NCBI GenBank assembly: GCA_951406725.2
Contig: OX597817.1
Location: forward strand, 126,356,001 to 126,420,000
Source of the DNA: Octopus vulgaris
Lineage: Eukaryota
Length of the DNA: 64,000 nt
Direction: 5' to 3'
Part shown: positions 1 through 64,000 of the stretch, piece by piece
How positions within the stretch are numbered: the stretch's first letter is position 1
Layout of the letters: the number at the start of each line of letters is the position of its first letter
The notes under the pieces: generated by a model
What the model saw: only the letters and a program-made list of their open reading frames with translations
The model's database searches: none
What the model was told of the DNA's origin: nothing
Program-made: the position numbers and the translations under genes

Positions 1-423
1 GTAACCTGTTGAGCATGTCCCTTAGTGGCTGACGATATGTGCATCTCTCATCACGAGTAGAAGTAGTGGGGAAGCATCATAGCCATGTGTTGAGAGGGAT
101 TCTTTGAGGTTTGAATGATTCACCTCTGGAAACATGGGTATTTCATTCAGCATCCTTTAACAACCCTTAATCAGGGACCTTTTGAGTGGGATAGGTTACC
201 CAACCAGAAGAAAATTCTGGGCCCCACCCGCAAGGTCATGCGCTGTTTATCTTGTTATGAGATCACCATGTTGCGCACATATCGTTGTGATGCATGTACC
301 TGGTGTACACTTATCAGACGGGTAGTCATGATGGGTATACTGGGCTTCGAATATTTGTACCCCAATGTCACTTTGATGGCGTGCACTGCTCTCTCACTCA
401 ATAATAATAATAATAATAATAAT
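1..423 (+). mobile_element. 3' part of a SINE/non-LTR retroposon ending in an (AAT)n tail; 5' end lies outside the window
   Basis: GC-richer than flanks, ends ...GTGCACTGCTCTCTCACTC followed by (AAT)n at ~401-423. Family assignment is by resemblance only. Confidence 0.5.
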
Positions 424-432
424 TCATATTTG

Positions 433-493
433 CAGTAGTAATAGTAGTAGTATGACCAGTAAGAGTAACAGCAGCAGCAGCAGTAGCAGTAGC

Positions 494-552
<59 letters not shown>

Positions 553-1857
553 CAGCAGTAATAGTGGTATTTCTTTTTCGTGTTTTATGTTCCCGTCACA
601 GCTCTTTCCCACAGCTTAGAGACGCAACACTTTCTTCATCACATTTGCTGTCTCGCGTACTGCTGCCAACCGTGTACTGCCAATAAAATCTGTCATTTTC
701 CGCTTCACATACCATAACATTGCTCTCTTTCAGACAGTCTGAAGTGCACTGATCACATTAGGTTTCACATTCGGTTTTGTAGATCTGTCGATACGGTTCA
801 CTTCCAATGTCAGGTCTTGATACATTTCGGCTTTCTTGTACTGTCCTCTCGGTATTCTGGTTTGCAAGTAAACCTACGTTCAAGAAGAACCATCATTCGA
901 ACTCCTTCCGTGAGTGAGTGATATGCGGTCTGTTATGTCGTAGCTTCTTTTCCATCTGGATTGACCCCACAAGTTATTCACCTGAACATTCTCTGCTACT
1001 GGCAAATGTCGGTTCATATATATCACTTGTTGGGACAATATAACACATAGCTCCTGCACAACTCACAGGGGATGAGCAATGTCACTTTGTCATGGAATTT
1101 TTTTATTACGTTTGGACTTGCTTTGATTATCGACAACTTATATATCTACGGGACTCAGATAATTATTCACATAATATACGAAAATATGATACTGCTGTGA
1201 TATCAATGCGGCACTTGAATGAGTACGTTCATGAGTACGTTCATGACATGTATTTATTAGACGCAAGGATAAATCTCATTGTGACCATTTAAAAAATATA
1301 TCCACTTCCCAAACATGTCCGAGATTGCTCATCAGCTTCATTTGTTGAAAAATATCTCCGTTTAGCAATTTCAGTTTCCCGTTGATAAACTTTATGCATT
1401 TGTTTTTATGTTGTACTCGTAGAGGGTCTCATTATTGTCGCTACTCACCTTTTCATTCAGTGTGACTGGCAAATTTCTTTCATCGCTATCTCTAAGATAG
1501 CTGTGCAAGGATTTGTTTGTCTTGGTAAAACTAAACATTATTCCGCCCAGTCCTCTCCCAACGTCCTAGATTTCTAAAGCATAACTACCATACATCTCGT
1601 ATGAAGTCTCCCATGAATGACCATTATCATCCTAGTTTTCTTGTCCATGTGGAGTGGTTCCTTTTTAGTATATTCCGTAATAGACGTTCAATGAAGTTCC
1701 ACGCTTACAACACAAGTGTTGAATAAACTAACAACGTTTCTTCCATTCATCTTGAGTCTACGTAGTGTTTTCACTCTTCCAGTATAGTGAGAAGAAATAG
1801 TGTCCTTCATTTCCCTGCCTTTCATCTGCTCTAATTCTAAGATATCACGATACTTGT
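433..1857 (-). mobile_element. 5'-truncated, decayed R4/Dong-clade non-LTR retrotransposon (RT thumb + REL endonuclease) with (TAC)n tail
   Basis: Minus-strand translation across stops/frameshifts gives KYRDILELEQMKGREMKDTISSHYTGRVK..MDKKTRMIMVIHGRLH (~1590-1857) and KKLRHNRPHIT..MYQDLTLEV..NVISALQTV..ETANVMKKVLRL* (stop 616-618), matching R4/Dong HNRPDI..KYQDL..VIGALG..ILRKVL. Short 3' UTR then triplet tail 433-560. Confidence 0.8.
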
Positions 1858-1904
1858 TGATTCATTCGGTTGCACCTAAGGATGGTAATATTTTCTAGGC
1901 ACTA

Positions 1905-2012
1905 AGGCGCCGAGCTGGCAGAAACGTCAACACTCCGGGCGAAATGCTAAGCGGTATTTCGTCTGTCTTTACATTCTGAGTTCAAATTCCGCCGAGGTCG
2001 ACTTTTGGTTTC
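1905..2012 (+). mobile_element. tRNA-derived SINE, family A, 3'-truncated
   Basis: AAGGCGCCGAGCTGGCAGAAACG (A-box-like) ... GAGTTCAAATTCC (B-box) GCCGAGGTCGACTT; same head as the copies at 2968, 24965 and 56024. Confidence 0.85.
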
Positions 2013-2480
2013 AAAGCAAAGAACTCTGAAATGTCAGTTTCGACCTCCTCCTCGCTTACGAAAGTTATGTCCCCCAAATGATTGTGTATATTACGAAACA
2101 AATAGTGGTCTGAAGGGGCCAGTTCGGGACAATGAGGTGGATGAGGATTTTTTCCCAACCAAGCTCTTCGAACTTCTGTGAGGTGATCCTTGCAGTGTGG
2201 GGTTGCGCATTGTACTCAAGAAACATTATTCCTTTTCAATTCACTAAAGCGGATCTTTTATCTTCAAAGTTTGGTTCAAACGCTTTAATTGCTGACAGTC
2301 GACTTGAGCATTGATTGTTGCATGAGGTGGTAACAATTCAAAGTGAATTATTCCTTTGCAATCCCACCATGTAGAGAGAAGAACCTTTTTCCTATGACGT
2401 TCCCTTCTCGGTTGTGGTTGAGGTGTTTACTTTTTACCAAGCCACTGTTTAGGACGTTTAACATTTCGATAGAAGATCCG
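2013..2480 (-). mobile_element. mariner transposase pseudogene fragment (catalytic domain)
   Basis: Minus strand: FLEYNAQPHTARITSQKFEELGWE / PHPPHCPELAPSDHYLFRNIHNHLG..FVSEEEVETDISEFFA, matching mariner HDNARPH..ELGWE..HPPYSPDLAPSDYHLF. Confidence 0.85.
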
Positions 2481-2804
2481 TGTCTCTAATTGTGGTATTG
2501 TTTATAATTCTTTACGTTGTGAGAATGGCTCAATTGAAAGAAACTATTCTAATTATGGCCTAAAGGCTGAAACGTACGGAGGAGAGAAAAGCACTTGTTA
2601 TGTTATCCATTGTAAGCTAGGTGCCTGGGGATGAGGGGGTTATATGGTGATTCTGTTGTAGCGTTTGTATAATTGAGGTATTCTTTATTATTTTCCCGTT
2701 AACTTTTAATGTTTATTCGTTTTTAAATAAATCCCGAGATCCCTTAATTCTGTACTGCCCTAATTAAATTTGCGGCCTTTGTTGCCAATTAGGAAAGTAT
2801 TGTT

Positions 2805-3190
2805 AGTAAGTTAAAATTCCGCCGAAGTCATCTTTGCCTTTTATCCTTACGCGGTTCATGATATAAGTACATGTTGAGCACTGCGGTCGATGATCCCTTG
2901 ATCGGAAATTGCTGGCCTTGTGCCAAAATTTGAAATAACCAACATCATTATTATTATCATTATAATTAAGGCGGCGAGTTGGCAGAATCGTTTGCACGCC
3001 GGGCAAAATGCTTAGCATCATTTCATCTCTCCTTATGTTCTGAGTTGAAATTCTACCGAGGTCGACTTTGTCTTTTATCCTTTCGGGATCCATTAAATAA
3101 TTAGCAGTTCCGCCGTGGGCTCGATGGAATCCACTGGTGAACCAAAATTTCTGTTCTTGTGCTTATAGTAGAATGGATTATTACCATTGT
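2805..3190 (+). mobile_element. two adjacent family-A SINE copies (partial 2805-2940; 2968-3190)
   Basis: AATTCCGCCGAAGTCATCTTTGCCTTTTATCCT and AAGGCGGCGAGTTGGCAGAATCG..GAGGTCGACTTTGTCTTTTATCCTTTCGGGATC; central part resembles the Meta-SINE domain. Confidence 0.8.
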
Positions 3191-3549
3191 TGTTGTTGCT
3201 GGTGTGGTGGTTGCTGCTACTGTTACTGTTATTGTCATTGATATTGTTGTTATCATTATTATAATAGGTAGTAGGAGCAGTAGTAATTTTACTATCATTA
3301 TTATTACTAATATTATCATCAATATTTTTATTGTTGTTAGTAGCGCTGATGGTGGTGACGGCATCGGCAGCGGCGGTGGTGGTGGTGGTGGTGGTGGAGG
3401 CGTCGGTAGTAGTAGTAGATGTTCTCATGATTCTTACAAAGTTGCAAATGGACATTTCAAGAGACAGAGAAAAAGAAGTAAGAATTGAAAGGGTTTCATG
3501 TGGGATTAACAATATATGCATACAAATATATAGATATATATGTATATAT

Positions 3550-3608
<59 letters not shown>

Positions 3609-6600
3609 TATGCTTGTAGAAAGCTGTGTTGATAGATGCTGAAGAATCTTTATCAAATTTATGGGCCAGCAACTGAATCAGAATTCTAATGCTATCCAGC
3701 CTTACCTATGCAGAAGTTGTCTTTATGACCAGTGTGAATGCCAGATTAATAATCTTCATAAGAGACAAGGGCAAAGATTTAATGTATAATATATTACTTG
3801 CTTCATCTGCTTGGAAGAACGTTGCAAAAGATCAATAGAATTTAGTTGGGTAATAATTGCCAAAATCCAATTGATCTTCACTGCTACGAAGAAATTAACA
3901 TTGAATACAGATGCTGAATGTAAATTATTATTATTGCTAGTAAGTATTCTATCCCATGTGAATATTAATATTTGAGAAGTGGTTATCAGAAATGTTTAGC
4001 ATCTTTATCAAATATATATGAATGGGATTCTTTATATTTATGATGATGTACAAATGGAGCCTAAAAATTTGGTGAAAGCAAAGAAAAAGCGTTCACTGAA
4101 GGAACACGCTTATTGAATACTAAGTCATTGAATACTAAGTCATTGAATGAATAGCAAAAATAATCAATTTATTTTGAGGAAATACTCAATCCTTTTAGAG
4201 TGAAATTGGAATGCGTATTGAAATTCTGTGGTATAGAATTTTGATAAAATTTTAACCTTTCAGTAAAATGAAATAATGTTGATACATTTTTGAATTGGAT
4301 ATGAATATTTTGCATACGAGGCGGTTTTCCTGCTTTCAGCAGATTACGCACAATCATTATAGAATTTCAGCAAATTTTAATTCTGTTCATTCATAAAAAG
4401 TTAAAATCCTTAAAAATTAAGTTGATTTCCAAATACTATTAATAATATATCTTCCAATTGATTAAAATTACCTATTTTACGTTGGAAATTGTTTCTCAAA
4501 TGTAGTTACTCAATGAATATTACACACCCGCATCTCCTTCATAATTCTTTTATCATTTTTGCTTTCACTTATTATCAGACAGTGTAAAACAATTTGCAAT
4601 AATGCATCCTAACATAAAATGCCACACTCATAGAAATAGACACGCATTTCTAACGAAATATAAGGATAAAATAGTTACACAAACACGTACAGACCCACAC
4701 ATACACTTATATTTCTACATGATTATATGCACTTCAAGTTAAAAAGATACGTGTGTACGTACGCGTCTCCGTGTTTTTTCAATTGTTTTGATGAATGTGG
4801 GTTTTCAGACATACCGAAACATATTCTCATGCATGTACATATGTAGTTGTGAATATACATAGACATATAAGTGGTAGAACACATACATACACACACGCAC
4901 GCGCACACACCCACACGCACACCCACACACAGAATAGCACATTTATGGCAGATAGACGTACATGGATTTGTGCATAATAGTGTAGATGAAATTCCCAAAC
5001 TACAACAATGTTCGGCAACTAAACACAGGTTATCAACACAACAATGTTGATTATGAAATCAACATGGTTGTGTTGTTTATAACACCGTAGACTGTGGTGG
5101 ATTTCTCGAAAAATCACTTCTTGTAAACGACAAATGGTGAAAACCATCGAAATTCTATTAGTAGTTGACGAAATTCCGTCAATACACTGGAACATGGCAC
5201 TAGAGTATCACATCATGAAATGTTTATATATAGATATATCAATGTCTATGTACATATATGTGTGTATGTATGTGTGTATTTTCGATATTTAACTGCCTAT
5301 TCACCCCATCAGACACTGTTAGAGAAAATATATTTCCACATACCGTGCTGTATGAAATTCGTCGAGGAGCTAAGCAAGCAAAATTGGCTTATTAAGCAAA
5401 CACCTATAACAGTTTTAGAATATAGTGAAATTTACATGAATAATACAATGTGGGAGGTTTTACCCATTAGAGAAGGTATATAGCACATATGCGAGTAATC
5501 CTATATAATTATCTGTGGTGTTTGATGATTATCTTTCTGGTATTCACTCAACTGAACAGATGTCTCCTTAAATTAACATGAAAGTAATTGGACACTGTAT
5601 AGCTACATTTTCCCGTATTAGCCGGTTCAGCTTTTGTAGTTATATGAAAGGGTGCAACATTATATTAGATATAAAATTCTTCTTGTGGAATTTGTCAATA
5701 CATCAATTGAACAAATCATTTTTAGTTTACATGAGTTTAATCCTTATCAAACAATGAAACTTGCCGTTGTGCTGCGCAATGTTTACGAAAGCATGATTTC
5801 ATGAATGTAAACCATAATTACTAAGAATGCATCCGTGTCTGCATGATATATAATATAAAAATTAGAGTCAAAGTGAGATATTGAATCAATACAATACCAG
5901 TATAAAGATATGAGGGAATGGGTACCGTCAACGCTCTACCTATTTAGAACAATATCAATGGCCTCGATCCTCAGTAGTATTTCTGTGTGTGGGCGCGGGT
6001 GCGTGTGTGCGTGTAATTACAGTTACAATATATAGATTCAATTAATCCGGTGGTACCCCCCAAAATAAGATTCTTGAGGTATCATTCAGCAAAACATATA
6101 CAATATTTAATGTTGTTTAAATTAATGCAGACATGTATAAGCAATTAAACGGCCATTTTACGAAACACTTTGAAAATAAGGAGATGAACGTGTGAGAAAT
6201 GCCAACTAAAAAAAATCCCTACCTGTGTATCTAATATCTAATATGACATACAATACAGTGTAATCCCAAGTAGCCTTAGTAAAAACGGAGAACGATTAAT
6301 GATATTATTGTTTAAGAGTTTCAGAAGCTGCAGAATTTCTCGCTTCACAATGATTTCAAATTTCATGTTACTATACAAATACAATAATACTTAGTAATAG
6401 AATTTTCCAAGTGAAGTCGAAGACGAAGAAAGGAATAAATAATTTATAGAACATTGTCTTAAAAAGGAAGAATATTTATTTAGATTTGTTGTACCATCTA
6501 AATGTGAATCGTCATAGGGATTTGAGAAGGGGGATAAAATATTAAAAAGAAAACTTTTGTACTTTCTCGCCCAATAAGCTATGTGTAAACTTTTCACTAC

Positions 6601-7559
6601 TAGGACATACAGTGAATATCATGAACAATGATATATATAGAAAGAACACACTGTTTTAGACAGGATTAAATTGCTTGTCGGTAATTCGCGTGTATAATCT
6701 CAAATTATTTTTCGGCAATCAAATTTAGGCTGCATCTCCCAGACTTAGCAGTTATTATTACCAGGTTTTTAATGCTAAATATATCTACTCTGGAAAAGTA
6801 TGCTTGTATGACATACTGTAGTTAGTTGAAACTTAAAGCTCATGCTAAAACGAAGATCCGCGCTTTTGATTTCCATGTATTTACAGATAAGTATCTCCAA
6901 CAAATATATATATATTGTTATATATGGGGGTGGTCATTTTGCTTTCAGCCAAATAACCACACGCACTATATACTCATTTTTCACTTCAGATTTATTATTA
7001 ATTAGTATCATTTGTCCGAAATATTTCGTCGTACATCCTGTGAACTTCCCACGTGTCTCCCCTGTTCTGGTTACTCTATCTGTATATAAATAAAACTTTA
7101 TCTAAATAAATAAAACTTTGTCTAACAGAAAGGGAAGAGGCATTCATTTGTATATAAATAGAAATTTATCTAAATAAATAAAATTTTATCTAACAGAAAA
7201 GAAGGAGACACGTGGAATGGAAGGACGGTAAAGAGCTTAATGTTAATTCAAATGAGTGTGCCTAGATTTCCATAGCTCGTGAAACTACCGCAATTCCTTA
7301 AAGCCGAGTGTTCGATATTGAGAGCCTCAATGAAATCTAAGGCAGATTGTCCTTCTCATGATTCACTCTACCCTCAATGTTTCTCGTGCCTTTCGTTGTT
7401 TAATGACGCAAAGTGATTTATAGATAGTTACCATGCTACTGAATTATTCAATGATGATAGGTGTGTATTTGTATGCGAATAGAAATATATATATATCTAT
7501 ATAAATATATGTATACTTATGTTTACACACACACAAATACACACACATATGTGTGTGTG

Positions 7560-8135
7560 TGTATTCCCACCTCAATCCTCAAACCACCCGAATCCACGCC
7601 TCACACCATCCCAATCCACGTCACACAACACCACAACACACCACTCCGAACGCACTAGCACTGACCACTTCCTTGCACCCACTCCACACACAATCATCAG
7701 CAAACCCACACACTATCATCTACACACTCGCAAACAATCTGCAATAGTATCACGACATACCACTATATGAGCAGCTACACGTTACAGACGCACACACACA
7801 CGCAAATATCCACACACGTCAAAGTCACTAGCCCCTATCCACACACACACACATTCTCACATATACACACGCATACACACGCCTTCGTTTTAGGATCATC
7901 AATACTTTATTATATCTCCTTCTTTCAACCTTTTCTTACAATTCATTTTCTAATAAGTTGTGTTGTTTGACTGCTAAATCCTCACGTTTTTTTACTATCT
8001 GTTTATTTTGTCTTATTCTTTTCTTTTGAAGAGCGTCTGCTCGAAACGTAAGTGACTATTTTACTTTTCTGAGCGTCAAATTAATACACCTGCTTATTGT
8101 TCATACACCTGCCTTCGTTTTTCTTTTCTGTGCGT
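7560..8135 (+). mobile_element. PLE-type terminal region: CA-rich tract and decayed hammerhead-like motif
   Basis: TTGAAGAGCGTCTGCTCGAAACGTA at ~8026-8050 (GAGC/GCTC stem followed by GAAACGT), similar to the motif at 34091-34117; the CUGANGA core is not intact. Confidence 0.4.
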
Positions 8136-8615
8136 TGCGTTCTGTTACTTAAATGCAAAAAATATATTGTAAATACACAAAGGACGAAATGAAAAGCGTA
8201 TAACGTATATTGAGTTGCCGGACAGACGGAAAACAGAAACAGAAGGTCCCTAATTATTCTTCAATTATCAACCAGATGGTATTACTCAGTTTTCCACCAT
8301 TAATAATAAGACTGAGGGGCTTCGCATGCGGGTGTCTCTCGCAAGCGATCGAACGAGCGACAAAATATGGATAACAAGCGCAGTAGAATGGACATGCGAA
8401 TGTGAATAAATGCAATTTAAGACGATTGACGAAGGACAAGATGAAATAAATGAGAAAGGAGCAAAATATAGCCTCAGGCTGGGAAACGCTTAGACGGCCA
8501 TCTTAAAGAATAAGAAAAACAACAAATAGCAAAACGTGACAGTAGGACACAGAGAAATGAGGAACGTCGTGGTCCTAAATATATGTGCGTATGTATACAC
8601 ACACACGTATATAAT

Positions 8616-9280
8616 AGTGGTACAACAAGCACCAGTATTTACTGGAAATTGCAGTCGATAAAACACAACGCTATAGTAAAGATTCACTGTATATATATAC
8701 TGACAAAGATGCTTGCAGGCGGAGAACATAAACAAATTTCATCTTACCTGTAGGACGAACATTAGATAAATGTACAACCCAGATATGGGTAATCTAGGAC
8801 TTAGGTTTTGAAGTATCCAAAATACGTTTGTTAACGTAAATTTGATTAGTTCTCCTCAGCTATAGTCCCCAGACAAAAATCTGAAGTTCATTGCATCAGT
8901 ACCAGTATACTGGCCTTAACGCCTAAGCCGTTGGCAGAACGGAGAACAGAGAAAAAGTTTTAAAAGAAAAAAAATATAAATAGTATAAATCAATATTATT
9001 GCTATCCAGTAAAACAAAGCACCATAAAAATCAAAGTGTAAATATACAAAAGTGGTACAACAATGCTCCAATATTTACTGGAAATAGCAGTCGATAATAT
9101 ACAACGTTCCAGGAAGGCTTCATTTTATATATAGTGTCAAAGATGTTTGGAGACGGCGAACATTTATCTAATGTAGGAAGAACATTAGATAAATGTACAA
9201 CCCAGATGTGGATATCTAGGACCTAGGTTTCGAAATCTCTAAAATATATTTGTTAACGTACATTTTACAAGTTCCCAGAA
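8616..9280 (-). repeat. old ~420-435-bp tandem dimer, each unit with a decayed type I hammerhead (retrozyme-like)
   Basis: 8616-8845 repeats at 9051-9270. Minus strand, copy 1: TAG-CTGAGGA-long stem II-AAAAC-CTAA-GTC-CTA. Copy 2: intact GAAACCTAGGTC (9220-9231) but 5' core lost. Confidence 0.65.
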
Positions 9281-11515
9281 AGATTTATAAATAGGCATGT
9301 GTGTATGTACACACGCACGCACAAAGGCATTACACTGAAATCTTACATCGACTGAAATGAAGTCTCCTCATAGGATTGTTGTGGCAAAATCATGGTTTAT
9401 TAATATTACAGGTAACCAACCTAACGTCGAGATTTCTCCTTTTTCTCGTGGCTTGTTAAATCCATCCACTCGATTGTAATACGCAGAAGCCGTCATTGAT
9501 TTTCGTAAGTTACTGTGGTGACGATACTTTACTCGCTCCGACGTATATTTTGGCTTTAACACAAATCTCTCTGAAGAAATTTTATTTCTCTCACTTCCAT
9601 AGATTCATACCTGATGAAAGTGTAGATTTCTATTATTTGAGACAATTATTTATTGCAGGCTGCATCAAAACAATTCAAATATAATATCATTGATATCACA
9701 ACAGATAGTAGTCACAGTGCAAAAGTTAGTTGTCTTCTCGCTTTTATAATGTTTAAGGAGGTAGATTTAAGTATGAAGTAAGAAACACAGCTTAATTTAT
9801 TGAATCAATAAGTTAATTCTTCGTATCCTGTTTTAGAAACTTCCATATCTATTATGAAACGGCTCTCTACATTATGTGCTATAAATTCTTTTCACAGTAT
9901 TTCTTCATTCGTGTTATATAGAAAGATACATGTAAGTTTTCTTAGATCACGTAAACAAGATTTTTTTAAAAAACCTAATATAAAAGGCAACATGGAAATG
10001 AATAAAAAACAGAAAAACGAGACTAAATTAATGGTAGAGGAAGATTTATTATTTTGATGGTTTTTACATTTAAATTTTCTCTCATAAAATTTCACATTAG
10101 TATGTCTAAACTAAAAAATATCAATAACATTTTTGATATTTCTTTGCTTATTTGTTTTGTCTGTGAATTTATATTTACATTCGTATGCATACAGTTGCTC
10201 TTTAATTTGTACCTAGTTATTGCAAAAGATTAGAAATTAATATAGAAAGAAAAACAAAGGAAATAAACGTCACGATGCACAAAAATAAAATATTTCTAAA
10301 AAGTCCTATTAATATTCATATTCCGTGGATTTATTTTCTCTGATAAACATTTTTTCTATCTCTTTCTGTCTTTCTCCATCACTCTCCCACACTCTGGGCT
10401 GTTTTTCAGTTTTGAGCTTCAATTTGAAATAACAAAAGAACACAGAATTCATTGTTGCAGATTTATTGTTTCTGAAAAGATTTCTTGATATTGCCGTGAC
10501 AATATTTCATCATCTGTCAAATAAAGAATATTACAAATAACAGGATTGCGTGACTTATGTGAATTCTTTGAACATGGTTTTAATGTCAGAATAATTTTAA
10601 ATGAATTTCTCCACTATACATTTTTTTTTTGTTTTCATGTCAGTGTTCTTCCCCTTTTTAAAATCTCTGTTGTGCTTATTATTATGTAAAAGGTTTTGTG
10701 TTTAATGGTAGGATATTTAAATACCTCAGAAAGAACGACACTACCAACAACATTGTTCGCAACTGCAAAAATCATATCTTGACACCTTAAACTGAGATTA
10801 ACTATGTATATTCCACAGAATAATTTCACAAGAGACATGTTAAAAGAATTCCTGGCATACTGAATGAGAATGTCAATCCATATTAATTTCGGAAAAAATC
10901 GCATATAGAATATTTAAGATTAAGATCATGAAACTGAATTTTTTTGTGAAACTTAACGGAATAGATTACTATTGAACATGTGTGATGAACATCATTAGTA
11001 TTTTACAAATGCTTTTTGTAATATTGTATGTGTGTTGTAGAATACTGTAGGTATCTATAATTTTATGGTTATTAAATCTGGTTCACTTTAAATAAGAAAA
11101 TAACACCATATAACACCAAATGATAAAATGCCATATACATGGCTGAAATGTAAGACAGATATATTTAATATAAAGAAAGATATAGCTTATATACAGAGAC
11201 ATTATATTGAGAGAGTCACATAACAGAACTACAAAATCGAAAAATATATTAGTAGTGAAGTTGGAATGGAAGCCTTTTTAATGGCTTCTGGGTATATGTG
11301 TGAATGACATTTAATGGATGATTTCATTTGGAACAATTTTTTTCGCGATACGCTCTTATCCCTGTGTGGTAAATTGGGATTTCGAATATCTTTCCTGAAA
11401 ATAGATACTAAATGTCTTCATTCATATCAACTGCATCCTCTTGCCGTTCATGAGAGGGTTGTACATTTTGATGAAGGGTAAAATAAATGAGGAAATTACA
11501 TCTATTTATGTCCTC

Positions 11516-11850
<335 letters not shown>

Positions 11851-12039
11851 TTATAATCGTCGCCATCTTTAAGATGTAAAAGTCTGATGAAGTGTCACTT
11901 AAATGCTTAAAACCACAAATGTTACGTAAGTTTTCACTTCGAGTATAAGCGTAAACTGACGTAGCAAGCAGAGTTGGTGCAGAAACAATTGTAACGAATA
12001 ATTAATAATGTATTTAAGGCTTTTTTTGTCTTAGTTTTG

Positions 12040-12079
<40 letters not shown>

Positions 12080-12182
12080 GTATGCATGCATGGAAATATG
12101 TGCGTGCGTATGTAAATATATTTACATATATGTATATATTTATATATGTATGTAAATATACATATTGATACACACACACACG

Positions 12183-12224
<42 letters not shown>

Positions 12225-12839
12225 TATATATACGCATGTATATATATATACACACGTATATATGCATACATGCATACATATATATATGTGTGTTTCAGTG
12301 TATGTGTGTATGTGTGTATATGTGTGTGTATATGCATATATACTAGAACACGAAAAAGAAATGCAATCAATATATTCACCTTAACTTCCTTTTACATTAA
12401 GACTACTTTTTCTTCACAGAGACTCCCATCGACATATCTGTTGTAGAATTTGCATCAGGTCCAAAACATTTTTGTAAGGAGACTCTGGTAATGTTATTTG
12501 ATTTCCAATTTACACCAGTAACAATTTTCTTTAACAACAATAATTTATCTGTATTTTCTAATGGAATAAAAAAAACGTGTTCTGGATTAGTTGATCACGG
12601 GTACAGTAATTTTACGATAGCTTATCTCGATCACATATGCGTTGGGAGTAAACGTCCCCATTCACAAAATATCAGCTCTACTAACAAGAAACAACAACGT
12701 GGACTTCTTTAACAAGCATATTTCCCATAGAAAATGTACACAATATTTAAACTTACTTGTCATTTTATCAGCAAGCGTAAATCACTGCTAAGGTTTGCAT
12801 GAGTATTAAACTCCAAGAACCTTATATATATATATATAT

Positions 12840-12948
12840 TTCTTTCCTATATATATATTTTTCCTTCTTTCCTGAGCGTCCAATAACACTATACTTGTTC
12901 CACGTCCTCGCGTTGTTTTGTTTTCTCTTTGTGTTACTATGTTTGGAT

Positions 12949-12953
<5 letters not shown>
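12840..12953 (+). mobile_element. 3' tip of a PLE-type terminal repeat joined to (TA)n
   Basis: CCTGAGCGTCCAATAACACTATACTTGTTCCACGTCCTCGCGTTGTT..GTTTGGATTAAC(TA)n; reverse complement of 33990-34070. Confidence 0.7.
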
Positions 12954-13016
<63 letters not shown>

Positions 13017-13780
13017 CATATCATAAACCAGCGCAAAAATGGCCACTGTTTCCTTTCTATGACGCATGTTTCACTTCCGTGAGATGCGTTGTTGAAATCG
13101 CTTTAGAAAACTAGTTAAAAATTTCACACCATTAAGGTGATTCTTCATTTCCGTCAACTTTAAAGAGCCTTAATGGAAAGTAATTTTGTTAACAAAATCA
13201 ACAAGAATAGTACCGTTATGAACGCGAGCAATAAAAATTATCTCTTTATTTTCTAGAATGTCCAGAATCGGTGAAGCCTTTGATTATCAATGATTTCTGT
13301 GCAAGAATAAGATTAAAATTTGCGGCACTCCATGGCCCTTAGCTTTCATTATAAATGCATTGGTGGATAATAGAAATAGTGGTAGTACAATATTGGGCGA
13401 AAATGTGTTCAAATTACTTTTGATCATAGGTCTGCTGATGGCCGCACACGAACTACCAATATTATCAGGAACTTCAAACGTTTAATCTGCGAAACATGTT
13501 TCACATTTAAATCATTGAATGTTTCAAAACATCTTATGCTGTAAGAAAGGGGAATTTTATGGTACTCTAAGTCAAGTAAAACATATAAAGTATTAATGCT
13601 TTAACATGATGATGGTATGCATAAAACTGTTGGATTGGATGAGTGTATATGTATATGTATGTAAATCCATTTCCGCAGATTTCTGCAGGTGAGCATGCAT
13701 ACACATGTATGGATGAATTTATGTATATATGTATATATGCATGTATCTATCTATCTCTCTCTATCACTATCTCTATCTCT

Positions 13781-13826
<46 letters not shown>

Positions 13827-13904
13827 ATATATATATATATATATACACACACACAAATAATTGGCAACCGAATGTGGGGTATATACGGGACAGTGCTATT
13901 GGTG

Positions 13905-13992
13905 TTTATAGCCCCAGGAAAGCATCTCTTCCAGTTGGCTAACGACACACATTCTGTGCCCGAGTAGTATTTGCGAGGGGAGGTTATACCTA
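13905..13992 (-). mobile_element. diverged fragment of the same family as the 22872-23384 HHR element
   Basis: TAGCCCCAGGAAAGCATCTCTTCCAGTTGGCT..TATTTGCGAGGGGAGGTTAT aligns by eye with 22982-23060; microsatellite on both sides. Confidence 0.7.
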
Positions 13993-14047
13993 TATATGTG
14001 TGTGTGTATATATATACATTTGTATACATACATATATAAATATATAT

Positions 14048-14080
<33 letters not shown>

Positions 14081-14111
14081 GCATATGTATATAATGTTTG
14101 TGTGTAGCTTT

Positions 14112-14370
14112 ATCATCATCATCATTATCACTATCAGCAGCAGCGGATAAACTGGTGGGAAACATTAAACCCTAGTCTCATTGCGTATGGTTTCTACAGT
14201 ACAGGTGGATGCCCTTCCAATCGCTGAATGCCCATACGAGGCACTGAACGGGCACTGTTACGAGGCGCTGCTCGGACGCTTTTGTGTGACGCCGCACAGG
14301 GCTTTGTACGTGTAACTGCACAGGCGATTTTACGTGGCACTGCAAGGATGTTTTTATGTGCCAACGCCGT
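14112..14370 (-). mobile_element. decayed family-C SINE with internal ~24-bp repeats and (ATG)n tail
   Basis: (CAT)n at 14112-14130, GGATGCCCTTCC motif at ~14207, five to six degenerate TACGnGGCACTG units; related to 34451-34797. Confidence 0.55.
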
Positions 14371-14911
14371 GGATGAGTTACAGAACCAGAAGAATGAGTC
14401 TAAACCCTTCTGGCGGGTCCTAAATTATATATGTATACATGTATTTATACACACACACACACCAATGTAGGTACCTAGTTGCAAAGTAAAGTAGAAAATA
14501 AAGCACTCAAATACCAAATAGAGAACCATATTGTATCATATTAAATCACAAAAAAATACATCACACGCTCTTTCTCAGAATTTGAAAGGACCGTTTGTGA
14601 ATCAATTGTGATAATACAAAATAATGAAATCTTAAAATAATTGTGGGTAATTATAATATTTTCTTGATACGCAATCAACGAATAAATATTTCAATCTGAT
14701 TGCGTAACTAATTTGAAAACTAACAGTGCATAAATGACTGCCAACTAACGATGCATCGGTTGGGATTAACCGTAGCAGCAAAGTAAGTATAAAACAATAG
14801 TTGAATCGAAAAACTCTATAGAGAATGAAGTAGAATATATTAAAAGTAGAAATTGCAAATGATTAAAATGACTATAATAGATGGAACAGACGTATATAAA
14901 GGTATGCTGTG

Positions 14912-14981
<70 letters not shown>

Positions 14982-16843
14982 TATGTATGTCTGTGTGTGT
15001 ATGTCTACGTGTGTCTGGATGTACCTGATATATTAATGAAAAAAAACTTTGTGAAGTAATTTCTTTAGTAATATTCATGTTAAGTTAGGATCAATAAATT
15101 CTGATTAATATAATTTTCAACACGATTTTGTAATGCGGACATGTATAGAGTTAATAATGTTAACAAATTAACCATTAGCTAACTTTGAAAGAGTTATAAA
15201 TTGTAAAATGCGAAATAAGGTAAAAACTGATGCAGATATAATTAGATTCACATATAAAAATGTGTAGGAAATATATAGAAGATAAACTGAGACATCGAAT
15301 TCAATATTATTCCTATAACTACATGTCACTTGATACTGCAGGCAGCAATGACACGAGAGGGCTATGGTTCTAAAGAGATGACGAAGATGAATAAGTTTTC
15401 CTTTAGTAACAGACCATGTCTTATGCCTGTGCATGAATGTATATCATGAGTACATTAATCTTTTAAGAGAACCATCTTTCAAGCTAGTATTTATGAGAGT
15501 AAAATTTGAAACTTTAAATTAATCGCCTACCAATATACCAATATATCATATGACAAATGCATCTAGTATACCAGCAGTATCAGCGAATAAAATAAGAATT
15601 ACACTGATAAAATTTCAAAAATATATATACACAAATCATTAGAAAGTAATGCATTTATATAAATATGAAAACGCAATAAGAATGTGAGCAATTGTATTTA
15701 CCAATATTTCTTCAAGTCTTCATCTACAATTTAAACTTCACTTACTATATTTTTGCATTTTCTTTATTCAATCATTCAGTCATTCTAACCAATGATGCAC
15801 TCTGTATATCAATTCCATTTCTGGGTTAAAAATGGGTGGTAGGTCGGTTTATTGATTAGTTAGTTGAATGTGAACGGAATGATAACATTTAACACAAGAA
15901 AATAATGACAGTTGACAATCAATATTGGATTTCGGAAAATGGTTAGCTACATGAGATGTCATGTTTGGCTGGGCGAGGTTTTCATATTTATATTAATTTT
16001 TATTTCTATTCTACCGTTTTTGTTCTCTTCAAGCAATTATACTTTCAAAAGATATGTTATTGTGTGTACAATTCAAACCTCTTTACTTTCTATAAATGCA
16101 CTCTTTTTCTTTCATTCCTATATATTTTTACTTTTCAGAATTGTACTTTTTGCGTCAGTGATTTATTTGTTTCGTGAGATCTTTCTCAATAATCTTTTTT
16201 GCAATATTGTTATTTAACTTTTATTATTGAATATTATTGTTGATAGATTATTTTTTTCGATCTTTTTGCTCTTCAATTTTTTTGTTTGTTTGTATTTTCC
16301 CAAGATTTTACGTCTTACACCTTTCAAAATTAATTGGTTCGCTCAAAGAAAGTGGCATAACGCAGAACAAAAAAGTATATACGTATATGCATACAGGGTA
16401 ACGACAAAAAATTGGCAATACCAACTAACAAAGGATTACATGAATGGAGAACGAAGAAGAGCAATGCAAAGCGATGAAGGAAATGCAATATACGAGAAGC
16501 AACAAATAACAGATAATTCTACATATATATATACACACACACACATATAGATAATTATATATGCACATACACATAGAAACACGCAAACAAACGCATACAC
16601 ACATACATGTATATATACGTGCATATAAACGTATATATGTATTTATATATACACGCATACATACATGAATGTAAATATATTAAAAGATACCGAATTAAAA
16701 ATATCTAGCACCACAGGTTTGGGCTCCATATCCAACATCAGTATAGAGCAACACGAATTGCTGTTCAATAAGGTAGTAAAGTCACTTATATGCCAACTTG
16801 ATATAAGATGTATCTTTCTCTTCCTTTAGGAAAATAATTTACT

Positions 16844-16905
<62 letters not shown>

Positions 16906-17050
16906 TGTGTGTGTGCATTTACACACATAAAGGCACATATACGCGCAGATTTATAAATATATATATACGCATGTGGGAGTGAATGCATAATGGATATGTA
17001 GAAATACTCTTACACAGATACATGAAATTATACATAGCTTTACATATATA

Positions 17051-17093
<43 letters not shown>

Positions 17094-17287
17094 ATGTGTG
17101 TGTGTGAGTGAGTGTATTACTCCTATATAATCGTCCAAACGTAAATACAGCTATCGGACAAAAGCTGGTGTGTATCTCCCTATACACATATATATTTGTA
17201 CATTTACAGCAGAACCTCGGTTTTAGAGCAACTCTGATCATGGATAAATTGTACTTTATCCCCTGTCTGTCCCATATTCATTTAATA

Positions 17288-17335
17288 TAGTAGTACCTCG
17301 GTTTACGAACGCCTCTGATCGGGAATAAATCGTGC

Positions 17336-17422
<87 letters not shown>

Positions 17423-17491
17423 ATATATATATATATATATAACGCACGATTTTCCCGCGATCAGAGTTGCTCGAAAACCGTGGTACTACTT
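17288..17491. mobile_element. pogo/Tigger-type MITE whose interior is microsatellite
   Basis: ~48-bp imperfect TIRs (TAGTAGTACCTCGGTTTACGA..CTCTGATCGGGAATAAATCGTGC vs GCACGATTTTCCCGCGATCAGAG..TCGAAAACCGTGGTACTACT), TA on both sides; resembles CAGTRGTACCTCGG Tigger ends. Confidence 0.7.
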
Positions 17492-18426
17492 TATATGTAT
17501 GTATATGTATACGTATATATATATATATATATATACATACACACACACATAGATGCTGTGAATGTAAAGCCTCCCACACATAGATAACCGTTCATACCTA
17601 CCAAATTGCATACCTACCAAACAGCTGCATATAGAAACTAAGATACACACTTATATTTGTGCGTATATATTGCATGCATATATAGATACACACTCGCATA
17701 CACATTTTATTCTTCTCACATTTATATGCAAATTTTGTATTCGCACGTATACCAAAAGAATCATGCACACAACAGTACAATAGAACGCAAATTGGCTGCT
17801 CCGTCTTTCCGGCGTACGCTTTATAAATAATGTTGCTGAATAATTAAAGTGTGATGCTATTTATTGATCAATGGGTGCCTTCAGCATTTTGCTTACTAAG
17901 CAGAAATGACATTATTCAGTTCAATGAAGAAAGAATGAAATGTGAAATATATTAAATAAATTCTACACAAGAAGCAAAAGAAAAAATGTGTAGAATAAAA
18001 TAAAACCAATACCCTAAAACTTTAGTAGTCTCTTCAATTTATTTTCGTGTTTATTAATTCACAAGCTGCATAAAAGTTCTAATTCAGTTGCAATTAAATG
18101 GCGGTGTCTCTATGCCAATTCAATTTCGAATACATCTTTTTCAATATAGTCGATAATTGTATTACTGAACGACATATCAAAAACCAAAGAGTAGATTTCA
18201 TGTATATATATATATCCACGAGTGAATACACATACACACTAGCACACATTTACGCACTGACACGCACACTTATATAAAAAATGCATGAGTGTCTATATAA
18301 AAAAATTAATATAAAATTTATGTATAAGCGTTTAAGTATCAGAAGTAAATATTCATAAATATACTCGCAAATATACTACAGAAATAGTGATACATACAAA
18401 CATACTTTCATGCATGCATACATACA

Positions 18427-18457
<31 letters not shown>

Positions 18458-18937
18458 CTATACATACACTCACACACGCATATATATATATATATATATT
18501 TTATACACAGATATGAGTGTGGATGTGTGGGTGTGTTTGCGTTTGTATATATAATAACTATACAGGCTATAAAACCACTGGTATTAAAAACGCATCTAGA
18601 TCCCCTTACCATTAGCTAATTCGACAGCTCTCTCTCTGACTCGAACTTAACAAGGATCGCATAGTATACTGAGTCTAGTAAGTCTTGACAAAATTATTCA
18701 CAACTACATACAAACCAGAGTATTTGCTTCCTGAATTTTACCTAGTAACTGCAGTTCCCGGATAGCCATAAGTTACTATGGTATATGCGTGTGTGTAAGG
18801 CCTCGAAATTAATCTAACATGAACGACTTAAGATGACACTTCTAAAACGAATGCAACATATTTACAACAGTGAAGTAATTATTATCGCAGCTAAATGTCG
18901 ACTATGTAAGTTAAATTCCTCTCACATATAAATGTAA

Positions 18938-19709
18938 TACGAGGGTTAGCCAAAATAAATCGGGATTTTGCAATATTCGTTTTTATTAATAATTTCTTTA
19001 CCTCTTCCACATCTGAAAATTCCGTGGTACGAGCTTTTGTCACCAGTGATGATCTTCAAAAAGAGTCCTCGGTCAACTTCCTGTTGCTCTTTCAGTTCAC
19101 GATACGCATTTAGTCGTGATAGCGTTTGATCTTCCGTGAGTAAGCGAGGCACCAATCTCTTTGCACCTTTTTTCATTCGCAATCCATCGTTCAAAATTCG
19201 TTGACAGGAGCTCCAGAACACACCACTCATATCAACATGTTCGTCAGTTGTTCAGTATCGGTCCTCCAAGATCAGTTCAATGAACTTTCGTGGCTTTCAT
19301 TCGTTCCAGAGATCGACAGTCGTCCTGAACAAGGTTGGTATTCAGACGACAAGTGAACATTCATAAAGTGTGGAAATCACTCCGTAATCTTGTGTTTTGC
19401 TCATGGCAGCATCCTTATAAGCTGTTTAAAGCATGACACCTGTTTCGGCCGTCGTTTACCCCAGCAGAAAGTAAAATTTCATGGAAGCACGCTGTTCTTT
19501 CGTTCTATCTCGAAAATCGACGAACAGTGGAGAAGCACTGCAAAGCAAAGCGCAACGTAGAAGTACGATGACTGCACTTAGTAGGAAGAAGCGGGTCGAC
19601 AGATTGATGGCCGAGAGTCGCATCAAGTGGTTTCTAGCGTTGGAAGCCATAACTACAATGGGATTGTCCAACAAAGAAAGATACCTGTTACTTCTGGGTA
19701 TAACTCGTA
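18938..19709 (-). mobile_element. internally deleted mariner element
   Basis: Ends TACGAGGG.. and ..CTCGTA. Minus-strand transposase N-terminus EQRASMKFYFLLG and ..AKRLVPRLLTEDQ..FLKIITGDKS (WVPxxL and TGDE motifs); the remainder of the DDD domain is missing. Confidence 0.85.
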
Positions 19710-21739
19710 CTCTCATAGCCTCCAATGCACGACCTTCGAGTGTAAGATTAAGATACCCTCTACTTCGAACTATAAGCCATCTAGGACATAATGTATCAAT
19801 TTGCATTGCACAAAGTATTTTTCCGTATGACAAATGGGCGTCATTTCATGACTTTAGTAAGATCCCATAAATTTATAGCGCAATCAAACACAAAATTGAT
19901 GCTACGATATAAAAATGTTGAATAAAACATTTCAGCTGTTGAAAATATCGTTAAAAAAACATGGACTAGCAAGACGATGTATATTAGATATACCAATCAA
20001 AATGTTATCCTTTTCAGTCATCTCATCAGTACTAAATAACGTTAAATGACAAATATAGCTGCCAAAATAATCCCATTTCCATTTTCTCTTGCCTAATATC
20101 AAAAGATAACGAGGCATCATAAACAATTTCCTTCGTTTTACTATCGACATCTGTCATTCATTCCATTCAGCATCTAAGTGGAACTCTTGATTGAATATGT
20201 GTGTGAATATATGGGGGCGGGGTCTGTACGTTTATGTTTTATAAACATATGTATATGTTTATAAAACAGATTAAATCAAAATATAACACTTAAAATATTA
20301 ACACGAGGAGCCTACTTTGAAGAAATAATTATGTAAATGTAGTTTTTCCAATGCTTATGATATTCAACAATTAGCAACCAGATTTTCCTAATAACTAGTT
20401 TCATGGTTTGCTTGCTGACCATCAACTGTCGCCATAATTGATTCATATAGAAGTTGAATATTTAATGCCATTAACTAACGAAAGAAGTGGTCTATTTCTC
20501 GTCGATGAAAACTTTGACAATTGGTGAAACATGATGTCTAAAGACTTCCGTCTTTGCGTACATCAGAAGCAATGGATAAATTATATTTCTCTCAATGAGA
20601 GAAATTTTAATACATACACACGTTCGCGCGCACATACTCACGTACATAACCATTCATGCATACATACGCACAGAGTTGTTCTTATGTGTTTGTATGCATG
20701 TGTTGATATGTATATATAGATATTTTCTTTATACAAATTCATGAAGCATTTTCTCAATCTAAATTTATTAATCTACCTTGGAGCATTATATGACCGGCAA
20801 TATAACAGTTACTATTCCCTTTCAAGATTATTTTTATCCTTTTACTTGTTTCAGTTAATACACTGTGGCCATGATGGGGCACAAGCATAAATGGTAAGAA
20901 TAGTTTTCCATTATTTGAAGTCAATATGTGGCGTTATAAAAAGCACAACTTCAGTAAGTCTCTGTCAAGTGAGCTGGGTTCATTTTCTCCCTTTCAAGAA
21001 AAACAAAACACTGAAAATTGCAATATTGAGAATAGTAGGATATTCAGCGCAATTTAATTACAGCAGAAACGCTAATGGGGTCGCCATAACTAAGAGATAT
21101 CGTGAAATATTAGAAAAATAAATTTCAGTGCATCTTGAACGTACTAGTGGTTCGAATGAAAGCCTTATAGATGCATTATAACGTAGTAATAAAAAAAAAA
21201 TGAATTTTCCAGGGCGACTCTGCATTATATGCATAAACCTAAGAAACATTCCTCAATAATCCCATGATGTGTTGAATTAATGGATGCAGATGGTGATCAT
21301 ATTCTAACTTTGAATTTTTCAGCTATACATATTTGCATATTTTACTCACAAAATATATCCAACGGTTTTCATTTGCCATACGCATTTAAGTTCAGTATTA
21401 GGTAATTTTAAATTCCACGTGTATCTCGAGAATATTTGATAGCTGATGTGTGGTTAAAATATGGGCTTTGGAATAAACATTCAAGGTGTCATGGTTTCCA
21501 TCACTTTGAAAATATTATTCAGTTTAGTGGAGCTGATATCTTTTTAGTATATTATCACATTTGAATTGTGTGACTACCCATGTGTGAAGGAATTGGGATT
21601 TGAAATTTTGCTGTCATGTATACTTAATATATATATATATATATATATATATTACACAGAGGTATGTATATATAAATATATGAATATATATATATATATA
21701 TATATATATTACACAGAGGTATGTATATATAAATATATG

Positions 21740-21792
<53 letters not shown>

Positions 21793-21809
21793 CATTTATA
21801 AATATATTT

Positions 21810-21882
<73 letters not shown>

Positions 21883-22828
21883 CAGACATGCACAGATTTG
21901 TGTGTGTGAATATATATTCCATATGTATGCGTGTATAGATGTCATGGATTTCCGCATAGTTCACACTTTAATGTGAAAATTTAGTCGTATAAAATTCGCA
22001 TAAGCACTTGCACATTCCGAACTCGGAACAAAGTATTTAGAAGCAAGCTACTTAGACATAAAACATTTTCTATTACTCGAAACATTAAGATTATGTATTG
22101 TCATACTCTCTTAGTATATTTATGACCCATTTCGAATAGGGACATATATTACTGGCACCATCTGTCTTTGATTTTCATTTTGTGCTTTAGAGAATGTTCA
22201 AGAGCGAAGACAGTGGGTTCGTTAAGTTGTTATCCGTCTATGAAACTGGTATAGCTGAAATCCAAAAGTGGCTTAAAAGTCAAAATATGTATTACCAGCT
22301 GTTTGGATTGTGAATCTTCTATAAAAGTAATACTCGTAGAAAAATATATAATCGTAATGCATACATCCACGTTCCAATCAGTTGTTTCAATAACTTTTAT
22401 GACAGGTTCGACTCTTCAACGAAGGATTCGTTCTTACTTTGATTAAACATTGTAAAACAGAATGAATATTTCGCCCAAAAGAGTCGATGGTTAGACGAAA
22501 GAGCGTATATTTATCTAACGATTTAACGAGACCTTGTATTAGACCATAAAGTATGTAAAAATGGCATATATCTATCTATATATATGTAGATATATACTAA
22601 TAGATCAATTTTACAGTATACAAAACTAAATAGATATATATTAATAGATCAAATTTACAGTATACAAAACGGCAGAGGAAATTAAATAGGACGAAAATAG
22701 GAACTCCGATAGCTATTTCTGGGGTCTCGGATTTTCATCATAATGCTGGAAGATTTAGTTCATCAAAATATGCAGCACATAAGGGAAACACATTAACATT
22801 GCATAAAACGAGCCTCCGTTATCAGGTT

Positions 22829-22871
<43 letters not shown>

Positions 22872-22873
<2 letters not shown>

Positions 22874-23382
22874 CAATAATAAATCTCTGAACGAGATGTA
22901 AACAGTAACCGCTCTACAACGTAAAGTATACTAGCCATCTCAATATGGCTAACCACTAAGGGTGGATGTTACTGTAGCTTTTAGCCCCAGGAGATCATCG
23001 TCTCCAGCTGGCTTTAGGCACACTTTCTGTACCCTTATGTTATTTGCAAAGGGAGGTCATCCCTCTCTCGTCAACCTAAGTGATGCGCAAAGTTACAAAG
23101 ACGGAAGTTACTGGTAAAAACATTATATAGATAGTTGTAAACAGGTCCCCTCATCGAAAGCCGGTAATTGCCGTACGTTGACAAGAGGCAAATGCCTCGA
23201 AACTGCAGTCCGTGCGTATCACTTAGGTTTACGAGAGAGGGATGACCTCCCTTTGCAAATATCATAAGAGCACAGAAAGTGTGCCTAAAGCCAGCTGGAG
23301 ACGATGATCTCCTGGGGCTAAAAGCTACAGTAACTCCCACCCTTAGTGGTTAGCCATGCTGAGATGGCTAGTATACTTTACG

Positions 23383-23384
<2 letters not shown>
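22872..23384 (+). mobile_element. non-autonomous PLE-type element: HHR + terminal repeat + inverted copy, inside (TA)n
   Basis: ~172-bp inverted arms 22918-23089 and 23213-23384 with few mismatches; (TA)n on both sides; hammerhead in the spacer. Confidence 0.85.
23172..23216 (+). ncRNA. minimal type I hammerhead ribozyme, U3-A8 variant
   Basis: Stem I CGTACG/CGTGCG, core TTGACAA, stem II GAGGC-AAAT-GCCTC, GAA, palindromic stem III ACTGCAGT, C17 at 23210 (GUC). Confidence 0.85.
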
Positions 23385-23433
<49 letters not shown>

Positions 23434-23444
23434 GATATTATAAT

Positions 23445-23475
<31 letters not shown>

Positions 23476-23519
23476 TTACATATATATATAATGTGATTAT
23501 AAATAATATTATTATTAAT

Positions 23520-24330
23520 AAATAATATAGGTGGCTAGTTAGCTAAAAATATAAAAGGCAAATTTATAAATATGCGTACTAGTTGATAGTACCAGCGTTG
23601 TTAGAAATAATATTCAAAAGCGACTCAATATCACTAAAATAGCCACAAGAGCACTAAAAGTTACCAAGCTGTCGAAATCTAGAGAGCGGGGTCCTGAAAA
23701 TAGCCAACATACCAAAGCGAGGGAGAATCGCAAATAAACAGTGATATAATTATTAATAAATTATAACCGTATATGTGACTAGATACCAAAAAGAACAAGC
23801 AAATTTATAGGCAAGGGTGTAGATAGCACCAGCTCTGCTAGAAATAAGAGTCAAAATCGATTCATTTAGTTACAATAGCACAAAAGTTAACAAGTTGATG
23901 AAATTGGGGAAGCCTGAAAAAATAACAAATACACCTAATTGATTGTCCCTTAAATTGAGTGTTAGGTATGATATAGTGCTTAAAGCTCAGCTAAACTCAA
24001 ATAGCCTGTATGGGTGTGGACTATGTTGCATGGAGATATAGGAAAATTGCAAATATAGAGATAATGCAACCTAATTAATAACAAATTAATGTCATGTTTC
24101 ATAGGATTATTCGCACCTTTGAATAATTTAAGAAGCAGTTAATAATAAATAACCCATACAGTATCTTTGGTGACATAATTTACTCAATGCGCCTATCATT
24201 CATAGCTTAATCGTCGAGATACTGAAACCTGTTCAGTAATGTATTCTAATGACCCTTAGCCCATCCGATGATCCTTTATATATAGCTCATAGCACTCTCT
24301 ACTTATATTACTCTCTATTGATCTGATAAT
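23520..24330. mobile_element. decayed Penelope-like remnant: ORF C-terminus on +, duplicated ~237-bp terminal segment on -
   Basis: + strand ~23965-24110 YDIVLKAQLNSNSLYGCGLCCME resembles the PLE C-terminal W.I..KA......C.LC..E motif; 23585-23680 repeats at 23822-23910. Confidence 0.45.
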
Positions 24331-24964
24331 TTTATAACCTATAAAATGAAATGATTATTCTATAGCTTAAATTGGGTGACGATAATTTATTATTCAATAT
24401 AACCTAGTACAATTTATACCCCATCAATTATTGCAATATGTTCTTACCCCTCTTCAAAATTATGTTCTCCTATATATAGTTAATAAAAAATATATTTATG
24501 TTTTTTTTTACTAGTGGATATTTAAATTTTGCGCCTCCCCTACGTATAAAGTGTACTCTCTAAGATCTTGTAGTGTTCTGCCTCTATTCATTTTAGGTGG
24601 ACTTTAGAAACATTTTATGAACACATTTTCAAAGTTAATTTTATCTTTTTTATAATTTGGCATAATTATATTTTATTTTAATTATTTAATAATAATAATC
24701 TTGCTATAGTTTTTCTATATATCTATATCTTCCAAATTCTTTCTTTTATTATACCTTATATCCTTCTTCATATCTTTATAACTTTTATATCATTTTATAT
24801 TTCATATTGTATGTTTTAAAACATTTAATGCCTCTATATAAACTTCTATATATTTTTACAGTTTATGTCCTTTTAATAGCTTATAAATTTTTATATGCCT
24901 CACAATATACTTTAATCTCATTCTTATATTTTGCTGCACAGATTATTCATTACTTCATTGTGGG

Positions 24965-25265
24965 AAGGCGGCGAGCTGGCAGAAACGTTAGCACGCCGGG
25001 CGAAATGCGAAGTCGTATTTCTCCTGCCGTTACGTTCTGAGTTGAAATTCCGCCGAGGTCGACTTTGCCTTTCATCCTTTCGGGGTCGATTACATAATTA
25101 CCAGTTACGCACTGGGATCGATGTAATCGACTTAATCCGTTTGTCTGTCCTTGTTTGTCCTCTCTGTGTTTAGCCCTTGTGTGTAGTAAAGAAATAAAGA
25201 TAGGTATTTCGTCTGCCGTTACGTTCTGAGTCCAAATTCCGCCGAGGTCGACTTTGGCGTTCATC
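24965..25265 (+). mobile_element. family-A SINE, full length, plus a partial tandem copy (25202-25265)
   Basis: tRNA-like head, GAGGTCGACTTTGCCTTTCATCCTTTCGGGGTCGAT core, tail GTAGTAAAGAAATA. Confidence 0.9.
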
Positions 25266-25498
25266 ATATCATTCAGTTACGTACGAATAGTAGAAAAGAT
25301 CATTTGATTGTGGGCTTCAATGTTTAAATTCTGTGTCTGAATGTATTTCTTTGTATATCTTAAGTATCATTAATTTATACACCCTGTATCTGGGAGTTTA
25401 TTTTCTATTATAACCTATCCTTATCCACCTGTAATCATGTAGATTGATCCTAATATCAGTTCACTTTATATTATATATTATAACACACACAGACACAG

Positions 25499-25531
<33 letters not shown>

Positions 25532-25542
25532 AACACACACAC

Positions 25543-25619
<77 letters not shown>

Positions 25620-25844
25620 CAATGTAAAGTTGTAAGGTAAAACACGAGTGGAAATATATCTGAGAGAAGTTTTGAAAGCGCAATCTTAAAGATGTTTATT
25701 CACTTTGTGTGACCCTTCATATCTTACGACATAAAGTTAATTCTTTGATGCGCAAGTGAAGTTATTGGGCTCCTGTCGTCTGTGAATAGTTAACTAAACA
25801 AATTGGAGTCAACAAGAAGACATACGAATAGGCATCTAGTTTCA

Positions 25845-26310
25845 ATCCCTACAATTATTTATACATAACGTACCTCTTCAAGTATGCAAATACTTGATTA
25901 TGCAACTTTTCCCGCATTACGAGATCTGGTTGTGTTTGATCAAGCGATCTGTAAATATTGACTCCGTAAGTACAAATGCTTGACTTCAAGAGCATCCTCT
26001 CGGTCTGTCGTTTCATGAAGATATTCGTATCCACGAAGTTCATCAAGGTGTGTCATTTGGAATGTGTACATGTAGTGCGATAGTGCTTCTGCAACTTTTA
26101 AACTTGATAAGCTCGGTGGCTGCTAATAACTTCAGTCCACGACAGACAAAAGAATGCTCATGAAGCCGAGAATTTGAACCTGTGGAGTCATTATTAACAT
26201 ATCGCCTGAGAAAACTCAATGAGATCTCATAATGCAGGTAACGAGTTGCCTAGTCAAGTACTTGCATGTCTGAAGAGCTACATCGTGTAGAAACAATTAT
26301 AGCGATTGCA
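25845..26310. repeat. old foldback: ~205-bp imperfect inverted arms around a ~55-bp spacer
   Basis: CTCTTCAAGTATGCAAATACTTGA..GAGATCT..GACTCC..GTCTGTCGT..ATCAAG (to ~26047) mirrored by 26102-26310. Confidence 0.8.
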
Positions 26311-28349
26311 AATAAATGTTCAACCGCATTCCTTCTTTGTGACTCCAAGTTTTTCAATTATATATACAAACTTCTTACTACACATCCGCGCTAGAGCATA
26401 TATTGAATGTATAACATATATCAAATTTCACATTGTGATTCAGATCATAACCTTCTGATTCGTGTTCAATATAATATGCACAATTTCTATATTCATTCAC
26501 TCCACAATATGGTTCACATCACTATTTTTATAATCTCTCGAGTGCATTTAATGTTTCTCTTTTTACTTATACATCATTTTTGTTATTGTCTTTTGCTAGA
26601 ATATTTATTTAATATTCTTATATCCCATATTAAATTACTTTATATTACTATTATTTCGCTGATGTCTTTATGAGATCCAATTGTCTTTCACGAATATTAT
26701 CAGTGTAGCAGACATTTCATGTATATGTGTGTGTGTGCATGTGTGTGTGATGTGTGTGCATGCATGTATGTACGTATGTGTATATGTATATTATACATAC
26801 TAAACATTTACGTCACGTGTATCTTCTCCTTTAATAACAACCGGCAACACGCAATTCATATAGTGTATAATTTTAAGTTTTGCAATTCCTTTACGTAAGT
26901 CAAATAAATGAAAAGAACGAGAGCCAAATACTAAGAACAAATAGTCAATACAGCGGTGGTAGATTAAAGTATGATACCAAACACTTATTCTTTTCTAATG
27001 AAATTATAAATAAAAGGGAGAACATGTAATATAATAGACGTAGAAACATTAGTGTGTGGTTGCCATACGGATGCCAAAATTAAATGACTTCGAATAACCC
27101 TACCGGCAAAAATTGGGACCATATGCAAGAATCTTACTCTGTTAGATATAAATCACAATTAATTTCACTTCATTGTCTTTGGGAATATACTACTAATTAC
27201 TTCAACGATTATTGAAGCATTTAAAACGTTTATACCCATAAAAATCTATATTATATAATACAAAACATTTTCTCATGATGTTGACCGAACGTATCTTCAA
27301 CTTTTCCTTAAAAAGGTCAACAAAAGCTATGTCTAAATTGAAATCAAGTCATCGACCATATGTTCAATCCAAAGGAATATAAGCGTGTTGAAATTCAGAG
27401 AACTCTTTCACTATAACCGCATTTAAACAGTAATTATTAGACATCTCTCGTTCTCATTCTGTTCATTTCAGTTTCTTTCATTCTGTTTAATGCTAGTAAA
27501 TTGCCAATAACATTGAATATTATGGTTTCGCTATTTGTACAACCGCTAATGGACGTATTCACAGCTAAAATGCGTCTGTTCATTAACTAACTTTCATTAA
27601 CAATAACCTCTTATCTGAATAGCTTGATTTTATAAATTTACTTTTCAAATTACAACACTCGCTCCTCCTTTTAGATTTCTTTCGAACTTTCATAATTGAT
27701 GCAATGAAGACGGCTGGAGGAAGCAACAAAAATGTCAGCGTGCTAGCCTAAGTGTCTTTTCGTATTTGGTCTCCCCTCCCAACAGTCACAGTAAATTGTT
27801 GGTCATGTACTGCATTTGATTACACGACTATACACTGCTCATTGAAAGGTGAAGCTTGCGCCAATACAATTAATCGATATAGCAATGCAATGAAAGTGAC
27901 GATTTGACAGAATGTGTAAAACACTACAATCTTATATTACTCGGTTTCGTATTTCTATATTCCGGATTACAACACGGCTAGGGCCAAGTTTAATTCTTAG
28001 TTGCATGCGTTATTATTGCATTATCTTTAAATACTCATTTAATATATAAAAATTTAAATGTTTATAATATATTTAAGTGCATAGTAATGCCTTTGCATAT
28101 ACTAAATAATTTCTCCAGCAAATAAACTAGTAATGAATCTAACTGTTTCTAAGCCAGTTACTATTATTACGATTATTTCACGCTGCTGCTAGAGCGCAAC
28201 AGTACATTTTACTCAGAAATTACTAATGCATACATTTCCAATACGATTCAGCAGTGAAAAGGAGCTAATTTTGTGAGATGTAGGTAATTACGCAAGCAAA
28301 GTAATGTCATTAATTCGTTCCGTATCGATTCTAGGTTTATTCACTATAA

Positions 28350-28372
28350 TTATATATATATATAAATATATG

Positions 28373-28455
<83 letters not shown>

Positions 28456-28462
28456 GTATATA

Positions 28463-28541
<79 letters not shown>
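28350..28541. repeat. long (TA)n microsatellite, representative of many such tracts in the window
   Basis: Directly visible; similar tracts at ~3555, 12045, 12955, 14915, 21620-21875, 23385, 25547, 30343, 35957, 37220, 43072-43255, 45138, 45850, 56950. Confidence 0.95.
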
Positions 28542-28545
<4 letters not shown>

Positions 28546-29188
28546 CATATATATTTGTTCAGCGTTTTCCACATTAGTTCAAGATTAATAATTTCTTTTA
28601 CAATAGCCAATATTTAGCAAGTCTTGCAATTATAAATGAATGTATGCTGCTTCAACGAACCTTGTGTTGTGGAACATTAGACTAATTAAATGCTGTTCAC
28701 TAAACGCCTTCTGTATTAAAATAGTATTACGATTCAGCTTGTACTTTAACACTTCATCCTCAATGATGCACGGATAATATACCGAGTGTAAGCCATTATT
28801 GCACGGCCCCATATTAATCGACAAAATATTCTGTGCCAATGTAAATGGAAATAAAAAAAATGAAAGAGAATGAAGTAGGTTTTATTCTAAATATGGCACA
28901 TTATATCATATATAGTAAACCACTCTATAATGAATGTATGCTTCACATGGATTACTGGATTAAATAAATTCAATTGAAGAATGTGCATGAGCGACAATGC
29001 TGTCGATAGATGTAAATATGTTATACTATAATATTATGTATACTATACTTTAAACTTTCTTCTTCTTTAGTATGTTTATTAAATTCCATTTATATAATTT
29101 TTATTAATTTGATGTTAATGCCTTTTCTTAGCGCTATTAAATTTGTTGCAGTAACAGCACAAGCTGCGGCGGCGGCGGCAGCAGCAGC

Positions 29189-29228
<40 letters not shown>

Positions 29229-30341
29229 CATTTTTGTTTCTGTTGATATATCACTTGAAGGTCTCGCGGTCCTAATATATTTCCAAGGTACTTGTATGTT
29301 CATTGTAAATATCAAGCACATATGTTAATAAATATAGCATCTTGATATTAATATTTGACATTCTGTATGCTTTTACCTTAAACAAAAGATTACAGTAGAA
29401 GAAATTATCTGTCAAGTTGACGTTATTCTGAAAGAGTCATTTGCAACTTTTAATTAATTTCTTATATACTCTAATGGAGACAAACCAAGAAACAAAATTA
29501 AACAGACCGAAGTGAAAATGTCATGTAGATTTTTTTCCATAAGATGATTAAAAGAAATGCATTTAATTCTTCATTTCCCATTTTAAATAGTTGGAGTCTC
29601 TCACATACTTGAGCGTCAACACTGAAATTATCTTCAATACAACACCTCTATTGTGACTTTCAAATTATAGTGAACTATGTAGTAAGACCGTAAGTAAATG
29701 ATTCTGACCTACCATCAATAAATAATCAAGTCGAGAAACAATTTAAAGTTTACTTTTCATTCACTAAGTTAATGACAATCAAGCCTAAAACGTTCAATAT
29801 CAGAAGAAATTAATTTCAAATGTAAGACTCTTTTTATTATGTAAATTCCAAATTTATCATCATAAAATTATGTAGTTCAGATGAGGCTTTATAGCAAAAA
29901 GCTGTTTGTTTCTCTTACGATGCATAGGGTTCGAAGGTGTAAATAATACAGTAAGCGATGCATTTTCTCAACTGATATTTTTGCACCGTTTTAGTACATT
30001 TAATACAAATTAGGTGTTCTTCCTTGAAACGCTGGTCTTTCCTATATCCCCTTCTCTTCAAGTGATTTTCTTTTCATTAATTGTCTCTACATCCCTCATA
30101 TAAGTCGTCAAAGAATTTCTTCTTCTTTTACAACTTCCAGACACTTTCACTCAGCCCACGTCTAATTCACTCATACGTTCTGAAGAATAGTATAATTTTA
30201 CCAATTTTAAAGAATATCCATATCATTCGCATTCAAAATTTCAAGTTTACCCAGGACTTTCGGTCTTAGCAGTAAGAAAGACATGCCATAAAAACAAGCA
30301 GACATAAAGACAAACACACACACACACACATACACACACAC

Positions 30342-30428
<87 letters not shown>

Positions 30429-30653
30429 TAATCAATATAGGGTGGCAAAAAAAATTTTGTAGAATTCTTTTGCCACCAGCGGCCTAGTGGGAAAAAATTA
30501 AATAGTCATAAACCATTTTTAAGTTCAACATCAACAATCAAGGAACGGCCATAATAGGCCATTTATCCACTAGAAATAACAGCCAAAAGCTTTAACCGCA
30601 TAATAACGTCAATTCCGTAAACCAGGAGAAAATTGAAAAACATTTACCCTGTA

Positions 30654-30760
30654 ATTTCTTAGACGATGCACCGTTTCATCTTCTGTTTAATGGAAAACTA
30701 ACCTGATTAAATTAAATCAAGCCAATATACCATAGGCCCTTAGATTCATCAGTAAGAAAT
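30654..30760 (-). ncRNA. type I hammerhead ribozyme in the inverted unit
   Basis: Reverse complement of the array HHR with intact core: TCATCAG 30746-30752, GACGATGCACCGTTTC from 30662. Confidence 0.9.
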
Positions 30761-31244
30761 AGCCAAACCGGAACAGATATTTTTCACGAGGTATTCTCAT
30801 TGCTACCTCGTCAATATCTGACCTAAAATTTTCAAATTTAGGTGCATCGTCTAAGAAATTACAGGGTAAATGTTTTTCAATTTTCTCCTGGTTTACGGAA
30901 TTGACGTTATTTTGCGGTTAAAGCTTTTGGCTGTTATTTCTAGTGGGTGAATGGCCTATTATGGCCGTTCCTTGATTGTTGATGTTGAACTTAAAAATGG
31001 TTTATGACTATTTAATTTTTTCCCACTAGGCCGCTGGTGACAAAAGAATTCTACAAAATTTTTTTTGCCACCCTATATTGATTAATTATGAATTTTCTGG
31101 TTAATTCCGTAATGGAATCGGCGGCTTATATTTATTTGCTGCCGTTAAATTTGGCGCGAGTGCGACGATTTGAAAATTTTAGGTCAGATATTGACGAGGT
31201 AGCAATGAGAATACCTCGTGAAAAATATCTGTTCCGGTTTGGCT

Positions 31245-31351
31245 ATTTCTTACTGATGAATCTAAGGGCCTATGGTAGTTTGGCTTGATTTAATTTAATC
31301 AGGTTAGTTTTCCATTAAACAGAAGATGAAACGGTGCATCGTCTAAGAAAT
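31245..31351 (+). ncRNA. type I hammerhead ribozyme, unit 1 (repeated at 31738-31844, 32231-32337, 32723-32829, 33216-33322, 33708-33814)
   Basis: Stem I ATTTCTTA/TAAGAAAT (8 bp), CTGATGA 31253-31259, stem II closed by ATCT/AGAT with a long internal hairpin, GAA, stem III ACGGTGCATCGT, GUC cleavage triplet ending 31343. Confidence 0.93.
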
Positions 31352-33934
31352 TACAGGGTAAATGTTTTTCAATTTTCTCCTGGTTTACGGAATTGACGTT
31401 ATTTTGTGGTTAAAGCTTTTGGCTGTTATTTCTAGTGGGTGAATGGCCTATTATGGCCGTTCCTTGATTGTTGATGTTGAACTTAAAAATGGTTTATGAC
31501 TATTTAATTTTTTCCCACTAGGCCGCTGGTGGCAAAAGAATTCTACAAAATTTTTTTTTGCCACCCTATATTGATTAATTATGAATTTTCTGGTTAATTC
31601 CGTAATGGAATCGGCGGCTTATATTCATATGCTGCCGTTAAATTTGGCGCGAGTTGTACGATTTGAAAATTTTAGGTCAGATATTGACGAGGTAGCAATG
31701 AGAATACCTCGTGAAAAATATCTGTTCCGGTTTGGCTATTTCTTACTGATGAATCTAAGGGCCTATGGTAGATTGGCTTGATTTAATTTAATCAGGTTAG
31801 TTTTCCATTAAACAGAAGATGAAACGGTGCATTGTCTAAGAAATTACAGGGTAAATGTTTTTCAATTTTCTCCTGGTTTACGGAATTGACGTTATTTTGC
31901 GGTTAAAGCTTTTGGCTGTTATTTCTAGTGGGTGAATGGCCTATTATGGCCGTTCCTTGATTGTTGATGTTGAACTTAAAAATGGTTTATGACTATTTAA
32001 TTTTTTCCCACTAGGCCGCTGGTGGCAAAAGAATTCTACAAAATTTTTTTTAGCCACCCTATATTGATTAATTATGAATTTTCTGGTTAATTCCGTAATG
32101 GAATCTGCGGCTTATATTTATTTGCTGCCGTTAAATTTTGCGCGAGTTCGACGATTTGAAAATTTTAGGTCAGATATTGACGAGGTAGCAATGAGAATAC
32201 CTCGTGAAAAATATCTGTTCCGGTTTGGCTATTTCTTACTGATGAATCTAAGGGCCTATGGTAGATTGGCTTGATTTAATTTAATCAGGTTAGTTTTCCA
32301 TTAAACAGAAGATGAAACGGTGCATCGTCTAAGAAATTACAGGGTAAATGTTTTTCAATTTTCTCCTGGTTTACGGAATTGACGTTATTATGCGGTTAAA
32401 GCTTTTGGCTGTTATTTCTAGTGGGTGAATGGCCTATTATGGCCGTTCCTTGATTGTTGATGTTGAACTTAAAAATGGTTTATGACTATTTAATTTTTTC
32501 CCACTAGGCCGCTGGTGACAAAAGAATTCTACAAAATTTTTTTTGCCACCCTATATTGATTAATTATGAATTTTCTGGTTAATTCCGTAATGGAATCGGC
32601 GGCTTATATTTATTTGCTGCCGTTAAATTTGGCGCGAGTGCGACGATTTGAAAATTTTAGGTCAGATATTGACGAGGTAACAATGAGAATACCTCGTGAA
32701 AAATATCTGTTCCGGTTTGGCTATTTCTTACTGATGAATCTAAGGGCCCATGGTAGATTGGCTTGATTTAATTTAATCAGGTTAGTTTTCCATTAAACAG
32801 AAGATGAAACGGTGCATTGTCTAAGAAATTACAGGGTAAATGTTTTTCAATTTTCTCCTGGTTTACGGAATTGACGTTATTTTGCGGTTAAAGCTTTTGG
32901 CTGTTATTTCTAGTGGGTGAATGGCCTATTATGGCCGTTCCTTGATTGTTGATGTTGAACTTAAAAATGGTTTATGACTATTTAATTTTTTCCCACTAGG
33001 CCGCTGGTGGCAAAAGAATTCTACAAAATTTTTTTTAGCCACCCTATATTGATTAATTATGAATTTTCTGGTTAATTCCGTAATGGAATCTGCGGCTTAT
33101 ATTTATTTGCTGACGTTAAATTTTGCGCGAGTTCGACGATTTGAAAATTTTAGGTCAGATATTGACGAGGTAGCAATGAGAATACCTCGTGAAAAATATC
33201 TGTTCCGGTTTGGCTATTTCTTACTGATGAATCTAAGGGCCTATGGTAGATTGGCTTGATTTAATTTAATCAGGTTAGTTTTCCATTAAACAGAAGATGA
33301 AACGGTGCATCGTCTAAGAAATTACAGGGTAAATGTTTTTCAATTTTCTCCTGGTTTACGGAATTGACGTTATTATGCGGTTAAAGCTTTTGGCTGTTAT
33401 TTCTAGTGGGTGAATGGCCTATTATGGCCGTTCCTAGATTGTTGATGTTGAACTTAAAAATGGTTTATGACTATTTAATTTTTTCCCACTAGGCCGCTGG
33501 TGGCAAAAGAATTCTACAAAATTTTTTTTGCCACCCTATATTGATTAATTATGAATTTTCTGGTTAATTCCGTAATGGAATCGGCGGCTTATATTTATTT
33601 GCTGCCGTTAAATTTGGCGCGAGTGCGACGATTTGAAAATTTTAGGTCAGATATTGACGAGGTAACAATGAGAATACCTCGTGAAAAATATCTGTTCCGG
33701 TTTGGCTATTTCTTACTGATGAATCTAAGGGCCCATGGTAGATTGGCTTGATTTAATTTAATCAGGTTAGTTTTCCATTAAACAGAAGATGAAACGGTGC
33801 ATCGTCTAAGAAATTACAGGGTAAATGTTTTTCAATTTTCTCCTGGTTTACGGAATTGACGTTATTTTGCGGTTAAAGCTTTTGGCTGTTATTTCTAGTG
33901 GGTGAATGGCCTATTATGGCCGTTACTTGATTGT

Positions 33935-33981
<47 letters not shown>

Positions 33982-33989
33982 TATATATA

Positions 33990-34198
33990 GTTAATCCAAA
34001 CAAGAAAGCACAATAAACACAACAACGCGAGGACGTGGAACAAATATAGTATTATTGGACGCTCAGGAAAGAAGGAAAGAAGGAAGGTCCAACGTTTCGA
34101 GCGGAGCTCTTCGTCGGAAACATAGGAGAAGGAAAGATCCAGAGAAGGGGAAGACAGAGGAAAAAATCGCCAACGGTACACACGGGGTCACATTTTGA
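33990..34198 (-). mobile_element. PLE-type terminal repeat with hammerhead-like motif, between (TA)n tracts
   Basis: Minus strand CCGACGA-A-GAGC-TCC-GCTC-GAAACGTT (~34091-34117); 3' end GTTTGGATTAAC(TA)n as at 12840-12953. Confidence 0.65.
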
Positions 34199-34450
34199 TA
34201 TATATATATGCATATACTTATATATATATATATATATATATATCTTTATGACGAGCTTAGATTGGCTTGCCTAGGTACCAAGCAGTTGGACCTAACCCGG
34301 AACAATGTGTTTGGGAAGCAAGCTTCTCACCACATATCCAACTCTGCGCCTATCCACACAATCGCACCTATACATCACAATTCTCCTACGAACAGGGACA
34401 TGAAACTCTGATTAACATTTTTGTGATAATATTTCATCTTTCAAATATAT

Positions 34451-34797
34451 ATCATCATCATCATCATCATCGTTTAATGTCCGTTTTCCATGCTAGCATG
34501 GGTTGGGCAGTTCAACTGGGGTCTGGAAAGCCAGAAGGCTGCGCCGGGCCCAGTCTGATCTGGCAGTTTTTCTACAGCTGGATGCTCTTCCTAACGCCAA
34601 CCACTGCGTGAGTGTAGTGGATGCTTTTTATGTGCCACCTGTACAGGTGCCAGACGAGGCTGGCAAACAGCCACGATCGGATGGTGCTTTTTACGTGTCA
34701 CCGGCATGGAGGCCAGTCGGGGCAGCGCTGGCAACGGCCACGTTCGGATGATTCTCTTACGTGCCATCGGCACTGGTATCACAGCTACAATTTCCAT
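34451..34797 (-). mobile_element. family-C SINE with (ATG)n tail
   Basis: (CAT)n 34451-34471; GGATGCTCTTCCTAACGCCAACC; internal repeats GCTTTTTAYGTGYCACC; GC-rich relative to flanks. Confidence 0.75.
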
Positions 34798-34929
34798 TAT
34801 ATATATATATATTATTATTTCTGGGTTCTGTTTTTACTGGTTTTCTGCTAAAGGGCAAAATTGTCGTGCTAGAGAACCACCTTTCAGCGTGACTAAATTT
34901 CTTCTTTGATTTGTTTGTGGCGAAAGAAT

Positions 34930-35200
34930 GATTGAGTCGTAGCGTCTCTTCTTAGTGCCTCACGACTTGATATGAGTCCATCTGGTATCCAAAATGAAAA
35001 ATTTTCCTGACACTCTTCGTACAACCTACAAATTGATACGTTGCAAATATATAAGACTGTATGGCAGAATGTTGGATAGTTGCGGAAGTTTGTAAAAGCG
35101 GTTTTTTATGTAGTGTGTCCTTATTCATGATGTAGATGAGGTCTATCGTAATATGCAATGCCCACCAATCCGTCGGTTGGTATAGCTATTAATTCCAAAA
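34930..35200 (-). pseudogene. possible highly decayed Ty3/gypsy RT fragment
   Basis: Minus strand LHITIDLIYIMNKDTLHKKPLLQTSATI loosely resembles LR.C.D...LN....R....LPT...I; weak similarity only. Confidence 0.25.
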
Positions 35201-35950
35201 TTAGGAGCTAGATCTTCCAGGATCTTGCATGTGTATGTCACTGTATATCTGTTACACATATTTTCTAGCGTGTAGAGTATCAGATCATTTACCCTCTCCC
35301 ATTAGCACATCTTATTTCACCAAGTCAATATTTGTGGTGTAGTAGTGACGTTGGGTTACCTCCATTTTCGCTACCACTTTGACCACAGCCAGGAGCAGCA
35401 ATCGAGGCGATCGAGAGCGAAAGTTCTCTCTAGGAATAGCTTGCAATTATTTTCCTGGTTCTGAATAATCTCAGAATCAATTTAGCTCGTTGTCTGAAAT
35501 TGCTGCCATCTTGATAATATGCACATGGACTATTGAATTATTATCAATGTGGATTGCCAGGTCACGCCCCGACATGGAAACGAATACGCACATTTCTTAC
35601 TAAATATAGATAATATTCTGTATTTACGGCATTCAGACGTAGTTGTGAAATGCGTACACTTAGGTATACATACATGCACAAAAATAACAAACGACAGTCT
35701 AGTCACACGATTTCACATACATAATTATATATGCTTGTATATATGAATTTTCGAATAATAATTATAAGATATTTAATTAAGTTCTCTGTGGTTATTATGG
35801 ATACTATCTTTTCAATATTGATGGAATAAAAAATAGCGGTTTGTCTCTAAATAATACATATATAATATATTGGGAATTTTGATTTAGTGTGCTAAATTGA
35901 AATTTCTTTCCCTGCTAGCTTGGAATTATTACATTCCGCAAGTATTAATA

Positions 35951-36012
<62 letters not shown>

Positions 36013-36014
<2 letters not shown>

Positions 36015-37030
36015 TTTATTAAAACGTAGCAAAAATATCACGAAAACTGTTACTCAGAAATTCACGTTCCCGTTCGTCGGACTGTTTTGTTTAGAATGAA
36101 ACAAAAAAAAAACATAAGCAAAAATATACAATTATTTTAATAGATAAACATTTGAAATTGCTTTCGTTTCATTGGTCCTTTCGAAACAGTAGAATTGCAA
36201 TGCAAAATAACTATGACGTTTAAAGTCAAATTCAAAGGTGAGAGTCAAAAAGATATTTCGAAAGTCAAAATATTTTACCCATAGGTTATTTTGTCAGTTG
36301 ACATTTTAAACTTTGCGGCGGGCCTGCAAGAATTTAAAAGCTCGTGTCTCTGGTTGAAAGCATTTGTATCAGAGAATAGGATGCAGAACTCTTCTTAGAG
36401 GCCGTAATTCTTCTAAGAAGCCGTTCTTCTTAAGAAACTAGTAATGTAGGAAGGCGAATATCATCAATTTCTTCGGATGAGACAGCATTTCAAAATGTAG
36501 CACCGTATTACAAAACTGCACTAAGGGAAAGTGGATTCTCAGAGAAGATCCAGTATAATCAAGGTAGTGCTAGCAGCAATAGGCCACGTGGAACTAGCAC
36601 TAGGAAATGTTTGTGGTTTAACCCCGCATTTAATATTGCCATAAAAACTAATATAGGTAGGGAATTCTTATAAGTAGTTTCTAAGCGTTTGCAATATAGC
36701 CATAAGTTCTATAGAATATTTAATAGAACACGGAAGCATCACACGCAAATTATTACAGACAACTACAGTGCCGAATCTAGTCTTGAAGGAAAACGCCTTG
36801 AAACAGGTATTCTTTATAGAGCCAAAGGGCAAAGAGGTGGTTCTCAAGAATATGAAACATATACAGGGGCGTCGGAAAATTCATTCAAGACTCGATTCTA
36901 TTCCCACCGAAATTCTTTCCGACACTCCGAGAACAGGCCAGCGATTAGTCGTGCAAAGCATGTCTGGGAAATGAAAGAGAATGACACCTGTCCTTTCAAT
37001 GTAACCTCATGTTTGCGCTTTAATATCTAG
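36013..37030. mobile_element. decayed Penelope-like element, probably Naiad-type, with a 5' inversion
   Basis: + strand 36450-37030: RRISSISSDETAF..YKTALRESGF..LWFNPAFNIAIKTNIGREFL..FYRIFNR and GIY-YIG ILYRA..YTGASENSFKTRFYSHRNSF..KHVWEMKE. - strand 36013-36430: ORF end EEFCILFSDTNAFNQRHELLNSCR then terminal repeat with HHR, joined to (TA)n. Confidence 0.85.
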
Positions 37031-37206
37031 TACACCGGACAGTTTTTGTAATATTTTGTAGATATACGTTATGATGTATATACTTACTTTGATGTGATGA
37101 TATGTCTCTATGTATTTATATGTATGAATGTATTGTAAGCATGCATATGTATGTATATGTATATGTGTGTGGGCGTATACATGTGTGTGTATGTGTATAT
37201 ATATAT

Positions 37207-37254
<48 letters not shown>

Positions 37255-37288
37255 GTATTGGTGAGCATCCTTTTTATCGCGGGAGACA

Positions 37289-37795
37289 ATGGAATTGCGC
37301 ATTTGTCGCATTTGTCGCATTGTCGCATTTAAGACCGCGGATTCTGCCACCCATGAAGTCATTGCCATTGGGGTGCCAGAAGACATGGCTGATCTTCAGG
37401 CTTTTGCTGCCAACTCAGCCAAAGACATAGGCTGCGTTTCCCCAACGGGTGCTATCCGCCTTGGACGACCTGGCCCAAAACCTAGGCTCATCAAGTTGTC
37501 TTTTACGGACCCCACTGAGGCAACCTCTTACCATCTGGCCTCAGTTAAAGCTGGGCGGGAAAATCGGACCACCTTCCGAACACGCCCAGGCTTACCGTCC
37601 GATGTACGTCCGAAGCTACGTGTAGTGGCTTCCCTGAATAGGAACTCAGCTCTACAGGAAAGCTTCAGTCTTCGGGAAGATGGACACATCTGGAGATTTG
37701 TCAAGACTGCTGAAACGTGGAAGAGAGATACCAGCTGGTCTGAGTGCTCTCTACCCACAATAACTAAAAAGACTACAGCAACTCAGGGAAACTAA
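37289..37795 (+). CDS. LINE ORF1 (168 aa, RRM-like CR1 ORF1 C-terminal type)
   Basis: [31 protein letters not shown] matches the I.GVPE..RLG....RPR.I.V.F..IRPDL pattern; ends QGN*. Confidence 0.8.
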
Positions 37796-40616
37796 GCCAG
37801 AACAACCTGCCATCCTCTACACACCATCATAAACTGCGAGCAGGGTACAAATTGTTGTCCTTAAATGCTCGCAGTTTATGCAACAAAATACATTTGTTCA
37901 ACGCCTACGTCAGAAGTGTTGACCCTGACTTCATCACTGTCACGGAAACATGGGCGCATTCCTTACTCTGTGATGGGGTTTTCAACATTACGGGGTACAA
38001 CCTCTTCCGTAAGGACCGCACTAACCGCCGTGGTGGTGGTGTGATGGTCTACGTTCGTTCAAATTTTTTGGTAATTCCTTGTGCCGATTTGAACGAATCA
38101 CAAGAAGAGGTTTTTTTCTGTGACGTGCGTATGACCATGTCAACACTCCTGCTTGGCGTTGATTATCGTCCCCCAAGTTACCATCGGGACACACAGCTTT
38201 GCAATGTCCTCCGAGCTGCTGCCAGGAAAACAGCCACTTATGTGTTTATTGCAGGCGATTTCAATCATCCTGAGATCGATTGGGAGACCTTCCATTGGCC
38301 ACAGAGTGCAAACGATTTTGTTGAGCTTGTGCTGGACTCAAACTGGTCACAAGTAGTCACCTCTCCATCAAGAGGCGACAACACCTTGGACCTGCTCTTC
38401 ACCACAACTCCTGAAGCAGTTATCAATTGCACTACGGAGGAACCTCTAGGTGACTCTGATCATGCTATGATCATCGCCAATCTGGCTCTTGCGGGCAACA
38501 AAAACCTGAACCATCTCCAATCTGCATCCTTCGATTGGAAGAGAGCAGATTGGAACCTGTACCACACTGAACTACAGCACCCAAACTGGCGTGAATTCTA
38601 CAACTCTGGAGATGTGAATACTATACTCCAGAGTATCCTGGACTCAATATGGGCAGCATGTGCAGCATCAGTGCCACGTAAACAAAAAAGAAGAACCGCC
38701 CCAAAAGGGCAATTTGGGAAACTTCCGCGGTCCGACTTGCCAGGAGGGAACGTCGGACTGCTGAACGGGAATACAGGTTGCATAAATCAGACACCAACAG
38801 GAAGAAGCGGAATAAATCCTCCAACCATCTCAAGCAAGTGACAAAAAAAGCAGTGCTTGAATTTGAACAGTGCATAGCAGCCAATCCTGACAGCAAGGTT
38901 TTCTGGAAATATGTGCACTCAAAGCAGAGACCTCACTCTCCAGTGGGCCCTCTTCGCAACCCTCACACAAACCAGATCACTGACGACCCCAAGGAATGCG
39001 CAGAACTCATTGTCGAGTGCTATGCAAACATATTCACTGTTGAAAGTCAAAATGTACCATCTTCACCATCACTAACAGCAAACTCCATAACAACTATGGA
39101 ATTTACACCTGCAATGCTGCGACGTCACCTTCAAAATAAGCGCAACTATGCCTCCCCTGGTCTCGATGGAGTTACATACCTGCTTCTCAAACGTGGCAGG
39201 CACTTCCTTTTACACCAGCTTTCTATTTTCTTCCAGTACTGTCTCAACAATGGTGCTACTCCGGAGCAGTGGAAAACTGCCAGTGTCATTCCTCTGTTCA
39301 AAAAGGGCGACCGCACATCACCTGTCAACTATCGCCCAGTCAGTCTCACTAGCTGTATTGCAAAACTGATGGAATCGTGTGTCAGAGAAACACTCTGGAA
39401 CTTCTGGAGCTCTCACAGTCTCATCCGACCCTCACAATATGGATTTGTCCCTAACTCCAGCTGCAATGACCAGCTTGTCGAGTTCCTTGAGGACATTACT
39501 CAGATTACTGACAGTGGCTCATGGGTGGATGTTGTCTACCTTGACTTTGCTAAGGCTTTCAACTCTGTGCCACACAAAAGGCTTATGGTGAAACTCTCTG
39601 CAATGGGTGTGGGGGATGACCTTTTTAACTGGTTGAAATCCTTCATCCTCAGCCGAAAGGAGGTAGTCACAGTTCTAGGACAGCACTCTACACCATATGA
39701 GATGTCATCGGGTGTACCACAGGGATCTGTCCTTGGTCCCCTCTTGTTTGTGGCATACATTAACGACATAGATGCCAATTTAAAGAATGCCACAGTATTG
39801 AAATATGCAGACGACATCAAGCTGTACCTTGAAATCAAGAGGACAGATCCTGATGTCTACAACTCTTTCCTGCAATCAGACCTAGACACAATGCAGCAAT
39901 GGATCACAGACTGGCAACTGAAACTGGCTGTGGACAAGTGTACCACCATGCATTTTGGGAGAAAAAACCCTGCGTTCACATACTCCCTCCACAACACTGA
40001 TATCAAGAAATCCTCTTGCGAGCGTGACCTAGGCATCACTGTCAGCAGTGATTTGCGTTGGTCAAAGCATATCTCTAAGATTGTCAGGAAGGCCGAGGGT
40101 GTCTTGGCATCACTCAGCAGGTCTTTTGTTAGCCGCTCTCCAGCCATCTATTTAAAACTGTATACAGCTATGGTACGACCACACTTGGAATTCGCATCAT
40201 CAGTTTGGAACCCCTATCTTGCACAGAACATTGACCTCCTGGAATCTGTCCAGAGACGTGCAACCAAACGCATACCCTCCATCAGACACCTACCATATTC
40301 TGAGCGCCTTGGTTCCCTGGGCATGGATTCACTGAAGCTCCGGCGTTTGGCGACGGACTTGGTAAACACCCACAAAGTTATCAACCACCTCACCAACAAC
40401 AACACTGAACACCATTTTGATCTCCATGTGTCTAACACACGTGGACATGCTTACAAAGTCAGAAAACAATACAGCTCCCATGACTTTCGGAAACATTTTT
40501 TCACGCTCAGAGTTGCTGAAGCATGGAATAAACTGCCTGCGTCAGTTGTTGACTGCCATGACACTGCATCTTTTAAGGCCCTCATGCTTTCCGAAATCCG
40601 CCGAAACTACACCTGA
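37768..40616 (+). CDS. LINE ORF2 (AP endonuclease + reverse transcriptase), interrupted by one frameshift near 38684-38689
   Basis: APE motifs NARS, ETW, GDFN, LDL, SDH; RT motifs YRPVSL, QYGF, LDFAKAF, GVPQGSVLGP, YADD; CR1-type ERDLG, VRPHLE, LESVQRRATK, WNKLP. Joins track ORFs 37852..38841 and 38778..40616. Confidence 0.93.
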
Positions 40617-41317
40617 TTATATATACACTTTAGATGAGTTGTAGTGCACCTGAGCACTGTACACAATTATTATTATTATTATTATTATTATAAAATAGTT
40701 AAGTCCGGCTTTTACATTTCATGTCCTAATACATTTCCATGATGTGACACTCTCTATCCCTATCTATTGTCCCTTTCTCTCTCTACTTTTCTGATTCTCT
40801 TTCTTTTATATCTTTTTGTTTTTTCTTCTCTTCAACTGTTTTCTCCACCCCCATACTTAATATTTTCTGATCTTTTTCTTCTCTTTCTTTCGCCTGCAAT
40901 ACCGAACTTGTATAAGTATATGCCAGGAGATTTTGTGCACGTGCATGTGTGTGCGTACATACATATATATGCATTCGCATATATATTTATGTCTTGCCTG
41001 TATATGCCTGTATTGCCTGTATATATATATATATGTAGCTATGTACATGCGTCTGTATGATTAGTGTATATATGTATATTATAGATGGTTTGATATGTGT
41101 ATATATAGCCAAACCTATACGTAAGCCTATGTGATTTTTTTAAACAGATATAAATTTTTATTTTTATTTTATAGATAATTATTTGCCCTAGGTATACAGG
41201 CTATGCCCTTATTTAAATTTTATTTTCGATTTAAGGCTTTCGTCGATTTTTTATAAGACGATGTTTTTATACCGCAATTTATTCATTGCATGCAATCGTC
41301 ATGAAAGAGACCGTTAG

Positions 41318-41551
41318 CTGAAAGGATCAACGGAACAAAACCATTTTCAAATGTGTATCTATTAAAATAATTGTATATTTTTGCTTATGACCTTATTTTT
41401 GTTCCATTCTAAACAAAACTGTCCGACGAACGGGAACGTGAAACTATGAGTAACAATTTTTCTGATATTTTTGATGCCTTTTAATAAAACATATTACTCT
41501 ACCTCTGTTACTCGAGCACTATCTTTTCTACCTTGTTTCGCATTTAAGTGC
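41318..41551 (+). mobile_element. PLE 3' terminal repeat with hammerhead (41415-41460), inverse homolog of 36013-36185
   Basis: AAAACTGT-CCGACGA-ACG-GGAA-CGT-GAAAC-TATGA-GTA-ACAATTTT; ends at a (TA)n tract. Confidence 0.8.
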
Positions 41552-42675
41552 TTACTCTGGTATATATATATATTTACACACGTATGTGCATATGTGTATT
41601 AATATTTTTGAATATTCTCCTGTCAATATATACATACATGAAATGCAAACTTAACGTGAATGATTTACACTTTAATTATTAGAATATATTTTAGTTGAGC
41701 ATTTTTAAGGGAAACTGGGAGAGTGACATCGGTATTTGGACTGCTAGCCTTTATCATACTGTCTTATAAAATGCAGAATTGTAAACACTGAATTCCCTGT
41801 GGGCCCTTTTCTAATAATGGCGAGCCGGTGTTTGAGTGGACACGTTGAGGGGAGAGATATTTGTCAAGAACAGTGGCGATTTCATAAGCTGTATCTCCAA
41901 AAATAATTTATTTCCAGAATTAACTTATCTACTCTTTTGCATTAATTACAACGTATTATATTAGACTAAATGAATTTATGTACACTGTCATTCGCAGTAA
42001 TATTTAATTTACTCAGACTTTTTGAAATTACTTGGATTTCTTTTATTCCTCTGTAGCTCTAAATATTTCATTATTTGATTTTTCATTATTAATGATGAAT
42101 ATAAAAAAGTGCCTATTTCTCATAAACTATTGAAAGACATATTTATGGATTCAAATAATCGCACACGCTCACTCACATCCAACTGCCCGCATTCATACAC
42201 ACACACACACACACACTCAAATATAAACATGACTATATACATACGTATATATCGTTATAGAGAGTTCAGGGCGTAATAATATGATATCATGAGATGAAAT
42301 TTACACAAATGTCTTGCTCATATTAACATCAAATTTGACCTCAGATTTAAATAATGGTTTGTTGTACTTTTTGATATAAGTATTCATTATATATTCAATG
42401 ATGATTATTCTTATCTTACATGTTTAATCAATTTACATATTTACATCAATATGTGCTTACATATTCAATCAATATGTATATATTTAATCAATGAATGTCT
42501 AATTAGTTTGGGTACATATAGATATATACTTGTGATTATTTCGTTTAAAGCATTATAATCTAGCCTTTAAACTTCCAAGAATATTTATCAAAATTAATTC
42601 ATAACTAACTGAACTTATTTCATGTAACTATGAATCATAACATTGACTCAAATGAACATTCACACTACTAATACG

Positions 42676-42677
42676 AT

Positions 42678-42733
<56 letters not shown>

Positions 42734-42757
42734 TTGCTGCTGCTGCTGCTGCTGCTG

Positions 42758-42794
<37 letters not shown>

Positions 42795-42803
42795 CACAAC
42801 TAC
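42676..42803. repeat. (ACT)n(GCT)n(ACT)n microsatellite
   Basis: Directly visible; source of the poly-T/A/S ORFs. Confidence 0.95.
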
Positions 42804-43071
42804 TCAGAGCGAACAACTGAGAAGCGGTTTCTAACTGGTACTACTAGTTAGCTAAATTTTTACTTTCTGACGTTCTGTTCTACTACATTCTCATGTGGTA
42901 TTTTTTAGGAAAACCCCTAAAAAGGCTGGAAGTCATTTATTGTAAGAGACTATGATGAAGGAGAAATTAGGTTCAATGAAATGAATATACTTTAGACTTG
43001 AAAGAGCTCAAATCATAAGAATGAGGAGAGCAATGAAATAGATAAGAGTTCGAAGGTCTGAGAGTTCGCAA

Positions 43072-43133
<62 letters not shown>

Positions 43134-43176
43134 AATATTTACATGCATATTTGTTTATATACTTATATATGTACAG

Positions 43177-43262
<86 letters not shown>

Positions 43263-44458
43263 TAGATATACATATATATATTTATATATATGTATGTGCA
43301 TATATATATATGTTTATTTATATATACATATACACACACACTCACATACACACATACACACACACATATATATATATGTGTATATGCTGACCAATAGTTG
43401 TGTCCATTAAATGTAGCGTAAATTTATTTATATAAATTAGTTTTGATCTTACAATACTTGCGGATTCAATACAGTAGTTTAAGGCGCAATTGCCAAGTAT
43501 ATTTCCTATTTTATTCAATCGATAATACTGCACATATGACTGTAAGTATTCATCTATGTACTCTTTTGAAAGTAAGGTATTCGAAATTTTAAATTGATGG
43601 TACATACTCTCTTGCAAGGAAAGAATGTTCATTGCTAATTATTCGTTACGTAATTGTATCAACTGTTCCTTTTGAATAGCGGAATTTTTTGGAATTTTTA
43701 CATGCTCTAATGCAAGCATATATTGTAATATCAGATTGTTTGTACATAGTTACAAATGTATGTTTTCAGGATAAAAGTAAATTTCCGTCGGATTAATGCA
43801 TTATTCTGGGTTGACGATTGAGTAAATCTTCTGGTGAGATTTGAACACCAGTTGAATTTAATATATTTCTTACACCACTATGTAAATATTCCTTTCTCAG
43901 TTACTTGATAAATACTATTGTGTTAACACTTATCCATCATTTAATAAGCTTCTTGCGTTTTTCAAATGATTTCCAAGAAGTGCTGTCATTTAACGAACAT
44001 TTATTGGTTTCTTCAATAGCCAATAATCTACATATTTTTTCCCGGGAATTCTCCTGTTCTCCCTTTTTTAAAAAACATTTTGTCTTGTACTATTTTTCTA
44101 TTCTTAAGCAGCTATTTCATCGTCAAATTTCAGTTTGTAGCAACTTAGAATATAATAAGTAAAGATGTGCCAAGAAATATAACACCCTTATATACCGTGT
44201 AAATAGAGTTAGCGATTATAATAACCGACTAAGGGATAAAATATCCCTATGTACTATCGGAATCTGTTACCCGTGTTCTCATCGAGCATTGGTGTGCAGG
44301 CACATTATACACGTAGAGATAAACAAGTGTTTATCAGGAAACAAATACAAACAATCAGAAAATAGAGAAAACCTCAGATTAACAAACACATCGATTGGAC
44401 AAAATTTATAGCTTATTTTTTTATATAAAGCATGACGTAACAAATAATGACGTAACAA

Positions 44459-44571
44459 ATCTTACGGCCGTTTCCGCATCCGTTGCCAATCACTGTCTAT
44501 AAATAATTACAAAAATAAAATTCTTCATCTTTACAGGACATTCGAATTAAGCACGGAGTTTCATCAGAGTA
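44459..44571 (-). ncRNA. decayed hammerhead with very long stem II
   Basis: CTGATGA (44561-44567 minus)..TCCGTGC/GCAACGGA helix..GAA-ACGGCCGT (perfect palindrome)-A; stem I reduced to 2 bp. Confidence 0.55.
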
Positions 44572-44869
44572 AAAAACAAGAGCATCAAGTATAAGGAAAG
44601 GTAAGAAAGAATAGGGAAGAAAACATGGCCTAGAAAGGAAGACTAGAAGCCAAGGATATCAATAGCATATAATCTACAATCTTGGGGCTACGAGGTCCGT
44701 AGATACAAGTGTGAACTAGTAATGGTCTAGGGAATACTAAAATTTATTTACGGATAGTTTCAATTTAAGGGCTAGGGCAAGATGTTTTGAAATTTATGAA
44801 AAGAGTTATGAAAAATAAATAATATAAGGAAACCTACCAACATGAATATCATTATTCTATCCCTCTCTT

Positions 44870-45132
44870 TTATGGACCCGCTAATTTACGGAGATAAATG
44901 GACCAACATCGGTTGTCAACCGATGGGGGCGGGGCAAACAGAGACACAAATACATACATATAAATATATACATATATACCACGAGCTTCTTTCAGTTCCC
45001 GTCAAACAAGTCCACTCACAGGCTCTGGCCCGCCCGAGGCTATATTAGAAAATGCTCGCTCAAGAACCATACAGTGGGACTGACCTCGGAACCATATGGT
45101 TGGGAAGCAAGCTTCTTACCATACAGCCGTGC

Positions 45133-45138
<6 letters not shown>
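44870..45138 (-). mobile_element. family-B SINE (tRNA head + CORE-like domain), partial
   Basis: Reverse complement of GGCTGTATGGTAAGAAGCTTGCTTCCCAACCATATGGTTCCGAGGTCAGTCCCACTG..CTTGAGCGAG; homologous to 53509-53914. Confidence 0.8.
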
Positions 45139-45206
<68 letters not shown>

Positions 45207-45210
<4 letters not shown>

Positions 45211-45843
45211 GTGTACATTTAAACACAAGAGAAAACAACCATTAACAGGTCATTTTTACAGGCTAGATAAAACTGTTAAAATGACCAAAACCACATTTAA
45301 GAGTAATTTTCGAAGGGAATCAAAAATTAAAAAAATTACCTCGTTATACCTAGGTTTCAGATTTCTTTAGCAAATAAAATAATTTGCTAGGAAAATCCTC
45401 ATCACTAACCATGCCGTAACATTAACATATAATTTAGAGACAAATAACAAGTGTCTCATCATTATATGATGTTATGTTTTCAAAATTCACCGCGCAAGCG
45501 CAGTTTCAGTCGGGTGTCGATTACAAATGCCGAACCGAACTTTGAAATGCTAAAATCATATTCGTAAAATATATAGGGTGGCGAATATGTTTAGAAATTT
45601 CACCACCAGTGGCCTAACATGTAAAAAAATTCAATAGACAACATCTTCTGAATAAAAAATAGTGTACATTTAAATACAAGAGAAAACTACATTTAACAGG
45701 TAATGATTACACGCTAGAAGATGCAATCAAAACGATCAAAAGCATATTTAAGAGCAATTTTCGCAGATAATATGTTGCCTATTGACTTTTTATACATGCT
45801 AAGCCACTGGTGGTGAAATTTCTAAAAAATATTCGCCACCCTA

Positions 45844-45847
<4 letters not shown>
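45207..45847 (-). mobile_element. second, older retrozyme-like element: ~1.2 units of 451 bp plus an inverted terminal piece, inside (TA)n
   Basis: 45207-45313 repeats at 45658-45764; HHR 45341-45411 (GTTA-GTGATGA-long stem II-GAA-ACCTAGGT-A-TAAC); ~45790-45847 is the inverse of 45571-45625. Confidence 0.8.
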
Positions 45848-45920
<73 letters not shown>

Positions 45921-46010
45921 ATATATATTTATAATAAGAGTAGCTCGTATACGAGTGGGTATATATTTGTAAAAAATGAAGTTTGAAAATGCGGCTATAT
46001 TAGATAAATT

Positions 46011-46066
46011 TTAATTTTACATGTTTCGGTTCTTGAAATAACGAACCTTATCAAAAAAAAAAAATT
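46011..46066 (-). ncRNA. minimal hammerhead, U3-A8 variant
   Basis: TTT-TTGATAA-GGTTC..GAACC-GAA-ACATGT-A-AAATT; stem I is A/U only and disturbed by a homopolymer run. Confidence 0.55.
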
Positions 46067-46255
46067 TAAAATAAAGAGAGTCCATGCTATATGCTTAAAG
46101 AGTATGATGGAACAGTTCATAATTGTGACATACATTCAATAGAGTCAAATATAAAAAAAATCCATGTTCTTGAAAAGGCGAGGAGTTCATTATAGATTTT
46201 ACCTTGTGTTCCAATGGGAGCAACAGTAATGATTCTTGGTCGGCGTCTGCTGGCG

Positions 46256-46306
<51 letters not shown>

Positions 46307-46399
46307 TGTATATAGATTTAGAGGGAAAGGGAGAGAGAGAGAGTAAGAGAGTGAGAGAGAACTTTTACTTTCTGTCAGTTATACTGAAGAATATAAATT

Positions 46400-47700
46400 A
46401 ACATCAAACTAAATTGTTGCCAATTGCATTAAGTAGAGTAAAGGTTAATTACAATTTGGTGGAAATTTTGGTTAGCTAATGTTTATCGGATTGCAATATA
46501 GTTGGGATTTGTACTGTATATTGTACTTGAGAAGTTGTTTATGGAGGTATTTGAAGCTATATAAGCTTTTGTTGCAGGTGTGGTGTAGATAGCGCGAGTA
46601 ACGTAGACGCGTAGCAAACTGGATAGGAGAGGATTCGAAGAAATTATACAGGGGGATCCAAAACTAGTTTTACAATTACAGCGTAAACAATTTAAATTTC
46701 TTTTAAAATATTTTATTACATTTAAATATCTATCTTACAAACTGAAAGGGGAGCTTGACAAAGGTATATAAATTAGCATAGAATGATAGATTCATGTTGT
46801 TTATTATAATTAAGACCTAAACTGCTAATATATGGATGCAAAAGAGATATTTGAATAACTGTAAACCTACTTTTGGGCTACCCCTGTATTTGTATGATAC
46901 CGCGTTATAGCAATTGGGAGGAAATTTGGATTGGTTTGATTTGTTTGAGTATACTGTGGTTCTTTCGGTTCAGCTGGTCGTGGTTTTAAATGATAAAAAA
47001 TATATGTACATTTTGGGTGTGTGAAATTCAGGTATTTTTTGTATGGGCATTAATTTGTTCTTTATTAACATTCGTAAAATGATGCTTTATAATGAACCCG
47101 AAGTCTTAAGGAAGCTGATGTGGCCACAAACTGAGTTTGGAGGTGTTTGTAGCTGCAGTTTTAGATGTGGGAGGCTATATGACATTTACATAAATGAATA
47201 CCCACACATTATTGTGAGCTCCATTAGTAAAAATGATGTGTTAATTTATGTTTTAGAATGCTTGTCTATTTTAAATACTTCTATGATGTATCATTGACAG
47301 AACTGAAGATGAATTAACGGAAAGCTTCCCTCAACATGGACCCAATAATTCGCGTATAATGGAGGCAAGTTTAGATTTTCAGTAAATAGATAGGTTGTAT
47401 CGTGAAACAACAAGTAACGACATAATAAAAATTCTCTATTTGCCTGGAATTTATTAAGGAAGAATTAACGATTTCAAAGACCATTAAATGATGACCTATT
47501 ATTGGCTCTAAACCAATGCAGAATGCTTTCTGGTAAAAGCAATAACCGATGATATTTTCTCCCGCTCATAAACAATAATCTAAATACAGTCGGTTGATAT
47601 ATAAATATTCTATCAGGTAGATAGTTAAGTTCTGTTGATAACTGCCGTTAATACAATGCACACAAACATGTTTTGACATCTCCTACAATATCATCTGACA
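46400..47700 (-). pseudogene. possible very old Penelope-like ORF remnant
   Basis: Minus strand RCNCKTSFGSPCII..TKAYIAS near 46550-46690 resembles the CNC..CP..YIG region preceding PLE GIY-YIG; boundaries uncertain. Confidence 0.3.
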
Positions 47701-48984
47701 GACACATTCACGTGTTTGAATGTGAAAACTCTCACAGACATAACAGGACCAATATTCCACCTATTTAATTTTCAAACCAACCATATCCTACGCTACAATG
47801 TCCTTCTAGAAATAAGCAGTCACATCATCAGAATCATGAAGCTAGGTGATGATGTAGGTTTAATTCAAATCTATGTGACACTATAATCAATATACTTGTG
47901 AGAGTAAGCTGAATACCGAATTGTTAAAAATGATGGGAATTAACTTTAATTCACAAACAAATATGTTCGTGTGCATATCGTAAGTCTTCTTGTTCCCCTT
48001 GCATATACTGGAACGTATTTTTGTTCATAAGCGTGTGAACTTATCAAGAAATCAAGATTGTATAAATATGGTTAGGGAAACAGCATCATTACGGACGGTA
48101 GAGACGCAGACATAATTCAAGAGATATGTATATCGTTTGTCTTATATATATGTATATTGTCTCTAACCTTTACATTGTCTATTTACTTGGCATTAAATTA
48201 AACTTCAAAACAGGACACCATTTGCCCATTATAGGACAAGTGTCAACCATGTATACATCCCTAAAACAATTCACAATCAATCCTAAACAAAGAAATCTTG
48301 TGATGGAGTAAATATAGCAGAGTTTCCAATCTATAATAGTTTCTATTCAAGCAGGCTAGTCAGTCCTTGTACATTTACACCAGGTAGGACAGACGTTAAC
48401 AAATATGAACAATATCAGATGTTACTTATATTTAAAACGAGAAAAAATGAAAAAAATGCTATATAAGGAAATGAAGGAGACTAGACAGGCCCATGTCAAA
48501 TATTCATTGAAAACTATACACAAAATAGAAAGAATTATTTCACAGAGTTCAAGCACACAACTGTTCCATGTTTCACGTACAAACATCTGACATTTTGACA
48601 GCTGATTTTTTTTCCTCTATTTTTTTCGGGAAAAACAGATACCGCAAAGCCTTTGTAGTTTAGTTGCTTTTTCTCTTACACATACTGAAATAATTGACTA
48701 TAGAAAGATTACATAATTTGGCTTCATTTGTTTTTACCAACATCTTCAATCATTTAAGAACGTTCGTTTATTTTATGTCCTTCACAATAACGTTGCATAT
48801 CAGAGTGATTGTTGCTATGAAGGCTACAAGGATATTTCGAAATGATATTCAATATTTTAAAAGCAATTGATTTTAGTAGAAATCTACAATATTTATCAGT
48901 TAATAATTAATAACTGCCTGAGTGAGACAATAACATTTGGTGTTCATTCAATTTGACAGGCGTTAACGTAAGATTCGGTAATCT

Positions 48985-49180
48985 TTTCTACAATATTCTC
49001 AAATTTCCGGGAAAGGGTAAGTTAATTACATCGGCCCACATCCACAGATTGTGCTTATTTTGTCGACCCCAAAAAGATGAAAGGCAAAGTCGACCTCGGT
49101 GGTATTTCAACTCATAACTTAAAGACGGACGAAATGCCGCTGAGCATTTTCCTCGGCGTGCTAACGATTTTACCAGCTCA
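48985..49180 (-). mobile_element. family-A SINE
   Basis: GTCGACCCCAAAAGATGAAAGGCAAAGTCGACCTCGG..CGGCGTGCTAACGATTTTACCAGCTC is the reverse complement of the family-A head and core; a more decayed copy lies at ~52290-52545. Confidence 0.85.
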
Positions 49181-52100
49181 TCTAGACTGGGTAGAAATAT
49201 GTATTTCCCTATACATTCCTGTGCGTATTTTTTCCACACAGATAAAATATTGTTTCAAGCTAACATAGGACACCTGATCAGTCATTAGGCTATGTTCCTT
49301 AAATCATCAACTTTCTTTGTTAAGGCGTTGCTGGAGTTGTTGCTAGTTTAGCACACCTCTCTGCATAATAAACCATGTCATTTTCAGTATTATTTTTCAT
49401 GTACAGAACTATCATTTCAAAACAGACATTAAAGTATCTACGTTAATCTTCAAATGTTGTCATATTATTATCTTCCTTCACAGGTACCCAACGGAAATGT
49501 CCCTAATAGATTCGATTTAAATATCGTTACACACCAACAAAAGAAATACGTTGCTAAAAGTTGAATTATCATTGTGTCTTCAGATTTAAGATTAATTTAA
49601 TTGCATTGAAGGAAACTAATGGACGCAAGACTACAAAAGAAATATAGATTAGCAACAACGCTAAATTATTGTTACTATGCCGTCCTTGAGTTAATCGACG
49701 CTGTAACATGTTAACAATCGAAAACAAACACGGTGGAATTGAAGCAGATCGTGTATATTCATTAAATAAACTAGTGTAATTGATCGGTCATTATTTTAGT
49801 TTCCTGGCATTCAATCCATAATCATGTTCAAACAAGTTTGACATCATAGCGGTTCTAATGTCAGTATTTCAACAAATAATTATTTATGCTATCGCTCCAA
49901 TCATTGTGACAGTGTAATTCCAGTGTCCAAACTATCTCCATAGAAGCGATCCAGAAAGCGTGCTCAATACATCATTTTTGAGTAAGATAAAAGTTTAAAA
50001 CCATATTGCTGCGTCGATAACATGGATTTTTACTGGTGCTTTAGTTATTGTCCTATATAAATTTGCTCCACTTCACGATTAGGTTTGTGATTTTATCTGT
50101 TGCGGAGCAGTATCTAATAAAACTCTTAATACTAATTTCCTTTTCTGTTGCGTATATTTAACACGTTCTACGGAAGATCTCCGAATATTAACGATAGTAC
50201 TTAAGACATAAGAAATTTATATATGTAAACCAACGTTATCTTTAAGACGAATCGTGTCATTTATGCGAGGAAGGTCATACAATATAGAGTTAAATAATAT
50301 TCTAACAGACATATGCTAACCAAACAGAGCATTAATAAATATATTTGACATAGCGTAAAAAAAACAATTTTACCAGTGAAATACCGAATATATTATATCC
50401 AATATCGAAATCAGCTAAAATTCCTATTTATTCAATTCTGATATATTAAGCAATATGTATAACAGCTGAAGCTAGTTGAAATACTACAAACTTTGTATTA
50501 CTTTTACTGTTTTTAAATATCAGAATCGGAAAAGTAAGGAATTTTGCAAACAATGCGCTAAATTACAAATAATTTTTTTCTACATATAGAAATAACACTA
50601 GGAAACGCATTCAACTATAAACTGTTTTCTGCAGTTATATATGCTCTAATGCACAATATGTCAGTACACATGCTATGCTATGAGGCCAGACTTAACTTCT
50701 GCCAGGATGAAGCTCATTTGGCTAGGACCCAAATGTCATTCAGTAGAACACATGCCAGCAAAGAAAAATGTATTTTATAAATAGCGGTTTACGTTTGGTA
50801 GTAGTCGTGATATTCGTCTTTGTAATTTCTATACTCACGTGTGCGTATTGGCATGGCAACCTTGAAACAAGATATATCCATTATCATTTTGATAAATATA
50901 CGACATATCTACAAGTGTGCATAATTGTGTTTGTATGTGATCATCATTGCATGCATAGTATTCGATGATATCAAATTATGATTCATATACGTTTCAATAA
51001 ATTTTCACATGTATGAGTTGACGTCAAAACATCAAATCAATGCGTTATGTCTTATGGTACGGACTTAATTCAGAATTCGTGAGCGCTGCTTCTCCACAAG
51101 CCGAAAAATAAAGCATCTTTATTGTCTCTTAGTCGTGCGTTATAAACTGTATCGGGGCTCATACACACAAATACATCCACATGCAAGCAAGCGCGCACAC
51201 ACACACGCACACACCATTTATGACGTACGACCGAGCGTCATAAAAAAGCTTTATTAATGGTGAATACTCACCTGTTCTGAATTGTGTCTGAATTTGAATT
51301 ATGATCAATATTTACTCACACATACAGGAAATGTTTTTATACAGTCATTGATTATATTTGGTGAGGAATAATTTATATTTAATGATAGACACTTACAAAA
51401 CACCATTGCACAGAATTAAAAGCACGTGGAAATGCGTACACGTAATTTCTGCTCATGTAATATTCTTCTTGAGAATATGCACAAGATTCTGATTGTGACC
51501 ATTTGAATTTTTAATATGTGATCTCATCATTTAAGAGTTCATAGACACAGATAATTTCTAACAAACATGTCAGTTCGAAGCCAAAGACTGATATCAGTTA
51601 ATCAATACGAGACACATAGAGTGTTGCGTAATCAAAAATCACTGCATGTTACAAACATATAATTGAAGATATACTGCATTATGCATCTTTATGACATGTA
51701 GCTGTAACATAATTTTGCAGATGTAATCCAATTAACAAATATATGCACATTAAAAGATAGATTCATTCATATCATCTGGACGCATTAAAATCAGAATCCA
51801 GATTTTGCTTGAAGCATATTTCTCAATGAAATTACTGAAGCCATAATTCAATATCATTTGTAATTAATATTAGTTGATTTCAAATAACCACGCGGTTTTA
51901 TCTATATTCCGTGAATAAGTTACTCATGGAGTTGTTCTCTGAACTAGGTGCTTGTATGTTATCCATTACATGTTGTTTCTATTAAACTGTGGCAGGCAAT
52001 ATGATATCATCAAATGATATTCCTGCACTTATAAAACGTCCTACTTCATTCAGTAAATGTGTTGATAACATATATGCAATGCATGTTTATTTACTCATGA

Positions 52101-53147
52101 TATTCTCGAGGCACAGAAATTAAATGCGTTGTTTAAATTCTTTAAACAATGCTGTTATGATATTGTGCTAATGTCTACGTCACGCAAATGCTCGTTAATA
52201 CTGTAATTGATATGAGCGTACATATATAGCATCAATGTACAAAGCTACAAGATTTAGTTGTAAATGCTGAGCATTTAGCTTACTGTAAATTAGTACATAT
52301 TCAGGTACTGGTCTGGGAAATATAAAAACTAAATCATCGTCATACTGGTTGAAGATTTAGATGAACGCCAGAAAGTTTGAATCTGGGGTAAGTCAATAAT
52401 AGCGAACATAGTACTCAACTAGTACTTATATTACGAAGCCCCAAATTTCAACGCAGAACGAAATTTCAGCATAGAACAAAAATAAAGTTGAAATGCTTCT
52501 GAGGATTTTGGCCGGCGTACTAACGATTTTGTGAGCTTGCCACCTTATAAAACCATGGAATCCTGTTACTGCATTTCAGTAATGCTTGACAATATATTTC
52601 TATAACGTACCTGAAACCTTGTGTGCAGTGGGGTGAGGATTGTGGTCAGTCCTACAACGTAATTCGTCATCTATTTTTTAAAACTATGACGTGATACCGG
52701 TTCATTGATGGTTAACAAATAACACAAAATGAAATCAGATAAATAAATAATTAAATGAATAAATTTAAAAGTAAATAGATAAAAGAAAACGTGGCAATTA
52801 TGGGAACGTAGGAGGGCAAAATACCATTCAAAACTAGATTAAATAAAATTAAATTAAATTTAGACCACTAAATAAGTAAATGAGTATGTGAGTGAGTACG
52901 ATAACTAAAGCAATATGACTAAGGGGATATGATCTTAAGGGACAGCCTAAGAAAATAAATTATTGCAAACGTATAAAAATACAAAGCAAATATGTAAAAT
53001 ATACCTATCTATCAGGGGAATCAGCTATGTTGTAAAACAATATAGGAGTTGGACAGAAGCTTTATTTTTGTCGGAAGGTGTAATAAGGAGGATATTCTGA
53101 CAAGGAACAAATGGAATGGATATGTGTGTGTGTGTGTGTGTATGTGC

Positions 53148-53184
<37 letters not shown>

Positions 53185-53309
53185 TAGATAGATAGATATA
53201 TATATATAGATATAGAGATACATACATGTGTGGGTATGTTTATGTGTACATGTGTACATGTGTATACATATATATGCATACACACACACACATATACATA
53301 TACACAAGG

Positions 53310-55035
53310 AATGAGCGTCGTACAACCGACCACATACCTCCAATTCGAGACATTTTTGAAAGGGTGGTAGATGCTTTCCGTCAGATGTAAAATCCTGCTG
53401 AGCCTCTGACTATCGACAAACATCTAGAAGAATTTTGAGGCAGATGCGGATTTGTCCAGTATATGCCCCTGAAACCAGCTAAATATGGACTAAAGCTGCA
53501 ATGCCTATCTCGCTTTTACTCTTTTACTCTTAGACTTGTTTCAGTCATTTGACTGCGACCATGATGGAGCACCGCCTTTAATCGAGCAAATCGAACCCGG
53601 GAATTATTCTTTGTTAGTCAAGTACTTATTCCATCGGTCTCTTTTGCCGAACCGCTAAGTAATGGGGACATAAACACACCAGCATCAGTTGTCAAGCAAT
53701 GCTAGGGGGACAAGCACAGACACACAAACACACATATATATATATACATATATACGACGAGCTTCTTTCAGTTTCCGTGTACCAAATCCACTCACAAGGC
53801 TTTGGTCGGCCCGAGGCTATAGTAGAAGACACTTGCCCAAGGTGCCATGCAGTAGGACTGAACCCGGAACCATGTGGTTGGTAAACAAGCTACTTACCAC
53901 ACAGCCACTCCTTCGCCTATGTGACACAAAAACTAATTACATATGCAATATAGAAGTGTACCCTTGAAAACATCCTGATGGTATGTTTCAGCTTTCCAAA
54001 AGACCACATGACATTACGCAACGCCTGGCTGTGCTAATCGTTCGTACAGACCGCAACCTGACAACCGACAATTGGTATACTAGTGTACCAATGGCTGAAG
54101 CTATCTTAAAAAACGAAATAATTTTCGGTGGAACGACAAAATAATTACTGGACATTTCACCAGAAATGCTGCCAAAGAAAGATCAAGAGTTTCACTGTTT
54201 CAAATTCGCATTCCGATAATACAAAGATATGATAATGGTTTCATATGTGCCGAAAGGAGAGAGGCAATTATTTTGTAGTCTACGATGCATTTTGATGCAA
54301 ATATTGACGAATCGACCGGACACACACAGAAACCTTCAGTAGTGACATTATAGAATGGCTCAAAATGTGGTTTTGATACCACTGAGAAGACAACATGCTT
54401 CTACATCTTGCTCCAGATGCACAGATCGATGGCCGATGTCGTTGTTCTATTCCCCCATAGACAAAAGTGCTAGGATTCCTTTCTAATATACATTTGGAAT
54501 AAAGAGAATGAGGTTTCTTGGAAAAGAACTTCTACGGGAAATACCCTTGCAAAATAGAAATACGCTTGTAAAATAGAAATACGCTTGCAAAATAGAAATA
54601 CGCTTGCAGAATAGAACTAAAATATAGGAGTTGCGATACCTATTGAGGCCTGTGCTTCCAGATTGGAAATTGATGTTCCATTCGTTTTTGTACATCCTGA
54701 TTGAGGTGTTCCAAGAGATGGACGAAGAATTCGGCGCCCATTCAGCGATAGAAAAGTTCGAAATAGAAATGTCTTGCAGTAAATTTGTCAAACCAATGCG
54801 CAAATAAATCTGGACACCTCCAACCTGCAAAGATTGTGTGGAATAAAGTGTGTTTTAGTTCATTATGGTGAATAATATTTGTTTTCCTTTCTGTGTTCAA
54901 AACAAACATTTTTAAAGATGAAGAGAAGAACAAATGTCATTTGATGCACATTAGAATTTAAACGGAAAACGACCTCGGGTCAAATTGATCCATTTCCACC
55001 ATTAATGTACGAAACAATTGCGAAATATTAAGGTG
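53310..55035 (+). mobile_element. decayed piggyBac element, 5'-truncated and interrupted by a SINE
   Basis: IRDIFE..LTIDKHLEEF*GRCGFVQYMPLKPAKYGLKLQCL | CDTKTNYICNIEVY..RNLTTDNWYTSVPMA; Cys-rich tail SCSKFVKPM..TCKDC; subterminal CGGGTCAAATTGATCC; internal 3x19-bp duplication at ~54551-54608. Confidence 0.9.
53509..53914 (-). mobile_element. family-B SINE, full length, inserted in the piggyBac transposase
   Basis: Minus-strand head GGAGTGGCTGTGTGGTAAG..GGTTCAGTCC, CORE-like GCACCTTGGGCAAGTGTCTTC, tail (AGAGTAAA)n; GCCTAT at both 53503-53508 and 53915-53920; transposase frame resumes across it. Confidence 0.9.
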
Positions 55036-55947
55036 ATGTGTCGGAGGTGATTTTGTACATTTTCTTCACATAAAGCAACCTTGTTACAATGCACGATATA
55101 ATATATTTCACATCCAAAACTACTTAGGATTGTAACGGAGAATTATTAAAATTTGCTCCCATTCCATAATATATGCGAAATAGAAAATTATATTATTAGT
55201 CATAAACAATACATTGTCTCGGTGGGATAATTTATCACATAACGTAGAACAGTATTTCTGAGTTATCAATATTTTTATTGTCAACTCCGTTGCAGTATGA
55301 CTATAGCGGTAATATAGTTAAATGCTCGTATCCAGCTCTGTCTGTAGACGATTGTTTATTTTCCCAAAGAATCTACTTTCGTATTATTATATCAAAACGT
55401 CATGTCTTTGACAAATTTCACATGAATATTTCTGAAAATTTATACTTGTAAATTCTCATCACATTTCCTTTTGAAATATTATCTTTGAAGGTCGTCGCTG
55501 TATCAGATGTGTTTTCCTATTGTCATGTACAAATTATATACTCGATATATCTTAGATCTTTTACCGCACAGGACTTACTTATATAAGTTTGGGTAAAAAT
55601 CTGCTAATGTCATGAACAAAAGTTTCATTATTTTATATGTATATTTCTACGGTTAATAACTATATTTAGCAGTAGAAATTGCTATAATTCTAAATTTAGA
55701 TAGCACAAGTTCCACAAACATGTGAATCGTTATATTATTTTATTCTGGAATATAATTAATTTGCGCAAATGTAGTGCCGTAATATGATACCTGTATTTTG
55801 CGGCACATGAAGTCATTACAGTGAATATGAGATATGTAAAAATTAAGAATGTAAATACGTTAATATACATGTGTATGTCTCTCTATATATAACTATATAA
55901 GGGAAGATGTTATTTATTGAAATACGATCTCGTGTGCAAATTATTAT

Positions 55948-56000
<53 letters not shown>

Positions 56001-56023
56001 TAACGTACCACATGAGCAACTAC

Positions 56024-56256
56024 AAGGCGGCGAGCTGGCAGAATCGTTAGCACGCCGGCGAAATGCTTAACGGTATTTCGTCTGCCGTTACGTTCTGAGT
56101 TCAAATTCCGCCGAGGTCGACTTTGCTTTTCATCCTTTCGGGTTCGATTAAAGAAGTACCAGTTACGCATTGGGGTCGATGTAATCGACTTAATTCGTTT
56201 GTATGTCTTTGTTTGTCCCCTCTGTATTTAGCCCCTTGTGGGTAGTAAAGAAATAG
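56024..56256 (+). mobile_element. family-A SINE, full length, with ~20-bp target-site duplication
   Basis: GTACCACAYGAGCAACTACA on both sides (~56005-56024 and 56257-56276). Confidence 0.92.
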
Positions 56257-56539
56257 GTACCACACGAGCAACTACATCACTATAAATAGAAGTGAAACAT
56301 ATTTCTATACCACGTCTAATACAGGCATGATACGAAAACATTCCAGTGAACATTACAAAAGTCTGGAACACGGTTTCTCATCAGCCAAAGTCTGCCAGCT
56401 TACTACTAATATAATTTTCTCCCATTATACCCGCAAAAGCCCATTTGAAGTGACCAAACACTATTTAAACAAACGAAATGCGTGAAATTACTTCACAAGA
56501 TATATACATACAATACAATATATATATATACATATATAT

Positions 56540-56938
56540 ATGAGGATAAGATCTTTAATTTAATTATCAACCTTATCAAGTGGCCATCATGGAAATAAAA
56601 ACTTCAAGGGTAATAATTATTATTAAATTATAATTTAGGGTATATAGATGATACCTCCACGATGGAAATAGGAGCCAAAACTTGACTTTAAAACCATATT
56701 TAATGTTCTTACTGCACCAGGAGAGAAAACAAAAGAACAAGATGAACTAGAAAAAAAAATTACTGGATAATACCAGATCCCGGATTTCTGAGTTTTCATA
56801 AGAAATGCTTTGCCTCTTCAGTGGAATCTTTTGTCTTCTCTCCTGGTGCGGTATGAACATTAAATGTGATTTCGAAGTCAAGTTTTGGCTGTTATTTCCA
56901 GCGAGGATGTATCTCTTAGATACCCTAAAATATAATAT

Positions 56939-56940
<2 letters not shown>
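56540..56940 (-). mobile_element. HHR-bearing PLE-type element with ~110-bp inverted arms, inside (TA)n
   Basis: Arms ~56629-56736 and 56827-56934; minus-strand HHR 56769-56828: GATTCCA-CTGAAGA-(decayed stem II)-GAA-ATCCGGGAT-C-TGGTATT. Confidence 0.7.
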
Positions 56941-57019
<79 letters not shown>

Positions 57020-57255
57020 GAAAGCACCACATGAAGATCGACACTGCTAAAATACTCCTGTACCACAAAATAGTCATAAATCTAATACAGGCATGATGGG
57101 GGAAAATTTTAGTAGTAGTAAGTAGTAAGCTGACAGACTTTGGCTGATGAGAAGCAGGTACCCATTTGGTTCTAATTTCGAAAACGGGTTCTAGGTTGAC
57201 CAGAGGGGATAAGAGGTTTTCCTACCATGCCTGTTTTAGATTTGTGATTATTCTA

Positions 57256-57560
57256 TGCGGCGAGCTGGCACAAAGGTTAGTACGCTGGGCGACATGCCTA
57301 GCGGTATTTCGTATGTCTTTAAGTTGTGAGTTCAAATTCCGCCATTCTCAACATTCGCTTTCATTCTTTCGGAGCCACTCTAATCGACTGGACCTCTCCC
57401 TCAAAATTTCAGGCCATGTGCCTACAGTAGAAAAGTCTGTCTTTGTCTTAAATCCTTTTGGGGACGATAAACTACGTACCAGTTGCGAACTATGGTCGAG
57501 CTGATCTACTGCCCCATCCCCCCCCCAAATATTTCGGGCCTTGTACCTAGAGTAGAAAAT
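57256..57560 (+). mobile_element. family-A SINE, diverged, with duplicated core/tail
   Basis: GCGGCGAGCTGGCACAAAGGTTAG..GAGTTCAAATTCCGCC; tail GGCCwTGTrCCTA twice. Confidence 0.75.
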
Positions 57561-57609
<49 letters not shown>

Positions 57610-57639
57610 CATACATACATGCATACATACATACATACA

Positions 57640-58299
57640 TACAGGTCCAAATTTGCAACATCACTACATCACGTAAAAGATGACATCGTTTAAATTGCAG
57701 CCATTTTCGGCTTCGCACGCACGTGTTCTTTTCTAAACTTGCCCCATAACACCCTAAAGAGTTGCAGACCCCACTTCTCTGATTTCTCTATTGATGTTCT
57801 CCTTTAATTGCATCAGGGTCTCCGGTTTGTTGACGTAAACCCTCTCTTTTATGTATCTCCACAAAAAAAATTCGGGGTTATTCAAGTCTGTGGAAAGTGA
57901 AGGCCAGATGACATTGCCGTAACGGGAGATTATTCTCTCCAAAGCACTGCCATAGCAACTACATTGTTTTTCTTGCGGTATGTGTAGTTGCCCCATCATT
58001 CTTGAACCATATGTGAGGTCTACTTTGAAGGGCCTTCACGTTCCCCGCAATTGATCGTCCCGGATTTAGGGTTTTATAGTGCAAATTTCTGAAAGAGCAC
58101 GGGCGTGCGAAACCGAAAATGGCTGCTATTTAAGCAACGTCATTTTTTGATATGTGATGTAGAGGTCTTAAGACATTTGACTTGTGCATATCAATTTCCA
58201 TTATGTCCGTTATATTGTATCAAACTTTCATGCATATTTGTGAGGTTCGGGAAGTTATTACAAATTAAAACCCAGCAGTAACGTTTGGCACACTCTGTA
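57640..58299 (-). mobile_element. internally deleted Tc1/mariner element, DD41D (rosa/long-TIR)-like
   Basis: Minus strand WFKNDGATTHT / RIISRYGNVIWPSLSTDLNNPEFFLWRYIKERVYVNKP; ends TACAGG.. and ..CACTCTGTA; 57665-57733 is the inverse of 58091-58162. Confidence 0.8.
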
Positions 58300-58776
58300 A
58301 ATACACACATATATATAAATATATTACCATATTACGGGGTAGGGGCACTACTTAGCGATGTGTATGAATGCAATGCTATTACCTGTTCAGATATTCTTGT
58401 GGCACGTTCGAACACATAAGCAACACATTCACTGTGTTTTATCATGAAAAAATCTTTTCAGTGTAGACAAAAGGTGTAAATAAACACGCTTCAAGTCGCA
58501 GCTGATAATCACTCCGAAATGCTTGTATCTCATAATCTGGATAGGTGGTGCTAAGGACTGATTCAGGTGTATTTCCACCATTTGTCTACAGCGAGATATT
58601 TTTCCATGACAAAACACAGTGAATGGCTTGCTTACAAGTATGAACGTACCACAAACATATTTGAAGTGGTAATAACATTGCATATATATTGAGAAACTGT
58701 CTTCTGTTACAGTATCGGGCCGACTAAAGCTCTGTGAGGGGATTTGGCAGGTAAAGGGAAACTGAAAGTATCCCGT

Positions 58777-58897
58777 TGTAAAACACTGCAATATGTAAAT
58801 GTATAAATAATAAAGAATTAAAATGCAGACTCTTACAAATGAATTTTTAAACATTGGAACCACATTTCTGATTCTTTTTTCTTTGCTATCAAAGTTG

Positions 58898-58940
<43 letters not shown>

Positions 58941-60143
58941 ATGTGTGTATATATATATATATATATAAATATATGTATATGTATATATATGCGTGTGCAT
59001 GTATGTGTGTGTGTGTGTGAGGCGAGGGAAAATATTATCCCTAGATAGTTTCGGTATTTGAACATAAAAATGGCAAGTTCTCTTTCTGTTAATATCTTAG
59101 TTTTATATCTTACGTTGCGTTTTGGTTGAAACATATGGTTTCGATATAGACGCAGGTGTCGTTTTTGTGGCGAGAAATTTGCTTCCCAACCACATAGTTC
59201 CAGGTTCAGTCCAATAGCGTGGTATCTTGGGCAAGTATTTTCTACCTTCTTAGTGGATTTGATTGACGGAAACTGAAAGGAGCATGTCGTATATAAGAGG
59301 CTGGTGAAATAAGTACCACGCTTAAAAGGAAAATACCTACTGGGCTCGAGAAGTTCGATAAAAATTCTTTAAGGTAATGACACAGCTTCACTATAGTTTA
59401 ATGACTGAAACAGGAAAAGAGGAAATATATAACACCTAATTCACTCGAAATTACAAATAAATTAAACACAGATAATCAAGTATTTACTGAACGGTTCAGG
59501 CTGTTTTTATTAATAGTCTATAGATTTAAATGCTACATCTATAATTTATATTGTTATCATCAAATACGTGAAAATAGTATTTCATTTTACATGATGCAAA
59601 AAATATGGGTTTGACAGTATTTACCATTCACATAAGCATTTACAGGAATCGAATTGTGAAAGTTACGCTAAAAGTTTTAATTTATTTTAGGTAACTTAAA
59701 CACTGTTATCAGGAATTTAATCATATCCTTGAAAATAACTTCTTTTATATGAATAAATATATGAAGTCTTATTTACTAGACAGTACTCCTTCAAAGTTAA
59801 GTTCTGTTTAGATAATTTACTTTTAGTTGTATATGTTATTAATTTCTAAGCAATTTGCCTGAAAATGTTATTTTCATAGATAGGCATCTTTGCATTGTAT
59901 ATCTAGAATGTAAATTATTAAATAATGAAAGTATATTTACGATAATGTAGAGGCGGGATAACATTTAGACACGATAGAAAGTATGCCGCTCCATATCTAT
60001 ATGAAATGTAAAACACTGCAATATATAAATGTATAAATAATATAGAATTAAAATGCAGACTCTTACAAATGAATTTTTAAACATTGGAACCACATTTCTG
60101 ATTTTTTTTCTTTGCTTTGAAAATATTGCTATCAAAATTGTAT
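58777..60143 (+). repeat. ~125-bp local direct duplication (58777-58900 vs 60007-60143)
   Basis: Near-identical TGTAAAACACTGCAATAT..CACATTTCTGATT..TTTGCT, offset 1230 bp. Confidence 0.9.
59148..59425 (+). mobile_element. family-B SINE with internal deletions
   Basis: GCTTCCCAACCACATAGTTCCAGGTTCAGTCC..TCTTGGGCAAGT..GACGGAAACTGAAAG..AATGACTGAAACAGGAAAAGAG. Confidence 0.8.
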
Positions 60144-63100
60144 ATTAGTTGAGCAGGTTTCCACGTCTTAATACAGCATGGTGTTATTTTTGACATTAAA
60201 ACCTAATTTTCACTCCACATTGAAATTATTAACCATTTCATGCCTTTCTTATTTTTTCTAGAGTAATTACATTGCTATGGTTTCAGAATTACGTCTCCAT
60301 TTACAAAAAGAACTAGAATGAAGCTAATGTTTTCAACGTACATTCGTGTATTTTGATCAATATATTCAGATGATCTAGTGTTAAAAAGACTTTCATTTAG
60401 AAACAACTTTTATGTTTTCTCAATTTCTTATCGAATTTCATTATTCTATATCAGATCAGAAGAGATCCCTCACGTGATTTACTGTGATTTGATGGAGAAA
60501 CCTGTCTCCACGGTGTTCATTACTATTATTTTGCTCTAAAACTTATGCCTTGTTACATTGTAATAGTTAAACATTAATTATGCCTTTCATTCATCCTCTT
60601 TCTAGTTTCTGAAAATTCATATTATTCGCATTTTTCACTTGATTTTCAGATTTATCAAGATCAACTTGGTTACGATAATGATGATGATTATGATAAACGT
60701 AATTACGTTAACAATGAAAAAAGGAAAGGAAAGGCAAAAATCATGATTATGGAAGGGTGGTCCCGTAGAAAATGATGTGCTGCAGCACACGATGATGGAC
60801 TAAAACCATGCTCTTTATAGTCGTAGTCTATTAAACGCTTCGACCACGCTAGGATTTTTAACCAAACAGCCGTGTGTAGTCTTGTGGTCGATTTCTGACA
60901 CATGCTTACACATGTAAGCAATTCTAATTCGTTTGCCTTTGTTAAGAGCTAGTAATACTGTGTTATCGTAATTCATACTATATGGTTGTTCTCAACATGG
61001 ATATACACGATAATAAATATCATTCCGGTAGATAAAGCTGGAATAATATTTATCATAGTGTAATATAAATTGCACCTTAGTATCAACACCGTTACTAAAA
61101 TGAGAGTTATGCGTCCGTAAGATACAAAAGAATAAGTTAATCTTAATAAGCGCTTCGTTCGTAATGCTTGTCTCGAAAAATATTGATATGGAGCTAAAAA
61201 ATGTATCAGAGCAGAGAAATGGTTTTGGAAATTTGTCGAGCACTCGTAGCCAGATCATCATGAAATTAAATTCTGCAATATATCTTCACAAAAATGTAAA
61301 TTTGTTGAACACATGTGTTTCATAAAAGTGGGCAAACAATATGATGGACAATGACACAAAAACACAATGGAAGACATTACTCTCAGCCAATGAAAAATTA
61401 AATTTGAACGTGTCGATAATTTTTTTAAAGTTAGTATTGAACATGCATTAATGTAGAAAATTTCACTAAATGTATATATTATTTTGTTTCAATAGATTAT
61501 ATGAACAAATGTCATCATCTAGTGAATCTTTAGCAATAACTTTAAATGTCGTAAATTGAACGTGGTAACCAGTTTATTGTCCTTATTGTGGCTTTTTAGC
61601 AACTGCAATTGATAGTTTAATTTCAGAACAAAATATTGGATATAAATAAGTTTGTTATTTTCCTTTTCAAAAAATTTAACTGTTGACATTTTCAGAAATA
61701 TCAACAACTTTTCAATGACAAATAATTGTAATCCATTTTTTTTGTCTCAGCGATAAATACTTTTAAATATCAAACATATTAAAGCGTGCAATTATAATAA
61801 GATTATGTCATTTTGAAAATTAAAATAATATATTTTCTATAATTCTTCAAGCAAATGTCTTTATTCAGTAATGTATGCGTATGATTCTGTATATAAACAC
61901 AAACATATACTCAAACATATATGAATACATAACGCCTATACACTAATAGACGCACATAAATATTTACACGTAGGTACATCATTAAAGCGGTAGCAAATTA
62001 CAAGAATGCTCACGCACTTTTTCTATTCTTTGGCTGTGTGCAAATCACGCACGCACATATATTATTTTCAACACTCTCTCGTACATGCGCACGTGGACAC
62101 GTAAATACATACATGTATGCATTTATGTGTGTGTGCGCGCCTGTGTGTGTACACACAGGCGATAAAGATATCTGATAAATGTCTGGAAATGGACTTATGC
62201 TATCATGGTATATATTATTATACAGAAAAATGCAAAATTTTCGTCTAGATCAGTCACGTGCATTTACTCTCTCAAACCCCACAAACTCCGAAAATGGAGG
62301 ATTTCAGTATTTTTTTACAATGGCACTAAGACTTTGGAATTTATGTCAATACTCACTCTATTCAGTATTGCTTATTATTCAATGAAAAAAAGAATGATGA
62401 AGGTTGCATGAATATCCGATTATTTGTTCATAAGTTATGTATTTTTCATTTATAAATTTGCATGATAAAAAAACTATGCTGGACTGCGTGGATGAATCTG
62501 CATAATATTAAGAACCACTTGCATAAACAAGTTTTAGTTTGCTTTGACTCAACACCTCTCAAGCGTTTAAATCATGGGAGAGATCACTTCTTGCTGAAAC
62601 CTGTTGCCACTCGTTTCGTTTCATAACATTTTGTCACTGCTCAATCAGTTTTCTTTCTTAATTATAGAGAAAAGTTTTATTGTGTTCCTGGAAACTATTT
62701 TCCGTTAAATTACGTGTAATGGCTTCTAACAGTATCCTATTTTAGGTAACATCAGGCCTTTTCAAGATAACGTTCTTCCAACAGATCGATGTTTTAAGTA
62801 ATTTCATGTACATACAGTCTTATGAGAGACTTCCAAATCGAGGTGTAGTTGATATCATAGTCTCAAGACTAGCAACCTTTCTGATTGAGATATGGAATAG
62901 AGCACCCATTCCTTGCCTGTCTTTTCAACGTATAAGGCCAATAATTAAATCATGGTATGAGTAATATTGCAATCTGATGAAAAGTCTTGGTCGAGTTGAC
63001 AGTGATTGTTACGTTAAAAGAATTTCCGAATTGAGACTATTTTGTGGAAACTTACTGGATAAAGTCTGCTTACTGGATAAATGCAAAGTATTTAGTTTTT

Positions 63101-63394
63101 TTTATAGTAGAGATAAGAAAGTACTCGTAGAATAATTCCCTGTAGAGAATTTTTAGTTGATCAAAGGACTCAGGGGAGTATGTTTATTGGTGGAGTAGTA
63201 GACAGACGTGCAACACGAAGAAGTATTGCAAGGTAAAAGAGATTAGAGAAACTGCATTAAAAACAAATGGAAATGAATAGTTCTGCGCGTGAAAAGTGGC
63301 AATGTTCCTGGAAAAAGGATGTCTAACGTGAAGAAAAACAATGTGAGAAAAGTAAATAAACAAATGAGGAGAATCTGATAAATATTGTCTCTCA

Positions 63395-64000
63395 GACTGA
63401 TCTGTAGCAGCTGTTGCTTCTGCCCTACTCACAGTAACAACATAAAATGATCATGTAATAGACCGTTCTAAAATAAGAAGAGAAAGAACCAAATACAGAA
63501 GTATTCTTGCGAGAGGAAGTGATATTCAAAACTTAGAAGCACTCTACTTTGACAGACGAAAAGACCAAACAACGATTCAAGTAAAAAAAGGAACTAAGTC
63601 TATTCTCAGATCGGTTCTGAAGAACGCATTATTTTGATTGAAGAACACAATCCACTCAATATTGACCATATTGTCCCTGGTTCTTGTCACTCATCAGCTA
63701 TTACATCAATGATATTATCATTCTCTGCTGAAAAATGATGATGATTTGGATGATTTAACTGTAGTTGGCTGTGATACGACAAATCTTAACGTTGGAATTC
63801 ATAATGGTGTCATTCGACCGCTAGCGTCCACACCAAGTGTTAGTCTGTCTGCTTCATGCAAATGAATTATTGTTGAGACGTTTATTCATATTTATTGACG
63901 GGTCAACATCAGGATCATCGAGCTACTCTGGAATGATTGGAAGGGAAATAAAAGAGTGTGAAAATCATCCAGTTGTCTAATTTGTTCCTATTAAATGTCA
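63395..64000 (+). mobile_element. decayed hAT-superfamily transposase, runs off the window end
   Basis: VIDRSKIRRER..LYFDRRKDQT..VVGCDTTNLNVG..GVIR..VCLLHANELLLRRLF..IDGSTSG..GMIG: first Asp (YFD), second Asp (CDTT) and CxxH motif; subgroup uncertain. Confidence 0.75.

What the first reader, a model, noticed from the sequence alone, without database searches (positions are those of the whole stretch)
31260..31343. Atypical ribozyme architecture: 68-nt stem II domain and near-palindromic stem III implying dimeric cleavage
Seen: stem II is ATCT/AGAT, then an internal loop (AAGGGCCT/TAAACAGA), then ATGG/CCAT and a 14-bp helix AGATTGGCTTGATT/AATCAGGTTAGTTT containing five G-U pairs. G-U pairs work only on the + strand RNA, which argues for RNA-level rather than DNA-level structure. 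Stem III ACGGTGCATCGT is almost self-complementary; units 2 and 4 carry a C>T change that still allows G-U. Established: hammerheads with palindromic stem III, as in newt satellite 2, ASBVd and PLE minimal HHRs, cleave as dimers. Inference: tandem organisation may be required for processing, and the internal loop may replace the usual loop 2 tertiary contact.
Basis: partly seen in the sequence, partly recalled or inferred. Interest (0 to 1): 0.72.

Follow-up and report, generated by a model that had tools for sequence, protein, structure and literature searches.

The report
Long-armed hammerhead with loop-loop pseudoknot
This is the hammerhead (self-cutting RNA) motif of an abundant, protein-free jumping repeat; its unusually long side arm and its palindrome are conserved RNA features, and two copies likely pair up to cut while a short loop-to-loop contact likely braces the fold, but cutting is untested and the kind of element is already known.

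Summary
The motif is a type I hammerhead in a 493-bp non-coding repeat (2,103 pattern hits, 0 in control). It sits in (TA)n as two head-to-head arms ending at two fixed sites, one each (53 of 53 scorable insertions), like a Hydra-clade Penelope element in the same genome: a non-LTR retrozyme. Across 61 copies the upper stem II helix is 98.9% paired on + versus 67.1% on -. Dimer pairing has real support: an active subfamily (24 loci) changes UGCA to UAUA, a central pair that only two molecules can form, and folding favours the double hammerhead by about 11 kcal/mol. 'Required' is not shown: a 4-bp stem III plus tetraloop is longer than in the cited dimer-only cases. New here: the internal loop's conserved GGCY is complementary to a conserved GGCY 5' of stem I, a likely pseudoknot. 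The distal 40 nt have no assigned role. This scan already reported this family, its long arm and its two-site ends (e1-8666544, e1-8667016). No cleavage or expression shown; partner element not found.

The parts
31241..31244 (+).
   Evidence: column conservation 0.92-1.0 among neighbours of 0.38-0.93; best of 121 4-mer pairings tested
31245..31252 (+). stem I, 5' strand
   Evidence: 3 of 7 counted pairs change on both sides
31253..31259 (+). core CUGANGA
   Evidence: intact in 392 of 396 copies, all four bases seen at N7
31260..31327 (+). 68-nt stem II: basal helix, internal loop, 4-bp middle helix (31272-31275/31312-31315), 14-bp upper helix (31277-31290/31297-31310), invariant 6-nt apex
31267..31270 (+). 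GGCY motif in the stem II internal loop (L2); predicted to pair with 31241-31244
   Evidence: 242 of 244 cells paired; reciprocal G-C/G-U exchange in 3 loci
31328..31343 (+). GAAA, 12-nt self-complementary stem III (31331-31342) and C17; predicted cut after 31343
   Evidence: outer 4 pairs 244 of 244, inner 2 (dimer-only) pairs 121 of 122; N17 is C or A in 396 of 396
31344..31351 (+). stem I, 3' strand; start of the next 493-nt monomer
30841..33938 (+). tandem arm, 6.3 x 493 bp, hammerheads at 31253, 31746, 32239, 32731, 33224, 33716; ends at the short site (monomer position 132)
30428..30837 (-). inverted arm of 410 nt with one hammerhead (core at 30752); ends at the long site (monomer position about 235)
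30343..30425 (.). (TA)n target, left
33937..33989 (.). (TA)n target, right

Best explanation
This is a type I hammerhead motif with a conserved 68-nt stem II inside a non-coding 493-bp repeat inserted in (TA)n as two head-to-head arms; it likely cuts multimeric transcripts of the repeat into unit-length RNA, likely as a double hammerhead in which the palindromic stems III of two units pair. A 4-bp pseudoknot between GGCY in the stem II internal loop and GGCY 5' of stem I likely supplies the stem I-stem II contact normally made by loop 2, so the distal 40 nt are probably not needed for chemistry. The cut RNA would be ligated into circles. A Penelope-like (probably Hydra-clade) RT/endonuclease acting in trans would nick both strands of a TA tract, prime once at each of two internal sites (monomer positions about 132 and 239), copy past unit length and join the two cDNAs by short homology. 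Shown: anatomy, conservation, covariation, end rule, target. Inferred: cutting, dimer use, pseudoknot, circles, the enzyme.
For: Core intact in 392 of 396 copies with free N7 and N17 = C or A. Pair counts on 61 copies: stem I has 3 pairs changed on both sides; stem III G-C>A-U in 6 rows; central G-C>A-U in 8 rows, which is subfamily C with 24 of 121 loci and 76 of 396 copies. The double hammerhead is about 11 kcal/mol below two single ones in 3 of 3 unit pairs; the monomer's active fold lies 5.5-7.4 kcal/mol above its ensemble at 37 C. L1-L2 pairing is 99.2%, next best 84.4% of 121 pairings; stem I-II pseudoknots are known to speed cleavage (PMC3088659). Ends are one short plus one long in 33 of 33 and 22 of 22 scorable insertions, 2 loci shared; TA flanks at 72 of 72 and 53 of 58 ends. 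A 727-aa element with RWK, DKT and CxCX5C (Hydra marks) has the same two-end pattern in 14 of 14 cleanly scorable insertions among 20 loci. Arm 5' ends are not enriched at the cut site (2 of 122, 4.9 expected); 38 of 61 junctions overlap.
Against: No cleavage, expression or circle was observed. The central double change is one evolutionary event, and 1 locus (6 copies) carries a mismatched intermediate. Pseudoknot changes are one-sided only (G-C/G-U, 3 and 5 rows), and both motifs are self-complementary, so like-with-like kissing scores as well (L1-L1 122 of 122, L2-L2 121 of 122). The upper helix has no pair changed on both sides. Energies ignore tertiary contacts, and the full double fold is still about 5-7 kcal/mol above the free ensemble at 37 C. 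In an anole Penelope element hammerhead cutting was not needed for insertion in vitro and needed protein (PMC11167929); 8 of 9 Xenopus retrozyme dimers did not cut (bioRxiv 10.64898/2026.07.22.740005). No coding element sharing this repeat's sequence was found.
Confidence: 0.55

Rival explanations
1. Monomer-competent ribozyme: a 4-bp stem III with a tetraloop plus the L1-L2 pseudoknot is enough, and the palindrome is inherited from Penelope-type ancestors or is only an optional aid.
For: Stem III hairpin is -0.1 kcal/mol against +2.1 to +2.4 for other families here; its outer 4 pairs are 100% kept; invertebrate retrozyme hammerheads mostly cut as monomers (PMC7229834, PMC7761336).
Against: UGCA>UAUA keeps a pair that a hairpin cannot form; predicted probability of stem III in a lone unit is 0.01 or less.
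Confidence: 0.25
2. The conserved folds mainly serve retrotransposition: the long arm (and perhaps the whole motif) is a binding handle or processing signal for the Penelope protein, and cutting is slow, protein-assisted or dispensable.
For: Apex invariant in 61 of 61 rows; TTGATT occurs in the upper helix and just before both priming sites (seen in the sequence); arms run through intact cut sites; protein-assisted hammerhead in anole; suggested by e1-10342994 (not tested here).
Against: Core conservation with a free N7 implies selection on catalysis. The one Hydra element examined has a 10-nt stem II and no such motif. A poly(A)-signal reading (ATTAAA, lead from e1-10340540) fails in 11 of 61 rows, including active subfamily C. 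This rival is compatible with the best explanation for the distal arm alone.
Confidence: 0.15
3. The arrays grew at DNA level (unequal exchange, slippage) from short insertions, and the conservation reflects recent common descent rather than RNA selection.
For: Units alternate between two haplotypes in this window and recur with periods of 3-4 in L034 and L235; the copies are related, so shuffle controls overstate significance.
Against: Strand-specific pairing, two-sided changes across subfamilies down to about 82% identity, fixed unlike ends, and both arms identical across 7 units in L216.
Confidence: 0.05

Closest known systems
Metazoan non-LTR retrozymes (Cervera and de la Pena 2020, PMC7229834: passages and section 14 read; Li, Clavereau and Pollet 2026, bioRxiv 10.64898/2026.07.22.740005: parts 1-3 of 5 read)
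   Same: Non-coding tandem units of low GC, one type I hammerhead per unit, dispersed arrays, Penelope-like elements in the same genome.
   Different: The 493-nt unit is above the 170-400 nt first described but inside the 51-972 bp range of Li et al.; stem II is 68 nt; stem III is a 12-nt palindrome; head-to-head arms with two fixed ends are not described in the parts read; RNA and circles are not shown here.
Hammerheads of Penelope-like elements (Cervera and de la Pena 2014, PMC4209133: parts 1-2 of 4 read; Lunse et al. 2017 known only through the review PMC6765202, passages read)
   Same: Type I, palindromic helix/loop III, proposed dimer cleavage, helix II larger than canonical.
   Different: Those have helix II of 6-8 bp, short helix I and little or no helix III; here helix I is 7-8 bp, helix III can close 4 bp, and helix II carries about 23 bp in three segments.
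Pseudoknot-braced hammerheads (Perreault et al. 2011, PMC3088659: passages read)
   Same: Base pairing of 4 or more nt between stem I and stem II regions replaces non-canonical loop contacts; predicted in about 40% of their set and in all three types; palindromic stem III noted for repeat-type motifs.
   Different: Here the stem II partner lies in an internal loop of a long arm, in a repeat-type animal motif, and is untested.
Penelope-like insertions with a tail; Hydra clade (Craig et al. 2021, PMC8557442: passages; Frangieh et al. 2024, PMC11167929: parts 1-2 of 4; Arkhipova et al. 2013, PMC3846280: passages)
   Same: Inverted 5'-truncated copy, (TA)n target, tail at one end only, two internal initiation sites.
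   Different: No coding sequence; the tail is about 107 nt instead of 30-40; both arms can exceed one unit (over 600 nt in 16 of 36 and 7 of 29 insertions).

Membership tests
Hammerhead ribozyme, type I | Core CUGANGA, GAAA and UH around three stems, with stem I open | tested here: met
Hammerhead ribozyme, type I | Match to an Rfam hammerhead model | tested here: not met
   0 hits at gathering score in the window; no hammerhead among 13 hits at E up to 10; none of the 6 RF00163 genome hits is this family. The long stem II probably explains this (inference).
Hammerhead ribozyme, type I | Self-cleavage | not testable with these tools
   needs an in vitro assay
Dimer-cleaving hammerheads (newt, ASBVd, minimal Penelope type) | Palindromic stem/loop III | tested here: met
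   inner pairs 121 of 122, outer pairs 244 of 244
Dimer-cleaving hammerheads (newt, ASBVd, minimal Penelope type) | Helix III too short (0-2 bp) to form in one molecule | tested here: not met
   4 bp plus tetraloop, marginally stable at -0.1 kcal/mol
Non-LTR retrozyme | Tandem non-coding units, each with a type I hammerhead | tested here: met
   no ORF of 120 aa or more in the array
Non-LTR retrozyme | Dispersed multi-copy family | tested here: met
   2,103 hits; 121 loci examined
Non-LTR retrozyme | Expressed as linear and circular unit-length RNA | tested here: inconclusive
   only contigs of runs whose RNA status is a guess
Non-autonomous Penelope-like element | Inverted 5'-truncated arm and tail at one end, microsatellite target | tested here: met
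Non-autonomous Penelope-like element | Sequence shared with the pseudo-LTR of a coding element | tested here: inconclusive
   none in the loci, but these sample mostly one Hydra lineage out of 8,106 first-look candidates

The most novel reading that the evidence does not exclude
A hybrid hammerhead: a pseudoknot issuing from the internal loop of a long stem II braces each core while a 12-bp intermolecular stem III licenses cutting only in pairs, leaving the distal helix free as a handle for the Penelope enzyme, which then primes both target strands from two sites on one RNA circle.
Probability: 0.25. Interest if true: 0.6.

Novelty: new variant of a known kind. Interest (0 to 1): 0.36.

Why it matters
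Motif searches with short stem II descriptors and Rfam miss these ribozymes, so hammerhead counts in such genomes are probably too low. Natural variants give ready-made tests of two points usually only assumed: selection on dimer pairing (UGCA versus UAUA) and a pairing-based stem I-II contact in a repeat-type animal hammerhead. The strict one-short-one-long end rule bears on the open question of how Penelope elements make their inverted, tailed insertions. The element class, palindromic stem III, pseudoknots and tails are each published, and this scan has noted the family before, which limits the surprise.

Tried and rejected
Rfam: no hammerhead hit. First genome pattern had one N too many and gave 0 hits; corrected. 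Neighbouring ORFs at 37265-40616 are a LINE (APE plus RT), not the partner. Partner search: no homology of the monomer to Penelope sequence in loci L070-L125 (the only hit was a diverged copy of the repeat itself) or in 20 more Hydra loci plus the window remnant (one 43-nt AT-rich hit); Penelope protein hits near retrozyme loci are 531 nt or more away. I first called the 727-aa element Neptune from memory; its motifs are Hydra's. It has no Pfam or PDB match. Expression: no RNA holder listed. Guessed-RNA contigs cover the repeat while a single-copy control stretch is nearly empty, but trace DNA of a 2,000-copy family could do the same: no verdict. Poly(A)-signal reading of ATTAAA: absent in 11 of 61 rows. 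Some pair probabilities used wrong indices and were redone. Literature: 'long stem II' with hammerhead, insertion and type I gave 0 papers; 'extended stem II' occurred in 1 of the 25 listed papers, on opsin silencing; Penelope with twin priming gave 2 unrelated papers; octopus, Penelope and ribozyme gave 4 listed, none on this family by title or abstract. Lunse et al. 2017 is not held. No supplements were read; Craig et al. File S2 (Hydra hammerheads) may already show long arms.

Full report
Observation. The finding covers stem II to the cut site of a type I hammerhead: core 31253-31259, 68-nt stem II 31260-31327, GAAA, stem III 31331-31342, C17 at 31343, and an 8-bp stem I. The motif occurs six times on + and once on -. 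The C>T in units 2 and 4 is real.

Context. The hammerhead is part of a 493-bp unit repeated 6.3 times (30841-33938), preceded by a 410-nt inverted arm, all between (TA)n tracts. The unit has no ORF of 120 aa. A core-plus-stem pattern has 2,103 exact hits in the 2.8-Gb genome and 0 in the control; the first 100 fall in 42 loci, so roughly 900 loci (my estimate). In 40 loci picked by similarity there were 36 head-to-head insertions and 5 single arms; 33 had both ends scorable and all 33 had one arm ending near monomer position 132 and the other near 239. In 42 loci taken in chromosome order there were 29 head-to-head insertions and 14 single arms; 22 were scorable and all 22 were unlike. Two loci are in both sets, so 53 of 53; 10 insertions were unscorable. 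Arm 5' ends are spread over the unit, with 2 of 122 within 10 nt of the cut site (4.9 expected), and 38 of 61 junctions overlap by short homology. A young 727-aa element found with a remnant in the window has RWK, DKT and CxCX5C, the Hydra-clade marks of Craig et al. (PMC8557442, passages), and shows the same architecture in 14 of 14 cleanly scorable insertions among 20 loci. Inverted copies, one-sided tails and two internal start sites are published Penelope features. That element shares no sequence with the repeat, and no partner was found.

Is stem II real? I collected 396 copies from 121 loci spanning subfamilies down to about 82% identity. The core is intact in 392 (the filter allowed 3 mismatches), N7 takes all four bases, and N17 is C or A. 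For pair counts I aligned 2 window units and 59 of 66 distinct per-locus representatives, leaving out 7 with indels. Of 2,433 cells 98.0% pair, against 30-45% with slid partners. Stem I has three two-sided changes. In the middle and upper helix 9 of 18 pairs vary on one side and stay paired, none on both sides; the upper helix pairs in 98.9% of cells on + and 67.1% on -. The copies are related, so these counts are not independent events. Long stems II recur in unrelated families here (77 nt in L072, 60 nt in L125).

The internal loop. Its 5' side holds a near-invariant GGCY (31267-31270). A second near-invariant GGCY lies just 5' of stem I (31241-31244) among variable neighbours. The two pair in 242 of 244 cells, the best of 121 four-base pairings tested (next 84.4%). 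Combinations seen: GGCT/GGCC 54, GGCC/GGCT 3, GGCC/GGCC 2, and two single decayed rows; the weakest, GGCT/GGCT, is absent from these 61 rows and appears in 2 single copies among 396. Stem I-II pseudoknots are common and raise cleavage rates (PMC3088659, passages). Caveats: the changes are one-sided, and each motif could also kiss its own twin in a dimer. I put the L1-L2 pseudoknot at about 0.55.

Dimer or monomer. Stem III varies as G-C, G-U or A-U at pair 3 and G-U or A-U at pair 4, which fits either model. The centre discriminates: subfamily C (24 loci, 76 copies) has UAUA for UGCA, a two-sided change at a pair no hairpin can form; one locus has a mismatched intermediate. The homoduplex is -17.5 kcal/mol against -0.1 for the hairpin; the double hammerhead beats two single ones by about 11 kcal/mol in three unit pairs; a lone unit is predicted mostly misfolded, 5.5-7.4 kcal/mol from the active fold. 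Against this: it is one event, tertiary contacts are not modelled, helix III is longer than the 0-2 bp of known dimer types (PMC4209133), and most invertebrate retrozyme motifs cut as monomers. I put dimer use at about 0.6 and strict requirement at about 0.3.

Template. Both arms exceed 600 nt in 16 of 36 and 7 of 29 insertions, and units within a locus differ by a median of 1-2 sites, as expected from copying round a circle or along an uncut multimer. The window's arm alternates two haplotypes, which fits a two-unit circle or a DNA-level duplication. Expression could not be judged.

Standing. It works like, and meets the sequence tests for, a non-LTR retrozyme mobilised by Penelope-like elements (PMC7229834; bioRxiv 10.64898/2026.07.22.740005). 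I did not find the long-arm, internal-loop-pseudoknot form in my searches, but one key paper was not held and no supplements were read. Earlier notes of this scan describe the same family and the two-site rule; a look-up including 'pseudoknot' found no note with all the words. Verdict: a real, conserved variant of a known kind; interest 0.36.

Noticed in passing
window 37265-40700 +: Near-complete LINE with APE endonuclease and RT in three overlapping frames, ending in (ATT)n.
   Followed up: partly
window 36009-41494: Worn Hydra-type Penelope remnant (coding piece near 36400-37000, 57% identical to the 727-aa element) with inverted ends 36009-36182 and 41320-41494 (86%); the LINE lies inside it.
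   Followed up: partly
L108 3851-6031 and L106-L125: Young high-copy Hydra-clade element, unit 3,359 bp, with a minimal hammerhead (10-nt stem II, 9-nt odd palindrome) and ends about 38 and 108 nt after the cut site.
   Followed up: yes
L071, L072, L125, L256: Unrelated hammerhead motifs with long stem II (77 nt multibranch, 60 nt, 51 nt) and palindromic stem III; L071 and L072 have U at position 17.
   Followed up: partly
window 31344-33806: Units alternate between two haplotypes with a period of about 985 bp; periods of 4 and 3 in L034 and L235.
   Followed up: partly
window 31284-31290, 31464-31475, 31570-31582: TTGATT occurs in the upper stem II helix and just before both fixed arm ends, each end following a hairpin; possible shared protein-binding element.
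   Followed up: no
window about 31323-31343: A competing hairpin over GAAA and stem III is predicted to dominate in a lone unit and could keep monomers inactive.
   Followed up: partly
L041 3508-6426: Two separate insertions of different subfamilies side by side in one TA tract.
   Followed up: no
window 1904-2013, 2968-3135, 24965-25196, 49018-49179, 56024-56255, 57257-57372: A dispersed short repeat family at 78-90% identity, probably a SINE.
   Followed up: no
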